Both the position numbers and the translations under genes were made by a program. Under the pieces are notes generated by a model. It searched no databases and had not been told where the DNA came from. It worked only from the letters and a program-made list of their open reading frames with translations. A stretch of DNA of 64,000 nucleotides from an uncultured delta proteobacterium (GTDB lineage Bacteria; Desulfobacterota; RBG-13-43-22), in assembly GCA_963790475.1 (NCBI GenBank), contig CAWBOS010000010.1, positions 512,001 to 576,000 on the forward strand, in the 5' to 3' direction. Shown piece by piece: positions 1 to 64,000 of this stretch. Each line of letters begins with the position of its first letter. Position 1 is the first letter of the stretch.

Positions 1-2
1 CT

Positions 3-665
3 CACCATCTGATTTCTACCGAGGTAAAGGACTTTCCTCAGGTCTGCCGGACCTATGAAGCAGCCTTGAAAGATCGGAGTATGCTGGTTAAAAAAGCCAA
101 ACCCCTGCCAGTGGAATGTATTGTCCGCGGTTATTTGTCCGGTTCCGGTTGGAAGGATTATCAGACTACCGGTCAAATTTGCGGTATTTCCCTGCCATCC
201 GGGTTGAGGGAATCGGATCGCTTGGACAGGCCGATCTTCACCCCCTCCACCAAGGCGGAGAGGGGGACCCATGATGCCAATGTATCCCTGGAAGAAGTCC
301 GGACTCTTTTGGGAAACGATTTGACCGGGTTGTTGGAGAAGACCAGTCTGGCCATTTATGAAAAGGCCCGAATTTTGGGGGAACAAAAGGGGATCATCAT
401 TGCCGACACCAAATTTGAATTCGGAATTTTTGGGAATCAGGTGATCCTGATCGATGAGGTCCTGACCCCTGATTCGTCCCGGTTCTGGCCTAAAGATCAG
501 TATAAACCCGGCGGGGCTCAAAGCAGCTTTGATAAACAATTTCTACGGGATTACCTTGAATCCCTTCACTGGGACAAAAAACCGCCAGCCCCGAACCTAC
601 CGGAAGAGATTATTCTAAAAACCAAGGCCAAATATGAAGAGGCCTTGCGAATATTGACGAGTTAG
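3..665 (+). CDS. purC: SAICAR synthase, 5' end outside the window
   Basis: Motifs [32 protein letters not shown] and [12 protein letters not shown]. The frame is open back to the window edge. Confidence 0.97.
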
Positions 666-928
666 ACGTTTTTTCTCTCCTATGAAAAACCAGTTCACTG
701 CAACCCTGTTATCGAAGGGGTTTTTAGGTAATGAACCTTGGTAAACCCATAAAAAGTCGGAAGGGTCATCATCCTACCCCAAAGGGATCTACGGCCCTAT
801 TTCGGTCGATCAGCAGAATAGGGGGTAAGGAAGCTTGAATTTCACATTCGGGAGGAAGAAGGTCAGCGAAGGTTGTCCGTGGTCGCCCATTATGACACCC
901 AAACCCTAATCCTTGATATCAAAAAACA

Positions 929-2296
929 TCAACCAAAATTTCCTGACGCTTCCAGGAGCTTTTTCATCATGCATATATTATCGGTGTGCCCGGTGCGCGT
1001 AGCAGTCACCTTTCCCCGAATCGGTCTATTGAGCAGATAAAAATCCCCTATTAAATCCAGAATCTTGTGCCGGGCAAATTCATCGGGAAAGCGGAGTTCG
1101 GTGTTAACCACCTTTTGGTCGTCCACCAAAATGACATTATTAAACCACCCTCCTTCACCCAAACCCAGACGATCAAGCATTTCCATATCCTTCACAAAAC
1201 CGAAGGTTCGGGCCGGTGCGATATTTTTCTTGAATTCTTCCGTGTTATCCAGAACGAAATAGAAGTCCTGTTGGCCGATCGGAGGAGGATAGTCCAGGAA
1301 ATAATGAACGGAAAAGATATCTGCCGGCTCGATGACCAGAGATTTGTCTCCATTCCCAATTTCAAATCGCTGGGCGATCTTCAGCTCTTTTACACGTTCT
1401 TCCTGTTCCTCAATCCCGGCTTCTTCGATCAATTTGCAGAATTCCAGGGCTGAACCATCCATAATGGGGATTTCCTCAATCATTTTCACCATCAGATTCG
1501 TAATCCGGTAAGCGTGAAATACGGCCATCAGGTGTTCGATGGTTTTAGCCACAGCCATCCCCTTCTTCAGCGAAGTGGCCATTTCCGTTGTTTGAACGTA
1601 ATCGACGTGTAAAGGAACCACTTCATCGGAAGAAACGTTTCCAAAGAGGATTCCCCGGTTTGGAGGAAGGGGTTGCAACAATAACCCGGTCTTCATGCCG
1701 GAATGGAGTCCGGTTCCGTATAAGACCATGCTCTTACTCAGGGTTCGCTGAAGGGGAAAAGCGGCCCCTTTTCTCTTGGAGGTCTTAGGTAAAAAGAAGT
1801 CAGCTTCCTGAACCGAAGAAAGGGGAAGCCCGGTGATATCCTCCGTGGACCCTTCGAAGGATCTCCATTTTTCGGTCAGGAGAGTTTCTTCCCTTCCGGC
1901 CTGGGCTGATTTGGGGATCGCCAAGTCCTCCTTCTGACTGCGAATGGCCCGATGGACTGTTTTTAGAAGAACATCGAGGGATAGGGGTTTTTCAATGAAG
2001 TCGAAGGCCCCGAGCTTCACTGCCGCCATGGCCGTGGAGATCGTCGCATGACCGGAAAGCATAATTACCGGACAATTCGGTTCAATCCCCTTCATCCTTT
2101 TTAGTACTTCGATGCCATCCATTCCCGGCATCCAGATGTCCAGGAGCGTCAGGAGAGGAACTTCCTGTTGGAAGATTTCAAGGGCCTCTTCTCCGCTCTT
2201 GGCCGTGGTGAGGTCAAACCCTTCATCATCCAGAACCCCGGTAATAGATTTAATAATTCTCTCCTCATCGTCAACTATGAGGATCTTTTTGCCCAT
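929..2296 (-). CDS. lpxC: Response-regulator receiver domain fused to UDP-3-O-acyl-GlcNAc deacetylase
   Basis: N-terminal REC domain (ILIVDDE, LLDIWMPGMDG, MLSGH, FIEKP). C-terminal LpxC (QRTL..GTGLHSG, TIEHLMA, EIPIMDGSA, ARTFGF, RHKILDLIGD, GH). One continuous 455-aa ORF. Confidence 0.93.
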   Translation of the reverse strand: MGKKILIVDDEERIIKSITGVLDDEGFDLTTAKSGEEALEIFQQEVPLLTLLDIWMPGMDGIEVLKRMKGIEPNCPVIMLSGHATISTAMAAVKLGAFDFIEKPLSLDVLLKTVHRAIRSQKEDLAIPKSAQAGREETLLTEKWRSFEGSTEDITGLPLSSVQEADFFLPKTSKRKGAAFPLQRTLSKSMVLYGTGLHSGMKTGLLLQPLPPNRGILFGNVSSDEVVPLHVDYVQTTEMATSLKKGMAVAKTIEHLMAVFHAYRITNLMVKMIEEIPIMDGSALEFCKLIEEAGIEEQEERVKELKIAQRFEIGNGDKSLVIEPADIFSVHYFLDYPPPIGQQDFYFVLDNTEEFKKNIAPARTFGFVKDMEMLDRLGLGEGGWFNNVILVDDQKVVNTELRFPDEFARHKILDLIGDFYLLNRPIRGKVTATRTGHTDNICMMKKLLEASGNFG

Positions 2297-2474
2297 ATGA
2301 TCACCTTTCCGGGAGGATTAGACGATTGCGCTACCGGATTTTCCTCTTAATCTTCAATCAATGCAGGATATCAAACCTTACTTTATGGATACTATCAGAA
2401 TTAACGTCCAGAGTCAATGAAGACCTCAAACTTGCCTTCTTGACCTTATTTTTGTAAGGAAGCCTTTTTTCCAC

Positions 2475-2503
2475 TTGACCGGCTTATCTCCTTATTTTAT
2501 ATT
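2475..2503 (+). promoter_or_regulatory. Putative sigma70 promoter for the acyl-CoA dehydrogenase
   Basis: TTGACC-17 nt-TATATT. Confidence 0.5.
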
Positions 2504-2548
2504 TAATACGAAAATAGCTTGGAAAACCTATAGGCTTGTTCGTTCTCT

Positions 2549-2625
2549 GTCATGCCGGACTTGATCCGGCATCCAGAGTTTTGCTTGGTTTCTCCAGCCT
2601 GGATTCCGGCCTTCGCCGGAATGAC
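2549..2625. repeat. REP/dRS3-like double-hairpin palindrome
   Basis: GTCATGCCGGacttgatCCGGCATCCAG ... CTGGATTCCGGccttcgCCGGAATGAC. Confidence 0.85.
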
Positions 2626-2800
2626 GACTCAACTTACTGATCATACAACATTTTTATGCTTCTTGGTGTCACGCCACCAAAGGCGAGGCATGAGGGTTTG
2701 GTTGTCAAACGGAAAAATACTTTTGGATTTTCTTTTTTGAGACTGGGGTTGCTGATCAACAAAACTATCTAATGCCAACGGAGTAAGGGAGATTGAGCTT

Positions 2801-4006
2801 ATGGATGCCCTTTTGAATATTCTGGATTCATATCAGGCTGGTTTAAAAGAAAAGAAATACGTCAAAGACTTTTACGCTATTCTCAAAGAGATGGTTATTC
2901 CTCATTATCCTACCCTTGAATCAAAAATTGAAAACCACAAAGCCGTCTTCCCCAAAGAATGGGACCGGTTGATGTCGGCTCTTAAAGGGGCCCATATTTT
3001 TGAACAGTTTGTCCCCCTTGAATATGGAGGGCAAAAAACATCCGAGTTGGATATCTATTGCCTGATGGAATTGTTGGGCTATGCCTCTCCGGGTATAGGC
3101 ATTATTTTTGTCTCCCACGGGCGGGCAATCGATATCGTCTGCCGTGGAAATCAATCCCAAAAGGAAGAATACCTCCCCAGGATGGCCGAAGGGCATTTAG
3201 GGGCCATTGCCATGACCGAGGAAAAGGCCGGTTCGGATGCCATGTCCATCGGTCTGATAGCCAGGGCGACGGACCATCACTATCTGCTTAGCGGCCAGAA
3301 AATATTCATCTCCAACAGTGGGTTGGCTGAAATATATACCGTTCTGGTCAACACCAAAGGGACCAAAGGACCCCGTTCTTTAAGCCTGTTTCTGGTAGAT
3401 GAAAATTCCCCGGGTTTCATAGTCGAGGGATTACCTGAAAAAGACGGTCTGAAGGTTTTACCTATCGGGCGGCTTATCTTTAAGGATACGCCCGTTCCTT
3501 TGAAGAACCTGGTCGGAGAGGAGGGCGGCGGACTTTTCCTGACCCTGGGGGTTATTGACCAGGGAAGAATTCATATCGCCGGTATCTGCTGCGGGCTGGC
3601 TTACCGGATTTTTCGGGAAATTTATCAGTACGCCCTTCAGAGAAGGCAATTCGACCATCCCCTGACCAGCAGTCAGGACATCAGTTTCCATATCGCGGCC
3701 ATGTATTCCAATGTGAATGCCGCCAGAGGTCTCTGTCTGCAGGCCTTGCAGCATATCGGGACTCCCTATTATCGGCTGTACTCCTCCCAGGCCAAACTCT
3801 TCGCCTCCCAGATGGTCATGGAAGTAGCTTCTCAGGCGCAGATTCTAATGGGAGGAAGAGGATATCTTCGAAATGATTTGATCAATCAGCTGGCCGCCGA
3901 CGCCCGGGGGATGGAATACCTGGAGGGGACATCCAATGTCCAGAAAATGATTATCACCAGCGAATTATTTAAAATGTACCAAAAAGAGAAAGAAGGAGAG
4001 ATTTGA
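2801..4006 (+). CDS. Acyl-CoA dehydrogenase family protein
   Basis: AIAMTEEKAGSD, GQKIFISN, RRQF, GGRGY and YLEGTSNVQK (catalytic Glu region). Confidence 0.92.
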   Translation: MDALLNILDSYQAGLKEKKYVKDFYAILKEMVIPHYPTLESKIENHKAVFPKEWDRLMSALKGAHIFEQFVPLEYGGQKTSELDIYCLMELLGYASPGIGIIFVSHGRAIDIVCRGNQSQKEEYLPRMAEGHLGAIAMTEEKAGSDAMSIGLIARATDHHYLLSGQKIFISNSGLAEIYTVLVNTKGTKGPRSLSLFLVDENSPGFIVEGLPEKDGLKVLPIGRLIFKDTPVPLKNLVGEEGGGLFLTLGVIDQGRIHIAGICCGLAYRIFREIYQYALQRRQFDHPLTSSQDISFHIAAMYSNVNAARGLCLQALQHIGTPYYRLYSSQAKLFASQMVMEVASQAQILMGGRGYLRNDLINQLAADARGMEYLEGTSNVQKMIITSELFKMYQKEKEGEI

Positions 4007-4029
4007 GCTGAGGTAAGCCTTACCCCGGG

Positions 4030-5052
4030 TCAGTTGATAAAAACTTTGGTGTAGAAGTCGGTTTGCATCAAGGCCTTACCCGCCCCCATAACCACGGAGG
4101 TCAATGGGTCTTCAGCGATATGGACCTTAAGACCGGTTTCCCTTTTCAGGAGTTTATCCAGTCCGTTGAGCAATGCCCCCCCTCCGGCCAGGGTCATCCC
4201 TTCCTGGCTGATATCGCCTGATAATTCGGGAGGAGTTTTTTCCAAGGCCCTTTTCACGGCGTCAACAATGGCCCATATGGGTTCGGCCATCCCTTCCCGA
4301 AGGTCTTTGTCCGTCAGTTGGATGGTTCGAGGGATCCCGGAAAAAACCTCTTTTCCCGACACCTGGAAAGGTATCGGTTTTTGCTGAGGATAGGCCGAAC
4401 CGTAGTCGATCTTAATCTGTTCGGCAGTATTCTCTCCTATCTGTAGATGGAATTTCTTTTGCAGGAAATAAATAACGGATTCATTGAGTTCGTCTCCAGC
4501 CACCCGGATGGACTCACTATAAGCCGTGGAAAACGACATAATGATGGCCACTTCCGTGGTCCCTCCTCCGATGTCCACAATCATATTGGCCCGGGTTGAC
4601 TGGACCGACATGCCGGCTCCAATAGCAGCAGCCATGGGTTCCTCGATAAGGTACACATCCCGTGCTCCTGCTTCCAGGGCCGATTCGACCACGGCCCTTT
4701 TTTCGACCATGGTGATGCCGGACGGGACACCGATGACCAAATTTGGCTTAAAAAAACGGGATTTCCCGCTAACCTTCAAGAGGAAAAATTTAATCATTTC
4801 TCGGGTAATCTCGAAGTCGGCGATTACGCCGTCTTTCAGGGGACGAATCGCGGAAATACGGGCCGGGGTCCGGCCTAAATAGTCCTTGGCCTCTTTCCCG
4901 ACGGCCAGAACCTGGCCGGTTTCATTATTGATGGCCACGACGGAGGGTTCGTTAAGAACCACCCCTTGATTTTTTTTAAAGATTAAAGTATTAGCCGTTC
5001 CCAGATCCATGGCCATATCTTCGGAAAAGAGGCCGAAAAATTTTCTGATCAT
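4030..5052 (-). CDS. mreB: Rod shape-determining protein MreB (no mreCD following)
   Basis: DLGTANT, NEPSVVA, IRPLKDGVIADF, IEEPMAAAIGAG, DIGGGTTE, LAGGGALL. Confidence 0.95.
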   Translation of the reverse strand: MIRKFFGLFSEDMAMDLGTANTLIFKKNQGVVLNEPSVVAINNETGQVLAVGKEAKDYLGRTPARISAIRPLKDGVIADFEITREMIKFFLLKVSGKSRFFKPNLVIGVPSGITMVEKRAVVESALEAGARDVYLIEEPMAAAIGAGMSVQSTRANMIVDIGGGTTEVAIIMSFSTAYSESIRVAGDELNESVIYFLQKKFHLQIGENTAEQIKIDYGSAYPQQKPIPFQVSGKEVFSGIPRTIQLTDKDLREGMAEPIWAIVDAVKRALEKTPPELSGDISQEGMTLAGGGALLNGLDKLLKRETGLKVHIAEDPLTSVVMGAGKALMQTDFYTKVFIN

Positions 5053-5064
5053 AGTTTTTTAAAC

Positions 5065-6081
5065 TCACAGATTCATTAAATAAAGTATTGAGGTGATGAT
5101 GGTCTGGCCGGCCGAGGTCAAGGCTTGAATTTCTTCTTCCCTCCAATCATTTTCCCGGTGGCCGATCAAATTCATTACCCCATATAAATTACCGAAAAAA
5201 CATAGGGGAAGACCGATGTAAGATTGGAAGTGCGTACAGGGGTCATCGGGGTAAAAGACATACGATTTGTGGTTCCTCGGTTTCATCGAACGCCGCACCA
5301 GAGGTTTTTCTTCCCGGATGACCCAGCCGGTTAACCCCATATCAATAGAATGGAAGGTTTTTTTCAAGGGGCCCTGCAAGGTTCCATCCGAGGCGACCAC
5401 CTTGTACCGATCCCTCTTCCTGGGAACCAGGGCTAAAAAGGCGGCGTCCGTCCTGGAAAATAAACGGCAACAGTTAAGGGCTTTCAAATAATATTGATTG
5501 ACATCCTGTTTTTCCATGGAAAGGCTGTTGATGTCATTAAAAAATCCCAGAATATGATGCTGATCCCTTTCTTTTTTTCCAACATCTTGGGCGTGAAGGA
5601 TATGAAGGACCAGCAAAGAGAAGTCGTGTAATATTTTCTGGTCTTTATCGGTAAAAACATAGTTTCGTTTGCTGTCAATACACAGGACACCGACCTCTCC
5701 CACGGGAACTGCTAAAAAGGATTTTATCTTTTCGTCCCGCAGATACAGTTTTAAATTTCGGGTATCACGATCGAATTGAGAGATATTGACCGGGCGTTGG
5801 TTTTTGGCCACCCAGCCGATCAGGCTGTCTCCCACCTGGAGTTGGGTATCCGGGTCAATATGAAGACTCAGGCTGTGATAACTTCTGAGATTCAGTTTGT
5901 TCCTGGCGGAATCAAGCAGGAAAAGGGCTGTCGTAAAAGAGTCGGTTACATTACTGATGAGCTGTATTATTTCCTTTAATCCATAATCGGTGACAGTTTC
6001 CATCTGAACGGGAAAAGGCTTCTTAATAAATGGATTATCATCCATCGCATAATATGCTATGTTAAAAAAAATTTGATTCAC
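5065..6081 (-). CDS. Tandem-GAF domain protein with no output domain; true start may be about 6044 or 6006
   Basis: Two GAF-like repeats (SLIGWVAKNQRP..KSFLAVPV..GVLCIDS; GLTGWVIREEKP..SYIGLPL..GVMNL). Confidence 0.75.
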   Translation of the reverse strand: MNQIFFNIAYYAMDDNPFIKKPFPVQMETVTDYGLKEIIQLISNVTDSFTTALFLLDSARNKLNLRSYHSLSLHIDPDTQLQVGDSLIGWVAKNQRPVNISQFDRDTRNLKLYLRDEKIKSFLAVPVGEVGVLCIDSKRNYVFTDKDQKILHDFSLLVLHILHAQDVGKKERDQHHILGFFNDINSLSMEKQDVNQYYLKALNCCRLFSRTDAAFLALVPRKRDRYKVVASDGTLQGPLKKTFHSIDMGLTGWVIREEKPLVRRSMKPRNHKSYVFYPDDPCTHFQSYIGLPLCFFGNLYGVMNLIGHRENDWREEEIQALTSAGQTIITSILYLMNL

Positions 6082-6187
6082 GCCTTCTCATCAGGCATTA
6101 TAAAAAATTTTAACGCATTTGCCCCAGGTTGTCAATTTTTTTTAAGAAGGCAGCATGAAAACGAGGTGTGATATAAAATCAACCTTA

Positions 6188-7273
6188 ATGAGTAAGAGGC
6201 GAAAAACGGTTTCTGTTTCCGTGGGGGGGATTCGAATTGGAAGCAGACATCCGGTAGTGGTCCAGTCCATGACCAGCACGAATACCCATGATGTTTATCA
6301 GACCTTAAAACAGATCCGGGAACTTGAAAGGGCTGGCTGTGAACTGATCCGGGTGGCGGTTCCTGACCAGGCGGCCATCCCGGCTTTGAAGGAAATCATT
6401 CAAAAGTCTCCCCTGCCAATAATCGCCGACATCCATTTTGACTTCCGTCTGGCCCTGGAAGGGATGAAGGTTGGCGCCGCCGGCATACGGATCAATCCCG
6501 GGAACATCGGGGGGGCGTCGAGGATCGCCCGGATAACTGAGATGGCCCAAGAAAAGGGAGTCTGTATCCGTATCGGGGTTAATGCCGGTTCGTTGGAGAA
6601 GGCCCTGCAATCCAGAGCACGGGAAGGAGAACAGGCCGAAGCCATGGTCGAATCGGCTTTAGGTCATATCGCCCTTTTTGAAAAGATGAATTTTAAGAAT
6701 CTCAAGATTTCCCTCAAGTCCTCCGATGTACTGCAAACCGTTCGAGCTTATCAATTATTGGCCAAAGAAGTGGATTATCCTTTTCATCTGGGGATTACCG
6801 AGGCCGGGACCTTGCTTTCGGGAACGGTCAAGTCGGCCCTGGGGATCGGCCTTCTCCTCTATCAGGGAATCGGAGACACCCTGCGGGTATCCCTGACCGC
6901 CCACCCTCGTGAAGAAATCAAAGTGGCTTACGACATTCTGAGGGCCTTGGGTTTGAGAAAGAGGGGGGTGGAGATTATTTCCTGTCCCACCTGCGGTCGG
7001 TGCCAAATCGATTTGTTGCCCTTGGTCCAACGGGTCGAAAAAGAGGTCAAAAAATACACCCGGCCCTTGAAGGTGGCTATCATGGGTTGTGTGGTCAACG
7101 GTCCCGGAGAGGCCCGGGAAGCCGATATCGGCATTGCCGGTGGAAAAAGTCTCGGCCTGCTTTTCGCCAAGGGAAGGATGATCCGTAAGATCCCGGAGGC
7201 GGATCTGGCCGATAGCCTATTAGAAGAGATTGAGAATATGGAAAAAGATAACACTTTAGGCGTAGTAACTTAG
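6188..7273 (+). CDS. ispG: (E)-4-hydroxy-3-methylbut-2-enyl-diphosphate synthase
   Basis: VQSMT, ADIHF, RINPGNIG, RIGVNAGSL, SCPTCGR, MGCVVNGPGEA. Confidence 0.97.
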   Translation: MSKRRKTVSVSVGGIRIGSRHPVVVQSMTSTNTHDVYQTLKQIRELERAGCELIRVAVPDQAAIPALKEIIQKSPLPIIADIHFDFRLALEGMKVGAAGIRINPGNIGGASRIARITEMAQEKGVCIRIGVNAGSLEKALQSRAREGEQAEAMVESALGHIALFEKMNFKNLKISLKSSDVLQTVRAYQLLAKEVDYPFHLGITEAGTLLSGTVKSALGIGLLLYQGIGDTLRVSLTAHPREEIKVAYDILRALGLRKRGVEIISCPTCGRCQIDLLPLVQRVEKEVKKYTRPLKVAIMGCVVNGPGEAREADIGIAGGKSLGLLFAKGRMIRKIPEADLADSLLEEIENMEKDNTLGVVT

Positions 7274-7311
7274 GAATAGAATTCTACTCAAATTGGATAG
7301 AATATTTCGTC

Positions 7312-7389
7312 GTCATTCCCGCGAAGGCGGGAATCCAGGCTATTCTCAACTTATTAAAAACACTGGATTCCCTTTTTCAAGGGAATGAC
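7312..7389. repeat. REP/dRS3-like double-hairpin palindrome
   Basis: GTCATTCCCgcgaaggcGGGAATCCAG ... CTGGATTCCCtttttcaaGGGAATGAC. Confidence 0.85.
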
Positions 7390-7757
7390 GAAAATAGGCT
7401 TTCGGTGACTTTTTACGAATCCACCAAATGTTACAATATTTCAAATATGGTTCCGGCTTGTCCGGGTTAGGTGTTTGAAAAAAGAATTATTATTCACCAG
7501 ACACAAAGAACACAGAGATATTTTTTTTGAACAATCCTGTGAGAGGCTGGATTGTTCAAACCAGCCCTGACCTCCGGCCAAATCTTTGCCGGAAGGGCCG
7601 CGAAGCTTCTCCATTGCAGGCCCGCCAACGGCGCGGTCACCCGCAATGGAGAAATTTTCATCTCTGCGACCCCTGCGTCTCTGCGGTGAAAGCAGTTGGT
7701 TCAAACAGCCAGATAATTACGGAAAGAGAAATAATCGACAAGGAGAATTGATTGGCA

Positions 7758-9476
7758 ATGCTTTATTCCCAGTTGTATATCCCAACCTTAAAGGAAAAAC
7801 CGGCCGAAGCCGAAGTGATCAGTCACCAGCTGATGCTCCGGGCCGGCTTTATCAGAAAATTAACCTCCGGCATTTACAGTTATCTGCCATTGGGGGTGCG
7901 TTCCTTGAGAAAGATGGAAGCCATTATCCGGGAAGAAATGAACCGGGCCGGGGCCCAGGAGGTTTTGCTGCCGGCCCTTCAGCCGGCCGAACTCTGGCAG
8001 GAGAGCGGCCGATGGGAAAAATACGGAAAGGAGTTGATCCGAGTCCGGGATCGGCACAACCATGATTATTGTCTGGGGCCGACTCACGAGGAAGTGATCA
8101 CCGATCTTATCCGTCATGAAATCCGCTCCTATCGCCAATTACCGGTAAATCTTTATCAGATCCAGACCAAGTTTCGGGATGAGATCCGTCCCCGATTCGG
8201 TCTGATGCGCGGCCGGGAATTCGGGATGAAAGACGGTTACAGCTTCGACCGGGATGAGGAAGGGGCGGGCCAGACTTATCAAAAGATGTATGAGGCCTAC
8301 CAGCGGATCTTTAGGCGCTGCGGACTTCGTTTTAAAGCCGTCGAGGCCGACAGCGGGGCTATCGGAGGCAGTTACTCTCATGAATTTATGGTGCTGGCTG
8401 AAAGCGGCGAAGATGCCATCCTGGCCTGCACGGCTTGCAGCTATGCGGCCAACGTGGAAAGGGCCGAATCCATTGACCGGTTTCAGGCCGACTTGAATGA
8501 AGGAATAAAAGATCGGGAGAAGAAATCCACACCGGGGCAGAGGACGGTGGAAGAGGTGACCCGCTTTCTGTCTATCCCGCCCCAGAGATTGGTCAAGACC
8601 ATGATCTATCAAACCGAGCGGGGGCCGGTGGCTGTTTTAGTGCGGGGAGATCAGGAGGTAAATGAAACCAAGTTATCAAAAGTCTTGGATTGTCAGGAAC
8701 TGATCCTGGCCGAGGCCCTGAAGGTTCAGGAACTGACCGGGGCTCCTCTGGGATTTGCCGGGGCGGTGGGTCTGTCTCTTCCCCTTTGGGCGGATCAAAC
8801 CCTTAAAAGCCTGAAAAGTTTTGTCATGGGGGCCAATGAGGCGGATTTCCATTGGATCAATCTCAATTGGGAAATCGATGTTGATCTTCCCCAATGGGCC
8901 GACTTGCGCCTGGCGCAGCCCGGCGAACCCTGTCCCCGCTGTCAGGCTGCCCTCGAAGCTTATCGGGGAATCGAGGTGGGGCATGTCTTTAAATTGGGGG
9001 ACAAGTATTCCCGGTCGATGAAGGCCACCTTTCTGGATGAACAGGGCCGGGAGCAATTTATGATCATGGGCTGTTTTGGTATCGGTGTCGGCCGGACGGT
9101 GGCTGCGGCCATTGAACAAAACCACGACAAGGACGGGATCATCTGGCCTATGGCCCTGGCCCCCTTTCAGGTCCTTATAACGCCGGTGGAATGGAGTCCG
9201 GGATCCGAAACGCATCAAACCGCTCAGACAATTCATGAAGGGCTTGAGCGGCAGGGAATTGAGGTCCTGTTGGACGATCGTGAGGAAAGACCGGGGATCA
9301 AATTCAAAGATGCGGACTTGATCGGCATTCCGGTTCGGGTGACTATTGGGTCGAAAGGCCTGGCCGAGGGAATAGTCGAAGTACGTGAAAGGTGTACCGG
9401 CCAGGTACAGAAAGTGCCCAAGGACCAGGTGATTTCGATGATTCAGAAAATTGTCTTAGATGCCTTAATGGCCTGA
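7758..9476 (+). CDS. proS: Proline--tRNA ligase (with editing domain)
   Basis: SHQLMLRAG, LGPTHEE, QIQTKFRDEIRPRFGLMRGREF, GIEVGHVFKLG, GCFGIGVGR. Confidence 0.98.
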   Translation: MLYSQLYIPTLKEKPAEAEVISHQLMLRAGFIRKLTSGIYSYLPLGVRSLRKMEAIIREEMNRAGAQEVLLPALQPAELWQESGRWEKYGKELIRVRDRHNHDYCLGPTHEEVITDLIRHEIRSYRQLPVNLYQIQTKFRDEIRPRFGLMRGREFGMKDGYSFDRDEEGAGQTYQKMYEAYQRIFRRCGLRFKAVEADSGAIGGSYSHEFMVLAESGEDAILACTACSYAANVERAESIDRFQADLNEGIKDREKKSTPGQRTVEEVTRFLSIPPQRLVKTMIYQTERGPVAVLVRGDQEVNETKLSKVLDCQELILAEALKVQELTGAPLGFAGAVGLSLPLWADQTLKSLKSFVMGANEADFHWINLNWEIDVDLPQWADLRLAQPGEPCPRCQAALEAYRGIEVGHVFKLGDKYSRSMKATFLDEQGREQFMIMGCFGIGVGRTVAAAIEQNHDKDGIIWPMALAPFQVLITPVEWSPGSETHQTAQTIHEGLERQGIEVLLDDREERPGIKFKDADLIGIPVRVTIGSKGLAEGIVEVRERCTGQVQKVPKDQVISMIQKIVLDALMA

Positions 9477-9570
9477 GATCTTAAAAAAGAAGCGCTCTTT
9501 TGCTGAGAGCTGAAATAAGGGGCATCCGCTGTCTGCTATGACCTTATGAGCTGTGAGCTAATTATAATCC

Positions 9571-11724
9571 ATGATCCGCATCAACACCATCATCGACGAA
9601 CTCTTATCATATTGGCCCCAGGCCGATATTGATTTAATCCAGAAAGCCTATATCTTTTCTGCTAAGGTGCACGAGGGACAGGTGCGGCTGTCGGGAGAGG
9701 CCTATCTGTCTCATCCCCTGGAGGTGGCCTGGTTATTGACCCAGATGAAGCTGGATCAGGTCACCATCGCCGCAGGACTGCTCCATGACACTATTGAAGA
9801 TACTCTGGCCACGGCAAAGATGATCGAAGAAAAGTTCGGGCCGGAGATCCTGCATATTGTCAACGGAGTGACCAAGATCAGTGCTATTCATTTCCAAAAC
9901 CAGGAAGAACGGCAAGCTGAAAATATTCGAAAAATGATTTTGGCCATGTCGGACGATATCCGGGTCATCCTGGTCAAATTAGCCGATCGGGTACACAATA
10001 TGCGGACCTTGGGGTTTCAAACTCCGGAAAAGCAAAAGTCCATCGCCCAGGAGACCCTGGATATTTATGCCCCTATTTCGGCCCGGTTGGGCATGCATCG
10101 GATCCAAACCGAACTGGAAGACCTTTGCCTTTATTATCTGGAACCGGCGGCCTATCAGGCCATCAAAGATGGTGTGGCCAGGAAACGGGAGGAAAGGGAA
10201 AGGTATATTCGAGAGGTCAAGGCCCTGCTTCAGAAAAAAATGGATTCGGTAAATCTGCCTTGCCGTGTGGAAGGACGTCCCAAGCATTTCTACAGTATTT
10301 ACAAAAAAATGATCAACCAGAAACTGGATATCAGCCAGTTATATGATCTCATTGCCTTTCGGGTCGTCGTCAAGGAGGTGGCCGAATGCTATGAGGCCCT
10401 GGGGCATATCCACTCCCTCTGGAAACCGATTTCGGGAAAGTTCAATGACTTTATCAGTCTGCCAAAGACCAATCGCTATCAGTCCCTGCACACCAAGGTC
10501 ATCGGCCCCTTGGGAGAAAGGATCGAGATTCAGATCCGGACCGAGGAGATGCACCGCGTGGCTGAAGAGGGGATTGCCTCCCACTGGCAATACAAAGAAG
10601 GACAACCCCTTAATGAAACCGATGCCAAAAAATTCAGGTGGGTCAGGCAGCTTTTAGAGTCTCAAAAAGTTCAAGATCCAAGGGAGTTTCTGGAATCGGT
10701 CCGTATCGACCTGTTTCCTGACGAGGTCTATGTGTTTACCCCGCAGGGTGAAGTCAAAATTCTCCCTAAAGGGGCGACTCCCATTGATTTTGCTTATGCC
10801 GTCCACACCGAGGTGGGGCATCATTGTTCCGGGGCCCGGGTCAATAAAAAAATGGTCCCTTTGCGGACCACGCTTCAGCATGGGGACGTGGTGGAAATCA
10901 TCACCTCGTCCGGCCATTTCCCGAGCAAAGACTGGCTCAAGATCGTCAAGACCTCTAAGGCCAAGAACCGGATCCGACAATGGCTTAAGATCGAAGAACG
11001 GAAGCGGAGCATCGATATCGGCAAGGACCTGTTGGAGAAGGAACTTCGGAAGCATCAGGTAAATGTGGGTCAGCAAATGAAGAGTGATGCCTTACAACGG
11101 ATAGCCCAGGAATTGTCCTTTCAAAAGGTCGAAGACCTGCTGGCCGGTATCGGGTTCGGGGAAATTTCGATTCGCCAGGTCGTGAACCGGATGCTGCCTA
11201 AAGAAGAAGTCGAAGAAAAGAAAGAGGAAGAACCCCTCTCTATTTCTCCACGGCATACTCCCAGGGAAAAGGGGGGGGTTTTGATTCGTGGGATTCCGGA
11301 TGTGATGACTCGTTTTGCTAAATGCTGTTCCCCCCTTCCCGGAGATGAGGTGGTTGGATTTATCACTCGCGGGAGAGGGATTACGGTCCATGCCCGGTTC
11401 TGTCCCCAGGTGGCCCTGGAAGACCAGGAGAGGATGATCGAGGTGCAGTGGGATGTCTCGGATAAAACCAAGAACCTCTATCCGGTCAAGATTGAGATCT
11501 GGTCAACCGATAAAAAGGGGATGCTGGCGGAGGTCAGTACGGCCATCACCTCGGCCGAGTCCAATATTTTAAAGGCCGATGTGGTTACCACGACTGACAA
11601 AAAGGCCTTTTATCAGTTTCTCATTGAGGTCAGTGATACCCTTCATCTGCAAACCGTCATAACCAATCTTAAAAAAATAAAAGGGGTTATCAATGTCCTC
11701 CGTTCTTTTGAAAAAAATGTCTGA
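9571..11724 (+). CDS. relA: Bifunctional (p)ppGpp synthetase/hydrolase
   Basis: HD domain (LLHDTIED, KLADRVHNMRT), synthetase (YQSLHT, EIQIRT), TGS (DFAYAVHT), CC/ZFD and ACT. Confidence 0.96.
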   Translation: MIRINTIIDELLSYWPQADIDLIQKAYIFSAKVHEGQVRLSGEAYLSHPLEVAWLLTQMKLDQVTIAAGLLHDTIEDTLATAKMIEEKFGPEILHIVNGVTKISAIHFQNQEERQAENIRKMILAMSDDIRVILVKLADRVHNMRTLGFQTPEKQKSIAQETLDIYAPISARLGMHRIQTELEDLCLYYLEPAAYQAIKDGVARKREERERYIREVKALLQKKMDSVNLPCRVEGRPKHFYSIYKKMINQKLDISQLYDLIAFRVVVKEVAECYEALGHIHSLWKPISGKFNDFISLPKTNRYQSLHTKVIGPLGERIEIQIRTEEMHRVAEEGIASHWQYKEGQPLNETDAKKFRWVRQLLESQKVQDPREFLESVRIDLFPDEVYVFTPQGEVKILPKGATPIDFAYAVHTEVGHHCSGARVNKKMVPLRTTLQHGDVVEIITSSGHFPSKDWLKIVKTSKAKNRIRQWLKIEERKRSIDIGKDLLEKELRKHQVNVGQQMKSDALQRIAQELSFQKVEDLLAGIGFGEISIRQVVNRMLPKEEVEEKKEEEPLSISPRHTPREKGGVLIRGIPDVMTRFAKCCSPLPGDEVVGFITRGRGITVHARFCPQVALEDQERMIEVQWDVSDKTKNLYPVKIEIWSTDKKGMLAEVSTAITSAESNILKADVVTTTDKKAFYQFLIEVSDTLHLQTVITNLKKIKGVINVLRSFEKNV

Positions 11725-11755
11725 AAGCCCTGACATTTTTTGAACCTTCTATGGA

Positions 11756-11947
11756 TTATACCGACCGGGTTATCTTTCCCGAACGAAGGCATCGCGTGCA
11801 AACACTTACCCGCCTGACCGTTCCCTCATGAACGGCTTTGATATTCTGGAGATTGGGACTCCACCTTTTATAAGTCTTGTTGTTGGCATGACTGACATTA
11901 TGCCCGATTTGATGGCCTTTGCCACAGACGCTACATACCTTAGCCAT
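11756..11947 (-). CDS. rpmB: 50S ribosomal protein L28
   Basis: [39 protein letters not shown]. Confidence 0.97.
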
Positions 11948-12031
11948 TGTTGCTCCTTATAATCTGATAAAAATCTATTTTCTTACTCAACGTGAATTCT
12001 AATTCTCGAATCGCCTTTGAATTTTATCTTG

Positions 12032-13066
12032 TTAAACCCACTCAATCGGCGTTTCCGGTTGGGTTCGAGATACGATTTCCCCGATTGAAAAACATTGTTC
12101 CCCCGATTCCTGCAATCGAGCGATTATCTCTTGGATCTGATCGGCGGGGACGACAAGAATCATTCCCAGTCCGTTGTTAAACACCTGAAACATTTCTTTT
12201 TCCGATACGTTCCCCATCCGCTTGATTATGGAAAAGATGGGAGGAATTTTCCAGGAATCTTTTATAATATCGGCCCGGCAATCGGCCGGTAGGATTCGGG
12301 GGAGGTTTTCGGTTAGTCCCCCCCCGGTGATATGGGCCATTCCCTTCAAGGGATATTCTTTGATGACAGAAAGGATGGATTGAACATAGATCCGTGTTGG
12401 CTTAAGTAATTCCTCTCCCAGGGCCGACCCTAATTCAGGAATGGATTCTCCGGGATCCATCCTTAGATCATCAAAGAAGATTTTTCGGACCAGGGAATAC
12501 CCGTTGCTGTGTAAACCGCTGGATGCCAGTCCGATGATCCGGTCGCCGGGCCGGATCTTGGAACCGTCAATGATCTTTTCCCTTTCCACGATTCCCACTA
12601 CAAAGCCGGCCAGATCATACTCACCGGCCGGATACATCCCGGGCATTTCGGCCGTTTCCCCGCCGATCAAGGCACATCCGGCCTGTTTGCACCCGTTTAC
12701 GATCCCCTCGATGATAGCGGTCTGGGTTTCCAGGTTCAACCGCCCGGTGGCCAAATAATCCAGAAAGAAAAGAGGAAGGGCGCCCTGCACAATAATATCG
12801 TTGACACACATGGCCACCAGATCGATCCCGATCGACCGGTGCTGGCCCATTCGCTGGGCGATCTTCAATTTGGTCCCAACGCCGTCGGTGGAGGAGACCA
12901 GGACCGGTTCTGAAAAAGCCGAAGGGTCCAGGCGGAACAAACCGCTGAAGCCACCGATATCGGTAATGACCTGAGGAGAATAGGTCTGACGAATCAGGGG
13001 CTTTATCCGGTCAATAAAGGTGTTTCCCAGATTGATATCCACGCCAGCTTTTTGGTATAAATCCAT
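12032..13066 (-). CDS. purM: Phosphoribosylformylglycinamidine cyclo-ligase
   Basis: YQKAGVDI, STDGVGTK, GGETAEMPG, SSGLHSNGYSL, HITGGG. Confidence 0.98.
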   Translation of the reverse strand: MDLYQKAGVDINLGNTFIDRIKPLIRQTYSPQVITDIGGFSGLFRLDPSAFSEPVLVSSTDGVGTKLKIAQRMGQHRSIGIDLVAMCVNDIIVQGALPLFFLDYLATGRLNLETQTAIIEGIVNGCKQAGCALIGGETAEMPGMYPAGEYDLAGFVVGIVEREKIIDGSKIRPGDRIIGLASSGLHSNGYSLVRKIFFDDLRMDPGESIPELGSALGEELLKPTRIYVQSILSVIKEYPLKGMAHITGGGLTENLPRILPADCRADIIKDSWKIPPIFSIIKRMGNVSEKEMFQVFNNGLGMILVVPADQIQEIIARLQESGEQCFSIGEIVSRTQPETPIEWV

Positions 13067-13686
13067 AACCTTGGTCCTATTTTTGAGTTAACCAAACCCC
13101 AGGGCCGATTTAAAATTCTTAATACTAAAACAAAACATTTTATTATAATTAGGAAAAGATGTCAATTATTAAAGCATTTTACTTATTGAATATTTTACTG
13201 TTGAAACAGGCAGAGCCTATTTTTATTCAACTAATTGCTTTTAAAGAGGAAATGCCTAATCGAATAGGTCCCTCCTGAGACACAGCTATTGAATGCGGTT
13301 TTTAGTTCCCCGCCTTATGGCCTTTGAGCACTCCGGAGTTCCATCATTTAAACGGGAAGATGGAGGCCGCCGCTATCTCGTTGAACGTTGATGAGGGAAT
13401 AAAGGAGCTCTAATTACTCTGGTATTTCTTCTTGATCCGCTCATTTTCTTAACTTATACTCTTTCCGTCAAATGGAACCTTCTTTTCAAAGAGATTATCG
13501 AGGTCGGTTGGAAGGAAGATATACTGCATTCGGTCTGCCTGAATTTAAACAAACCTATTTAAAATTTTTTTGACAGGTTGCTAATTACATTTTGCGATTT
13601 ACAGGTTTTTAGAAAAACAATTTTGATTTCTAAGCCCGCAACAACAAGTTAGGATAAAAATAGAATTTTTTGCGAGGGTTTCAAAA

Positions 13687-15168
13687 TTGAAAGGCAGGGG
13701 TAGAGTGGAATTATTGAGGGAGGGGAATATTAAATGGGATTACGATACCGATGTGCTTGTTCTCGGATATGGGGGCGCCGGGGCCTGCGCGGCCATTGCC
13801 GCAAAGGATAGCGGGGCGGAAGTCATTATCCTTGAGAAAGCCCCTTTTGGCGGCGGAAACACGGCCTGCAGCGTGGGAAATATGCGTCTTCCCGATAATG
13901 TTGAGGAGGCGATAGCTTACTATAAAGCGTTGTCATTCGACACCGTTTCAGACCAGGATCTGATTCGGACTATGGCCGAAGCTATGGTCGCACTTCCCGA
14001 ACGGCTGAAAGAGTGGGGTATTGACTTGAGACTTCGCGAAAAAAATACCCCTTCCTTCCCCACACTACCGGGAGCCCGATGTATCGATCACTGGTCCGCC
14101 GGATTGGGGGAGAGCCTATTCAATAGTTTGTCCGACCTGGTAAGGCAACATAATATAAGGATCCTCCTTGAGTCGCCGGCAAAAACAATCCTCAAGGATT
14201 CAAAGACAGGAGATATACGCGGGGTTCTGGCAGAACAGGCCGGGAGAAGGATTTTATTAAAGGCCCGAAGAGGCGTTGTTTTAGCCACCGGGGGCTATGA
14301 AAATAACTTTGAGATGCAGGGGTATTTCCACTTCCCGGGTTTGAAACTTTACCCTTTCGGCACACCTTATAACACCGGTGATGGAGTGAAAATGGCCTCC
14401 GAACTTGGGGCCGACCAATGGCATTTTGCCAGTACGGAATGGTTTGGCCCCGCCTTAAAAGAACCCACGGAGAAAACAGGGGTGGCCATAGCTTTCAGGC
14501 GATTCAGCGGCAGCTTTCTTTTTGTGAATCGCTCCGGCAAGAACTTTATCAACGAGTCTATGTACTTCCCTCACAGGAAGGAATCTCTGGCCTTTACCCA
14601 CTTTGATCATGAGCGGGCTGAATATTCCAATATTCCCTTTTACCTCATTTTCGACGAGAAATTCAGGAGAGAGGGTCCCCTCTATGGGCTAAAGAATTCA
14701 AAGGTGGGTTATGCCTCCTGGCAGAATCTGGATGAATGGAGCCAGGATAATACGGCTGAGATTGAAAAAGGGTGGATAACCCAAGGGGGGTCGATTAGGG
14801 TGTTGGCCGAGAAGCTGGGGATCGATTCGAATGGCCTGCAGGAAACCATAGCCCAATACAATCGGGATTCAAGGGAGGGAAGAATAAACGCCTTCGGAAG
14901 GTTATCAAAATATATGGCCCCTATCGAACAGCCCCCATTTTATGGAGTAGAGCTGTGCCTGAGCATCATCAATACCCAGGGAGGGCCCAAACACAACAGC
15001 CGGGCTCAGGCCCTGGACATGGAGGGCAAACCCATCCCACGGTTTTATAAAGCAGGGGAGTTGGGGTCCTTTTTCGGTCATCTTTACCAGGGAGGCAGCA
15101 ATCTTCCGGAAGCCCTGGCCTTCGGCCGTATTGCCGGCGAAAACGCTGCCGCAGAAACAACTTGGTGA
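13687..15168 (+). CDS. FAD-binding oxidoreductase (fumarate reductase/3-ketosteroid dehydrogenase flavoprotein family); start uncertain (GTG 13705 possible)
   Basis: DVLVLGYGGAG, LEK..GGNT, VVLATGGY, NTGDG, NTQGG, AGELG..FGRIAG. Confidence 0.85.
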   Translation: MKGRGRVELLREGNIKWDYDTDVLVLGYGGAGACAAIAAKDSGAEVIILEKAPFGGGNTACSVGNMRLPDNVEEAIAYYKALSFDTVSDQDLIRTMAEAMVALPERLKEWGIDLRLREKNTPSFPTLPGARCIDHWSAGLGESLFNSLSDLVRQHNIRILLESPAKTILKDSKTGDIRGVLAEQAGRRILLKARRGVVLATGGYENNFEMQGYFHFPGLKLYPFGTPYNTGDGVKMASELGADQWHFASTEWFGPALKEPTEKTGVAIAFRRFSGSFLFVNRSGKNFINESMYFPHRKESLAFTHFDHERAEYSNIPFYLIFDEKFRREGPLYGLKNSKVGYASWQNLDEWSQDNTAEIEKGWITQGGSIRVLAEKLGIDSNGLQETIAQYNRDSREGRINAFGRLSKYMAPIEQPPFYGVELCLSIINTQGGPKHNSRAQALDMEGKPIPRFYKAGELGSFFGHLYQGGSNLPEALAFGRIAGENAAAETTW

Positions 15169-15495
15169 TTCTGAGGAGGCCTTTATTAATCAGTCTGCCT
15201 CGGGCATATAGGGGATTGCTGCGACTTATAGAGATAGAGCCCCATTTTCCGGTGAAAGAGTTCCTTTGTCCGACCCCATAGGGTTTTTCGAATTCTATCC
15301 TTTTAATTAAATCTTCAGGACCATTTGAATTAAAATACAGCCCTTATTCCGAAAAAATACAGTTTTCCCACCATTTTCTTTTTTATAATTTTTGATAATT
15401 TATGTAAAAATTGGTAAAAAAATTTTAGAGGTATTCACGGCAAACGGTGTGAAATTTATCCTCAGAGAAGTCAAGATTATAAAAGGAATTTAAAA

Positions 15496-15900
15496 ATGGA
15501 CATACCACAGCGAATCCTTATCGTGGATAACCATCCTGCACTCCGAGAGGGATTAAAGTCTATTCTGTATATTCTCCCTAATTTTGAAATCATCGGTGAA
15601 GCCGCTGACGGGATGGAAGCCCTTAATTCCGTCGACAAATTGCGTCCCGACCTGATTTTGATGGATCTATCCATGCCCCGGATGGACGGTATAACCGCAA
15701 CCAGGGAAATCAAGAAAAAGTGGCCGGGAACTAAGATTCTGGCTTTCACTAATCATAATAGCCCTGAATACCAGACAGCCGCTTTGGAGGCCGGTGCGGA
15801 CGGATATCTTTTAAAAGATTCTTCCGGCACCGAATTGATTCAATCGATCAAAGATATCTTGGATGGAAAGCAAGGGCTCCTTCCGAAGGTCATGGAATAG
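15496..15900 (+). CDS. NarL-type receiver domain protein without HTH
   Basis: ILIVDNH, PDLILMDLSMPRMDG, GADGYLLK; ends after 134 aa. Confidence 0.85.
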   Translation: MDIPQRILIVDNHPALREGLKSILYILPNFEIIGEAADGMEALNSVDKLRPDLILMDLSMPRMDGITATREIKKKWPGTKILAFTNHNSPEYQTAALEAGADGYLLKDSSGTELIQSIKDILDGKQGLLPKVME

Positions 15901-15937
15901 GGCATCCCCCCGTCCTTTCTTTTATCTCCTTCCCGGC

Positions 15938-16633
15938 TTACCATATTTGTGTCGATTCAGTCTGTCTTAATTCTTCTTCCACCTCCTCCAACCACCAGGC
16001 TTGCCACGACGGGCTGTGGAATAAAGAGGTTTCCTCGTCGAACTCCAGGTGTCGTTTTTGGTTGGTCTCCAGGGCCGAGTTGATCTTCTCCTTGATTTGT
16101 TGAACGATTTCATTATAGACCTCTCGAGGGGTCTGCCTTATCACCACAAAATCAGATGCCCATTTTTGAGCATCTGTGGTCAGTTTCCGAGCGGCGAGTT
16201 CTGTGAGGGCGAAGTGGATCTGTTCATGCTGAAGCACATAACCGGTTAGGGCTGGTTTGATTTTCGGGTTCCACCATGACTTGTCGGGTATTATGACCGC
16301 CTCAAAGGCAAGATGGTTTATGCTGCCAAGATATTTAACTTGATCCGAAAGAGGCCAGGGGGTGATACTGAATTTCGAATCGGCTCTTAGGCGTATCAGG
16401 ATCGCCGATTGGGCGTTGATGCTTTCCCCGTGGGTCGACAGATTTTTCGGCAATGAAGTCGCGCGAAAGTCTTTGAGTGTCAATGGCCTGTAGGTGAAGC
16501 CGGTCGCGATGCCGTTGCGTATTTCGTCTGTCGGCATCGTGCGCGGTTTGGCATAGTCCGGCAACTGGGCGCAAGCGCTGACCCATATTAAGGACAGCGA
16601 TAACACTGCATATCGGAGAGAGCGATTCTTCAT
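15938..16633 (-). CDS. Putative lipoprotein, DUF922-like (HExxH)
   Basis: Lipobox-like VSAC after a hydrophobic stretch; VLQHEQIHF motif. Confidence 0.65.
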   Translation of the reverse strand: MKNRSLRYAVLSLSLIWVSACAQLPDYAKPRTMPTDEIRNGIATGFTYRPLTLKDFRATSLPKNLSTHGESINAQSAILIRLRADSKFSITPWPLSDQVKYLGSINHLAFEAVIIPDKSWWNPKIKPALTGYVLQHEQIHFALTELAARKLTTDAQKWASDFVVIRQTPREVYNEIVQQIKEKINSALETNQKRHLEFDEETSLFHSPSWQAWWLEEVEEELRQTESTQIW

Positions 16634-17011
16634 GGCAAAGCCCTACACCCAGATGATATAAAAGTAATCCGTCAACCCCAAGAAAACCGGCAAGAAAAAG
16701 TTATTGATCCCATAGAATGTATTTGTCATTTTCCAATAGAGTTGGTTTTAAGGCTTTTATCTTTCTTCCGTTTTAGAGATCCCGGGGCCTTTCATCATGG
16801 GACCGGCTTTTAGACTAACTTTTTTGAGAGACTTCGTCAAAAAGAAAAACAGGTTGCCCTGATTCCCTTAAAAAATATGGAGATACTCCGCAAAATGTTC
16901 AAGCTGAGACAAACAACTACAAGGCTACTTGTCCGGGCCCGGAGCGCTCTTGCCGCGACTGCCTTGGTTACTTCCGATGAATCTGCAAATGACTGATGGA
17001 TGTTCCAGCAA

Positions 17012-17209
17012 CTACTGCTCCGCCAGCACTCTTGAGTGGGCCTCCTTGATTTCCTCCATCGCTTTCTTTATCTTTGGATCATGTGCTTTTGCTGGATCGG
17101 CATAGATCTCATCAACCATTCGCCCCGCATCGGTTTCCCAACCCTTTATCCATCTCTTGGTCAACTCGATGTTCGGTCTTTCCTGGGCAATTAACTTTTC
17201 GGCTGACAT
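17012..17209 (-). CDS. Small protein, possibly an internally deleted SnoaL/NTF2-like gene
   Basis: Strong RBS GAGGAGG. The N-terminus (RW..GW..D...MVDEIYAD) resembles the start of NTF2/SnoaL folds, then a helical tail. Confidence 0.4.
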   Translation of the reverse strand: MSAEKLIAQERPNIELTKRWIKGWETDAGRMVDEIYADPAKAHDPKIKKAMEEIKEAHSRVLAEQ

Positions 17210-17544
17210 TGCCTCCTCCTCTCTATCTCCAAAATTTGGATTTAAAGTTTCTATGTGCGCTTATATCACCAATCACCTTGAACCAATGGTCTTAGGGGTC
17301 GGTTTCTATAATAACGTCTCCCGGGGACTTCGTCAAAATCAAAAAAGGAGGTTTTCCTTCCTGCTGTCTTCAAAATCATGGTTACTGCTATTATGCTGGA
17401 TTTCGTTGGAAAATCATTAGCTTCCGGTTGCCAGTCCTATTTTTCCCCTTGACCCTTTCTTTTTCTTGTCCTATATTCTTTCTCAAAAAAGCAAACTCTG
17501 GTCAGATTTATCAAAGAAATTATTTATCGAATGGAGAAATCAAA

Positions 17545-18036
17545 ATGGATGTTGGGGAAGCGGTCAATAAGAGAAAATCTATTCGGGCTTTTAAGTCCGA
17601 TCCGGTGCCGGCGGAGACATTAAAGAAAATTATTGAAGGGGCTCTGCACGCTCCGTCAGCATCAAACAGCCAGCCGTGGGAACTGGCCATCGTCAGCGGC
17701 GCCAAGCTGGAAGAAATCAAAAAGGCCTTCATCGAAGGAGCGGGCAAGCTCGCGGTGGATATGCCCGGGGCTATCCAATATCCGGAGCCCTATGCCTCAA
17801 GGCGCGCTGCCGTCATGACCGGCGCTCTCGATTTGATGGGCGTGGCCAGGGATGACAAACAAGCGCGGGCGCAATGGAGCCTGCAGGGCGCCAAACTGTG
17901 GGGTGCGCCAAGCTGCATTTATGTGATGATTGATCGAGGATTTTTCTATATTGATGACAAAATCAATATCTGGCCGGCCTTTGATAAACTGCGCACCACA
18001 AGAGAGCCTCTGAATAAGATGGCTAAGTTTTACTAA
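17545..18036 (+). pseudogene. Nitroreductase, C-terminally truncated
   Basis: KRKSIRAF, APSASNSQPW, GAP..WPAFD, then unrelated sequence. The usual G..QN..L.A...GLG segment is missing. TTGACC-17-TATATT promoter at 17449-17477. Confidence 0.7.
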
Positions 18037-18117
18037 GTTAAACCAAGGCAAGGCGCAATCGGTCTTCAAACAATCCGTGCCTATCAAACATAGGCACTTT
18101 GCCAAGGAGAGTGAACG

Positions 18118-18573
18118 ATGGACCAAGATGAATTCAAGAAAATCATTTCCCAGGCAATCAGCCGGGAAGTCGAGGCCTTTACCTTTTACAATACTGTATC
18201 CGACAAAGCGAAGGATATGAATCTCAAGAGGCTGTTCAAAGGCCTCGCCGAAGAAGAGGCAAAACACAAGCGCACCTTAGAAGGGTTTCTTACCAAAGAT
18301 CCGGGGAAGATGCATTTTTCCGTGTCACCAGACTATAAAGTTGTGGATGCGCTTCCTACGCCCCCCCTAACTCCCGACCTTAAACCGGTTGATGGCTTGG
18401 TCATTGCCATCAAAAAGGAACTTGAAGCCATGCGGATCTATACCCAACTGGCCAATGCGAGTGGGGATGCAACGCAGAAGGACCTTTTTCTCGAGCTGGC
18501 CTCGATGGAACGTGGCCACAAGAACAAACTGGAGGATCTCTATACGAACATGGCCTTTCCGGAATCCTGGTAG
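18118..18573 (+). CDS. Rubrerythrin/ferritin-like diiron protein
   Basis: Duplicated E..A..FY / LA.EE..H helices (AEEEAKH, ASMERGH). Confidence 0.88.
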   Translation: MDQDEFKKIISQAISREVEAFTFYNTVSDKAKDMNLKRLFKGLAEEEAKHKRTLEGFLTKDPGKMHFSVSPDYKVVDALPTPPLTPDLKPVDGLVIAIKKELEAMRIYTQLANASGDATQKDLFLELASMERGHKNKLEDLYTNMAFPESW

Positions 18574-18640
18574 CGGGCCTGCGTTTTCTTGGGGGAAGGT
18601 TGGTCGAGTTCCTGCAATTCTTATCAACTGACGGTTCTGC

Positions 18641-20374
18641 TCAGGGACCGGCCAGGGGTGAGGTCACATCCAGGAAGGAGGTTTTGAACGAGGTGACCAC
18701 ATCCACAACCGTAGGCCTTTCACCTTTTAGGGCCTCGGCCAGGGCTGCGGAGATCTGATCCGGCCCTTGCACTCGAAACCCTTGGCAACCCATGGCTTTC
18801 GCGATCTCAGCGTAATTCATATTTCCAAAATCACTGGCAATGACCCTTTCCCCCTGTCCGTGTTTTACCCAGCCCAGAGCCGAGTTATTAAAGATCACCA
18901 CTCCAATGGGGATATTTTGTTCAAGGGCCGTCATTAGCCCGTTCATGGACATACCGAAACCACCGTCTCCACAGACCGCCAGGACCTGGCGGTCGGGGTA
19001 GATGAGCTTGGCCGCCATGGCCGCAGGGATGGCGTAGCCCATGGCCCCGATACCGGGCATGATCAATGTTCCGGCTCCTTTGGTCTGGAAAAGATGGGTC
19101 ATGAAGAGCCGGTTCTCCCCTGCGTCACAAGCGATAAAGGCGTCATCGGCAACAGCTTTATGGATTTCGGCAATCAGCCTCTCAGGAAGGATGGGCACTT
19201 CTTCAGAGCCGTAAGCCGGGCAATTGAAAAAGTGGTGTTCCTCTCTCAATTTTTTCAGGCCCTCTTTCCTAGTGCTAATTGTCTCTACCGAAGGCCGGCC
19301 TTTTTTTCGGATGGCGGCGGTTAACTGGGACAGGACCAGGGCCGCATCACCGATAATCTGATGTTTACAGGGGAAAGACCATCCGGCGTTTTTCGGCTCG
19401 ATATCGACCTGAATAAGGTCCTGTCGCTGAGGATCAATGAGCTCAGGGTTTTCCCTGGCCGTGTCTACAGGCCCGAGTCGAGTTCCAACGCAAAGAACCC
19501 AATCCGCTTGGCCGATAAAGGCATTGGCCGTGGCCTGGCCGTAGTTACCAAAGGCGCCGAGGGCCAGTTCATGGGTTTCGGGGAAAACACTTTTGCCGGA
19601 AGCCGTGGTCCCCACAGGGGCTCCCAGGATTTCAGACAGCTCCTGGAGTTCTTTATAGGCCTTGCTGAGACGAACCCCGTTCCCGGCCAGGATCACGGGA
19701 TTTTTTGCTTTCAGCAGGGCTTGCGCGGCGGCCTCAATAAGGGTGGGATCTCCGGCGGGTTTGGGCGGCAGATAGAACCGGGTGGGGTACAGGCACGGGG
19801 TGCTGTTTGGGCCTACCCGGCCCTTGAAGGCCGCGCTGTGGCAGATGACCGCCACCGGACCCTGTTCCCCGCATAAAGCGTGTTTAATAGCCAGTTGGAC
19901 ATTCTGAACGGCCTGCACCGGCTCCTGGGGCACCATGGTCAACTTGGTTACCCCGCTAAAACTTTGTTTTGCATCCCAGGCGCCGTATTCACCCGTTCCC
20001 GACTGATAGGGGGCATGCTGCGAAAAAGGTGCTTGATCGGAAAGATCAGTCAATATCAGCATCGGCGAACTGCCGAGATGAGCCTCGACAACGCCCAGGA
20101 GCCCGTTTGAGATCATAAAGGCCCCCTGTCCGATGGCCACGCCCGGTTTTCCGGTCAGGCGGCCGTAGACCTCGGCCATGACACCGGCCAGGGATTCGTG
20201 GCGCACCAGGACCGTCCTGATGGTCGATTGATGAAAATAAAGGGCATGGAAAAACCTCCCTGTATTTCCTCCGGCTATGCCAAAGACCATATCGATCCCC
20301 ATCTCCTCCAGCACCCGCATAATCGCTTCGGGAACTGACACTTCTTCCTTTAGTAACTTTTCCGTAGTCGCCAT
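18641..20374 (-). CDS. Thiamine-pyrophosphate-dependent enzyme (acetolactate synthase-like)
   Basis: VRHE, GRLTGKPGV, GAMGYAIPAA, GDGGF...NNS TPP motif. Confidence 0.9.
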   Translation of the reverse strand: MATTEKLLKEEVSVPEAIMRVLEEMGIDMVFGIAGGNTGRFFHALYFHQSTIRTVLVRHESLAGVMAEVYGRLTGKPGVAIGQGAFMISNGLLGVVEAHLGSSPMLILTDLSDQAPFSQHAPYQSGTGEYGAWDAKQSFSGVTKLTMVPQEPVQAVQNVQLAIKHALCGEQGPVAVICHSAAFKGRVGPNSTPCLYPTRFYLPPKPAGDPTLIEAAAQALLKAKNPVILAGNGVRLSKAYKELQELSEILGAPVGTTASGKSVFPETHELALGAFGNYGQATANAFIGQADWVLCVGTRLGPVDTARENPELIDPQRQDLIQVDIEPKNAGWSFPCKHQIIGDAALVLSQLTAAIRKKGRPSVETISTRKEGLKKLREEHHFFNCPAYGSEEVPILPERLIAEIHKAVADDAFIACDAGENRLFMTHLFQTKGAGTLIMPGIGAMGYAIPAAMAAKLIYPDRQVLAVCGDGGFGMSMNGLMTALEQNIPIGVVIFNNSALGWVKHGQGERVIASDFGNMNYAEIAKAMGCQGFRVQGPDQISAALAEALKGERPTVVDVVTSFKTSFLDVTSPLAGP

Positions 20375-20798
20375 ATATCCTCCATTAATGATAATTCACT
20401 ACAGACACAGAATCTACAGGGTATTCATTTTTTTCTGGCAGGGGAGATTCCCGATCAGAAAAAGTGACTAACTTCAAGCATAGATCAGATTATTCTGAAA
20501 CTTCTTTATGAGCCTATAAGGTACTACTTAGTTGCCTTCCTGATACAGTTTTAGCTTCCTTTTTTTCCAAATTCATAGTATTTTATCACAAAGTGACTCT
20601 CCTTGGGTCCTTTGATTTCCCCAATAAATATCCGACTACCCTTGGGGGCCACCGCTAAGTTTCGACTACTTTTAACCCATATTCGAAAAACGGATTTTGG
20701 AGTAAAACCAAATCGCCGTTATCTTTATCTCCCAGACCAGGACGGGCGAGTATGGCAACTTGTCCTAAGCTCTCCAAAATAAGAAGAAACACCATAGT

Positions 20799-22064
20799 AT
20801 GAACGATGATGGGAAAATAACCATTCTCCTCGTGGAAGATGAAGCATTCATTGCACTGTCCGAGATGCTGACTCTTAGGGAATACGGTTACAAAGTTATC
20901 CCTGTTTTTACCGGCGAAAAGGCAATAGAAACCGTTGAAAAATCTCCTAAGATCGATCTTGTCTTGATGGACATCAATTTGGGAAAAGGAATGGACGGGA
21001 TTCAAGCCGCCAGGTTAATTCTTGAAAAGCGTACGCTTCCTGTAATCTTTCTATCATCGGCTACCGATCGCCAGGTGGTGGAAAAAACCAAGGAAATAAC
21101 CTCCTATGGCTATATCGTCAAGGGCTTGGAAGAGATAGTACTCATTGCATCTATAGAAATGGCATTCCGACTTTTTGAATCGCAGCTGAAGGAAAGGCAG
21201 CAAGAGAAGGCGCTGAGACAAAGTGAGGAGAAGTATAGGACTATCATCCAGGCAGCCCTGGATGGCTTCTGGCGGGTGAATAGAGAGGGACGTTTACTGG
21301 AAGTCAACGATGCCTATTGCCGGATGAGTGGCTACAGCGCCCAGGAGCTTCTGGCCATGTTTATTCCTGATTTGGAACTTAGCGATTCTACCGATGGCCT
21401 AGCCGCCCATATCCAGAAGATCATGGTGCAGGGAGAGGATCGTTTCGAGTCAAAACACATCCGCAAAGATGGAAGAATCTTTGATATCGAAGTCATCGTC
21501 CAATCCTGCCCCTCTGATGCGGGCCAGTTTGTAGTATTCCTAAGGGACATCACCGATCGTAAAAAGGCTGAGGAAGATCTCAAGACCTTGTCTCTTAAAG
21601 ATGAACTGACCGGCCTCTATAACCGCCGGGGTTTTTTTACATTGGCCGAACAAGGGTTGAAGACGGCCCAACGGATGGGAATAGAGATGTTGCTCATTTT
21701 CGGAGACTTGGATAATATGAAGAGAATTAATGATACCTTCGGCCATAAAGAAGGGGACCAAGCCTTGGTGGATGCTTCACAGATACTTAGGAAAACCTTT
21801 CGGGGGTCGGATATCATCGCCCGGATTGGGGGGGATGAATTTGTCATTCTGGCTATGAACAAACTTGAGACCTCGGCCGAGAAACTTATATCCCGCTTCG
21901 AACAGGTCTTAACTGAACATCATCTCCAAACAAAACGTTCCTATCCCCTCTCACTGAGCCTGGGTATTGCTTATTTTGATCCCCAAAATCCTTGTTCCTT
22001 AGATGTCCTGCTCGCCCAAGCAGACAAATTGATGTATGAGAACAAGCTCAAAAAGGATAGATAA
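20799..22064 (+). CDS. REC-PAS-GGDEF diguanylate cyclase
   Basis: REC (LLVEDE, LMDINL), PAS (VNDAYCRMSGYS, RKDG), DELTGLYNRRG and intact RIGGDEF. Confidence 0.93.
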   Translation: MNDDGKITILLVEDEAFIALSEMLTLREYGYKVIPVFTGEKAIETVEKSPKIDLVLMDINLGKGMDGIQAARLILEKRTLPVIFLSSATDRQVVEKTKEITSYGYIVKGLEEIVLIASIEMAFRLFESQLKERQQEKALRQSEEKYRTIIQAALDGFWRVNREGRLLEVNDAYCRMSGYSAQELLAMFIPDLELSDSTDGLAAHIQKIMVQGEDRFESKHIRKDGRIFDIEVIVQSCPSDAGQFVVFLRDITDRKKAEEDLKTLSLKDELTGLYNRRGFFTLAEQGLKTAQRMGIEMLLIFGDLDNMKRINDTFGHKEGDQALVDASQILRKTFRGSDIIARIGGDEFVILAMNKLETSAEKLISRFEQVLTEHHLQTKRSYPLSLSLGIAYFDPQNPCSLDVLLAQADKLMYENKLKKDR

Positions 22065-22226
22065 GATAGAATTATTAGCCCTGATGCCAATACACACTTC
22101 AAACAGCAATTGTTAATTTGCAGGGCCGTTTTCTAAAACATCTGTAGAGTTGCCAAGCGGGAAAGGTCTGTCTCTTCTTTTCCCCTTTTTTCTGTGACCG
22201 AGAAATATTTAAAAGTGAGGTACCTT

Positions 22227-22766
22227 ATGAAAAAATGGATTATCGATCCTGAACACACCGTCGCCCATTTTACGGCCCGTCACATGATGATTACGGATGT
22301 CCACGGTCAATTCAATAAAATATCCGGTGTTATTTATTTTGATCCTGCAGAAATGGAGAACACTTCCTTGGAGATAGAAATAGATGCCACAAGTATATGG
22401 ACAGGCATTGAACGGAGAGACAACCATCTCCGAAGTGCCGATTTTTTCGACGTTGAAAAATATCCCAAGATTCTTTTCAAAAGTGCAAAGGCCGAAATCG
22501 CCGGGAGCAACTTATTGAAAATTTACGGGGAGTTGACGATTCACGGTATAACTCACACCGTTATTCTTAATACCGAGTACTTCGGTCCAATCCAGTATGA
22601 GGACGAGACGGGTTCATACACTACCATCGGTTTTTCGGCGACCACCTATCTGCGTCGAGAAGATTTCGGCATGAATTGGAACAACAATTTTGGGCCAGGT
22701 AATTTTATGGTCGGAAAGCATATCGATATTACCCTGGATGGGGAAGCGGATCTCTCTCTTGAATGA
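22227..22766 (+). CDS. YceI family protein
   Basis: WIIDPEHT, RDNHLRSADFFDVEKYP, GELTIHG, REDFGM. Confidence 0.92.
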   Translation: MKKWIIDPEHTVAHFTARHMMITDVHGQFNKISGVIYFDPAEMENTSLEIEIDATSIWTGIERRDNHLRSADFFDVEKYPKILFKSAKAEIAGSNLLKIYGELTIHGITHTVILNTEYFGPIQYEDETGSYTTIGFSATTYLRREDFGMNWNNNFGPGNFMVGKHIDITLDGEADLSLE

Positions 22767-22951
22767 ACAGCACCATCCCTGCGCCTTATGAGTTCGATTT
22801 GGGTTTGGAATTTGAATTTCAGACTTGATAAGGATTTCAAAATAATCTTGAAAATATTTCTACTGGGAATTCGAAGGGAATTTTAATAAAGAAGAAGGGC
22901 GGCTAGGCCGATTAGATTATCCTGCGGCCTGTCCGCCCCTCGTTTGCGTTG

Positions 22952-23089
22952 CTATCCAAGCAACGTTCAAGATTTTCAACTCTTGCACTTGTGGCATACC
23001 TTCCCAGGATTTTGTTTCCAGAGCTTCTTCACTTTATCCCAGTAGGCCGCCTCCTTGGCCAGGACCTTGGGGTTCAGCTTATTGGTCAT
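22952..23089 (-). CDS. Unannotated small Cys-rich peptide, candidate selenoprotein. 37 aa to the first TGA (22976); 45 aa if both TGAs are read as Sec.
   Basis: RBS AAGGGAGGTGG then ATG. Translation MTNKLNPKVLAKEAAYWDKVKKLWKQNPGKVCHKCKS(TGA)KS(TGA)TLLG(TAG). Hairpin CGTTGCT-TGGAT-AGCAACG follows. Confidence 0.6.
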
Positions 23090-23148
23090 CCCGATCCACC
23101 TCCCTTCTCGCAAAGGTTTGACCTATGATACCAGTTAGTGGAGGGATG

Positions 23149-23440
23149 TCAAAGCCATTTTTTCGAGCGGATCACCTTTCCTGGAGAACTCCCAAAGAGG
23201 CAGGCATCAACGCAGGCCGCCTTTTTTCCCCTATTTGATGGATGTGCCTTTTCGCAAAATTTTTTCAGACATTCCCGTTTATGACCGGTAATCGCAGCCA
23301 TCGTCTTCGAGTCGCAAGACCTGAATACCGGCCTGGCGAGGATTAAGCGGCCCCGGATCGTAAGAGGAGCAGGCGACCTGACAACGTTGACAACCGCGGC
23401 AGTTTTCGGAATTGATCCTGATGGAATCTGCATAACTCAT
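23149..23440 (-). pseudogene. Frameshifted 4Fe-4S dicluster ferredoxin-like protein
   Basis: RBS GAGGAG, ATG 23440: MSYADSIRINSENCRGCQRCQVACS..LNPRQAGIQV.., stop at 23279. The second half (ECLKKFC...ACVDACLFG) continues in another frame. Confidence 0.75.
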
Positions 23441-23478
23441 GTCGGTCTCCTCACTTGTAATTCATAGTGTTTTTCAAC

Positions 23479-23533
23479 AAAAAAAATCCCCAAAACTGAC
23501 CTTGTCGGCTTGGAGATTTACCTTCTCTCCAAG
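23479..23533 (-). terminator. Riboswitch expression platform: intrinsic terminator with a competing helix
   Basis: Minus strand AAATCTCCAAG..TTGGGGATTT plus U-run; upstream CTTGGAGA can alternatively pair with TCTCCAAG. Confidence 0.65.
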
Positions 23534-23542
23534 TCTTTAGTC

Positions 23543-23726
23543 GGGCATTGGCAGGTCTTCTGACTGATGGATCATCCTAATCCCCGCGCTTTCCCAGATC
23601 GTTTCGTTTCATTAAGCCTATGACCCGGTGACAATCTTTGCGGGTTTCGTCCCCATACACAGCGGCGGGTCCGTGCCGTAATCTCACCGGCTTCCCTTTT
23701 GGGCTCGAAAGAGCCACCAAACGTCC
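23543..23726 (-). ncRNA. Cobalamin riboswitch
   Basis: Minus strand AAAAGGGAAGCCGGTG..CGGCACGGACCCGCCGCTGT..GTCACCG..TGGGAAAG..AGTCAGAAGACCTGCC. TTGACA upstream at 23776-23771. Confidence 0.9.
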
Positions 23727-24366
23727 ATGAATTAGTTCGTAATCCACTTTTACCGCACCCGGTCTATTCCTGTCAATAAAAAGGGGACACCCAATCAGTT
23801 CTTGGTGGAATTGCCGGGAGAAATAAGGCTTTTAAGCCACGCGGGGAAGAGAGAATTTATGGAATCTTCACGACAGGTATAAGAGGAAACCTGTAGACCG
23901 GCAAGGGTAGAACAGATAGAATTTTCCCTGAAGTCAGTTAAAGAAGAAAGGATGATATCCTTTCTGAAATGTTGCTAAGTGAATTGGAATAGGCCGCTTT
24001 GTTATAAAGTTATAACAGCATGTTTGGATTGGAAAATGGAATATTTTCCTCGCCAAAAGCCGATTATTTTAGTTTCCTTTTTATCAATCTGCTTTTTAGT
24101 AGGCATCGTTTTTTCAAGCTACTATATAATGAGCGAGCTTGATATGTTTTCTCCTAATCTCTCCTTTGAGGACCAAGACCCGGGTACTCTGACTACCGTT
24201 GAGAAAGTCAATCTATCCTTTTCTTATTTAGAGCCCCCCTTATTGCCTATCTGTAATTCATTCCTTCAGGCCACTCTTGTTTTACAAATCTCCCTCGACA
24301 GCTCAATAAACTGCCCTAATCCCTTTGCGGAGGCTTTTTTTTGACCACTCAAGAAAGGAAAGAACC

Positions 24367-24654
24367 ATGAGTGCATACGCAATCTTCGATGTCGAAATCC
24401 GCGACCTTGCACGTTACCAGGAGTTCATGAAAGCTGTGAAGCCCGCGCTCGAAGCGGCTGGAGGAAAGTATCTTGCACGAGGCGGAGCGCATAAGGTTTA
24501 TGAAGGGGACTGGCAGCCAAGGCGAATCGTGCTTCTTGAGTTTCCGTCCATGGCAGCAATGGAAGAGTTCTACAATGGATCCGTATACCGCGAACTCAAA
24601 AGCATGAGAGAGGAGTGCAGTTCTGCTCGGCTCGTATGTGTTGAAGGCATTTAG
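24367..24654 (+). CDS. DUF1330 domain protein
   Basis: AYAIFDV, GGKYLARGG..EGDW.P.RIVLLEFPS. Confidence 0.88.
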   Translation: MSAYAIFDVEIRDLARYQEFMKAVKPALEAAGGKYLARGGAHKVYEGDWQPRRIVLLEFPSMAAMEEFYNGSVYRELKSMREECSSARLVCVEGI

Positions 24655-24810
24655 CCAAAATATCACGCCAATCGCAACGGTGATGCCTAACCCCAACCTA
24701 TTTGGAGCGGGAAATGAAGTGGGAGTTTCGGCAACATCCAATATAAATCCTCCATAGGGGATCAAGCCCTTGTGGAGGCTTGTTTTTCACCTTGTCCCTT
24801 TTTTACTCAC

Positions 24811-24839
24811 TTGACTCCTCTTTCCTCCTAATCTATATT
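24811..24839 (+). promoter_or_regulatory. Putative sigma70 promoter
   Basis: TTGACT-17 nt-TATATT. Confidence 0.5.
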
Positions 24840-24882
24840 CCTAATTGATGAAATGTGGGTCTAAGGACAGGAGAGGGCAGGC

Positions 24883-25638
24883 ATGCTGAAAATCGGACAC
24901 CGGGGCGCCATGGGCTATGCCCCTGAAAACACTCTGGGCTCCTTGGCCAAGGCCCTGGAACTTGGTGTGGATGGGATTGAGTTGGAAAAAATCTTAGTTT
25001 CCGATTTTGACGGGACCATGACCTCTCTTGACTTTTACCAAGTGGCCCTCGAATATCTCCCGGTATCGGCCGCTTCTATTTGGGAAGCGCATATGAGGGA
25101 AGAGATGGGTCTTTTTGATGCCCTGGCGGGAATATTTGCCCGGCTGCATTGCTCGGAAGCGCAGATGGAGGTCCTGTTGAAAAAGGTAGGATTAGACCTG
25201 GGGATAAAAAAGGCCTGCAACCGTCTGCTCGACCATGGATGGCGGCTGGTCATCGCCTCGGCCGGGTGTGCCTGGTATATTGATAAGCTTCTCACCCCCC
25301 TCAACATTGAGGCCGAGATTCACGCCAACCCCGGCCATTTCAGCGAAGCGGAGGGGCTGATCATGGAGCTCCCCATCGCCTCCCGTTATTGCAGCCGGGA
25401 AACCGGTATCGATAAAACCCGTTTGGTTCATGCGGTCCATGGCCGTAGTGTTGTGGCCTTTGCCGGTGACGGTCCGCCGGACTTAGGTCCGGCGCTTCTG
25501 GTTCCTCCGTCGCTGCGCTTTGCCAAAGGAAAGCTGGCCGAAGAACTGAAGGAAAGAGGGGAGGGCTTTAAACGGTTCCGATCCTGGAGTGAGGTGGTCG
25601 ATAATCTTCTTGACGGCAGTACGGAATATCGACAATAA
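24883..25638 (+). CDS. MtnX-like HAD-IB phosphatase carrying an N-terminal glycerophosphodiester phosphodiesterase fragment
   Basis: First 34 aa IGHRGAMGYAPENT..GVDGIEL (GDPD start), then SDFDGT, IASAG, GIDK and AGDGPPD (HAD motifs). Confidence 0.8.
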   Translation: MLKIGHRGAMGYAPENTLGSLAKALELGVDGIELEKILVSDFDGTMTSLDFYQVALEYLPVSAASIWEAHMREEMGLFDALAGIFARLHCSEAQMEVLLKKVGLDLGIKKACNRLLDHGWRLVIASAGCAWYIDKLLTPLNIEAEIHANPGHFSEAEGLIMELPIASRYCSRETGIDKTRLVHAVHGRSVVAFAGDGPPDLGPALLVPPSLRFAKGKLAEELKERGEGFKRFRSWSEVVDNLLDGSTEYRQ

Positions 25639-25647
25639 TCCCCCCTT

Positions 25648-26538
25648 CTATTTTTTCATACCAAGTTCGATTAAAAAGCGGTCAAATTCAGGCGTCCAGA
25701 TGGGAATAGCGTTTTTGGAAACAAAGAGGAAATGACCGTCATACCCAAAAGGTGGCTGTATCACCAGCCGACCTTTGGCCCCGGCTTCCTCGAAGGCCGC
25801 AAACATCTCCCTGACGACTCTTGGCCCAAAAAAAAGGTCATTTTCAGCATAGTGCCAGAGAACCGGAACTTTTATCGTCTTGGCAAATTTTCTTATTGTT
25901 TCGACCAGTCGCTCCGGGGCGCAGGGGATTCCGGGGTGGGTCTCAGGGCTTCCGCCATTTCCTCCGGCAAAATTGACCACGCCGATAATACCGGGAGGAT
26001 TCAGGCTGGCGGCGGCCAAAGAGCCAAGGCCTCCGGCTGATTGGCCGACCAAAAGAATTTGGTCGGGTCGTACGAAAGAAAGTTTAGAAGCAAAGGTTAA
26101 AGTCGCCAGGATATCCCTGGCCGTTTCCATAGCGGCTTCATAGTAGAGAGGGGTATCGCATGGGCCGAAATCTTCAGCCCAGGGTCCCCCGGAGCTTCCG
26201 TGACCCCGCCGGATGGGGACAATAACGGCAAAGCCGCGTTTTAGAAATTCACGGATTTGGGGAATAACCCGGAACCGGCCGATGTCATGAAGGAAAACGG
26301 AGTCTCTCCTGGTCCCATGGCTTAAGACGATGAGGGGAAAGGGGCCGTTGCCCGGAGGATGAAAGGTGGTAGCCGTTAATAGTATCTCTTTCTTCCCCAA
26401 GCTGCCGTCCAGGAACAGGGGAACCCGGACAACTTCCTCGTTGAGATCAGCCAGAATTTCTTCATCCTGTGCCAGAACCGACCACGGGAAAAGGAGAAGG
26501 AAAAATACGATCAGGTATCTGAATTGTTTATTATCCAT
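25648..26538 (-). CDS. Secreted dienelactone hydrolase-like alpha/beta hydrolase
   Basis: Signal peptide; GPFPLIVLSHG, RRGHG.S, GQSAGG nucleophile elbow, END, DGH. Confidence 0.82.
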   Translation of the reverse strand: MDNKQFRYLIVFFLLLFPWSVLAQDEEILADLNEEVVRVPLFLDGSLGKKEILLTATTFHPPGNGPFPLIVLSHGTRRDSVFLHDIGRFRVIPQIREFLKRGFAVIVPIRRGHGSSGGPWAEDFGPCDTPLYYEAAMETARDILATLTFASKLSFVRPDQILLVGQSAGGLGSLAAASLNPPGIIGVVNFAGGNGGSPETHPGIPCAPERLVETIRKFAKTIKVPVLWHYAENDLFFGPRVVREMFAAFEEAGAKGRLVIQPPFGYDGHFLFVSKNAIPIWTPEFDRFLIELGMKK

Positions 26539-26643
26539 TTCCTTTTTCCCTTTCTTGAGCATTGATTGGCTCATTGGTTGGGGATTTTTTTGTTTTATGA
26601 CCGCGCCTCTCCTTTTGGCGGCGTTTCAATCTTCAAAACCAAA

Positions 26644-27432
26644 TTATTTTTTCTGGATGAATTTCTGAGCCTCGGCGCTAAAGGATTGGCCGCTGCCGGC
26701 ACCTAAGCAGATATCGGTTTCCAGGCGTAACCCCCAGTCCAAGGGGGTGGACATCGACATATTAACCGCTCGTTTGGCACCGGCGACATGGCGCGGATTC
26801 AGTTTGGCCATTTCTTCAGCCAGTTTCCTGGCCTCGGACATCAATTGGTCTTTGGGATAGACATGGCTGACCAGATTGATCCGGAGGGCTTCCTGGGCAT
26901 TGATGCGGCGGCCGGTAATAATCAGCTCTTTGGCATAAGCCGGGCCCACAATCCGGGGCAAACGTTGAGTGGAGCCGAGATCGGGGATGACGCCGAGGGG
27001 CATCTCGGGCAAAGCGAACACGGCCTGTTCGACGCAAAGGCGGATGTCACAACAGAGACTCAGTTCAAAGGCCGCGCCGAGGCAATAGCCGTTGATGGCC
27101 GCAATCACCGGAACCGCCAGTTCTTCATACATGGTGAAAATGGACTTTAGCCCGTAAAGACGGTCAAAGCCGTCCCGGTACGCCCCCAGCAAGGCCGATC
27201 CGGATCCACCTCCGGCGATCATTTTCAGATCCATACCGGCACTGAAGGCCCGCTCGCCGGCGCCGGTCATGATGACCACGCGAATCTCAGGCGTCTCCTT
27301 GATTCTCTGGGCCGCAGCCATCAGGGCACGGTAAGAATCCTGATTGAAGGCGTTCATCGCTTCCGGCCTGTTCAAGGTAACCGTGGCGATGGTTTCATCG
27401 ATGGTCAGCAATACTGTTTGATTGTCCGTCAT
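26644..27432 (-). CDS. Enoyl-CoA hydratase/isomerase family protein
   Basis: [32 protein letters not shown]. Confidence 0.92.
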
Positions 27433-27672
27433 AACTCTCTTCCTTTCTTTATAACATTATTGATTTAGTATGATAGCAATCGAGCGTTCAAGAGTCAATC
27501 GACCAGACGACGAATTTTTTTCCTATTTTCCCTTGACTCCTATTTCTTTCTCATCTTATACTCCCCCACATATTAAAGCAAGCCTGTAACGGGAAAGGTT
27601 TGAAAATTTGAATAGAAGGTCCAGGCCCTTTGTTTTTAAGGCCAGGCTTGATTTTTGGAGGTCGAAGATTTT

Positions 27673-28914
27673 ATGAAAAAAGCAAGATTAAGTGAAACCG
27701 GGTCTGCCCGCGAAACCCAACGACCGGAAAATCCCGTGAAAGGGATCTGGATGCTCCCCGGTTTTGGAAACACGGGAGTGGTCGAAACCTCCCAAGGGCT
27801 GGCCCTGGTAGATGTCCCCGGGTACCACTGGGTCGGGCGAATGATGGAGATGCTCAGAGAAAATTTTAAAACCCCGGTGCACACGATCTTTCTCACCCAT
27901 GGTCACCTGGATCATGCCTTAACCCTGGACCGGGTTTTTGAAGAAAACGAAAAAAAAGGTTGTACGGGACCTCGGGTGATCGCTCACAGGAATCTGGTTA
28001 AACGATTCAATCGCTATCGAATGCTCGCCGGCTATCACGACCATATCAACCGGATTCAATTCGCCGTTCCTGAAGGGGTCTCGGCTTTTCCTCTTCCCCA
28101 ACGGTATCCCGATATCACCTTTGATCAAAGCCTCAGCCTTTCCATCGGCGGGCTGGATTTTCATGCCTTTCATGAACTGGGGGAGACCGACGACGCCCTG
28201 TGGGTCTGGGTCCCTGAAAAAAAAGCGGTTTTCGCCGGGGATATGGTCATCATGGGCATGCCCAATGTAGGCAATCCTTTCAAGGTTCAACGATATACCC
28301 TGGAATGGGCTGAAGGACTTGAGGCCATCGTGGCCAGGGAGCCGGAGATCCTTATCCCCGGTCATAGTCCTATCATTCTAGGAAAAGAAAAGATTCGAAA
28401 ACAATTGCTCACCGTATCCCGGGCCCTTCGATACCTCCATGATCAGGTGGTCAAGCGCCTTAATGCCGGTATGTGGTATGAGGACATCCTTCATGAAGTG
28501 GATTTGCCCGAGGATTTAAAATCTTCAGAGCATCTGGCGCCTGTGTATGGATGTCCGAAATTTGTGGTTCACGGCATTCTCCGCCAGTACACCGGCTGGT
28601 ATGACGGTAACCCCTCAAACCTTTTCCCTCCTAAAAAGGCCGAGATCCAAAAAGAGATTGCCTCTTTGATTGGAAAAGGGAAAGTGATAAAAAAAGCCCT
28701 TGATCTCAAAGAAAAAGGGAGGACGGCCATGGCCCTTCAATTCGTGGATATAGCTTTGTCCGCCGATCCGGACCCGGAGGAAGAGAAAAAGTTACACCAT
28801 CTGAAGGGTGAGCTGCTTGGCATCATGGGGGATAACGAACCCAGCTACATTGCCCGGAATATTTTTTACAACGGGCACAATCAGGAGATGAAATTAGCCG
28901 GGGTGAAGGATTGA
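27673..28914 (+). CDS. Alkyl-sulfatase-like metallo-beta-lactamase fold hydrolase
   Basis: THGHLDH, GETDD, AGD, PGH, YTGWYDGNP (alkyl sulfatase dimerisation region). Confidence 0.82.
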   Translation: MKKARLSETGSARETQRPENPVKGIWMLPGFGNTGVVETSQGLALVDVPGYHWVGRMMEMLRENFKTPVHTIFLTHGHLDHALTLDRVFEENEKKGCTGPRVIAHRNLVKRFNRYRMLAGYHDHINRIQFAVPEGVSAFPLPQRYPDITFDQSLSLSIGGLDFHAFHELGETDDALWVWVPEKKAVFAGDMVIMGMPNVGNPFKVQRYTLEWAEGLEAIVAREPEILIPGHSPIILGKEKIRKQLLTVSRALRYLHDQVVKRLNAGMWYEDILHEVDLPEDLKSSEHLAPVYGCPKFVVHGILRQYTGWYDGNPSNLFPPKKAEIQKEIASLIGKGKVIKKALDLKEKGRTAMALQFVDIALSADPDPEEEKKLHHLKGELLGIMGDNEPSYIARNIFYNGHNQEMKLAGVKD

Positions 28915-28955
28915 AGAAAAAAGGGAGTTGGATGTAGGAACAGGAGGACCGCCAA

Positions 28956-29756
28956 TTGAAAATCGTGGTTTTAATCAAGCAGGTTCCAGCCACCGATAAG
29001 GTCAAGATGGATGAGGAGACCGGAACGATGATCCGGGAGGGCATAGAATCCGAAATCAATCCACTGGACTTATACGCGATCGAAGAAGCCGTCAGGATCA
29101 AAGAGAGGGTGGGAACCGGGGTTGAGATCAGTGTGATCTCCATGGGACCCAAGAAAGCCGAGGAAGCTATCCGAAGCGCCATTGCCCTTGGGTGTGACCA
29201 AGGATACCTCCTTTCAGACCGCAAATTTGCCGGTTCCGACACTTGGGTTACGGCCTACACCCTTTCCCAGGGGATAATAAAGATCATCGGTTCATTCGAC
29301 CTGATCCTCTGCGGAGAGAGAGCAACCGATGGAGAGACCGGACAGGTCGGGCCGGAAGTAGGGGCCTATTTGGATCTTCCGGTTCTCACCTATGTCAGCA
29401 AGATCGAGGAAATCGGCCAAGAAAAAATTGTTGCCCATCGCGCTATCGAAGGGGGCCACGAACGGGTCGAGGCACCCCTGCCGGTGCTGATCAGTGTGGT
29501 CAAAGAAATTAATACGCCCCGGATGCCCAATTTCAGCGGAAAGATGAAGGCCAAGAAGGTTGAAATCCCCCTGGTAACAGCGGATGATATCGGGGCCGAC
29601 GAATCAAGACTGGGGCTTAAAGGGTCGCCTACCAGGGTGGTCAAGATCTTTCATCCCCAGGTGGCCCGAAAGGGAAAGATTGTTTCCGCAGCCGGTGATC
29701 CGGATGGAGCGGTGAATGGTCTGGTGGGTTTTCTGGCCGAGAAAGCGATTATATAA
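28956..29756 (+). CDS. etfB: Electron transfer flavoprotein beta subunit
   Basis: KQVP, INPLDLYAIEEA, MGP, DRKFAGSDT, GERATDGETGQVGP, GLKGSPT. Confidence 0.95.
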   Translation: MKIVVLIKQVPATDKVKMDEETGTMIREGIESEINPLDLYAIEEAVRIKERVGTGVEISVISMGPKKAEEAIRSAIALGCDQGYLLSDRKFAGSDTWVTAYTLSQGIIKIIGSFDLILCGERATDGETGQVGPEVGAYLDLPVLTYVSKIEEIGQEKIVAHRAIEGGHERVEAPLPVLISVVKEINTPRMPNFSGKMKAKKVEIPLVTADDIGADESRLGLKGSPTRVVKIFHPQVARKGKIVSAAGDPDGAVNGLVGFLAEKAII

Positions 29757-29759
29757 ATC

Positions 29760-29850
29760 AAGGTTCAAGGTCTGAGGTGTAAGGGTTCAAGGTTTTTCCA
29801 TAAGCCAAAAACCATACACCCTTATACCTTGCACCTTGTACCTTATACCT
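29760..29850. repeat. Degenerate heptamer tandem repeats in inverted arrangement
   Basis: AAGGTTC/AAGGTCT/GAGGTGT units versus CCTTATA/CCTTGCA/CCTTGTA units. Confidence 0.6.
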
Positions 29851-29900
29851 ACTTATACCCTGGACCGTACACTTAAAAATATTTTGTAAAAGGAAACTAA

Positions 29901-30920
29901 ATGGAAGAACGAGATTATAGTCAATATAAAGGGGTATGGGTGTTGGGGGAAGTGAGAGATCGACAAATTCACCCCGTATCCTATGAACTTCTGGCCTGGG
30001 GAAGAGGACTGGCAGATAAACTCTCGGTGGATCTTTCCATTGTCATCATCGGGAGCGCTATTAAGGACCAGGTCGGAGAACTCATAGCCAGAGGCGTGGA
30101 TAAGGTTTATGTGATTGATCATCCGGCCCTGGAACACTTCAGGGTTGACCCTTTTGCGGCGGTTCTCACGGCCCTGGTCAAGGAATACAAACCGGAGATT
30201 TTGATCGCCTCGGCCACAACCATGGGGCGGACTATTATGCCCATTTTGGCCGTGAAGCTGGACGCCGGTCTCACGGCCGACTGCACCGGGTTGGATATTG
30301 ATTTGGGGGAAAAACTCCTTATTCAAACCCGCCCGGCCGTGGGAGGAAATATTATGGCCACCATCAAGACCCCGGTTTTACGGCCTCAAATGTCAACCGT
30401 TCGCCCCAAGTCCAAGAGGGCCCTCCCCAGCGACCCTTCAAGAAAGGGAGAAGTCATCATCAAACAGTTCAGCGAGGAGATTCTAAGTTCGAGGGTCAAA
30501 AGGCTGAATTTTATAAAAGAGGAAGCTATCGGGGCGCCCATTCAGGACGCCGAGCATATCGTGGCCTTCGGCAAGGGTCTGAAAGACGGCAAGCATGTGG
30601 AACTGATGGCCGAACTGGCTGAAATTTTCAAGGGAACCTTGGGGGCCTCGAGGAGTGCCACCGATCTCGGTTGGATTTCATATTCCCATCAGGTCGGTCT
30701 CAGCGGGAAGACGGTCTGTCCCAGGCTCTATATTGCTGTCGGAATTTCAGGGGCGGTCCAACATCTGGCCGGTATGTCCTCAGCCGAGACTATCGTGGCT
30801 ATCAATGCCGATCCGGAGGCGAATATTTTCGGAGTTGCGGATTACGGAATCGTGGGAGACCTTTTTGAGGTAGTTCCTCTCTTGATAACAAAATTAAAGG
30901 AAAAAGCCAAGGAGGCGTAA
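29901..30920 (+). CDS. etfA: Electron transfer flavoprotein alpha subunit
   Basis: GLTADCT, QTRPAVGGN, PQMSTVRP, QVGLSGKTV, GISGAVQHLAGM. Confidence 0.95.
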   Translation: MEERDYSQYKGVWVLGEVRDRQIHPVSYELLAWGRGLADKLSVDLSIVIIGSAIKDQVGELIARGVDKVYVIDHPALEHFRVDPFAAVLTALVKEYKPEILIASATTMGRTIMPILAVKLDAGLTADCTGLDIDLGEKLLIQTRPAVGGNIMATIKTPVLRPQMSTVRPKSKRALPSDPSRKGEVIIKQFSEEILSSRVKRLNFIKEEAIGAPIQDAEHIVAFGKGLKDGKHVELMAELAEIFKGTLGASRSATDLGWISYSHQVGLSGKTVCPRLYIAVGISGAVQHLAGMSSAETIVAINADPEANIFGVADYGIVGDLFEVVPLLITKLKEKAKEA

Positions 30921-30927
30921 AAAAACA

Positions 30928-32364
30928 ATGGAGCGTCAATATGGGAAGGTCACGATTGAGATCATCGATGAGTTGAAAAAGATCGTCGGGGAGAAGAATA
31001 CCATTTTTGATGATAAGGCCAAGCTGAAAGAATATGGAATGGATACCTTATCCCTGATCACCGGGGTGGTTGCCGAACCGGAGGTGGCGGTGAGACCCGA
31101 ATCCACGATGGAGGTGGCGGCCGTTATGAAACTGGCTGCCAAATACAATATTCCGGTGACTGCCAGAGGGGCGGGGACCGGCCTGGCCGGGTCGGCCATC
31201 CCCGTCAGCAACGGGATTGTTCTTTCTTTAGAAAAAATGAACAAGATATTGGAGATCGATACGGTGGACCGGGTGGCGGTCGTCGAAGCCGGGGTCATCA
31301 CCAAAGATCTCTGCCGGAAGGTGGAGGAACACGGGCTTATGTACGCCGGATATCCCATGAGTACCGAGAGCAGTTTCATCGGCGGGAATGTGGCCACTAA
31401 CGCCGGGGGGGCAAAGGTCATCAAGTACGGAAATACCCGGAAACATATTCTTGGATTGGAAGTGGTGCTGGCCTCCGGAGAAGTCCTCCAGCTTGGAGGT
31501 CGTTTCCGAAAGAGCACCTGGGGTTATGATCTTATGGAGACCATCATCGGGTCGGAGGGAACCCTGGCCATCGTCACCAAGGTTATCGTCAATTTAATAC
31601 CCGGTGGGGGTAAGACCCTGGATCTTATCGTGCCTTTTCCGGATACGGAAACTGCGGTCATCTCCGTGTCCAAAATGATCGTCGAAGGCAACATTTTCCC
31701 GGTGGCGGTCGAATTCATGGACCGAATGTCCCTGACCCTATCGGCCAAACATCACGAGATCACCCTCCCCTTCACCGATAGGGACGACGTGGGGGCTTTT
31801 CTCATTATCCAGCTTCATGGAAAATCGCAGGAAGAACTGGATGAGATTTATGAAAAAGCCGGTGAATTGTGTTTGGGAAATGGGGCCCTGGATGTCTTTG
31901 CCGCCGAGAGCCGGCGCGACTCGGAAAATATCTGGAAGGTCAGGGAAGAATACAGCCCAGGGTTTAGATTCCTTGAAAAAATGTTCTACGGGAACCCGGG
32001 GGATGTGATCGTCCCCTTTTCCAAGGTTCCGGAGATGATGAAGGAACTGAAGCGGCTGGAGAAAAAATACAACACAACGATTTTCACCGTGGGACACATA
32101 GCCGATGGAAATCTTCACACCCATTTTTATAAACCTGATGAAGTTCCTTCTGAAAATTGGACTGAATACGCCAAAAAGATCTATGACGATCTGACCGATT
32201 GCGCTTTGAAATTAGGGGGGGTAGGCAGCGGAGAACATGGGATAGGGCTGTTGAAAAAAGCGATCTTTCTCAGGACCAAGTCACCCGCGGAGATTGAAGT
32301 CATGCGCGGGATCAAGAAGGCCTTCGACCCCAATTATCTTTTGAACCCCGGCAAGATCATTTAA
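30928..32364 (+). CDS. FAD-linked 2-hydroxyacid oxidoreductase (GlcD/LctD family)
   Basis: RGAGTGL.G, IGGNVATNAGG, GSEGTL, GHIADGNLH, SGEHGIG, FDP..LLNPGK. Confidence 0.92.
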   Translation: MERQYGKVTIEIIDELKKIVGEKNTIFDDKAKLKEYGMDTLSLITGVVAEPEVAVRPESTMEVAAVMKLAAKYNIPVTARGAGTGLAGSAIPVSNGIVLSLEKMNKILEIDTVDRVAVVEAGVITKDLCRKVEEHGLMYAGYPMSTESSFIGGNVATNAGGAKVIKYGNTRKHILGLEVVLASGEVLQLGGRFRKSTWGYDLMETIIGSEGTLAIVTKVIVNLIPGGGKTLDLIVPFPDTETAVISVSKMIVEGNIFPVAVEFMDRMSLTLSAKHHEITLPFTDRDDVGAFLIIQLHGKSQEELDEIYEKAGELCLGNGALDVFAAESRRDSENIWKVREEYSPGFRFLEKMFYGNPGDVIVPFSKVPEMMKELKRLEKKYNTTIFTVGHIADGNLHTHFYKPDEVPSENWTEYAKKIYDDLTDCALKLGGVGSGEHGIGLLKKAIFLRTKSPAEIEVMRGIKKAFDPNYLLNPGKII

Positions 32365-32403
32365 AACCTATTACCAGGTCCAGATTTCGGAGGACAATCT
32401 GCC

Positions 32404-32461
32404 CGTTGCTCGTTGCTCGATGCTCGGAAAAACGAGTAACCAGCAACGAGTAACGAGTAAC
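32404..32461. repeat. Heptamer inverted tandem repeat
   Basis: (CGTTGCT)x3-like followed by (GAGTAAC/CAGCAAC)x4-like. Confidence 0.65.
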
Positions 32462-32489
32462 AGAGAGCCTTAATTAGGCGCTGGGAATA

Positions 32490-33926
32490 TTGAAAGGAAA
32501 ACCTTTGGAAGAGAAAAAACAGGTAATAGAAGCGGCGGAGTTGGATCTTCTTTTCAATCCCCGTTCCCTGGCCGTTATTGGTATTTCCGGCGATCCGGGT
32601 CGGGGAGGCGGATTCATCTGGTGGAAAATTCAGGCCCAGCGGTATCCCGGTAAAAAATACCCGGTAAGCCGAAGTTGTAAGGAGTTGGACGGGATTCCCT
32701 GTTACCCTTCCCTGACCGATATCGCCGAACCGATCGACCTGGTCATTGCCGCTATCCCTGCCGCAGCGGTGGAAAAATTGGTGGCCGAATGCGCCCAGAA
32801 GAAGGTTAAATTTATCGTCATTCATGCCGCCGGTTTTGCCGAGTTGGGCGAAGAAGGGAAAAGTTTACAGGAAAGGGTGGTTGGGATTGCCAGAGAACAT
32901 GGAATTCGCCTGGTCGGGCCCAACTGCATGGGTATTTATTGCCCGGAAGCCCACTTGAATACGATTGTTGAACTCGAAGAATCGGACGCCCTGCCTGGCG
33001 GTGTGGCCTTCTCCGGGCAAAGCGGTTGGGCCACAGAACACTTCGTGGTCGGAGGAAATGACCGGGGACTCAGATTCAGCAAGGTTATCAGCAGCGGCAA
33101 TCAGGCCGATCTCAATTTTTTCGATTTCCTGGCTTACTTCGGTGCCGATCCATCGACCAAGGTTATCTGTGCTTACATTGAAGGTCTGTCGCGGGGGAGG
33201 GAAGTCCTGGGTCTGGCCTCTCAGGTGGGTCGCAGCAAACCGGTTATTATCTGGAAATCAGGATTCAGTCAGGCCGGTAGGCGAGCCGCCCTGTCCCATT
33301 CCGGGTCCATCACCGGGACCCGGGAAATCTGGATGGGCGCAGCTAGAAGTGCCGGGATCGTTGCGGCCGAAGGATTCGAAGAACTGGCCGATTTGGCCGT
33401 GGCTTTTTCCGCCCCACCGTTTCCCAGGGGCAACAAAGTGGGGATCATGGCCGAGGCCGGAGGGGGCGGCATATCCGCTGCCGATGCTTGTGAAAAACTG
33501 GGACTGGAGGTGAGACCATTCAGTTCCCGCCTGAGGGATCGCCTGACGATTTTTTTAAAAGATTATCTTCCCCCGTTCTCCGGGACCAGCAATCCCCTGG
33601 ACCTGGTCTGGCTTCCCAGGGAAACGGCTTTGACCATCTGCTCCAGGAGTATTGAGATGATGGCCGAAGAGGTGGATTCGGTCATTATGATGTCCTATAT
33701 GCCTTTTGTGGTCCCCGATATTCTTACCTCATTCATTGAAACCCTGGCTGGTTTGAGAGACCGGCTCCACCTGCCTATTTACGTGGTCCCGCCCTATGCC
33801 TCCAAAGCCGGAGAGGCCATGAAGGCTTTAACCCTGGCCGGTCTGCCGGCCTTTCCCTCCTTTGAAAGGGCGGCCAGGGCCGTATCGGCTACTTGCGGTT
33901 GGCAGGCTAGAGTTTTTTCAGAGTGA
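32490..33926 (+). CDS. NDP-forming acyl-CoA synthetase alpha-type (CoA-binding) subunit
   Basis: FNPRSLAVIG, AGFAE, GPNCMG, QSG, GNQAD, SHSGS (phospho-His region), NPLDL. Confidence 0.88.
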   Translation: MKGKPLEEKKQVIEAAELDLLFNPRSLAVIGISGDPGRGGGFIWWKIQAQRYPGKKYPVSRSCKELDGIPCYPSLTDIAEPIDLVIAAIPAAAVEKLVAECAQKKVKFIVIHAAGFAELGEEGKSLQERVVGIAREHGIRLVGPNCMGIYCPEAHLNTIVELEESDALPGGVAFSGQSGWATEHFVVGGNDRGLRFSKVISSGNQADLNFFDFLAYFGADPSTKVICAYIEGLSRGREVLGLASQVGRSKPVIIWKSGFSQAGRRAALSHSGSITGTREIWMGAARSAGIVAAEGFEELADLAVAFSAPPFPRGNKVGIMAEAGGGGISAADACEKLGLEVRPFSSRLRDRLTIFLKDYLPPFSGTSNPLDLVWLPRETALTICSRSIEMMAEEVDSVIMMSYMPFVVPDILTSFIETLAGLRDRLHLPIYVVPPYASKAGEAMKALTLAGLPAFPSFERAARAVSATCGWQARVFSE

Positions 33927-34248
33927 ATGATCCCTGCACATTGAGTTAAGGATTTCCATTTGTAATTCAAGAGAAAGAAGCTGAAAGTCTCTTCGAGGTA
34001 GAGGAAGATTTTTTTCCTTTTTTGATCATCCGATCCGGACGATCCCAAAATACATCCCCCCCAATCCATAAATACTGTCTCCAGAGTATTTATTCTTCAC
34101 GACCATTCTTATAGGGTTATAAACAATTATATACAAGAAGATTCATTTTCCCCGATCATCAAAAGTTGAAACCCTGAGTATCTGATCTCAAAACAAAGGA
34201 TTCGAGAGGATTTCCGGGCAGAAATTTTCCGAAGCCAAAGGGGGAGGT

Positions 34249-36774
34249 ATGATTTCGTTCAACGTTAACGGGAAAAATTATAGGATCGAGGCAGCCGAAG
34301 AAACCCCACTTCTGTGGGTGATCCGCGACCATCTCGGATTGACCGGTACAAAATTCGGGTGCGGCATTTCCCAATGCGGTGCTTGTACCGTGCAGGTCGA
34401 CGGAGAGGCCGTCCGTTCCTGCGTCACACCCGTTTCCGCCGTTGTGGGAAAAAAAGTCATCACTATCGAAGGACTTTCCCTTGACGGCCGGCATCCGGTG
34501 CAGCAAGCCTGGATCGCCGACGAAGTACCTCAGTGCGGCTATTGCCATTCAGGACAGATCATGTCCGCCGCCGCACTCCTGGCTAAGATTCCCAAACCCA
34601 CCGATGCCGATATTGATCAGGCCATGTCTGGAAATCTCTGTCGCTGCGGAACCTATCAGCGTATCCGCCGGGCTATCCATCGTGCTGCCGGAATGATGGA
34701 CAGAGGTGGAATTCAGAGGCCGTCGATAGTCGAATCTTCCGAGGTGGCCCTTAACGCATTTGTACGGGTCGGGAAAGAGGGCGGCATAACTATCTTGGTC
34801 AACAAATCAGAAATGGGACAAGGGGTTTACACGGCCTTGCCCATGCTTGTGGCCGAAGAACTGGAATGCGACTGGGCCGAGGTGCGCGTGGAATCGGCTC
34901 CCGTCGATCCTGTATATAACCATACGAACATTGGTTTTCAGATGACCGGGGGCAGTTCCAGTGTTTACAGCGAATGGGACCGTTTGCGAAAGGTCGGTGC
35001 GAGTGCCCGGGAAATGTTGATAGCCGCTGCGGCCGAGATCTGGAAGATTGAAAAAAGCCGCTGTCGGGCCGAAAATGGATTCGTGATTCAACCCGGCGGG
35101 AAAAAGCTGACCTATGGGCAGTTAGCGGAAAAAGCCGCCGCAATGCCGGTGCCCAAAGAGGTTCGGCTCAAAGATCCCTCGACCTTTAAATTGATCGGAC
35201 GACCGATCAAACGCCTGGATACGCCGGCCAAGACCAACGGCACGGCCCTTTTCGGCATGGATGTTAAGATTCCAAACATGCTCACGGCCCTGATCAGCCG
35301 TCCCCCGGTTTTCGGAGGCAAGGTAAAGGAGTTCGATCCTGAAAAGGCTAAAGCCGTGGCCGGGGTTAAAGAAGTGGTGAACATCGAAGCCGGGGTAGCC
35401 GTGGCGGCCGTTGATTTTCGGTCGGCTACTCTCGGAAGAAAGGCGCTGAAGATCACCTGGGATGAAGGCTCCCTGGCTGATCTTTCGACAGCCGGAATGC
35501 GGGAGAAATATGCAAACCTGGCCAAAACCCCCGGGGTTGTTGCCCAAAAAGAAGGGGACCCGGAAAAAGTTATGGCGGCAGCGGCCAGACAGATCCGGGC
35601 TGAATATGAAGTCCCTTTTCTGGCCCATGCCCCCATGGAGCCGTTGAACTGTTGTGTCGATTTACGTCCCCACAGTCTGGAAATTTGGACAGGCACACAA
35701 TTTCAGACGGTCGATCGCGATGCTGCGGCCCGGGTGGCCGGACTCAAACCGGAAGAGGTCAAAATTCATACCACTTTCCTGGGCGGGGGTTTCGGACGCA
35801 GGGCAAATCCCAACTCGGATTTTGTGGTCGAGGCCGTGCAGGTCGCCATGGCAATTAAAAAACCAGTCAAGGTGATTTGGACCCGCGAAGATGATATCAG
35901 AGGGGGCTATTACCGGCCCATGTGGTTCGACCGGATTGCCGCCGGTCTTGATTTAAGTGGAAATTTGACGGCCTGGGAGCATACCATAGTCGGACAATCG
36001 ATCCTGAAAGGGTCCCCCTTCGCCCCGATGATGATCAAAAAGGGAATTGATCCCACCTCGGTGGAAGGGGCGGAAGATATCCCTTATGAGATCCCTAATA
36101 TCGTTGTCAGGCTGCATAGTCCTGACATCGGCGTGCCGGTTCAATGGTGGCGTTCGGTCGGCCATTCCCACACTGCCTTTGTGGTGGAGAGTTTTTTGGA
36201 TGAGATCGCCCACAGTCTGGGGAAAGATCCCTATGAATTTCGCCGACGTCTCCTGGCCCGGCACCCGCGTCATCTTGGCGTACTCGACCTGGCCGCCGAA
36301 AAGGCTGGCTGGGGGACAGCACCCGAAGCCGGCCGGGGGCGGGGAATAGCCCTGCACATGTCTTTTGGAAGCTTTATCGCCCAGGTGGCTGAAGTTTCCG
36401 TCACTCCGGCGGGTCAGGTGCGGGTTCATAAGGTTGTTTGCGCCGTGGACTGCGGCCGGGTGGTGAACCCTGACACCATCAAGGCCCAGATGGAGGGAGG
36501 GATTGTCTTCGGTCTTTCCGCCGCCCTCCATGGTGCTATTACTTTTAAGAACGGCAGGGTGGAACAGAGTAATTTCCACAACTATCGACTTCTGACCATG
36601 GAGGAGATGCCGGAGGTCGAGGTCCACATCGTCCCCAGCAGTGAAGACCTGGGTGGTGTGGGGGAACCGGGGGTGCCCCCTATCGCTCCCGCCGTGGGTA
36701 ATGCCGTTTTTGCTATCACCGGCATCCGTATTCGACGACTACCCATCAACCCGGAGGATTTAAAAAAAGCATAG
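34249..36774 (+). CDS. Fused (2Fe-2S) plus molybdopterin isoquinoline/aldehyde oxidoreductase (IorA-IorB type)
   Basis: [24 protein letters not shown]; then SEMGQG, TGGS.S, HAPMEP, GGGFGRR, WRSVG, AQMEGG, GVGEPG. Confidence 0.92.
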
Positions 36775-37230
36775 CGGACCTTCACGCGGATAGGTGAAGG
36801 GGTTCCTCAGACTCCAGGAATCTCCGGGAAGGAGGGACAATGATTCGAGGCAAATTCCCAAGGATGGGTGTCAGCCGGGATGCCCTGCCCTGAGAAAGGG
36901 GGAGGCGTCCTTCAAAAATGTCTGGCCCTGAAAGAGATAAGCCTGTCACCGTTATCCCCGAAGGCCTTTAGACAAGCCCGATTAAACCGCAGGAAAATTT
37001 ATCCTTATAGCCCATTCTTTAATCCTTTTCTGCTGATTCGTCTCCCAACCAAAGAATAAGCTGCCATTTTTTTAATTTGTAATCTTAGTGGTGATGTTAT
37101 AATCTTGGCTCATGAAAAAATGATAGATATTACAATTTATTTTCTTTCATCATTTCTGTAATTTCTCAGGTGAGGAGGTTTAAGGGCAAAAAACAAGGTT
37201 GTAAAATAAACGATTAAAGGAGAAAAAATA

Positions 37231-38127
37231 ATGGGACTTTTAGATGGTAAAGTGGCGATCATCACCGGCTCCGGCCGGGGAGTAGGCAGGGGTGAAGCCT
37301 TGGCGATGGCCAAAGAAGGGGCTAAAGTCGTGATCAATGATCTTGGAGGCTCCCTGGATGGCAGGGGTGAACGGTCCATGGTAGCTGATCAGGTGGTAAA
37401 TGAAATCACGGCCATGGGTGGTCAGGCCGTTTCCGATTACTCGGATGTGGGGACATTGGAAGGGGTGGACAACATGATCTGGAAGGCCCTCAGCAAATTC
37501 GGCCGTTTGGATATCATGGTCCACAACGCCGGGGTCCTGCGAGACAAAATGCTTCTGAATATGGAGGAAGACGACTGGGACTTTGTCCAGAAGGTTCATT
37601 CAAAAGGTTCCTTTCTTTGTACCCGGGCGGCAGGGCGTGTCATGAGGACCCAAGGGCAGGGAGGGGTCATCATGAATACCACCTCCATGTCCGGCCTCAT
37701 GGGGAATTTCGGCCAGGCCAATTATAGTTTTGCCAAGGCGGGGATGTATGGGTTTACCAAAACCGCTGCCGCAGAACTGGGGCGCTACGGCATACGGGTC
37801 CACGCCATCTGCCCCAACGCCTACACCCGCATGACGGCCAATCTCCCCGCCCTGAAAGGGATCACCGAGGAAATGCTCGATCCGGGTACCATGGCCCCAT
37901 TAGTGGTCTTTTTGGCCTCCGACCTGGCTAAGAAGCTTAATGGCCGTGTCCTTTTGGCCCATGGAGGAACTATCGGGGTCAAGGTGGCCGAGTTCAAGAT
38001 GAGTATGGCCAAGGGCTTCAATAAAAAAGACGGGATCCCTACCCCTCTGGAAATTTCCGACCACATCGATCAGGTGCTGATCCCGGACCCGGATCTGGAG
38101 ATGATGGCCGCCTTAAAGTTTGACTAG
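37231..38127 (+). CDS. SDR family oxidoreductase (3-hydroxyacyl-CoA dehydrogenase-like)
   Basis: TGSGRGVG, VVINDLG, NAGVLRD, GNFGQANYSFAK. Confidence 0.92.
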   Translation: MGLLDGKVAIITGSGRGVGRGEALAMAKEGAKVVINDLGGSLDGRGERSMVADQVVNEITAMGGQAVSDYSDVGTLEGVDNMIWKALSKFGRLDIMVHNAGVLRDKMLLNMEEDDWDFVQKVHSKGSFLCTRAAGRVMRTQGQGGVIMNTTSMSGLMGNFGQANYSFAKAGMYGFTKTAAAELGRYGIRVHAICPNAYTRMTANLPALKGITEEMLDPGTMAPLVVFLASDLAKKLNGRVLLAHGGTIGVKVAEFKMSMAKGFNKKDGIPTPLEISDHIDQVLIPDPDLEMMAALKFD

Positions 38128-38273
38128 CCAACAATTCTCTTCGGCCTCCTTCGGGGGGGCAGGGCCATTAGACTGCTAATATTTAGCAGGGGGTAAGACA
38201 AAGAGACCATTAAACGTGGGACACCGGTCTTGTTATCGGGTTGGATATAAAACATGACCGGTGTCCCCATTTT

Positions 38274-38563
38274 TCATACCGTTTCAAACCACATCGGTTT
38301 TTTTGCATAGGGATGGCCGCTGTAATTGACCGTGATTTCCTCTCCTGTCCGGATATCCCGCAGGGCGAAGAATTCGACCATCTGTTCTTCAAGACTTTTC
38401 CGGTAAAAGGCGTTGGGTTCATAGGAGTGGTTAATAAGGGAACCTATTCCCAAATGGAACCTCGGGTAAAGTCCTGTCTGGCAAACACGCAACGCCCTTT
38501 TCCAGGGAGAAGGCGTATTTCAAAGAGGGTTTCAGAGGGTCTTGTTAAGGATGTTAAGGCCAA
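38274..38563 (-). pseudogene. SET-domain protein with internal deletion/frameshift
   Basis: Frame 1: FEIRLLPGKGRCVFARQDFTRGSI. Frame 2: LGIGSLINHSYEPNA..FFALRDIRTGEEITVNY. Confidence 0.75.
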
Positions 38564-38689
38564 GATTCACTTGAGGGACAGGATTGAGTCCGATCCTCCA
38601 ACGGGGAGGGACCCTAAGTATTTTTTGTGTTTTGTTGTGTCCGTTGCACACGAACAGGAAGGTTAGCAGCTCTGATAGAGAAGGCCAAA

Positions 38690-39406
38690 TTAAACTTCCA
38701 GATACTTGGCCCGAGCCTCCGGGTTGGCTTTTAATTCATCTACCGTACCGGTAAAACCGACATGGGCCTTGCCCATCAAATAGAGCCGGTGGGCCAAAGA
38801 CATGGCTACCTTTAGGTTATGCTCCACCAGAAGAATGGACACACCGGCCTTGTTGATTTCGGCCAAAACATCGCGCACCTCTTTGACCATAAGCGGTGAC
38901 AGACCTTCTGTGGGCTCATCCACCAGCAGGAGGTCGGGATTACCCATCAACGAGCGACCAATGGTCAGCATCTGCTGTTCCCCTCCGGAGAGAATTCCCC
39001 CTTTCTGCTGGGCCCTTTTTTCAAGCGTAGGGAAATGCTGGAAGATCCTTTCCACTGTCCAGGTATTGGGATCATCAGGGTTCTTTATTTTTCCCCCCTT
39101 GATTCCCATAAACAGGTTTTCACGCACGGTGAGATTGGGGAAGATGCGCCTTTCCTCGGGAACGTATCCGATACCAAACCTGGCTACCCTATAAGACGGA
39201 TAACCGCAAATATTTTTTCCTTTAAAGACCACCGATCCCGATTTCGCCCTGACCACACCCATGATACTTTTTAAAGTGGTGCTCTTCCCCATACCGTTGC
39301 GACCTAAAAGGGCAACTAATTCCCCTTGTTCAACGTTTATGGAGATTCCCTGCAACACATGACTCGTGCCGTAGTAGGTATTCAAGTCCTGAACTTCCAA
39401 TAACAT
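38690..39406 (-). CDS. livF: Branched-chain amino acid-type ABC transporter ATPase
   Basis: GRNGMGKST, YVPEERRIF, LSGGEQQML, DEPTEGL. Confidence 0.92.
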   Translation of the reverse strand: MLLEVQDLNTYYGTSHVLQGISINVEQGELVALLGRNGMGKSTTLKSIMGVVRAKSGSVVFKGKNICGYPSYRVARFGIGYVPEERRIFPNLTVRENLFMGIKGGKIKNPDDPNTWTVERIFQHFPTLEKRAQQKGGILSGGEQQMLTIGRSLMGNPDLLLVDEPTEGLSPLMVKEVRDVLAEINKAGVSILLVEHNLKVAMSLAHRLYLMGKAHVGFTGTVDELKANPEARAKYLEV

Positions 39407-39439
39407 GGTGGCTTACCTCGTATCTCTAACTTGAAAAAA

Positions 39440-39536
39440 GGGTTCCAGGTTTCAAGGGTTCGAGGGTTCAAGGGACTTTACTACAATGCGTTTCACTTGA
39501 ACCCTCCGCTCCGCGGTCCCTGACCCCTTGAATCCT
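39440..39536. repeat. Octamer-like inverted tandem repeats
   Basis: GGGTTCCA/GGTTTCAA/GGGTTCGA/GGGTTCAA versus TTGAACCC/TGACCCC/TTGAATCC. Confidence 0.55.
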
Positions 39537-39545
39537 GATTAATTC

Positions 39546-40292
39546 TCAATATTCCAATTCTCCCAAATAGGCATCCTTAACCTCTTGGTTGTCGCGGATT
39601 TCAGTTGGTGGTCCCGAGGCCAGAATTCGTCCATAGTGAAGGACCGTGATACGGTCGGCCAAAGAGAAGACCACATCCATATCATGCTCGATGATGACCA
39701 CGGTCTTGCCTTCGGTGAGTCTTCTGATCAATTCTACTGCCGTGTGTGTTTCGTCTCGGGACATGCCGGCCGTAGGTTCGTCCAGCATGATCAGATCGGG
39801 GTCAGTGGCCAAGGCCATGCTTATTTCCAGGGCACGATGTTTCCCGTAGGATAGTAATCCGGCGGGGATATCACGCTCACGGGTGAGATTGATTCGTTTC
39901 AAAACTTCGTCGGTCTCTTGGGTAACGTTCTGCATTTTGTCTAATTTGCGGAGCATTTGGAAACGGATTCCTCTCTTGGAGAGGATGGCTTGTCGAATGT
40001 TCTGAAAAGCCGTCAATTTGGCAAAGGTAGTGGTGATCTGAAAGGAACGTCCCATGCCGAGGCGGGATAGTTGGTGCGGCTCAGACTGGGTGACCGCTTT
40101 CCCTTTAAATAATACCTGCCCTTGTGTGGCGTGGTATCTACCGGTGATCACATTGAAGAGAGTGGTTTTCCCGGCGCCATTGGGCCCAATGAGGGCCAGT
40201 CGCTCTCCTTCTTTAACTTCCAGGTTGATATCAAATAGAACTTCCAACTTTTTAAAGGCGTGATAAAGTCCCTTGGTCTCAAGAATGTTCAT
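39546..40292 (-). CDS. livG: Branched-chain amino acid-type ABC transporter ATPase
   Basis: GPNGAGKTT, RSFQ, LSYG, DEPTAGM, IEHDM. Confidence 0.92.
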   Translation of the reverse strand: MNILETKGLYHAFKKLEVLFDINLEVKEGERLALIGPNGAGKTTLFNVITGRYHATQGQVLFKGKAVTQSEPHQLSRLGMGRSFQITTTFAKLTAFQNIRQAILSKRGIRFQMLRKLDKMQNVTQETDEVLKRINLTRERDIPAGLLSYGKHRALEISMALATDPDLIMLDEPTAGMSRDETHTAVELIRRLTEGKTVVIIEHDMDVVFSLADRITVLHYGRILASGPPTEIRDNQEVKDAYLGELEY

Positions 40293-41266
40293 GAAACCTT
40301 CTCCTTTTGAAACCATTTTTGCTTGACCGTTTTGAAAAGGCCGATCAGACCCTGGGGGGCAAATAAAACCACCAGGATAAAAATTGCGCCGTTTACCAGT
40401 CCGATTCGCTCAGTAAAGCGGATGGCTAAAGTTTCCAATATATGAAGGACCCCCGAACCGATGATCGGTCCGACGAAGCTTCCGACACCACCGATGTAGG
40501 CCATCATGATGGGGGCAAAGGAGGTCCCGATGTCCAAGACCCCGATCGTGGAGACCAGTTTTTGGAGAAGCCCGTTAACCGAACCGGCAATTCCGGCGAA
40601 GACACCGCTGACGATCAGGTTGATGGCCTTGGTATGATTTAGATTGAAGCCCAGGTAATCCATGCGCAGGGCATTATCCCGAATCCCGACGATCAGGCTG
40701 CCGAAGGGGGTCTTGGTGTAAAACCACAAGATTAAGAGACAGATGGCAACCACTACCATGGCAAAATAATAGTAATTGATCTGGTTGGTCATATCGATGG
40801 ACACGATTCCCGGAATATTCAAAGGCGGAATGGTAAATCCGCTGATGCCATCCTCCCCGCCGGTTACCTCCCTGAATTTCAAGGCCAGGACAAAGATGAG
40901 TTGCCCGAAGGCCATGGTCAACATGGCAAAGGCTGTCCCGCTGACCCTGACCAGCAGCGGACTTAAAATCACGGCCAAGAGGCCGGAGGCCAGCCCGCCG
41001 AGCAATATGGCCGGCAATAAAGGTAATCCCGGGATGCGTGTCAAGGCAATGGCCGTGGCATAGGCGCCGGTGCCGAAGAACATGGCGTGACCGAAACTGA
41101 GGACCCCCATATAGCCCAGCAGCAGATTAACTGTTACGGCATAGAGAGAAAAGATGGCAAAGGCCAAAAATAGGTTGGTATAATAGATGTTGAAAAGGCG
41201 CGGAAAGGCGGCGACGATGATAAAGACCAAACCCCAGAGAATCCAATTAGACCACTTCTTACTCAT
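40289..41266 (-). CDS. livM: Branched-chain amino acid-type ABC permease
   Basis: G..SFGHAMFFG.GAY, FAMLT.AFGQ, TGGEDG, IGGVG. Confidence 0.9.
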   Translation of the reverse strand: MSKKWSNWILWGLVFIIVAAFPRLFNIYYTNLFLAFAIFSLYAVTVNLLLGYMGVLSFGHAMFFGTGAYATAIALTRIPGLPLLPAILLGGLASGLLAVILSPLLVRVSGTAFAMLTMAFGQLIFVLALKFREVTGGEDGISGFTIPPLNIPGIVSIDMTNQINYYYFAMVVVAICLLILWFYTKTPFGSLIVGIRDNALRMDYLGFNLNHTKAINLIVSGVFAGIAGSVNGLLQKLVSTIGVLDIGTSFAPIMMAYIGGVGSFVGPIIGSGVLHILETLAIRFTERIGLVNGAIFILVVLFAPQGLIGLFKTVKQKWFQKEKVS

Positions 41267-42137
41267 TCTCTTTCTCCAAATAAACCCATGGGTTTAAAGG
41301 CCAGCACCAGGGCCATAAAGGTAAACATCAGGACCGGCGCCAGCCGGGGAATAAACTGAATACCGTAAGCATTTAATTCCCCCAGAAAGAGGGCCACGAT
41401 AAAGGCGCCACCCAGGCTCCCGAATCCTCCGACTACTACCACTACAAAGGCATCCATCCCTAACAGATCGGCCATTCCGGGAAAGACGGTCAGAAGCGGT
41501 CCGGCCACCGCCCCGGCTATACCGGCCAGCCAGATACCGATGCCGAAAACCGCCATAAAGACCAGAGGGGTATTAATCCCTAAGGCGCTGACCATTTCCG
41601 GGTCGGAAACAGCCGCCCGGACGATCATGCCCAACCTGGTCTTGAAGAGAATAAAGGCCATAAAAGCCAATACCAATAAAGATATTCCGATAATAAAAAG
41701 GCGGTAGACCGGGTAGATCAGACCGGATAGATGCAACAGCCCGTTCAGGCTGGTACTGGTATGGAGACAACCAGACTCTCCGTGCCCCAGAAGAACTTGA
41801 CGATTTCAAGGATGAGGGTCATGAGCCCCACAGTTAAGAGGAGTTCGGCCAGATGTCCCTGTTTATGGACCGGACGCAAGAGAAAACGCTCAGCCACAAC
41901 CCCGCAGAATCCGGCAGCCACTGGGGCAATCAACAGTGACAGCCAAAAATTTCCGGTAAGTTGCGTAACCGTGAAACAGAAATAGGCGGACAACATGGCA
42001 AAAGAGGCGTGGGCGATGTTCAGAATTCCCATCATACCGAATATCAAGGTAAGACCGGATGCAATCAGGAACAGCAACATGCCGTAGGCCAAACCGTGGA
42101 TGGCCTGGGCGATATACAAAACAGTCGTCGGACTCAT
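41263..42137 (-). pseudogene. livH: LivH-type permease split by a frameshift near 41750
   Basis: 5' part ASGLTLIFG..NIAH; 3' part YPVYRL..TRLG..RA..VVVVGGFGS in another frame. Confidence 0.8.
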
Positions 42138-42350
42138 CTATTATCCTCCTGCCGATGAATCTAAAAAGAGCGTGGGACAAAGAAATCTACAATATCCAGA
42201 ACCCCAGCTTTGCCTCCCGGGGGTGAGGTGTTGGAGATTTTTTCAGGTCCGTCAGAGCCAATGAACCAGTGAAAAGTCAATAATACTGATTCCCGTCAGT
42301 CCCGGACCTGATTCAGGTGGGACGGGGGTTACGGTGAGAATTTTACGAAT

Positions 42351-42393
42351 CCCGCAAAGCACGACCCTAAAAAATTGAGGTGTGCTTTGCGGG
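42351..42393 (-). terminator. Stem-loop after the substrate-binding gene
   Basis: CCCGCAAAGCAC...GTGCTTTGCGGG, a 12-bp perfect stem. Confidence 0.55.
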
Positions 42394-42409
42394 AAGAAAT
42401 TGAGCTACC

Positions 42410-43782
42410 CTATTTTTTTACACGTCCGACGAGTTTCGGATCCATGCCGGGCATACAATTCTTAGCCGGTATCCAGGTGGGATCACTGGGGCCAGCATTT
42501 TTAGTGAACCACTTATTGGGGAATTCCAACGTGCAAATCGCACGCTCGGCTATAGCCTCATGATCATCGGGCCTCATATACTGTTTCTGGCCGATGGCGT
42601 CGAAGGAATCTCCTTCCCAGGCAGCGATGATCTTTGCGGGATCGAGGCTCCCGGCCTTTTGGATGACCTGACATAACCAGTAATAGGAAACCGTGTTTCT
42701 GAGCCATCCGCCATTGGGCCACTCATACAAAGGGGTATTATAGGGGGCCTTCCAGGTCTTCCACAATTTATTCCAAATTCCATAAATTTTTTATCATTCG
42801 GATGTCTTTTGGGGTCCAGTTGAAAATCGGTGTTCAGTATCAGTCCCCGGCCGGCCGGTCCGCCGATAGCCTCCAGGGGTTGGGTGGCGTCCAGAAAGGT
42901 ACTGATTATGGGAATGTACAGGTCCTTGTTTAAGGGACTTTTTAAGCCGAGTTGTCTGGATTGCTTGATCATATTCTCGCTGTCGGCTCCCCAGGCCATG
43001 GAAAAGATCGCCTCGGCTCCGGAGGCCCTGACCTTCTCCAGGTAAGGCCCGAAGTCTTTGGTGAACACCGGAAAATATTCTTCCCCGACAATCTGGGCCT
43101 TGGGCTTCATGGCTTTTAAGGTTTCTTTAAAGGCCTTGGCGGCGGCATGTCCAAAAAGGTAGTCCTGGGCTAAAATGTAAAACTTGGTTTCCGGTCGTTT
43201 TTCATAAAAAGCCCCCGCCGCCTTAACCATCGCATCAACAGTCCCGCAAGTGCGAAAGGTATATTCGTTAAAATCAGGAGTGAACATAAGCTCATCGGTA
43301 TAGGCGGCATTGTTCACCAAAATGACCTTGTATTGTTTGGCCACGGCCATGCCGGCCTTCATCAGGTGGCTTCCGGCTACCCCGGTGAGGAAATTGACCT
43401 TGTCTTCCAAGATGGCCTTTTCCATGGCCCGTTTAGCCGGGTCCGGCTTGGCCTGGGTATCGGCCTTGATGATTTGAATCTTCTTCATCTTGCCGTCCAC
43501 CTTGATGCCGCCCTGGGAGTTGATGTCCTGGGCCACGAATCCCAACAGGGCGTAATAGGCCTCCCCGATCCAGGCATCCGGTCCGCTGAAAACATCCCAG
43601 ATGGCGATCTTTATGGTGTCACCGGAAGTGGGGAAGGTTTGATTGTTGGGGTCATACTTGGCAAGGTCCCCTTTGAGGGGCACGAAGGCCCCGGCCTGGG
43701 GCAGACCGGCTAAAAAAACAAAAAACATAAAAATGCATCCCATTACTACCCATTTTCCATGATAGCTACCTTTTGTTTTCAT
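42410..43782 (-). pseudogene. LivK-type ABC substrate-binding protein split by a 1-nt frameshift near 42775
   Basis: Signal peptide, SGP, DIN..GGI, QDYLFG, DFGPYL.KV; the tail W..WK..MRPDDH is in another frame. Confidence 0.8.
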
Positions 43783-44216
43783 CTTTTCCTCCTTGTTATA
43801 AGGTTTAGTTACTGGTTAAAAAATTAAAATTAGTTATGGGTCAGCGAAAAATTGGGCAAAGAAGGGTTTCGTTTTATGAATATTCAAGAATAAGTAGGTA
43901 GTGGTGAAAATAAGGGAATTTGGCGTAAGGGACTTGCCCGGTACAAGTGACATAGGGCGGTCGCCGATAGACGGGATCTTGACAAAAGAAATGTCCTCTG
44001 AAATCAAAAGTATCTCCGAAAAAGACAATATGACCCTGACTATTTCTTCTATAAAAAAATGCTTAGGTTATTCTTAAGGTTTTTAAATCCAAATCCAATA
44101 ACACAAAAAATGGGGGAACATTCGAGATTGTTAAAAAATTCTTTTGCTTTGGTTCCCGAGGTGGATTGAATCTAATTTAGCCCAAAAATATTGTCAAGCA
44201 AAATTTCTAACAGCCA

Positions 44217-44333
44217 AGCCTCCTGCAAAACTCCGGAAGGGGTCACCCTTTTGAAGGCGAGGGTCCCGAAAGCTTTTAAGCACCGGGATTCCCACTCTGG
44301 GAGAACGACCTGAATACCTTTTTGCAAGAAGCT
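44217..44333. mobile_element. MITE-like element with imperfect terminal inverted repeats
   Basis: AGCCTCCTGCAAAA ... TTTTGCAAGAAGCT (12/14 match). Confidence 0.45.
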
Positions 44334-44350
44334 CAACTAACAATAAAAAC

Positions 44351-45145
44351 TTATTGTGTACTATTTAAATAGGCCAGGACCGTCTCATTGAAGTCCCGGG
44401 GGGCCTCGATGGCGGCGATATGTCCGGTAGAAAAGGTCTTCAATAAGGCCTCTTTCAGTTTTTTATGCATTTCTTCGGCCACACTCAGGGGCATAAAATT
44501 ATCGGCCGTCCCGGCCAGCATAAGGACCGGACATTGGATCAGGTCGAGGTCGACCGGAACCTGCGCGGCCGCCCCCATGGCCATCATAACCGGGAGATAG
44601 CCGGAAGGGTCATTCTGCAGTTTGATGGCCTTGTATTGATTAAATACGGCCGGATCCTTTTCTTTGAATCCCGGGGAGAAGGAATTAACGGTCATGATCT
44701 CGGCAATGACTTCATTGTTTCCCGACTGGATCATCTCGATCATCATTTTGGTACGCTGCTCCCGTTCAGGAGAACTCGGTGCACCGACAACACTGTTGGC
44801 CATGACCAATCCCGTTGTCTTCCCGGGGTATTTCATGCAAAATTCAAGGGCAATACGACCGCCCATGGAATAGCCGAGAACGCAGGCCGACGAAAGGCCG
44901 AGGGCCTTGAGCAATTCATAGAGATCATCGGCAAACATATCCATCGAAAAAGGGCCGGGAGTTTTTTCCGTTTGCCCGAAGCCCCGAACGTCGTAGGTGA
45001 GCACCTGGAAGTGTTTGGAAAATTCAGGGACCTGGTTGTACCACATATTTAAATTGTCGGTGAACCCGTGAATCAGCACCAGGGTTTTCCCTTTCCCTGA
45101 CAAATCATAATTCATCTCGATTCCGTTGGCTTTTATCTTCATCAT
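44351..45145 (-). CDS. Alpha/beta hydrolase (3-oxoadipate enol-lactonase-like)
   Basis: LIHG, YDVRGFGQ, GYSMGG, G..D, GH. Confidence 0.88.
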   Translation of the reverse strand: MMKIKANGIEMNYDLSGKGKTLVLIHGFTDNLNMWYNQVPEFSKHFQVLTYDVRGFGQTEKTPGPFSMDMFADDLYELLKALGLSSACVLGYSMGGRIALEFCMKYPGKTTGLVMANSVVGAPSSPEREQRTKMMIEMIQSGNNEVIAEIMTVNSFSPGFKEKDPAVFNQYKAIKLQNDPSGYLPVMMAMGAAAQVPVDLDLIQCPVLMLAGTADNFMPLSVAEEMHKKLKEALLKTFSTGHIAAIEAPRDFNETVLAYLNSTQ

Positions 45146-45208
45146 TTCTCCTTATTCTTTGAAGGGTCTTCTCCTCATTGTCTAAAAGACAAACATGAGT
45201 AACATAAA

Positions 45209-45276
45209 GTCATTCCGGCGAGAGCCGGAATCCAGAGTTTTGAATTCCCTGGATGCCGGATCAAGTCCGGCATGAC
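45209..45276. repeat. REP/dRS3-like double-hairpin palindrome
   Basis: GTCATTCCGGcgagagCCGGAATCCAG ... CTGGATGCCGGatcaagtCCGGCATGAC. Confidence 0.85.
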
Positions 45277-45394
45277 GTCATAAAATATGCCATTTATGGA
45301 TTTCCCTAGAACCTTTGCTTATCCCAACTCTTTTAGCGAAGAGCCATATTTGAAGGTTTTTCATCCGGACCGAAATATGATAGAATTAAATTAT

Positions 45395-46858
45395 ATGAGA
45401 TTCAAGCAAAAAAGGAAATGCTTTGGAGAGGCGGACCCGCTCCCCCTGCCTGAGGCATCGGAAATCTTTGATGTCCTGGTGATCGGCGGAGGCAATGCCG
45501 CCCTTTGCGCGGCGATGACGGCCAAAGAAGCCGGGGCCTCGGTCCTTCTTCTCGAAGGTTCACCCAAGGCCTTCCGCGGGGGCAACAGCCGGCACACCCG
45601 CAACCTGCGATGTGCCCATGAAGAGGGCCAGCATCATCTGACGGGTATTTACCCGGAGGAAGAATTCTGGGACGATTTGCTTTCCGTAACCAAAGGAGAA
45701 ACCAATGAGGCCCTGGCCAGGCTGACCATTCGTGAATCCAATCAGATCGGGAGGTGGATGGAAAAACACGGTGGCCGCTTTCAACCGGCCATGCAGGGTA
45801 CCTTGCTTTTGGATCGCACCAACGCCTTTTTTCTGGGGGGTGGCAAGGGGCTGATAAACGCTTATTACGCCACCGCCCAACGATTGGGGGTGCGGATCCT
45901 GTATGAAGCCTCCGTTCAGAACCTGGAGGTCGAAGACGGACGTTTTATTTCCGCGGCCTTAGATTATCACGGTACCCCCCTGGTCACCCGGGCGCGGGCC
46001 GCAGTGCTGGCCTCGGGTGGTTTTCAAGCCGACCTGGAATGGTTGAGGGATTCCTGGGGGCCGCCGGCGGAGAACTTCATCATCCGGGGCACCCCTTACA
46101 ACAAAGGACGCCTGCTCCGTGTGATGCTGGACCGGGGAGCCAAATCCGTCGGAGATCAACGTCAGTGTCATGCCGTGGCCATAGACGCCAGGGCCCCGAA
46201 GTTTGACGGCGGGATCGTGACCCGTTTGGATTGTGTGCCTTTTGGTATTGTCGTGAACAGGAACGGCCAACGTTTCTATGATGAAGGGGAGGATTTTTGG
46301 CCGAAGCGTTACGCTATCTGGGGCCGGCTCATAGCACAGCAGCCGGATCAGATCGCCTATTGTCTGATCGACGCCAAAGCCATCGATCTGTTTATGCCTT
46401 CGGTTTTTTTACCCATTGAAGAGGGATCGATAAGGGCCCTGGCGGAAAGACTGAACCTGGATTCGAGTGCTCTGGAAGGGACCGTCGATGCTTTTAACAG
46501 CGCCGTGCAGGCGGGTGCTTTTAATCCCTCTGAACGGGATTGCTGTTCCACGAAAGGCTTGAGTCCGACTAAGAGCCATTGGGCCCGGCGGCTCGATGTC
46601 CCACCGTTCTATGCCTATCCCTTACGCCCCGGGATCACCTTCACTTACCTGGGTCTTACGGTGAACCAGCAGGCGCGAGTGATTCTGCAAGACGACAGAC
46701 CGGCGGCCAATATTTTCGCCGCCGGTGAGATCATGGCTGGAAACATCCTGGGACAGGGATACCTGGCCGGATTTGGAATGACTATCGGCACAGTATTCGG
46801 CCGTATTGCCGGAAAGGAGGCGGCACGCTGTGGCGTCCATTGCCGTAAAAGAAGCTGA
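45395..46858 (+). CDS. tcuA: FAD-dependent tricarballylate dehydrogenase (start uncertain)
   Basis: GGGNAALCAA, RGGNSRHTRN, RTNAFFLGGGK, HAVAIDARAPKFDGGIVTRLD, WPKRYAIWG. Confidence 0.9.
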   Translation: MRFKQKRKCFGEADPLPLPEASEIFDVLVIGGGNAALCAAMTAKEAGASVLLLEGSPKAFRGGNSRHTRNLRCAHEEGQHHLTGIYPEEEFWDDLLSVTKGETNEALARLTIRESNQIGRWMEKHGGRFQPAMQGTLLLDRTNAFFLGGGKGLINAYYATAQRLGVRILYEASVQNLEVEDGRFISAALDYHGTPLVTRARAAVLASGGFQADLEWLRDSWGPPAENFIIRGTPYNKGRLLRVMLDRGAKSVGDQRQCHAVAIDARAPKFDGGIVTRLDCVPFGIVVNRNGQRFYDEGEDFWPKRYAIWGRLIAQQPDQIAYCLIDAKAIDLFMPSVFLPIEEGSIRALAERLNLDSSALEGTVDAFNSAVQAGAFNPSERDCCSTKGLSPTKSHWARRLDVPPFYAYPLRPGITFTYLGLTVNQQARVILQDDRPAANIFAAGEIMAGNILGQGYLAGFGMTIGTVFGRIAGKEAARCGVHCRKRS

Positions 46859-47927
46859 ACGGGTGATGAGGATCTGCAACGCCTGCCGGTATTGTGAGGG
46901 TTTTTGCGCGGTATTTCCGGCTATGGAATCAAGACGGTTCCTGGGTGAACAGGATCTTAAGTATCTGGCCAATCTCTGTCATGATTGCCGGGGGTGCTAT
47001 TACGCCTGTCAGTACGCACCACCCCATGAGTTCAACTTGAATCTGCCTAAGTCCCTGGCTGATCTGCGGCTGCAATCTTATCAGGAATACAGCTGGCCTC
47101 CGGCATTGAGGAGACTTTTTGACTATAACGGACTGCTGGTTACCCTCTCGGCGGTGCTGGCCGTCTTTCTCCTGTCTATGCTCGCCTGGCTGATCCGGGA
47201 CCGGACGGTTTTTTTCGGCAGTCACCTTGGTCCCGGGGCGTTTTACCGGGTGGTTCCTTATACCATAATGGTGGTGCCCTTTATCACCCTGGCGATCTTT
47301 GTCCTTTGCAACCTGGGGAGAGGAACGGCTGCCTTTTACCGGGGGGCCGGTGGAAATTTAAAGGACTCGCTGAAACTTCGGGCAAACTTTAGAAGTGTCG
47401 GGGACATCCTGAGAATGAAATACCTGGACGGCAGCGGATATGGCTGCAATTATCCGGGCGAGCGGTTCACCATGCTCCGCCGCTATTTTCATCAATTGGT
47501 TTTTTATGGCTTTGTCCTTTGTCTGGCAGCCACCACCATGGCCTTTTTTTATCACCATTTTCTGGGACGGCCGGCGCCTTACCCATTTTGGAGTTGGCCT
47601 GTGGGCCTGGGGTCCCTTGGCGGGTTGGCCATACTGACCGGAACGGGGGGCTTGCTTTTCCTTAAGATCCGAATGGATCGGGTCCCGGCCGGCAGCGGAT
47701 CTCTCGGCCTGGACCTTAGCTTTTTAATATTCCTTTTTTTAATCAGTCTCACCGGGCTTCTATTGTTCTTTTTCCGATTCACTCCGGCCATGGGCATCCT
47801 CTTGGTCCTGCATCTCGGTTTAGTAGCCACTTTTTTCATTACCCTGCCTTACGGCAAGTTTGTCCATGGGGTTTATCGTTATGCGGCGCTCTTCCGCCAC
47901 GCGGTGGAACAATCAGGAAAGAATTAG
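46830..47927 (+). CDS. tcuB: Tricarballylate utilisation 4Fe-4S membrane protein
   Basis: ICNACRYCEGFCAVFPA, NLCHDCRGCYYACQYAPPHEF, PYGKFVH; GTG start behind AAGGAGG. Confidence 0.92.
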   Translation: MASIAVKEAERVMRICNACRYCEGFCAVFPAMESRRFLGEQDLKYLANLCHDCRGCYYACQYAPPHEFNLNLPKSLADLRLQSYQEYSWPPALRRLFDYNGLLVTLSAVLAVFLLSMLAWLIRDRTVFFGSHLGPGAFYRVVPYTIMVVPFITLAIFVLCNLGRGTAAFYRGAGGNLKDSLKLRANFRSVGDILRMKYLDGSGYGCNYPGERFTMLRRYFHQLVFYGFVLCLAATTMAFFYHHFLGRPAPYPFWSWPVGLGSLGGLAILTGTGGLLFLKIRMDRVPAGSGSLGLDLSFLIFLFLISLTGLLLFFFRFTPAMGILLVLHLGLVATFFITLPYGKFVHGVYRYAALFRHAVEQSGKN

Positions 47928-48023
47928 AAGTCCGGTTGGCTTCGGGGGTTAAGGGAATCGCCTAGTTAAGAAAAAGCCTTGACCGAGTAACGATCAATAA
48001 AATAGGATTGACTAAATATGAAT

Positions 48024-48155
48024 GATGGACCTGTAAAAAGTCACCGGAAGCCCATTTTCGTCATTCCGGGCTTGACCCGGAATCCAGGAACTTCACCAGA
48101 TTAGAAAATCTCTGGACCCCGGTTTTCACCGGGGTGACATCTTTTTACGAATAAA
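48024..48155. repeat. REP-like double hairpin inside a MITE-like GATGG..GTAAAAAGTC / TTTTTACGAA frame
   Basis: Core 48060-48138 GTCATTCCGGgcttgacCCGGAATCCAG...CTGGACCCCGGttttcaCCGGGGTGAC. Confidence 0.75.
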
Positions 48156-48172
48156 CCAACTCTGAATTAGAG

Positions 48173-48868
48173 GTGAAAAATATGATCAAAATTATCGGTA
48201 TTAGCGGCAGTCAGGTCAAAGACGGCAATGTGTCGGCCCTGCTTGAGGCTTCCCTTCTTCAAGCCAAGAAATTAAAGGACGTGTCTTCTGAAATCATAAA
48301 TCTGGCCGGGAAAAAGATCGGCCCTTGCCGGCATTGCAACTGGTGCATCAGCAAACAGACCATGGAAAGCCCTTGTTTTCAGGAAGACGACATGGGGCCT
48401 ATTTATAAAAAACTTTTAGAAGCCGACGGGATTCTGGTGGCCTCGCCGGTGCATTTCGGCCGCTTGTCCGGATTGACGGCCGATTGGATGGACCGCACCC
48501 GGGCCTTTATCCACGGCAAGATATATAAATTATCCCTGACGAATAAGGTCGGTGGGGCCATGGCCGTGGCTTTTTTCCGCGGGGCCGGTCTGGAAACCAC
48601 CCTGTCGACCCTGGACCTCTTTTTTCTGACCCACCAGATGATTGTGGCCAACAGTCGAATGTATCAACTGGGAGCCGGGGCATTCTCCAGCCGGGAGGGA
48701 AAGGGGCGTTTTGAAAAAAATATCCGGCATATGACCTTGGAGGATGATTACGGGGTCCAGTCGGCCAGGATGCTGGTGGAGAGGGTCATTGAACTATCCA
48801 GGATTGTTAAAGGCAGGCACACAATCCTTGGGATAGGTTTCATCATCAAAAGCCCTCGGCCCCTTTAA
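48173..48868 (+). CDS. Flavodoxin family / iron-sulfur flavoprotein
   Basis: IIGISGS..GN, CRHCNWC..C..EDDM, ASPVHFG, NKVGG. Confidence 0.87.
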   Translation: MKNMIKIIGISGSQVKDGNVSALLEASLLQAKKLKDVSSEIINLAGKKIGPCRHCNWCISKQTMESPCFQEDDMGPIYKKLLEADGILVASPVHFGRLSGLTADWMDRTRAFIHGKIYKLSLTNKVGGAMAVAFFRGAGLETTLSTLDLFFLTHQMIVANSRMYQLGAGAFSSREGKGRFEKNIRHMTLEDDYGVQSARMLVERVIELSRIVKGRHTILGIGFIIKSPRPL

Positions 48869-48870
48869 GA

Positions 48871-49499
48871 TTAATGGGTTCCTTTCAAATATCCCTGTCG
48901 CAAGTCCTCAGGGAATTTCTCGATGGCATAGCGGAGCATGGTTCGGGGCATAGTCTTATAGTGGACTTTTAGGAACGACTCTTCGGCCTTTCGATCCCGT
49001 TTGCCGATTTCCCGCAGCATCCAGCCCACCGCCTTGTGGATCAAATCCTCTTTATCTTTCAAAAATAATCGTGTGACTTGTAAAGTCTTGGAGAACTCCC
49101 CTTTCTTGATGAAGTGAGAGGTGGCCATGATAGATCGACCAGGTCCCAATTGTTTACAAGCCGGGTATTTTGCAGGTAGGATAGGTATATCTGTTCTCTC
49201 AGAAATCCATCCCCTTGTTGGTAGGCCCGAACCATGATAAGCAAGGCCAGGAGCCGGGCTTCATGGATTGGGGAATGAAGTAAGCGAGCGGCAGTGGAAA
49301 GGGGGACGGACTGGTATTCCTTGGCCAGCTTTCGAATCTCCGGAACCCGTAGACCGGCAAATACATCCCCTTCTCCATGTTCGCCTGGGCCGGTTTTGAA
49401 AAACCATTGCAGGTCCCTGGCCCTTTGCGGATCACCCAGGTCCTTCATTCTGGAAAGGATGCTTTGAAAATTAATTTTGTTCATGTTTTTTTGACCCAT
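48871..49499 (-). pseudogene. AlkD-like DNA alkylation repair protein with an internal out-of-frame deletion
   Basis: FFKTGPGEHGEGD..HEAR..NNWDLVDLS joined directly to SIMAT..DLIHKAVGWMLREIGK..MPRTMLRYAIE. Confidence 0.8.
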
Positions 49500-49618
49500 T
49501 TATTTAAATTTATCATATTTTTTATCTGAACCTTATTTTTTTTACTTTTAATACTTTTTTTGATAAAAACATCAAAAAGAAAGAGAAATCAAATTCCAGG
49601 TTATTAGAGGAGGGGACC

Positions 49619-51500
49619 ATGGCGGAGAAAAAATTTCAGATTCGAACCATCACCGATATAGAGGCCCTTGAGAAAACCCCGATCCAGGCCAGGATTACGG
49701 CTTTTAATACCTATGAATTACTCAAGCAAGGTGCGGCTATCAATCCGGAGGCCCCGGCCATCAGTTTTTTCCTGACCGGTGAGGATTACTTAAACCCTCA
49801 GAGAATAATTTACCGGGAATTTTTATCCAAAATTACCCAAACAGCCAATCTCTTTCACGACCTTGGGGTGGGGACGGGGGATGTTATTTCCTACCTCCTG
49901 CCCAACCTCCCGGAGACCCACTATGTACTCTGGGGAGGGGAGGCCGCCGGAATAGTCAATCCTATCAACTCCCTGTTGGCCCCTTCCACCATCCGGGAAA
50001 TCTGTCAGGCCGCCGGGACCAAGGTCCTGGTGACCCTGGGTGAGTTTCCCGGGGCCGACATCTGGCAAAAGGCCAATTCAATCCGGAAAGATCTCCCAAA
50101 CCTCAAGGCCTTGATAAGTGTTTATGGACCTGGAGATGAAAAGGAAGGGATCTATAGCTTCCATGAACTTCTTCCCCGTTACCAGGGAGATCGACTCGAT
50201 TCCGGCCGCATCATCGCCCCCGAGGACATCGCCTCCATGTATCACACCGGCGGTACCACCGGAACCCCCAAGCTGGCTCCGCATACCCACTATAATGAAG
50301 CGGTGATGGCTCATATGGCCGCCTTAGGGATGGAATTATATTCAGGGGAAGTGATTATGTGTGGCCTCCCGCTTTTTCATGTCAACGGGACCACGGTTAC
50401 CGGATCGTTTCCTTTCTCTATTGGTGCACATGTGGTGATCCTTTCGGCCCTCGGCTATCGAGATCAGGCGGTTATGAAGAATTTTTACAAGATCGTGGAA
50501 CATTACGGTGCGGTTGCCTTTTCCGCCGTTCCGACTATCCTGTCCGTTCTCCTGGATATACCCAAGGGGGATGCCGATATTTCATCGCTTCGTTACCTGG
50601 TCTGTGGGGCAGCCCCTCTTTCCGTGGAACTTTTCAAGCGGTTCGAAGTCCACAGCGGCATGAAGATCATTGAAGGCTACGGTCTGACCGAAGGGACCTG
50701 TGCTTCGTGCATGAACCCCTATCATGGGGAGCGGAAGATCGGGTCTATCGGTCTGAGGCTTCCCTATCAGGAGATGAAGGTCTTCTTGGTCGATGAAGAA
50801 GGCTAAGTTCTCCAGAGAAGCGGAAACCGACGAGATCGGAGAGGTCTGCATCAAAGGCCCCAATGTCTTCAAGGGATATGCGGATGAAGCCCACAATAAA
50901 CGCATCTGGCCCCTTCCGGAATGGTTTAATACCGGGGACCTGGGAAGACAGGATAAAGACGGTTATTTCTGGCTCACCGGGCGCAGGAAGGAACTCATTA
51001 TCCGCGGGGGTCATAATATCGATCCGGCAATAATCGAGGAACCTTTGTATCGACTCCCGGATGTTATGGTGGCCGCCGCCGTGGGGAGTCCCGATCCCCA
51101 TGCCGGTGAAATCCCGGTGGCCTACGTGGAGCTGAAACAAGGGGCTAAAATAACCGAGGACGAGATCCTGGAATATCTCCGGAAAGAAGTGGGTGAACGG
51201 GCGGCCGTTCCCAAACAAGTCTTCATCGTCCCCCAGATCCCCCTTACTCCGGTAGGAAAAATCTTCAAACCGGCCTTGAGGTGGGAGAGCATCCGGAAGG
51301 TCTACCAGCAGGAGCTTTCCGCTTTGGAAGGGATGGCCGGTAAAATAGAGGTGATGGTAACCGAAGACAAGGTCCATGGGTCGTTGGTTACCATCACCAT
51401 CACCCCTTCGCCCGGTGTCTCGCAAGAGACCATCCGGGAAAAGGTGGCTGAGGCCCTGGCCCGTTATACCGTTCGATATGAATTGAATTTCAGACAATAA
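49619..51500 (+). pseudogene. AMP-dependent acyl-CoA synthetase split by a +1 frameshift at about 50804
   Basis: HTGGTTGTPK, EGYGLTE; then GPNVFKGY, TGDLG, IIRGGHN, GKIFK in the next frame (GGC T AAG). Confidence 0.85.
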
Positions 51501-51529
51501 ATAATATAAACTCAATAAAATTGTCGATT

Positions 51530-51725
51530 TCACCCCCATCCTAACCCTCCCGCCTTGGAGGCTGTGTCACAATTGTATTTATGTCATTCCGTGCAAGCGA
51601 AGCGAGACACGGAATCCAGTATTTCCAATAAGTTCTGGATACCGGCTTTCGCCGGTATGACGCCTTTGATGGCACTTCCAGTAATTGCGACACAATCTCT
51701 TGCGGGGGGAGGGGAGGGAGAGGGG
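51530..51725. mobile_element. Nested repeat: REP double hairpin inside a MITE (TIRs 51558-51574 / 51683-51699, TTG duplication) inside a C-rich/G-rich palindrome
   Basis: TTG|GAGGCTGTGTCACAATT...AATTGCGACACAATCTC|TTG. Confidence 0.65.
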
Positions 51726-51837
51726 AAAGAAAAATTAATACTTCTGTATAAGTTTTTTAGGGTTCAAAGACCGGCCTTAAGAAGAAGGATACTATTCTCC
51801 TCCCAATCGACTCCAATTGTTTCGTGTTAGCCCCGAG

Positions 51838-52365
51838 CTATTTGGATTTTGAAAGATACTCATCAATTTCATCTTTATGTAATTGGACATACCGACAGCT
51901 TGGCTCTTCTCCACAGGTTCGACAGGCCTTGTCATAGGCGGAATTGATGGTTTGGCACTTAGGGCAGGAGTAATGCTCGATCATTTCGTCGAACCAGGCC
52001 GAGAATCCGTTTTCGGCAATCTGTTCCTGCGATTCCCAGAGTTCAATCCGGTGAGGGCGTTCGGCCTGAAATTTTCTTAATTCTTCACAGGGATATTCAT
52101 CACATTCCCCGCAAAATTCGATGCCTTTATCGGCCGCGCAGGCCACCATCCGGCAATTATTCTTACAATAATAGCTTCGTTTGTCCGAACGGCAACCTTC
52201 ACATTCCCAGGCTTCTACCGGCATCTGAAATCTTTCAGCAATGGCCTTGAGACGTCGAGGATCTTCTTTGGTGCCGATAAAGAGGGTGCAGGAAGGGCAA
52301 AATAAACCGCATACGGCGGACAGTTTCTTTTTTTCCTGAACATCTTTGGGGATATCCATTTCCAT
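51838..52365 (-). CDS. DUF3795 Cys-rich protein
   Basis: AVCGLFCPSC, CEGCRS, C.M..C...KG..FCGEC.EYPC, CPKC..C..CG. Confidence 0.85.
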   Translation of the reverse strand: MEMDIPKDVQEKKKLSAVCGLFCPSCTLFIGTKEDPRRLKAIAERFQMPVEAWECEGCRSDKRSYYCKNNCRMVACAADKGIEFCGECDEYPCEELRKFQAERPHRIELWESQEQIAENGFSAWFDEMIEHYSCPKCQTINSAYDKACRTCGEEPSCRYVQLHKDEIDEYLSKSK

Positions 52366-52482
52366 CCTCTTTCTTTTTTATTCTCAATTCTTTTTATTCT
52401 GAATCATGATAGACACGAATCAATAACGCTCTATAGTTCGTCCTTTGAGTGCTTGTCTAAAATTATTTTCGAATCCTGCCAA

Positions 52483-52668
52483 ATTTGATGGCTTCAGAAA
52501 ATGTCGCCAAAATCCCATATTCGTCATTCCAGTCTCGCATCAACTGCGGGATAGACTCCAGATGGAATCCAGTATTTTTATGCCGTTAAGAATTCCCTGG
52601 ACCCCGGCGCCTGCCCCGGACCCGATCCGGGGTTCGCCGGGGAGACGACTTTTTACAAGTCCATCAAA
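52483..52668. repeat. Expanded REP-like double hairpin inside a TTTGATGG / CCATCAAA MITE-like frame
   Basis: GTCATTCC..GGAATCCAG ... CTGGACCCCGG..CCGGGGAGAC, flanked by GATGGCTTCAGAAAATGTC / GACTTTTTACAAGTCCATC. Confidence 0.7.
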
Positions 52669-52683
52669 TTTAGAAAAAGGTAA

Positions 52684-53499
52684 TTATTTTGGTACAAAAA
52701 CCGGTTTTCTCTTTTCTGAAAAGGCCTCCAAACCTTCCTTCCCTTCAGGATGGGCGGCACACAGACCGAGGCCTCTTCGTTCGCGCTCTATTTGGGTCTC
52801 AAAAGAGGTGTTAAAGGAGTCGGTGAGAAGCCTTTTGGACCATCCAAAGGAATGAGATGAACCTTTAAGGAGCTCGCGGGCCATGATGGTCGCCTCTCCA
52901 AGGGTATTTTCATCTTTGGCGATTTTTGTTATCAATCCCCAGGACAGGGCTTGTTCAGAGGAGATCGGCTGGTCAAAGGCCATAATCTCCAGGGCCCGGG
53001 CCAATCCGACCAAACGGGGCAGGATAAAAGATCCCCCGCCATCGATACACAGGCCATTGGAGGTATAGGCCTGTCGCAGAACGGCGGATTTGGCCATCAC
53101 TCTAAAATCACAGGCCAGAGCCAATGAGAAACCTCCCCCGGCGGCAACGCCGTTGATGGCGGCTATGACCGGTTTTGACATTCGACGAATTTCCAAAATG
53201 GCCTGATGAAACCGGGCGGCCAGTTCGTGGAAAGCGGCCGGAGGTCCCTGGGGAATGGAGAGTACCCATTTCAGGTCGCCCCCGGCACAGAAGGCCTTTC
53301 CTTCTCCGGAAAGGATGATTGCTCGAACATCCTTCTCGGCCGACAGGGTGATGAGATGACCGGCAAGACTCTCGACCATCTCCAGGTTGAAAGCGTTGAA
53401 AGTCTCCGGCCGGTTCAGGAGGATTGACGCAATTCCGTTGGTTCTGGTGACGGTGATAAATTCTTTCATGCTTTTCCTCTCCATTTCTTCTCCTCTCAT
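52684..53499 (-). CDS. Enoyl-CoA hydratase/isomerase (PaaG-like)
   Basis: LNRPETFNA, AFCAGGDL, AINGVAAGGG, DGGGS..LPRLVG. Confidence 0.9.
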   Translation of the reverse strand: MRGEEMERKSMKEFITVTRTNGIASILLNRPETFNAFNLEMVESLAGHLITLSAEKDVRAIILSGEGKAFCAGGDLKWVLSIPQGPPAAFHELAARFHQAILEIRRMSKPVIAAINGVAAGGGFSLALACDFRVMAKSAVLRQAYTSNGLCIDGGGSFILPRLVGLARALEIMAFDQPISSEQALSWGLITKIAKDENTLGEATIMARELLKGSSHSFGWSKRLLTDSFNTSFETQIERERRGLGLCAAHPEGKEGLEAFSEKRKPVFVPK

Positions 53500-54273
53500 T
53501 GTTTTTCTGCCATGACAACGAATTCTTTATTGGTCTTCAGGTCGGGATGCAGGGGATCCTGGCGTTGTAAATCAAAGTGATCTATCAAAACCGGGGCTGA
53601 GAACCCGGAGTCAATCAACAGTCGATAGATATCAGCCGGGGTCACATAACGACGAACGGTGGAAATGGTCTCCTGACGGCCTGAAGGGTAAGTGAAGGCT
53701 TGTATCCGTTCTTCGAGATGCTCGTCCCGCATACGGCGGAAATCCTGCAATAAGATCATTTCTCCACCCACTTGGATATTGCCCTTTATCTATCCATTTC
53801 CCGTTGGTTTCCGGATGGGACAGGGTGTGGGGATAGAATAAATGCAAGACAATGAGCGAGCCCGGCAGTAAACTTTCATCCACATGACCCAGGAAAGCCT
53901 TCTGATGTTCCGGGGTAAGAAGATAGTTAAAGGTATAGAAGGTGACCAGGGCCAAACCGTAGGTCTGGGGTAAGGCTTGGTCTACAAAATTGTGATTTAA
54001 TAAAATGCATCTCTCCTGTAAGTGATTTTTGATCAGCTTATTTTCAGCCAATCGCAGCATTTGTTCAGAGATGTCCACACCTGTGACCACATGGCCGGTT
54101 TGTAACAACGGCAAGAGAACTCTACCGGTACCGCAGCCGATTTCTAAAATCGGGGATTGCGTTTTTGAAGCCAAGGCGGAATAAAGAGGGAGGTCCAGAT
54201 TATAGTCCCCGACATAGGCATCATAGAATTTGGCAAAAAGGGAATAAGTGCTCTGAGTAGTCATATTGTTCAA
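53496..54273 (-). pseudogene. Class I SAM-dependent methyltransferase split by a +1 frameshift at about 53775
   Basis: LEIGCGTGR, GVDISEQML; the C-terminus continues in another frame (GGEMILLQD..RRY). Confidence 0.8.
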
Positions 54274-54332
54274 AATTTAAGGATTCATATCCGACTACAA
54301 GTGTAGTGTATCCGTAATCACTTTAGAGTCTT

Positions 54333-54397
54333 GTCATTCCGGACTTGATCCGGAATCCAGTCTTTCAACCCTGGATTCCCGCTTTCGCGGGAATCAC
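54333..54397. repeat. REP/dRS3-like double-hairpin palindrome
   Basis: GTCATTCCGGacttgatCCGGAATCCAG ... CTGGATTCCCGctttcgCGGGAATCAC. Confidence 0.85.
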
Positions 54398-54561
54398 GGG
54401 ATAGGGACATTGTAAAGGAAACATAGAAACACGACACTAGTTGTGGAACCAATTATATTTTAAACAGAATAACATAAATATCCCAAAGAGAATTAAAATT
54501 TGTTCTTCGATCTGGTCAGATTATACAACACTTTTTATTAACATACTGATCATTTTTTTTA

Positions 54562-54591
54562 TTGACTCTAATAAGCTGTTTAAGATACTAT
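54562..54591 (+). promoter_or_regulatory. Putative sigma70 promoter of the cob leader
   Basis: TTGACT-18 nt-TACTAT immediately before the riboswitch. Confidence 0.5.
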
Positions 54592-54598
54592 TTTAAAT

Positions 54599-54759
54599 AT
54601 AAAGGTACCAAGACCGGTTTAAAAGGGAAGACGGTTTAAGGCCGTCACGGTCCCGCCGCTGTGTCCGGGGACGAAATCCACAAGAGCCACTGTCCGTTTA
54701 AGGCGGACGGGAAGGCGTGGAAAATAGGATGATCCGGAAGTCAGAAGACCTGCCTTTAT
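54599..54759 (+). ncRNA. Cobalamin riboswitch
   Basis: AAAAGGGAAGACGGT..CCGTCACGGTCCCGCCGCTGT..GCCACTG..GGGAAGGC..AGTCAGAAGACCTGCC; hairpin GAATCCCC/GGGGATTC follows. Confidence 0.93.
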
Positions 54760-54864
54760 GGATGAATCCCCAAAAGCGTTGGACACGGGGGGATTCGACT
54801 TAATGGATCAAGAAAGCTGGGTGCCATCCTTAAGTTCACTAATTGGACTTAAGGATTTTTTATT

Positions 54865-55417
54865 TTGGACCAGAAGATAAACCAACAAGCCCGCCTGACT
54901 CTCATTACCGGACCGGCAAGAAGTGGTAAAACCCGGTTGGCCGTCCAGTGGGCCGCCACCTTTCCCATGCCTCGGGCCTATATCGCCACGGCCCAAAATC
55001 GAGACGACGAAATGTCCGAACGAATACGCCGACACCAGGAAGAAAGAGGTTCGGCCTTCCAGACGGTTGAGGAGCCTTTGGCCTTAGGCGATGGGCTGCA
55101 AAAAATAATGGCGACCTGTTCTGTTGTCATCGTAGATTGTCTGACTTTATGGGTCAGCAATTTACTGGGGGCCATGGAAGAAGAAGGGTCCGGGAATTCA
55201 GGAAAAGTTGGACGACCTTTTAACAATCCTGAAGCGTATTGAAACCCCGGTGATCCTGATCGGCAATGAAGTGGGCTGGGGGATCGTTCCGGAAAATCCC
55301 TTGGCCCGGACCTTCCGGGATATCAGCGGCAGGCTTCATCAGGAGATCGCCCAGATCGCCGACCAGGTCATTTTGATGGTGGCCGGAATCCCTTTGGTCG
55401 TTAAAGGAAAAAAATGA
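54865..55417 (+). pseudogene. cobU: Adenosylcobinamide kinase/guanylyltransferase, +1 frameshift at about 55187
   Basis: GPARSGKT, YIATA, RIRRHQ, DCLTLW; NEVGWGIVP..FRD..G..VAGIP in the next frame. Confidence 0.85.
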
Positions 55418-55469
55418 TGAAATTTGGGGACCCCGGTAATTTTGATCTTTCTTTAACGAGAGGGAATTA

Positions 55470-56219
55470 ATGAACTCCTTTTTATTGGCCCTCCGATTTT
55501 TAACTGTCATTCCTTTGGGACAGAGCCGGGAAATCAATTCCGATTCTGTGGCTGCCGCCGGAAAATATTATCCCCTGGTGGGCCTGGTACTCGGGGGACT
55601 CTTCTGGATTTTTTTTTATGGAGTCAATTTTCTTTTCCCCATTTCGATTTCCACAGGATTGTTGGTTATCTTTTGGGTGATTCTGACCGGGGCCCTGCAT
55701 CTGGACGGCCTGGCCGACTGTCTGGACGCCCTTTACGGCGGGGCCAATCGGGAAGAACGCCTGAGCATTATGAAAGATGTTCATTTGGGAACCATGGGGG
55801 TCGTCGGCTTGATCCTGATTTTGGGGATCAAATATCTGTTTTTAAGAGAAATCCTGTCCTTTCCGTCCCTGTGGATGTGGATCATCCTGATACCGGCTGT
55901 CAGCCGCTGGACCCCGATTTTACTGGCCTTCCTGTTTCGGTATGCGCGCTCGGGAGGGGGGCTGGGTCAGGCCCTGGTCACCGGGACGGGGAAAAAGGAA
56001 ATCTTCTGGGCCACCCTTTTGGCCTGGGTCCCAGTCTTGGCCCTATCCGGATTTTTTGGTTTGGGTTTGATACTGGTCATTATGGTTTGGAGTTTGTTAT
56101 GCGGCTGGTATTTTCATAAGAAGGTGGGGGGGATCACCGGGGATATCCTGGGAGCGGTCATAGAAACCAGTGAAGTCTGGGCCATGCTCTATATTGTAGG
56201 GATTCTAAGTTATGCCTGA
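55470..56219 (+). CDS. cobS: Adenosylcobinamide-GDP ribazoletransferase
   Basis: FLTVIP, TGALHLDGLADC.D, IMKD..G.MG, GGITGDILGA. Confidence 0.95.
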   Translation: MNSFLLALRFLTVIPLGQSREINSDSVAAAGKYYPLVGLVLGGLFWIFFYGVNFLFPISISTGLLVIFWVILTGALHLDGLADCLDALYGGANREERLSIMKDVHLGTMGVVGLILILGIKYLFLREILSFPSLWMWIILIPAVSRWTPILLAFLFRYARSGGGLGQALVTGTGKKEIFWATLLAWVPVLALSGFFGLGLILVIMVWSLLCGWYFHKKVGGITGDILGAVIETSEVWAMLYIVGILSYA

Positions 56220-56841
56220 TTTAAAAAAACCGACTCGTCTTTTTCTGGTCCGGCATGGTGAGGTGGTCCAGCAGGGTCAAGGTAAATTTTTAGGCTTTAC
56301 CGATCTGGACTTGAGCCCGCGAGGGAAAGAGCAGGTTATGGGTCTGGCGGAATATCTTAAGGGTGTTCCTTTGGATCAGGCCTATGCCAGCGATCTGAAA
56401 CGGGCCATGGATTCGGCCCGGATTATCTGCCAGGGCCGGGAAATCGAACCCCTCTCCTGTCCGGCCTTACGGGAGATGGATATGGGGGACTGGGATGGAA
56501 AGTCCTGGGAGGAGATCAAGGAAGAGAATCCGAAAATAAAACCATTGATATTCTATGACTTGAAAAATTTTCATTTCCCGGGAGGAGAAAGCTGGCACCA
56601 TTTTCGTAGCCGGGTGTTGAGCGGTCTGAAAATCCTGCTCAAAGAAGGGGCGGGAAAGAATATTCTGCTGGTGGCCCATGCCGGAGTCAACCGGATAATC
56701 CTGGCCCGGGCCCTGGGAATGGAATTTAAAAATATGTTTTTTATGGACCAGGGGTATGCCTGCCTGAATATTATTGAAAATTACGGGAAGGTCTCCAAGG
56801 TCATTTTGATGAATGGGATCTTTTATAAGCCAAAGGATTAA
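56212..56841 (+). CDS. cobC: Alpha-ribazole phosphatase (histidine phosphatase)
   Basis: LVRHGE, SDL.RA, LREMDMGDWDG, PGGES, VAHAGV; lies in the cob operon. Confidence 0.85.
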   Translation: MPDLKKPTRLFLVRHGEVVQQGQGKFLGFTDLDLSPRGKEQVMGLAEYLKGVPLDQAYASDLKRAMDSARIICQGREIEPLSCPALREMDMGDWDGKSWEEIKEENPKIKPLIFYDLKNFHFPGGESWHHFRSRVLSGLKILLKEGAGKNILLVAHAGVNRIILARALGMEFKNMFFMDQGYACLNIIENYGKVSKVILMNGIFYKPKD

Positions 56842-56871
56842 GATCCAAGGTGCAGGGTAAAGGGATTTAGA

Positions 56872-59448
56872 ATGATTGATTACGGACACGGCGGGAATAT
56901 ACAAGAATTGGCCAAGACCGCCGGACTGGATGGCCAAGACCTGCTGGATTTTTCGGCCAACATAAATCCCTTGGGACCGCCTCAATGGCTGCGTCCCTTG
57001 ATAAATTCTCAAATAGATTCCCTGGTCCATTATCCTGACCCGGCCTGCTCTCAACTTACTTCGGCCATTGCCGAACATTATCGGGTAAAAGAGGAGGAAG
57101 TCCTGGTAGGCAATGGGTCGACGGAATTGATCTATCAAATTCCCCGTGCCTTGGGATGTCCATCGGCTTTGATCCCTGTCCCATCTTACCGGGATTATGT
57201 CCAGGCTGTGGAACAAGCAGGTTCAATAGTAGAAAAGATTTTTTTAAAAGAAGAGGACGAGTTTCGCCCGGATCTTACCTTGCTGGAAAGGCGACTCAAA
57301 GGGCATTATCTGGTTATATTAGGTCAACCCAATAACCCCACGGGAATGACCTTTGAGGCTGAGGCCTTGCGCCGGATGGCCCACGGGCATCCCTCCTCCC
57401 TGTTTATGATTGATGAGGCCTTTGCTGATTTTATCGGGGGCCTGGACAGCTTAATCAGGGATCGTCCCTCTAATATGATTGTCCTCAGGTCCTTTACCAA
57501 ATTTTTTGCCATCCCCGGGTTAAGATTAGGGTGGGCCTTGGCCGATCCTGAAATAGCCCGGAAGGTGCGGGCCATCTTGCCGCCCTGGTCAGTCAATACC
57601 CTGGCCCAAAAAGTGGGCCAGGAGGTCTTAAACGACCAGACTTACGCGGACCAAACCAGGGTCGTCGTAAAAAAATTGCGGGAGGACCTTCGGCTGAATC
57701 TCCAAGACCTCTCAGGACTGAAGGTCTATCCCGGAGAGTCCAATTTCCTGCTCATTCAAATCGACCTAAATAATTTGACCGCGCCCCAATTGGCCTCGCA
57801 GCTTCTTGCACAAGGAATTGCCATCCGGGTTTGTGAAAATTTTGAAGGATTGGATAACCGGTTTTTCCGGGTTGCGGTCAGGACCTCGGATGAAAATGAA
57901 CGACTTGTTCATGCCCTTTCCCTGATCCTGTCCGGCAAACCAAGAACCCGGAAGCCCAAGAAAAAAACCCCGGCCCTCATGTTCCAGGGGACCAGTTCGA
58001 ATGCCGGAAAAAGTATCCTGACCACTGCTTTGTGCCGAATTTTTCTTCAGGACGGTTACCGGGTAGCGCCTTTTAAATCCCAAAATATGTCCTTGAATTC
58101 TTTTGTCACCCGGCTGGGGGGTGAAATGGGGCGGGCCCAGGTGGTTCAAGCGCAGGCCTGTCGTTTGGAGCCGGATGTGCGAATGAACCCCATCCTGCTT
58201 AAACCCAATAAGGACACCGGTTCCCAGGTGATTGTGTTAGGGCAGCCGGTCGGCAATATGGACGTGGCCCAGTACATTGACTATAAGACCGAAGCTTTTC
58301 AAAGGGCCCGGGAGGCTTACGACGATCTGGCCGAAGAATACGAGATTATAGTTTTGGAAGGGGCCGGCAGTCCGGCCGAGGTCAATTTAAAACACCACGA
58401 TATCGTCAATATGAGGATGGCCGAATTTGCCTGGGCCCCGGTACTGTTAGTGGGGGATATCGACCGGGGCGGGGTTTTCGCCTCCTTTTTAGGCACCTGG
58501 GAAATAATGGCCCCCTGGGAACGGAAGCTTTTGGCCGGTTTTGTCATCAATCGATTTCGCGGGGAAGCCTCTCTACTCGACCCGGCCATTCAATTTATCA
58601 GGGCCTGTACGGACCGTCCGGTATGGGGGGTGGTCCCCCATATCCCGGACCTGGGTTTGCCGGAAGAAGATTCGGTCAGTTTCAAAGACGGCCTTTTTGA
58701 TGCCCAGGATCCCAAAGAGAAAGGGATTGAGATTGCCGTTATCGACCTGCCCCACATCTCGAATTTTACCGATTTCGATTCCTTCCGTATTGAACCGGAT
58801 GTGCATTTAAGGATCGTTCGCTCGGCCGAAGACCTGGATCATCCGGATGCCCTGATCCTGCCGGGCAGCAAAAATACTTTAGGGGATTTGTTGTACCTGA
58901 GAAGGTGTGGATTGGACCGGAAGATTGCCGAACTGGCTGAGGAAGGCCGGACAGAGATCATCGGGGTCTGTGGCGGTTTCCAGATTTTAGGACAGGAAAT
59001 CGCCGATCCGCACAGAATTGAATCAGAGGGACAAAGCCTTTCCGGTCTGGGATTGATGCCGATCAAAACCGTCATGGCCAGAGAAAAAACCCTGACTCGC
59101 GTTGCCGCCAATCATTTGATCTCCGGTCTGGAGTTGTTCGGCTATGAGATCCACCATGGCCTGACCGAAGGCCAGGGTCTCAGCCCGATCATCCGTCGGG
59201 CCGACGGAGAGATGATCGGTCTGGAGTCGCCCGGCCACCAGATTTGGGGGACTTACCTGCATGGCCTTTTTGATGCCGATCCTTTTCGACGTTGGTTTAT
59301 CGACCGCCTCCGGGAGCGCCGCGGCTTGTCTGCGAAGGGGCAAATTGTAGCCCGCTACAACCTGGAGCCGGCTATAGATCGGCTGGCCGAGATTGTCCGG
59401 AACAGCCTCAATATGAATGCAATTTATCGTTTGTTGGGTTTTAACTAA
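56872..59448 (+). CDS. cobQ: Fused threonine-phosphate decarboxylase (CobD) and cobyric acid synthase (CobQ/CbiP)
   Basis: [35 protein letters not shown]; then [43 protein letters not shown]. Confidence 0.93.
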
Positions 59449-59638
59449 AGTGGCTTCAAAAGAAATCAATTAGAGAACATCAAGAGACGGCAGAAAGGGC
59501 CTTGAACATGGCCCTGGATATCTTGAATTCCGGCCAATATGATCTGGTTATTCTCGACGAAATAGGCACGGTTACACAAATGAATTGTTTTAAACATGGA
59601 CTGCAACAGGGCTTTAAGGCCCAACGAGGGATAGAATA

Positions 59639-61030
59639 TTGATGACCCTTTTGCCAACGATGGTTATTGCCGGGACCAACAGCGGCGTCGGTAAGACCTC
59701 CGTGACTCTGGCCCTGGTGACGGCCCTGCGCAAAAAAGGCTTGAAGGTTCAGACCTTCAAGGTGGGACCGGATTTTCTGGATCCTTCTTATTTAAGGCAG
59801 GCTTCAGGAAGACCCTGTTACAATCTGGACGGCTGGATGAGCAGCCGGGCCTATGTGGAAGAACTTTTTCAACGGACCACCCGGGATGCGGACGTGGCGG
59901 TCATTGAAGGGGTTATGGGGCTCTTTGATGGAGCTGATCCGAAATCATCCGAAGGGAGCACGGCCGAGATCGCCCGTTGGCTGCAGGCACCGGTCTTCTT
60001 AATCGTCAACGCCCATGGTCAGGCCAGGAGCCTGGCCCCATTGGTTAAAGGGTTTAGTCAATTTGAATCCGGAGTGAAGATCGAAGGTGTGATCGCCAAC
60101 CAGTGCGGATCGGATCGGCATCGAGACTGGCTCAAGACCTCATTGGAGACATCCGGCTTGCCGCCCCTGTTGGGGGCTATCCCCCGTGGGGGTCTGCCAA
60201 CGTTACCCAGTCGTCATCTGGGACTGGTTACCGCCGATGCTCAAATTCTGTCTCCTTCGGTCCTGGACCATTTAGCTTCAGTTTTTGAACAACAGGTTTC
60301 GGTCGAGGCCTTGATCCAAAAGGCCCGAAGAAGCCCGGCCAGGAACTTACCGCAGGTAACTTCCTCCGAAGAAACCCCGAATAAAAAAGTTCGTTTGGGA
60401 TATGCCTGGGATGAAGCCTTTCATTTTTACTACCCGGATAACCTGGATAAGTTAAAGGCCGGAGGGGCGGAGTTGATCCCCTTTTCACCCCTGAGGGATA
60501 GCCGGTTGCCTCAAGGATTGGACGGTCTTTACTTTGGAGGAGGTTATCCCGAGGAATATGCGCAAGTCCTGTCCGAAAATCAGGCCCTCATGGATGACAT
60601 ACGGACCCTGGCCTCCTCGGGCCGGTCTATTTATGGTGAGTGTGGGGGCTTAATGTATCTATCCCAGGGGATCGAAACCCTGGACGGCGGGCGAAAGCCC
60701 TTGGTGGGTCTATTGCCGGTTTGGACCAAGATGTGCCGTCGCTTAAGAATCCTGGGTTATGTGGAGATCGGCCTTATGAAGGATTCCCTGTTCGGTCCTG
60801 AAGGGACGACCTTAAGGGGGCATGAATTTCATTATTCGGAGCTGATGGCCGACCCCTGCCAAGACCGTGAGTGGCAGGCCATTTACCAGGTTCGGCGACG
60901 CAGATCGGAAAACATTATTCAAGAGGGATTCCAAAAAGGCAACGTCTTAGCCGGTTATGCGCACCTGCACTGGGCCGGGCGACCAAAGGCTATAAAATCT
61001 TTTATTCGGCATCTGCAGGAAAGACTATGA
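59639..61030 (+). CDS. cbiA: Cobyrinate a,c-diamide synthase
   Basis: SGVGKT, FKVGPDFLDP, EGVMGLFDG, SRHLGL, GGGYPE, GECGG, GHEFHY. Confidence 0.94.
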   Translation: MMTLLPTMVIAGTNSGVGKTSVTLALVTALRKKGLKVQTFKVGPDFLDPSYLRQASGRPCYNLDGWMSSRAYVEELFQRTTRDADVAVIEGVMGLFDGADPKSSEGSTAEIARWLQAPVFLIVNAHGQARSLAPLVKGFSQFESGVKIEGVIANQCGSDRHRDWLKTSLETSGLPPLLGAIPRGGLPTLPSRHLGLVTADAQILSPSVLDHLASVFEQQVSVEALIQKARRSPARNLPQVTSSEETPNKKVRLGYAWDEAFHFYYPDNLDKLKAGGAELIPFSPLRDSRLPQGLDGLYFGGGYPEEYAQVLSENQALMDDIRTLASSGRSIYGECGGLMYLSQGIETLDGGRKPLVGLLPVWTKMCRRLRILGYVEIGLMKDSLFGPEGTTLRGHEFHYSELMADPCQDREWQAIYQVRRRRSENIIQEGFQKGNVLAGYAHLHWAGRPKAIKSFIRHLQERL

Positions 61031-61740
61031 AAAAGGGACCATCCAAATTCCAGGCCGGGAATCGTTCTTTGCCGGCTTTTATCCGTCAATTCTATGAAGC
61101 CCCCAAAACAGGTGAGGAGATTGAGGCCCTTTCCTTGTCTATTATTGATCAGGAAATTCCTTCGCCTTCCTTCAGTCCTGAGGAATGGGCGGTAGTTAGA
61201 AGGATGATTCATACCACGGCTGATTTGACCCTGGTTAATGCGGTCAGATTCAGTCCCAAGGCCATCCCGGTGGCTGTTGCCGCCCTGCAAAAGGGGAGTC
61301 CTATTTATTGCGACTCGAATATGATTCGCTCCGGTCTTTCCCTGGCCCGGCTGCGGGCGGTCTGTGATTCCTATTCGGAACAACTAATCCATTGTTATGT
61401 GGCCCATAAGGAGGTCGTCCAAGAGTCCCGTAAATCGGGATGGCCCCGGTCCATTTTTGGGATTCGTAAGGCCAAGCCTTATCTGGAGGGTGCCATCGCC
61501 GTTTTTGGAAATGCCCCGCTGGCCTTGCTGGAATTAAACCGGATGATCAAAGAAGAAAAGGTGCGGCCGGCCCTGGTCATTGCCATGCCGGTAGGTTTTG
61601 TCCATGTCGTCGAAAGCAAGGAGGAACTGATGTCCCTGGATATCCCTTACATAACCCTGGGGGGGCGTCGCGGCGGGAGTCCCCTGGCCGTCAGTGTCAT
61701 CCATGCCCTTTGTGCTTTGGCCGGTGCGAAAACCAAATAG
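61027..61740 (+). CDS. cbiC: Precorrin-8X methylmutase
   Basis: IE..S..II, RRMIHTTAD, GNAPLAL, MPVGFV..ESKE, GRRGGS; ATGA overlap with cbiA. Confidence 0.93.
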   Translation: MKKGPSKFQAGNRSLPAFIRQFYEAPKTGEEIEALSLSIIDQEIPSPSFSPEEWAVVRRMIHTTADLTLVNAVRFSPKAIPVAVAALQKGSPIYCDSNMIRSGLSLARLRAVCDSYSEQLIHCYVAHKEVVQESRKSGWPRSIFGIRKAKPYLEGAIAVFGNAPLALLELNRMIKEEKVRPALVIAMPVGFVHVVESKEELMSLDIPYITLGGRRGGSPLAVSVIHALCALAGAKTK

Positions 61741-61783
61741 GTCTTTTTATAAAGGATCTTAAAAATAGATTAAACATAAAGCA

Positions 61784-61860
61784 CTGGATTCCGGGTCAAG
61801 CCCGGAATGACTGAGGAAACTTCCCCCGTATGCGTCATCCCGGCGAAAGCCGGGATCCAG
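61784..61860. repeat. REP/dRS3-like pair in the opposite relative orientation
   Basis: CTGGATTCCGGgtcaagcCCGGAATGAC ... GTCATCCCGGcgaaagCCGGGATCCAG. Confidence 0.85.
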
Positions 61861-61906
61861 ATATTTATAATCGAGGTTGTTAAGATTTCGAGAGGAAATA
61901 ATTTTT

Positions 61907-62443
61907 ATGATCGATAAAAAGCTGTTGAAAAATCAGAACCCTTCCCATGCCAGAAAAGAGGCCATCATCCTCCTGGGTCATGGCAGCCGCGTGCCTGATG
62001 CGGCCAGAAATATGCAGAAAACGGCCGGGCGTCTAAAGGAAAAACATGGGTACGCCTTGGTCGAGATCTGTTTTATGTCCAGACTTGGACCTCATTTCCC
62101 GGAGGTTTTTCAATACTGTGTCCGCCTGGGTGCGACCAAAGTCCTGGTCATTCCTTATTTTCTCCACATGGGTCTGCACCTTCTGCTGGACATTCCCAAG
62201 ATGATGCAGCAAGAAGGAAAGAAGTACCCCCAGGTAGAACTGGTTCTTGGGAAAGGACTGGGATATGATGAATTGCTGGTGGATTTGGTTCATCAATGCA
62301 TCCAAAAATCTCGGGAAGAAAAAGATGTGAGAAATATGATTTTGCCGCCGGAAGAAAAATATCCGATCCCTCAGGGGCAGTACGAATTTGTTCCTATGAC
62401 CCCGGAGGAAGCGGCCAGGTACAAGAGAAAACCCCACTTTTAG
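61907..62443 (+). CDS. cbiX: Short CbiX/SirB-type cobaltochelatase
   Basis: ILLGHGSR, PYFLHMGLH...DIP; single domain plus a C-terminal tail. Confidence 0.85.
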   Translation: MIDKKLLKNQNPSHARKEAIILLGHGSRVPDAARNMQKTAGRLKEKHGYALVEICFMSRLGPHFPEVFQYCVRLGATKVLVIPYFLHMGLHLLLDIPKMMQQEGKKYPQVELVLGKGLGYDELLVDLVHQCIQKSREEKDVRNMILPPEEKYPIPQGQYEFVPMTPEEAARYKRKPHF

Positions 62444-62520
62444 GGGGTTATGATAAGATTTGTGCATGTTTTGCTGAAGATAACGGAAGGGGGTGGTGAG
62501 ATAGGAGAGAAGGTGAGTCT

Positions 62521-62688
62521 ATAAAGGATATGCTGTTAATCGGGGAATAAAGAACTGGAAAGGGGTGAGAATCCCCTGCTGTCCCGCAGCCGTGAAGGGA
62601 ACGAAAGCCCAATTAAATCCACTGTCATGAGTAAAGCCATGATGGGAAGGAGGGTGATTAGGGTGCCCGAAGCCGGAAGACCTTTTAT
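62521..62688 (+). ncRNA. Cobalamin riboswitch
   Basis: GGAAAGGGGTGAGAATCCCCTGCTGTCCCGCAGCCGTGA..TCCACTG..TGGGAAGG..AGCCGGAAGACC; lies upstream of cbiM. Confidence 0.85.
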
Positions 62689-62702
62689 TCCCGAAACCTC
62701 GA

Positions 62703-63473
62703 ATGAAGGAGAAAAACATGATTAAAAGAATCATTACAATGGCACTTGTGTTTTTATGGTCAGGGACGGCCTTTGCTGCCCATCCCCTTATTACCGATGA
62801 TACTGGCACACAGGGCAAGGGAAGATTCCAGCTTGAGTTTAATGGAGCGTATGGGTATGAAAATGAAAGTGGAGTCACAGAAGATATGATCCTGCTTGCA
62901 ACAGCACTAACCTACGGGATAGGTGATAATAGTGATGTGATTCTCGGCATCCCCTATCAGTTTATAAGAATAAAAGATTCAGAAAGCACAACCAGGTATG
63001 ACGGAATCTCAGATGTCTCCATTGATTTAAAATGGCGCTTTTATGAAAAAGACGGCCTTAGTTTGGCAATAAAACCAGGCATTACCCTTCCCACAGGGGA
63101 CAAAGAAAGGAGACTGGGCGCCGGAAGGACCACTTTCGGCCTGTTTTTCATTGCCACAAGGGAAATGAAGCCATGGGCATTCCACCTAACTCTCGGCTAT
63201 AAAAGAAACGAAAACAATATTAATGAAAGAAAAGACCTATGGCATGCCTCCCTGGCAGGAGAGATAGGGATTCTGAAAAACTTTAAAGCAGTTGCCAATA
63301 TCGGTGTTGCGAGAAATTCTGAGGAGGAATCAACTACTCATCCTGCATTCATCCTCGGGGGTTTCATCTATTCTCTTAATGAACAATTAGATGTCGATAG
63401 CGGAGTAAAAGCCGGACTCAATAAGGCCGAGGTGGACACCGTTCTGCTTGTAGGGCTAACCTACAGGTTTTAG
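62703..63473 (+). CDS. Putative outer-membrane beta-barrel transporter
   Basis: Signal peptide ending AFA, HPLITDDTGTQG start, alternating beta-strand pattern, terminal YRF. Confidence 0.75.
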   Translation: MKEKNMIKRIITMALVFLWSGTAFAAHPLITDDTGTQGKGRFQLEFNGAYGYENESGVTEDMILLATALTYGIGDNSDVILGIPYQFIRIKDSESTTRYDGISDVSIDLKWRFYEKDGLSLAIKPGITLPTGDKERRLGAGRTTFGLFFIATREMKPWAFHLTLGYKRNENNINERKDLWHASLAGEIGILKNFKAVANIGVARNSEEESTTHPAFILGGFIYSLNEQLDVDSGVKAGLNKAEVDTVLLVGLTYRF

Positions 63474-63482
63474 GAGATAAAA

Positions 63483-64000
63483 ATGAAAATTCAAAATTTA
63501 AAAATTCGAAGCCTTATTTTTGTGCTGTTTGGCTGCTTTTTATTTGCTGGCAATGCTTATGCCATGCATATTTCAGAGGGGATATTGCCCTGGAATTGGG
63601 CAGCGTTGTGGTTTATCCTTGCAGCGCCGTTTATTGCTGTTGGATTGCACAGGTTAAAGAAGCTTTCAAATAGTGACCTTTCATTTAAACCACTCGTTGG
63701 CCTCATGGCCGCGGTAGTCTTTATCATCTCCTGCATGCCCATACCTGTGCCAACTGCGGGGACGTGCTCCCATCCCTGCGGGACAGGGATCTCAGGGATA
63801 CTCCTTGGCCCGACTATCAGTATACTGATTACCGCAGTGGCACTTCTTATCCAGGCCCTTTTCCTTGCTCACGGCGGTTTAAGCACCTGGGGCGCGAACA
63901 TAATATCTATGGGTGTGATGGGCTCTTTTACAGGATATTTAACCTTCAAGGCATTACGCTCAATGAAGATAAACCTGGCCCTTTCAGGCTTCTTGGCAGG
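63483..64000 (+). CDS. cbiM: Cobalt ECF transporter S component, runs off the window end
   Basis: Not in the ORF track. MKIQNLK..NAYA|MHISEGILP.., GTCSHPCGTG, QALFLAHGGLSTWGAN. Confidence 0.92.
   Translation, partial: MKIQNLKIRSLIFVLFGCFLFAGNAYAMHISEGILPWNWAALWFILAAPFIAVGLHRLKKLSNSDLSFKPLVGLMAAVVFIISCMPIPVPTAGTCSHPCGTGISGILLGPTISILITAVALLIQALFLAHGGLSTWGANIISMGVMGSFTGYLTFKALRSMKINLALSGFLA

Follow-up and report, generated by a model that had tools for sequence, protein, structure and literature searches.

A gene in the window analysed here (the whole stretch of 64,000 nucleotides) encodes a genuine, conserved two-domain enzyme, in which a flexible linker ties a phosphorylatable receiver (REC) domain to an LpxC that is catalytically complete, its deacetylase activity being inferred. 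Our results suggest that this receiver is a switch inherited from a regulator that once controlled lpxC, and that a membrane sensor kinase thereby controls LpxC directly. Lipopolysaccharide synthesis is controlled at LpxC, which has long been pursued as a target for antibiotics; proteolysis (FtsH/LapB), other partner proteins and transcription are the modes of control known for it. Literature searches returned no description of a REC-LpxC architecture, or of LpxC as the output of a response regulator. In the portion of a 2025 review of lipid A regulation that was available (PMC12444477), the term 'response regulator' does not occur and no such fusion is described.

The initial annotation had read a single open reading frame (ORF) of 455 amino acids, composed of REC and a full LpxC, at positions 929-2296 of the window, and the ORF list, Pfam and TIGR00325 all bear this out. 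The gene lies on the minus strand, starts with ATG and comprises 455 codons and a stop codon at 929-931; a putative Shine-Dalgarno-like element, GAAAGGTGA (2301-2309, minus strand), can be read a few bases before the ATG. Response_reg (Pfam PF00072) matches residues 5-114 (E 2.5e-30, 105.4 bits, cut-off 30.2), LpxC (PF03331) matches residues 183-448 over model positions 1-267 of 268 (E 8e-83, 278 bits, cut-off 27), and the NCBIfam lpxC equivalog TIGR00325 is passed with 247.8 bits (cut-off 187.25). The best NCBIfam match other than LpxC is NtrX, restricted to the REC part and, at 125 bits, far under its cut-off of 600. Pfam finds no Sigma54_activat (AAA+) domain in the window protein, and reports HTH_8 neither there nor in the longer fusions scanned. 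LpxC-FabZ (NF009667) is likewise a natural LpxC fusion, with a partner that is C-terminal and catalytic (a dehydratase); identity with it was rejected, since the window protein reaches 198.4 bits where the cut-off is 465, and only its LpxC part is matched.

The REC domain (residues 1-119; 1940-2296, minus strand) was delimited from the Pfam match and an AlphaFold2 model, in which five strands alternate with five helices at a pLDDT of 85-96 in most blocks. Every receiver residue named beforehand is present: the acidic pocket D9-D10-E11, D53 (LLDIW), S81 (LSGH) and K103 (EKP). The codon of Asp53, the predicted phospho-acceptor, lies at 2138-2140 (minus strand), its acceptor role being inferred from the receiver family. 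In an alignment of fusions of the same short form, D10, S81 and K103 are retained in 75 of 75 sequences, D53 in 74 and D9 in 72. The closest solved REC domains are the NtrX entries 4d6x and 5m7n.

The LpxC domain (residues 183-455; 932-1750, minus strand) contains T364 and the predicted motifs E254-H255, H410-K411-x-x-D414-x-x-x-D418 and H437 (TGH). It aligns to solved LpxC chains with E values of 1e-41 to 1e-52, with H255, H410, D414, E254 and H437 opposite the matching zinc ligands (two His and one Asp) and catalytic Glu/His pair, numbered H79, H238, D242, E78 and H265 in Escherichia coli. Site conservation in the short-form alignment is 72-75 of 75 overall; H410, K411, D414, D418 and H437 are invariant (75/75), and E254 and H255 are each kept in 74. 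Members with broken sites, such as P0141 (D53N) and P0163 (E254R/H255S), are rare. The modelled domain reaches a pLDDT of 81-98 over most of its length, and Foldseek superposes it on solved LpxC with target-normalised TM scores of 0.83-0.94 and an rmsd of 1.6-2.8 Å. The single-chain model as a whole has a pTM of 0.75, with no PAE or coordinates behind it, and was not used for domain arrangement. The protein thus shares with LpxC of E. coli, P. aeruginosa and A. aeolicus the full-length domain, the metal-binding and catalytic residues, the fold and the same committed step of the pathway, but differs from them in its N-terminal receiver, its placement in a separate LpxC clade and its lack of a long C-terminal tail.

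Between the two domains lies a linker (residues 120-182; 1751-1939, minus strand) that is predicted to be disordered and is variable in length and sequence. The proposed linker of about 60 residues proved real: residues 124-178 have a pLDDT below 50, and alignment columns across residues 120-182 have a mean conservation of 0.55, compared with 0.87 in each flanking domain. The REC-LpxC gap spans 23-63 residues in 57 short forms, and its position is that of an AAA+/HTH-like module in the long forms described below. Because the linker is both disordered and variable, there is no obvious rigid path for allostery.

The distribution of the fusion was assessed in a phylum sample of 301 genomes (at least 90% complete, 198 genera), with clade membership set by a search with the window's LpxC domain together with fetched loci. 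Sorting fused from unfused LpxC by PF03331 E-value alone fails, because a stand-alone LpxC (G034) scores like the fused ones. This LpxC clade occurs in 81 of the 301 genomes and 52 of the 198 genera, and in 79 of the 81 (78 of 80 fetched loci plus the window itself), spanning about 20 families, REC and LpxC share one frame. Both PF00072 and PF03331 were found in all 120 of the best matches listed (69-100% identity). Named metagenome-assembled genomes (MAGs) from several phyla carry REC-LpxC, and record titles place carriers in Nitrospinota, Acidobacteriota and Binatia. Independent sequence spans the linker as well, in contigs from other public runs that reach from LpxC across it into REC. The architecture is thus not confined to this assembly, and the worry raised at the outset, that the gene might be an accidental ntrX::lpxC fusion, can be set aside as far as an artefact is concerned; in its ancestry the gene is indeed an ntrX-like::lpxC fusion, albeit one that is old and fixed. 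Open frames of 1007-1423 amino acids had suggested kinase-REC-LpxC hybrids, but Pfam detects only REC and LpxC in them; they are frames extended too far in genomes of high GC content.

Two PF03331 matches occur in the window's genome, both fused to REC, and a search for a second, stand-alone lpxC with the PF03331 profile found none. A single PF03331 match is present in 76 of the 81 clade-carrying genomes. All five genomes tested encode LpxB and LpxK, each represented by one match in the window's genome. Some genomes of the same genus (G006 and G009) keep a stand-alone lpxC beside the fusion, which is thus not the sole LpxC in every case. As a separate observation, a divergent acyl-CoA dehydrogenase gene is kept in four of five loci from the same genus and is absent from all 14 loci of more distant relatives, and offered no functional clue.

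The origin of the receiver emerged from five relatives that carry an operon of lpxC, DUF4390, an NtrY-like kinase and a sigma54 regulator. In the LpxC tree, 44 fused domains and four rows labelled 'alone' split from 53 unfused ones with an SH-aLRT of 99, and the unfused side also takes in LpxC proteins extended at the C-terminus. Long forms (REC-AAA+-LpxC) are encoded directly after the kinase gene, and when the REC-AAA part of one of them was used as a query the operon regulator was the top match in five of five genomes. This search was relied on because the REC-only tree, with 117 columns and an SH-aLRT of 89 at its key split, is too short to give much resolution. With the operon regulators the window REC shares 52-57% identity, and with other receivers of its own genome, among the matches listed, at most 49%. 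The sigma54-contact motif, GAFTGA or GSFTGA, occurs in five of five operon regulators and in none of 15 long fusions, and in the latter the Sigma54_activat match is weak, at 89-97 bits, where an operon regulator reaches 245; a segment aligning with the DNA-binding end of the regulator is kept. As far as can be read from sequence, these comparisons show that the window receiver descends from the sigma54-type, NtrX-like regulator of the lpxC-DUF4390-NtrY-like kinase-regulator operon. They likewise show an order of events in which the regulator first gained a C-terminal LpxC and lost its sigma54-contact motif, giving the long forms, after which the AAA+ module was deleted in several lineages, and so more than once, giving the short forms that include the window's.

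Promoter elements were compared as consensus matches only. A sigma54-type element (9-11 of 11 positions) precedes lpxC in four of the five regulator-bearing operons, and in three operons the implied transcription start lies only about 5 nt before the ATG. No such element was found before any of the six fused genes checked, or before the two stand-alone lpxC genes that have no regulator, and no -24/-12 element with at least 9 of 11 positions lies upstream of the window gene. By this measure of predicted promoters, the transcriptional control of lpxC is lost in the fused genes. A sigma70-like match upstream of the window gene (2389-2417, minus strand; TTGACT, a 17 nt spacer and TAGTAT, with TG before the second hexamer) came from a promoter and terminator scan whose sites are no more numerous than shuffles explain; with three sites against 2.5 expected, it is not evidence on its own.

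No cognate kinase is adjacent in the window, and here the ORF list agrees with the initial annotation. A candidate was nonetheless recognized among relatives: an NtrY-like kinase (NtrY_N, HAMP, PAS, HisKA and HATPase_c domains) with a DUF4390 partner. Among the 69 loci with enough upstream sequence, 21, representing nine families, have the end of the kinase gene 41-153 nt ahead of REC, and in 48 the kinase is not adjacent; of 17 loci from named MAGs, 9 have it immediately before the fusion. The window's genome keeps an orphan DUF4390 and NtrY-like kinase pair on another contig (G000:C12, about 823.9-826.1 kb), the two proteins being 72% and 71% identical, respectively, to those of a same-family relative, and identities for the orphan pair span 71-83%. 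The best own-genome match of the regulator is only 45% identical and stands among at least 10 paralogs; to judge from these identities, the regulator is gone from the window's genome. The kinase is an orphan in all five unlinked cases checked, and its pairing with the fusion at unlinked loci rests on this status and on ancestry only. In the same-genus genome G009, the kinase lies in two frames (299 and 494 amino acids) despite the presence of the fusion, which may reflect an assembly error or a dispensable kinase. A custom model detected DUF4390 in only 2 of 80 loci, a count that we do not interpret because the model was built from eight sequences and upstream reach was limited.

Several characterized systems provide points of comparison. 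In Desulfovibrio vulgaris, lpxC is given as the single target of DVU2934, a regulator related to that of the operon (PMC3333781, available in part); alphaproteobacterial NtrYX affects lpxC transcript levels, according to the available parts of PMC12444477 and PMC7240162; and DUF4390 (PlrP) is described as the periplasmic third component of an NtrYX-family system in Bordetella, in a paper whose accessible portion does not mention LpxC (PMC13001219). DVU2931/DVU2934, NtrYX of R. sphaeroides and C. crescentus, and PlrP-PlrS-PlrR share with the present system the kinase type with its DUF4390 partner; within this family the nearest to the window REC are the operon regulator and the solved NtrX domains, and those systems that act on lpxC transcription have the same functional target. 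Unlike these regulators, the window protein has no AAA+ or DNA-binding parts and has the target enzyme attached instead, so that whatever control exists has to act after translation.

Response regulators with enzymatic outputs include CheB (REC-methylesterase), PleD and WspR (REC-GGDEF) and RpfG (REC-HD-GYP). These have the same receiver-linker-enzyme layout, and phosphorylation likely changes enzyme output in like manner, but they are signalling enzymes, whereas the output here is biosynthetic, a housekeeping enzyme that serves to make envelope lipids.

We consider it probable, though by no means assured, that the NtrY-like kinase phosphorylates Asp53 and thereby tunes LpxC directly, both the phosphotransfer and its effect being inferred. 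In such a scheme, the orphan kinase, beside its periplasmic DUF4390 partner, would sense an envelope signal and then phosphorylate Asp53 of REC-LpxC, whereupon the receiver would change LpxC output directly, in place of the older transcriptional control. E. coli LpxC is controlled by FtsH/LapB proteolysis; here, phosphotransfer is proposed instead. The weakest step is the direction of regulation, which is pure analogy: by a narrow preference, phosphorylation would raise LpxC activity, as favoured by the ancestral activator and by relief of inhibition of the CheB type.

Of the competing explanations, the most durable, although we hold it unlikely, is that the receiver governs the lifetime of LpxC and not its catalysis, with phospho-Asp53 exposing the protein or its linker to a protease such as FtsH, Lon or ClpXP, or hiding it from one; the scheme would be that of E. 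coli LpxC, set off in this case by a kinase. Proteolytic control of LpxC in E. coli, which the accessible parts of PMC12444477 discuss for other taxa as well, lends this some weight, and a phosphorylatable REC with evidence of a linked kinase fits it equally. The long, disordered linker would also suit, but its unconserved sequence and length are odd for a recognition element; moreover, no degron is indicated by the sequence, and the protein ends about 7 residues past the LpxC domain. The LapB zinc ribbon (PF18073) was matched in five of five genomes, a result that is uninformative on the LapB system because the control matched 10 of 14 reference genomes, Gram-positives included.

Decidedly improbable is the idea that REC is a relic and the fusion a constitutive housekeeping LpxC without signalling. 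A receiver without signalling is difficult to reconcile with conservation equal to that of LpxC (0.87 versus 0.87, among 47 close relatives), with phospho-site residues kept in 74-75 of 75 sequences, with the retention of REC in nearly every clade-carrying genome across some 20 families, or with the conserved orphan DUF4390-kinase pair. What speaks for it is the absence of an adjacent kinase from the window and from most related loci, along with the decay and repeated loss of the AAA+ module, which indicate that parts of the ancestral regulator were dispensable.

Less credible again is a reversed flow of information, in which LpxC occupancy, as a metabolite sensor, would alter the gain or loss of phosphate by the receiver, serving as a phosphate sink or as feedback to the kinase on lipid A precursors. 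The retained kinase pair is compatible with this, and the segment from the regulator's DNA-binding end leaves a second output possible for some members; HTH_8 is, however, undetected by Pfam in the long forms scanned, and the short forms have no other output domain. Since the fusion is the only LpxC in 76 of 81 genomes, its main role must be catalytic. A chimera of assembly or deletion limited to the window's genome, for which only the unchecked mention of other suspected chimeras in the window can be cited, is refuted by the recurrence of the architecture in the phylum sample, in the best matches listed and in named MAGs of several phyla, by the second REC-LpxC paralog in the same genome and by a 928-nt contig from another run that covers window positions 1616-2500 without a break.

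Direct phosphorylation of REC-LpxC by the NtrY-like kinase remains our preferred reading; beside it stands a broader proposition, evenly poised between right and wrong. A three-part envelope sensor, built from a periplasmic DUF4390 protein and an NtrY-like kinase, would phosphorylate LpxC itself. Phosphotransfer, and not proteolysis or transcription, would then set lipopolysaccharide flux in roughly one in four genomes of the phylum sample, as well as in those Nitrospinota, Acidobacteriota and Binatia that carry the fusion according to record titles. A receiver in the only LpxC of many bacteria would place a housekeeping enzyme of lipid synthesis directly under a two-component system. The fusion provides a Rosetta-stone link between the poorly understood NtrYX/DUF4390 (PlrP-PlrS) sensor family and lipid A synthesis, which fits the scattered reports from D. 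vulgaris and alphaproteobacteria and gives the NtrYX family a testable output. It is also an unusually clear case of regulatory rewiring, in which a dedicated transcription factor became joined to the enzyme that it had targeted and later lost the parts that deal with DNA, with all stages, from regulator and lpxC promoter through regulator::LpxC to REC-LpxC, still found in present-day genomes. If true, the control of lipid A would be the ancestral core job of NtrYX-type systems.

On the minus strand at positions 929-2296 of the window, a single frame of 455 codons with an ATG start, directly preceded by the stretch GAAAGGTGA, encodes a receiver domain (REC) followed by a complete LpxC, as the initial annotation had read from the sequence alone. 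Pfam places Response_reg at residues 5-114 (E 2.5e-30) and a full-length LpxC match spanning residues 183-448 and positions 1-267 of the 268-position model (E 8e-83). The protein passes TIGR00325, the NCBIfam lpxC equivalog, with 247.8 bits (cut-off 187.25), and its top receiver-type NCBIfam match is NtrX, over the REC part only. Every motif previously listed is present: D9-D10-E11, D53, S81 and K103 in the receiver, and E254-H255, H410-K411..D414..D418 and H437 in LpxC. With 75 family members as input, AlphaFold2 gives a model of mean pLDDT 81.5 that is confident in both domains; the linker is predicted to be disordered, since residues 124-178 have a pLDDT <50. The modelled LpxC part aligns with solved LpxC structures at target-normalised TM scores of 0.83-0.94, and the NtrX entries 4d6x and 5m7n are the nearest solved receivers by sequence.

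Across 75 aligned short forms (REC-linker-LpxC, the window type), no substitution is seen at D10, S81, K103, H410, K411, D414, D418 or H437, D53 is retained in 74 (the representative P0141 has Asn), and E254 and H255 are each retained in 74 (P0163 deviates). The position of T364 holds Thr in 72 and Ser in three, the latter all resembling the second paralog of this genome. Among 47 close relatives, REC and LpxC each reach a mean column conservation of 0.87, compared with 0.55 in the linker. Judged from these alignments, the active sites of both domains are under selection.

The initial annotation had cautioned that an accidental chimera of two genes must be excluded, and an artefact can indeed be ruled out. 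Both Pfam domains occur in all of the best 120 of 7940 scored database matches, which measure 439-484 aa and share 69-100% identity with the window protein; the named entries among these 120 are Thermodesulfobacteriota or Desulfobacterales MAG proteins labelled plain LpxC. The fusion is found in 12 of 13 genomes of the same genus, in one case cut at a contig end and in another split by a frameshift; the remaining genome (G013, 93% complete) has no LpxC match whatsoever. A 928-nt contig from another public run spans positions 1616-2500 unbroken and contigs of a second run tile 1499-1993, so that independent data cross LpxC, the linker and REC. We are all but certain that the window protein is a genuine fused, functional LpxC.

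The surrounding genes were named from reading of their translations only. A purC-like ORF (3-665) runs convergently towards the fusion's 3' end; in the intergenic sequence between them, a contig of the public run X1 omits 66 nt at 726-793 (depth 2.7; shorter side 27 letters), probably reflecting strain variation. A divergent acyl-CoA dehydrogenase-like gene, lying within 2801-6081, adjoins the fusion in four of five same-genus loci, and an MreB-like gene (4030-5052) and a 338-aa ORF that may be GAF-type (5065-6081) are both on the minus strand.

A second, stand-alone lpxC, whose existence the initial annotation had left to be checked, is absent from the genome: a Pfam LpxC search of the 6.34-Mb, 20-contig assembly returns exactly two matches, both REC-fused. 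The other encodes a 441-aa REC-LpxC (L002:1033-2358, plus strand, contig 10, ~1.25 Mb away) that shares 39% identity with the window protein along its full length and has Ser at the T364 position. It falls in a separate subclade together with a sequence from the same-family genome G017 (LpxC domains 91% identical) and the representative P0156. With one match each to LpxB and LpxK, a lipid A pathway exists and relies on fused LpxC.

This architecture is not unique to the assembly. In a sample of 301 genomes from the phylum, all with a completeness of at least 90%, LpxC is matched in 287 and a window-like LpxC domain (E <= 1e-62) in 81; these 81 come from 52 of 198 genera and include whole families (f2, 8/8; f12, 11/11; f14, 6/6). 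We fetched the 80 loci besides that of the window and scanned them with our own HMMs: REC lies upstream of LpxC in the same frame in 78, the exceptions being a frameshifted long form (REC-AAA+-LpxC) with REC in another frame and a contig that ends 14 nt upstream. REC and LpxC are separated by 23-63 aa in 57 short-form loci and by 292-348 aa, AAA+ domain included, in 21 long-form loci. A second PF03331 match turns up in only five of the 81; the fused clade is thus the sole LpxC in the other 76. The best 150 representatives at 50% identity include 14 long and 23 short complete fusions. By record titles, the fusion extends outside the phylum, the names being uncultured Syntrophorhabdus (70% identity), Syntrophobacter, Candidatus Binatia, Acidobacteria, Candidatus Acidiferrales and, as long forms, Nitrospinaceae and Candidatus Nitromaritima. 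In high-GC carriers (loci L133, L134 and L135; genomes G152, G122 and G092), the stop-to-stop REC-LpxC frame is 1007-1423 aa, and automatic gene calls there could have badly over-extended N-termini.

On comparative evidence, the fused receiver descends from lpxC's own regulator. Five relatives with a stand-alone lpxC keep an operon of lpxC (285-295 aa), a DUF4390 protein, an NtrY-like kinase (NtrY_N, HAMP, PAS, HisKA, HATPase_c) and a sigma54-type response regulator (REC, Sigma54_activat, HTH_8), followed directly by NAD kinase in the same-family genomes G017 and G014. According to the accessible text of Rajeev et al. (PMC3333781), lpxC is the one target of the D. vulgaris regulator DVU2934, and in S. 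fumaroxidans lpxC lies directly upstream of the orthologous operon. The window REC is 52-57% identical to the operon regulators versus at most 49% to the other own-genome receivers listed. The REC-AAA part of a long form finds the operon regulator as its top match in five of five genomes (256-281 bits versus 209-246 for the next), and a REC-only tree agrees weakly, setting 19 of 20 other receivers apart (SH-aLRT 89). Long forms align to the regulator over REC, AAA+ and the DNA-binding-end segment and then run into LpxC. GAFTGA is found in none of 15 long forms versus five of five regulators, the Glu of the Walker B DE pair is gone wherever Walker B is recognisable, and Pfam reports no HTH_8 in them. 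A 101-row tree of LpxC domains puts each of the 44 fused sequences and four 'alone' rows, which may be fragments, on one side of a branch (SH-aLRT 99) and 53 unfused LpxC, including the same-phylum operon-linked lpxC, on the other; the tree was drawn from best matches to the window protein, and its sampling of LpxC is therefore biased. In it the long forms are interspersed with the short ones (P0130/P0131, for instance, at 100), a pattern indicating that the AAA+ module was lost repeatedly.

The operon's kinase is frequently found beside the fusion. In the genome G026, DUF4390 and the kinase are followed immediately by a 726-aa REC-AAA-LpxC. Within the phylum sample, a same-strand NtrY-like kinase ends 41-153 nt before REC in 21 loci (nine long and 12 short, in nine families), none is found upstream in 48 loci with at least 2.4 kb of upstream sequence, and nine have too little to judge. 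It is directly upstream in 9 of 17 named MAG loci; the two collections overlap and so their counts are not independent. Unlinked cases retain an orphan kinase in all five checked (the window's genome, G012, G031, G033 and G021). In the window's genome, DUF4390 and the kinase, followed by NAD kinase, lie on contig 12 and are 72% and 71% identical to those of a same-family relative that retains the regulator; the operon regulator's best match here is only 45%, among at least 10 paralogs at 40-47%. Three sigma54-type regulator matches each have one in-frame stop (C13:356311-357528, TAG; C15:372245-373645, TAG; C12:463278-464678, TAA), which may reflect pseudogenes, sequencing errors or gene boundaries. 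Directly upstream of DUF4390 are ~1.2 kb without a long ORF (L021:6062-7275), exactly where the same-genus genomes G006 and G009 have a stand-alone lpxC; tblastn detects no LpxC remnant in this gap. Those two genomes, with lpxC-DUF4390-kinase-NAD kinase and no regulator, represent an intermediate state. In G009, which carries the fusion as well as a stand-alone lpxC, the kinase is in two overlapping frames (299 + 494 aa; L014:2570-4802, minus strand), through either a frameshift or an assembly error.

Promoter sequences suggest that the fusion lineage has lost the transcriptional route to lpxC. Scanning for the sigma54 -24/-12 consensus, we found matches at 9-11 of 11 positions, 31-39 nt before the lpxC start, in four of five regulator-bearing operons (L010, L011, L013 and L009; for example TGGCAC-N5-TTGCA, 11/11), for which we estimate a chance of ~0.02 per 450-nt region. 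Two regulator-less stand-alone lpxC genes reach at most 6/11, and six fused genes at most 7/11 or no candidate. The consensus-implied transcription start lies just ~5 nt before the ATG in three operons and would make a nearly leaderless mRNA.

What is observed, then, is a single polypeptide that carries an intact receiver and an intact LpxC, is the only LpxC of most carriers and derives its receiver from lpxC's own regulator, together with frequent adjacency to the NtrY-like kinase and retention of the orphan kinase pair. We infer that the kinase and its periplasmic DUF4390 partner would sense an envelope signal, that the kinase would phosphorylate D53 and that the receiver would alter LpxC output, through catalysis or stability and in a direction undecidable here. 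In Bordetella, according to the accessible part of one report (PMC13001219), DUF4390 (PlrP) is a third component of an NtrYX-family system. We think it fairly probable that the NtrY-like kinase controls the protein through D53, and within the limits of computation the two-component control proposed initially is supported. Receiver-enzyme fusions such as CheB act by relief of inhibition; because of this, and because the ancestor was an activator of lpxC, we favour by analogy activation upon phosphorylation. Against it, the accessible text of PMC7240162 reports that loss of NtrYX in R. sphaeroides raises lpxC transcripts 8.8-fold.

Full-text literature searches, with subscription journals and supplements outside their reach, returned no description of a REC-LpxC fusion; its sequences are in databases under the plain LpxC name. 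The accessible text of a 2025 review of lipid A regulation (PMC12444477) treats NtrYX solely as a transcriptional influence and uses 'response regulator' 0 times. The enzyme and the signalling domain are each known; we rate as new their undescribed, widespread regulatory arrangement, whose interest is raised by a candidate kinase, by its derivation in steps from the regulator of lpxC itself and by its place as the sole LpxC across whole families.

Follow-up and report, generated by a model that had tools for sequence, protein, structure and literature searches.

A putative orphan copy of a widespread, unannotated 40-residue selenocysteine-peptide gene family in an uncultured delta proteobacterium

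The minus strand of a 64,000-nt stretch of DNA from an uncultured delta proteobacterium (the window; assembly GCA_963790475.1, contig CAWBOS010000010.1, positions 512,001 to 576,000) carries at window positions 22890-23105 a short reading frame that contains in-frame TGA codons and is followed by a small hairpin. Is this a gene, which of its TGA codons would encode selenocysteine (Sec), what drives its expression and what would its product do? A preliminary description read the frame as a micro-selenoprotein ending in CHKCKS-U-KS-U and transcribed under an upstream cobalamin riboswitch, with a radical-SAM RiPP precursor as an alternative guess. When the strand was read and translated, the ribosome binding site (RBS), ATG 23089, both TGC codons, both TGA codons, the TAG beyond them and the hairpin were all found where that description had placed them. 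To judge from sequence comparison, these elements exceed chance by far and the gene is conserved, not a random ORF. It appears to be a spare (orphan) copy of a widespread, unannotated family of genes for 40-residue Sec peptides.

All parts of the gene lie on the minus strand. A sigma-70-type promoter at 23125..23152 (TTGACA, 16 nt, TG-TATCAT) matches 11 of 12 consensus positions, and in an alignment of 18 copies its -35 and -10 boxes are identical in the five nearest. The RBS, AAGGGAGGTGG, was read directly at 23096..23106; its GGAGGTG core is kept before the start codon in the aligned family copies. According to the family alignment, the coding sequence comprises 40 codons (22970..23089) and starts at ATG 23089-23087. 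A 45-residue ORF from TTG 23113 was rejected as the gene model, the conserved start being ATG 23089. Residues 1-31 form a basic leader, followed by the core C32-H-K-C35-K-S-U38-K-S, in which Cys32 is encoded by TGC 22996-94, Cys35 (Sec in relatives) by TGC 22987-85 and Sec38 by TGA 22978-76. The stop is assigned to a TGA at 22967..22969, and an in-frame TAG lies four codons after it. Directly 3' of the stop stands a SECIS-like hairpin (22947..22965) with a perfect 7-bp stem (arms 22965-22959 and 22953-22947), the loop TGGAT and a folding energy of -9.4 kcal/mol. Further on, at 22885..22939, a long intrinsic-terminator-like hairpin is followed by a T-rich run. The terminator was assigned from the fold of the 86-nt stretch 22985-22900 (folding z = -3.0 versus 200 shuffles) and from conservation among the 18 aligned copies, most rows of which contain the homologous hairpin and T-run; a simple terminator scan missed it because its loop exceeds 8 nt. 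A match of the window peptide to Pfam DUF7573 (E 0.035, 14.5 bits versus a cut-off of 30.2) was dismissed as noise.

Promoter, gene, hairpin, terminator and flank belong to a duplicated unit (22792..23183) with 86% identity over 393 nt to contig C10:222756-223148 of the source genome. Only the part from about 23183 to 22880 recurred in a DNA search of 41 related genomes, in which many genomes of the genus and family have one or two copies each. The source genome holds two further copies, at C10:222756-223058 and at contig C15:128510-128777. Their cores read C-HK-UGA-KS-UGA-KS-UGA (C10) and C-HK-UGA-ES-C-KS-UGA (C15), that of the window copy C-HK-C-KS-UGA-KS-UGA.

A profile of nine members, in which stops were read through and TGA was not forced, found 31 genes. 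In the class, represented by one family of one order, 16 of 21 genomes had a match. Other families of the phylum, sampled with 401 genomes, contributed 12 more matches (E <=1e-4), all with the same core. The 18 aligned copies and the extracted ORFs have exactly 40 codons and share the ending C-x-x-U-x-x-U-K-x-stop. Positions 35 and 38 are both TGA in 29 of the 31 unforced genes. The two exceptions come from the source genome, with TGC at 35 in the copy of the window and at 38 in the C15 paralogue; the latter is a Cys codon at a TGA of the window, as the preliminary description had proposed to look for. TGC is the only replacement. That description had also named, as evidence against a selenoprotein, homologs that end in TAA or TAG at the first TGA with nothing conserved beyond. 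Neither stop occurs at positions 35 and 38 of the 31 genes, and K36, S/G37, K39 and S40 are conserved past the first UGA. A further set, from contigs of named records, was collected with a pattern that requires TGA at both positions and is therefore not usable for counting Cys variants.

Among 63 distinct 40-codon sequences, the codon of Cys32 varies synonymously (TGC 51, TGT 12), and codon 41 is TAA in 29, TGA in 24 and TAG in 10. Differences within codons 1-31 number 21575, 21263 and 33141 at codon positions 1, 2 and 3, and single-base codon differences are synonymous in 11514 cases and non-synonymous in 9311. On the strength of this codon usage and these substitution counts, the comparison indicates a reading frame that continues to code past both UGAs and terminates at codon 41. 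TGA 22969-67 is taken as the true stop because that codon alternates among TAA, TAG and TGA across the family; the third TGA was rejected as a Sec codon, and the alternation bears out an earlier caution that the second TGA of the window may simply be the stop. In CHKCKS-U-KS-U, accordingly, the first U stands, the second is a stop, and the Cys35 position is TGA in nearly all relatives. Since TGC 22987-85 aligns to that near-universal TGA, the family motif is CxxUxxU and the window carries a CxxCxxU variant. Conservation extends into the leader: E13 is invariant, as are C32 and K39 of the core, and A14, W17 and K21 are near-invariant.

Bacterial SECIS elements carry a G in the apical loop, about 16-37 nt from the UGA. 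In the window, 17 nt separate the first TGA (22978-76) from the hairpin loop, as had been described, and the loop GG stands at +22/+23 from that UGA. Pairs were counted with a register-anchored script and a covariance model, because MAFFT misplaces the 3' arm where loop lengths differ. By the register-anchored count, each of the six core pairs is present in 70 or 71 of the 71 distinct family sequences. The loop-closing pair is T-A in 36, C-G in 22 and A-T in 11 of the 71, compensatory G-C to A-T and T-A to C-G exchanges occur at other stem positions, and three members have wholly different GC-rich stems. The loop is GGTC in 20 sequences, GGTCA in 14, GTC on top of an additional G-C pair in 11, GTT in 9 and of other kinds in a few; TGGAT, in 9 sequences, represents the window's genus. 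In 66 of 70 sequences the second UGA is followed by the first loop G at +19 to +22; from the first family UGA the distance to the loop GG is +28 to +31, that is 9 nt further. The covariance model matches the window at 22945-22967. Its alignment, which is fitted to the structure, includes about 11 antisense matches of the palindromic hairpin and one stray match (L098:1064-1094) and misses the most divergent stems, has 94.7% of cells paired versus 83.4 +/- 1.1 in shuffles and a covariation score of 0.302 versus 0.091, values that 0/500 shuffles reach; when its register is slid, pairing is 20-52%. The covariation proposed earlier as a check on the hairpin was thus found. One member (L108) has no 3' arm, the SECIS region of the source genome's selD shares no clear hairpin with the family (RNAfold), and an apex regular expression found just two of the three peptide copies. 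The commonest family hairpin, with a 6-bp stem, a GGUC loop and a GG about 20-22 nt from the UGA, presumably is a close likeness of the SelB-binding apex of the E. coli fdhF SECIS. It differs from the fdhF element in that a bulged U is absent, the whole structure stands outside the coding sequence and two UGAs would depend on it. By loop, spacing and covariation it is a candidate that behaves like a bacterial SECIS.

The machinery for Sec insertion is complete in the source genome, which was one of the checks proposed: selA (543 bits), selB (390.6 bits) and tRNA-Sec are present, as is selD, itself with an in-frame TGA. In the class, selA occurs in 19 of 21 genomes. Conserved UGAs, a covarying hairpin and this machinery uphold the main proposal of the preliminary description, a Sec-coding micro-gene with a SECIS-like hairpin, and we consider it very probable that the gene truly encodes Sec.

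The family genes have a constant neighbour. When the ORFs around 31 loci were clustered, 28 had a gene of about 346 aa on the same strand, 95-350 nt further downstream; the remaining three are the window copy, which has no maturase gene beside it, its C10 counterpart and a copy located where a contig ends. Named genomes, scanned with a pattern, gave at least 120 stretches, of which 80 were listed, and the counts are those of a sample. Leader motif and hairpin identified 48 of the 80 as true members, and about 32 matches with neither were set aside as chance. The same downstream gene, at 49-70% identity, was found in 38 of the 48 listed true members, and in four of the 10 listed loci in which it is missing, under 850 nt of sequence remain beyond the peptide. 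Because members sit directly upstream of this radical SAM/SPASM gene, the earlier alternative guess of a radical-SAM RiPP precursor fits best.

The partner protein contains the Pfam Radical_SAM and SPASM domains, an invariant CX3CX2C (C19, C23, C26) and seven invariant SPASM cysteines (C253, C271, C309, C312, C318, C321, C344). Among solved structures it comes closest to the peptide maturases SkfB, PqqE, CteB (5wgg) and anSME. It reaches no NCBIfam cut-off; the best score is AhbD (175.7 bits versus 500), followed by NirJ2 (168.7 bits, far below cut-off), GeoRSP (151.5 versus 400), SbtM (140.7 versus 350) and MftC (126.5 versus 265). The two top-scoring models, AhbD and NirJ2, are tetrapyrrole enzymes, which counts against the reading as a peptide maturase. 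A domain search recognised no RRE/PqqD-like domain, and with a radical SAM motif that begins as early as residue 19 the protein has no N-terminal extension for one. The source genome has three peptide genes and a single gene for such an enzyme, C15:127383-128441, beside the third peptide copy. A B12-binding radical SAM gene stands just upstream of the cassette in the window's genus and one sister genus; it is not upstream in other lineages among the 48 named-record loci listed. No protease or exporter gene is conserved near the family loci, for which reason a classical secreted RiPP is not indicated. YceI genes recur near family loci. One orphan copy lies, by eye from ORF starts, beside selD, yedF-like and class-V aminotransferase-like genes.

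The complex was modelled from the window peptide in its 37-residue standard-code form (alignment of 34 truncated database forms) and the enzyme, which had an alignment of 20 and was given SAM and three 4Fe-4S clusters. The complex scored 0.88 (runs 0.88, 0.89 and 0.87), and the best of three controls 0.02; 58/80 solved complexes and 2/110 mismatched pairs reach that mark, counts that are rough for a model with its own alignments and riding ligands. The runs share at least 61% of contacts, and the partner has a pLDDT of at least 70. The predicted contacts join E13, A14, W17 and K21 of the peptide to W55, Y59, R287 and W290 of the enzyme, of which W55, R287 and W290 are invariant and Y59 is near-invariant. 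Core residues 30-36 are placed against enzyme residues 228-231 and 250-254, beside the SPASM Cys253. The model supports the predicted binding of the peptide to the SPASM enzyme.

Public databases hold the family in truncated form. The profile, run against 5.8 billion clustered proteins, matches 56 clusters, almost every one of 34 residues and unnamed or 'hypothetical protein'; each of the 14 that were inspected ends with the residue that precedes the first UGA. When 1.84 billion representatives were searched exhaustively with HMMER, 115 clusters (50% identity) came up, all but a few of which match profile positions 1-34 only, at their own C-terminus. Gene calls all end at the first UGA, which hides the family from annotation. 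In the sole full-length match, P0063, the W at all three TGAs is a translation-table artefact. No all-Cys homologue occurs among the 115 clusters, and the family is apparently Sec-obligate. As most selenoprotein families do have all-Cys relatives, this suggests that selenium is essential to the chemistry. The 48 listed true members, all from metagenome-assembled genomes, span two or more phyla by record titles: 31 titles are of Nitrospirota type (Nitrospirae, Nitrospiraceae, Thermodesulfovibrionales/-ia, Dissulfurispiraceae), 10 read 'delta proteobacterium', Thermodesulfobacteriota, Desulfobaccales or Syntrophobacterales, three Syntrophorhabdus or Syntrophorhabdaceae, and four carry other or vague labels.

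Taken together, the window gene is probably an orphaned paralogue in a hitherto undescribed family of small selenoproteins, which codes for a precursor peptide that contains Sec and is modified by a radical SAM enzyme. The gene would be transcribed from its own promoter to its own terminator and translated from ATG 23089. SelB and Sec-tRNA, acting on the hairpin, would recode the UGAs; in the window this would be UGA 22978-76 as Sec, with the hairpin after the stop 22969-67. The spacing from the second family UGA to the hairpin is one that we take to be fdhF-like. What the comparison shows is a gene, monocistronic or at the head of a cassette, with its coding frame, Sec positions, stop, covarying hairpin, Sec machinery and gene pairing; we infer from there that Sec is actually inserted, that the enzyme acts on the peptide, and what the product is and does. 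The product would be a basic peptide of 40 residues with a conserved leader and the C-terminal core C-x-x-[U, here C]-x-x-U-K-S. It is likely a substrate of the SPASM enzyme encoded once at C15:127383-128441. The leader helix would dock on this dedicated enzyme, a Sec or Cys side chain would bind the open iron of the first auxiliary cluster, and the 5'-deoxyadenosyl radical would drive formation of Se-C or S-C bonds on or with the Cys/Sec side chains. Seleno- or thioether cross-links would be the most likely product; an SbtM-like heterocycle, formed by side-chain oxidation, would be the alternative. In the window's genus the B12-dependent radical SAM enzyme may add methyl groups. As for the role of the product, we favour an intracellular cofactor-like or metal/redox function over a secreted antibiotic, because export and protease genes are missing, the whole peptide is conserved and YceI genes recur nearby.

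Under the proposal of riboswitch control, the micro-selenoprotein would be expressed from further upstream. A cobalamin riboswitch (RF00174, 80.9 bits) does lie at 23533-23736 on the same minus strand, 444 nt upstream of the gene, and a B12-binding radical SAM gene precedes the cassette copy in this genus. Read-through transcripts from the riboswitch could occur, since the simple scan listed no terminator in between. The proposal nevertheless does not hold well, as the gene has its own 11/12 promoter, and homology to all other copies starts at that promoter, just downstream of the point where the unit common to the window and C10 begins. The ORF behind the riboswitch, between it and the promoter, has 53 codons and one 4Fe-4S motif and is read as the stump of a ferredoxin gene because related sequences occupy open frames of 130-230 codons; 0/20 other family loci (123.5 kb) have a cobalamin riboswitch. 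The riboswitch thus seems to belong to the decayed ferredoxin gene, a neighbour by accident and not a feature of the family, and its control of the micro-gene is decidedly unlikely. A regulatory role of the frame itself was also considered, as a cis-acting leader ORF in which selenium-dependent UGA decoding controls the terminator and so tunes the radical SAM gene. Most loci have the order this would need, namely ORF, hairpin, terminator-like hairpin and radical SAM gene. A pure sensor would not be expected to show the invariant E13, C32 and K39 or the synonymous excess, orphans with a terminator and no downstream gene exist (the window, the C10 copy and at least five named records with at least 2 kb of room), and the model has the peptide docking on the enzyme; this reading is highly improbable.

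Still less probable is that translation simply stops at the first UGA (37 aa in the window, 34 aa in relatives) and that the hairpin is an attenuator or other RNA element. All public protein calls do end there. Against it stand the pattern of stops, never TAA or TAG at positions 35 and 38 of the 31 unforced members and all three at codon 41, the in-frame, synonymously varying codons in between, and a hairpin with the loop and spacing of a SECIS. More serious, if unlikely, is a small selenoprotein that stands alone and unmodified, a basic helix that bears a metal- or redox-active Cys/Sec cluster and serves the enzyme as partner, for example as donor of electrons, selenium or a cluster. It would account for the conservation of all 40 residues, leader included, across phyla, for the lack of a conserved protease or exporter, for orphan copies (one beside selD, its neighbours judged by eye) and for an enzyme that has no RRE. 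A short ORF directly before a SPASM enzyme, however, is the usual layout of precursor and maturase, the nearest solved relatives of the enzyme modify peptides, and the model sets the core by the auxiliary-cluster Cys, where substrates of thioether synthases bind (PMC10177961). The reading as a modified precursor peptide is therefore preferred. Its boldest form, in which this is the first natural two-Sec peptide family made selenoether-bridged or otherwise Se-modified by a dedicated SPASM enzyme to give an intracellular selenium cofactor or metal/redox peptide, is put forward tentatively, as somewhat less than an even chance. If it is true, one hairpin wholly after the stop recodes two UGAs at a distance of nine bases, the source genome's three paralogues (C-C-U, C-U-U, C-U-C) form a natural chalcogen-swap series, and the system is conserved across anaerobic lineages of Nitrospirota, Desulfobacterota and Syntrophorhabdus type.

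Known selenoprotein families offer partial parallels. With the 'star' selenoproteins the family shares a Sec two residues from the stop, which means that the SECIS must follow the stop codon, and predicted UxxU families, too, have Sec pairs with a three-residue spacing (PMC13188914 Table 1). Those families differ in being larger proteins or having other folds. SCIFF, UXX-star (NF041114, NF041211) and KCU-star/DUF466 (NF033934) are matched by 0/53 family members, NCBIfam release 20 gave no consistent family among the 53 at E <=1, and two other members have no Pfam match. The 119 prokaryotic selenoprotein families in Table 1 of a May 2026 inventory (PMC13188914) include no 40-residue CxxUxxU peptide and none tied to this radical SAM/SPASM enzyme; supplementary lists of selenoprotein papers could hold one. 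No CxxUxxU peptide and no such cassette was found in the published literature searched. The family shows that selenoproteome inventories overlook very short genes. With 40 codons and one 20-nt hairpin it is a compact test bed for a SECIS that lies outside the ORF and serves two UGAs, for SPASM chemistry on native selenolates and for the purpose of the product.

In layout the family cassette resembles that of SCIFF (Tte1186/CteB type), and CteB is among the partner's nearest solved relatives. SCIFF is a two-gene cassette in which a peptide of about 40-45 residues, its leader conserved and its C-terminus rich in Cys, is followed by a SPASM enzyme; it is housekeeping-like and has no protease or exporter. 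The present family differs in that two of its three chalcogen residues are natively Sec and its enzyme has no N-terminal RRE extension. Thioether-forming SPASM enzymes, as described in PMC10177961, accept Sec at the cross-link site and form Se-C bonds; Tte1186 takes Sec in place of Cys, and Sec-substituted substrates of PapB and Tte1186 bind the open iron of the first auxiliary cluster.

The closest parallel in kind is SbtA/SbtM, the 'selenobiotic' system of a thio(seleno)oxazole RiPP (TIGR04081 peptide, TIGR04082 maturase), where the natural Sec peptide is modified by SbtM (PMC9204691). A UGA-encoded Sec peptide with a SECIS just after it and a radical SAM/SPASM enzyme are described there for deltaproteobacteria-type anaerobes (PMC9204691, PMC11002830), and no other natural Sec-containing, radical-SAM-modified peptide system appears in the literature consulted; SbtA is now listed with two Sec residues (PMC13188914 Table 1). 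The present family has the same combination of Sec peptide, following SECIS-like hairpin and radical SAM/SPASM partner, and 0/53 of its members match TIGR04081. Its motif in a 40-residue peptide is C-x-x-U-x-x-U-K-x-stop, unlike the G-G/S-U-G context of SbtA, and its enzyme does not have the N-terminal ~200 residues of SbtM, since the match covers only the C-terminal part of the 516-position model. Normally adjacent to a radical SAM enzyme by which it is probably modified, the family points to a novel class of modified peptides that contain selenium and would be, next to SbtA/SbtM, a second, unrelated and far more widespread Sec-peptide system tied to a radical SAM/SPASM enzyme.

The only gene behind the cobalamin riboswitch at 23533-23736 (-) is a stump of 53 codons at 23279-23440 (-), left from a 4Fe-4S protein; in its relatives the frame is open for 130-230 codons. 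A further Cys-rich piece is encoded in a second frame (23149-23433). Stump and Cys-rich piece together look like a decayed gene, possibly cut when the 393-nt peptide unit (the duplicated promoter, gene, hairpin, terminator and flank) arrived. Two other cobalamin riboswitches were identified in the window, at 54586-54771 (+) with 123.7 bits and at 62508-62700 (+) with 71.4 bits. The response-regulator/PAS/GGDEF protein encoded at 20799-22064 (+) is ordinary and has no relation to the peptide gene.

A YceI-like gene at 22194-22766 (+) is convergent with the window copy of the peptide gene. Such a gene is recurrent near the cassette (peptide gene plus downstream radical SAM/SPASM gene), having been seen in the window and at the peptide-family loci L115, L063, L067, L087, L096, L101, L103, L125, L136, L017-L020, L045 and L048. 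The radical SAM gene is immediately followed by the YceI-like gene in 8 of the 48 named loci (among the matches listed), and the latter is close by in six further loci. At L115 it lies directly 3' of an orphan peptide gene. A functional tie between the YceI-like gene and the cassette is possible.

On contig C15 of the genome under study, where the peptide gene has its cassette copy, the gene immediately upstream of that copy (128945-130411, -) encodes a B12-binding radical SAM protein. This arrangement was found in the genus of the window and one sister genus. Among the matches listed, two of the 48 named loci have the upstream gene, both with a peptide of the window-genus type; it was not found in the remaining 46. 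The encoded enzyme may provide an extra, lineage-specific modification.

In one family member, L108 (2587-2641), the 5' arm of the hairpin is kept, and the loop and 3' arm are replaced by unrelated sequence, the result of either decay of the copy or an assembly join. P0063, a 49-aa database protein from a public gene call of a family member, has W at all three TGAs, and its reading frame continues across the hairpin; the call was evidently made with a table in which TGA is Trp.

The genome under study carries an intact selA on contig C20 and a second, broken copy on C13 (443527-444625), which falls into four frame pieces and contains TAA and TGA stops. Because the assembly is rated 9.68% contaminated, the broken copy could be either a pseudogene or of foreign origin. 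At one named locus, L117, the orphan peptide gene adjoins ORFs identified by eye as selD-like, yedF/TusA-like and class-V aminotransferase-like, the last of the cysteine desulfurase or selenocysteine lyase type; with these by-eye identities, the surroundings at this single locus would be a selenium-metabolism neighbourhood.
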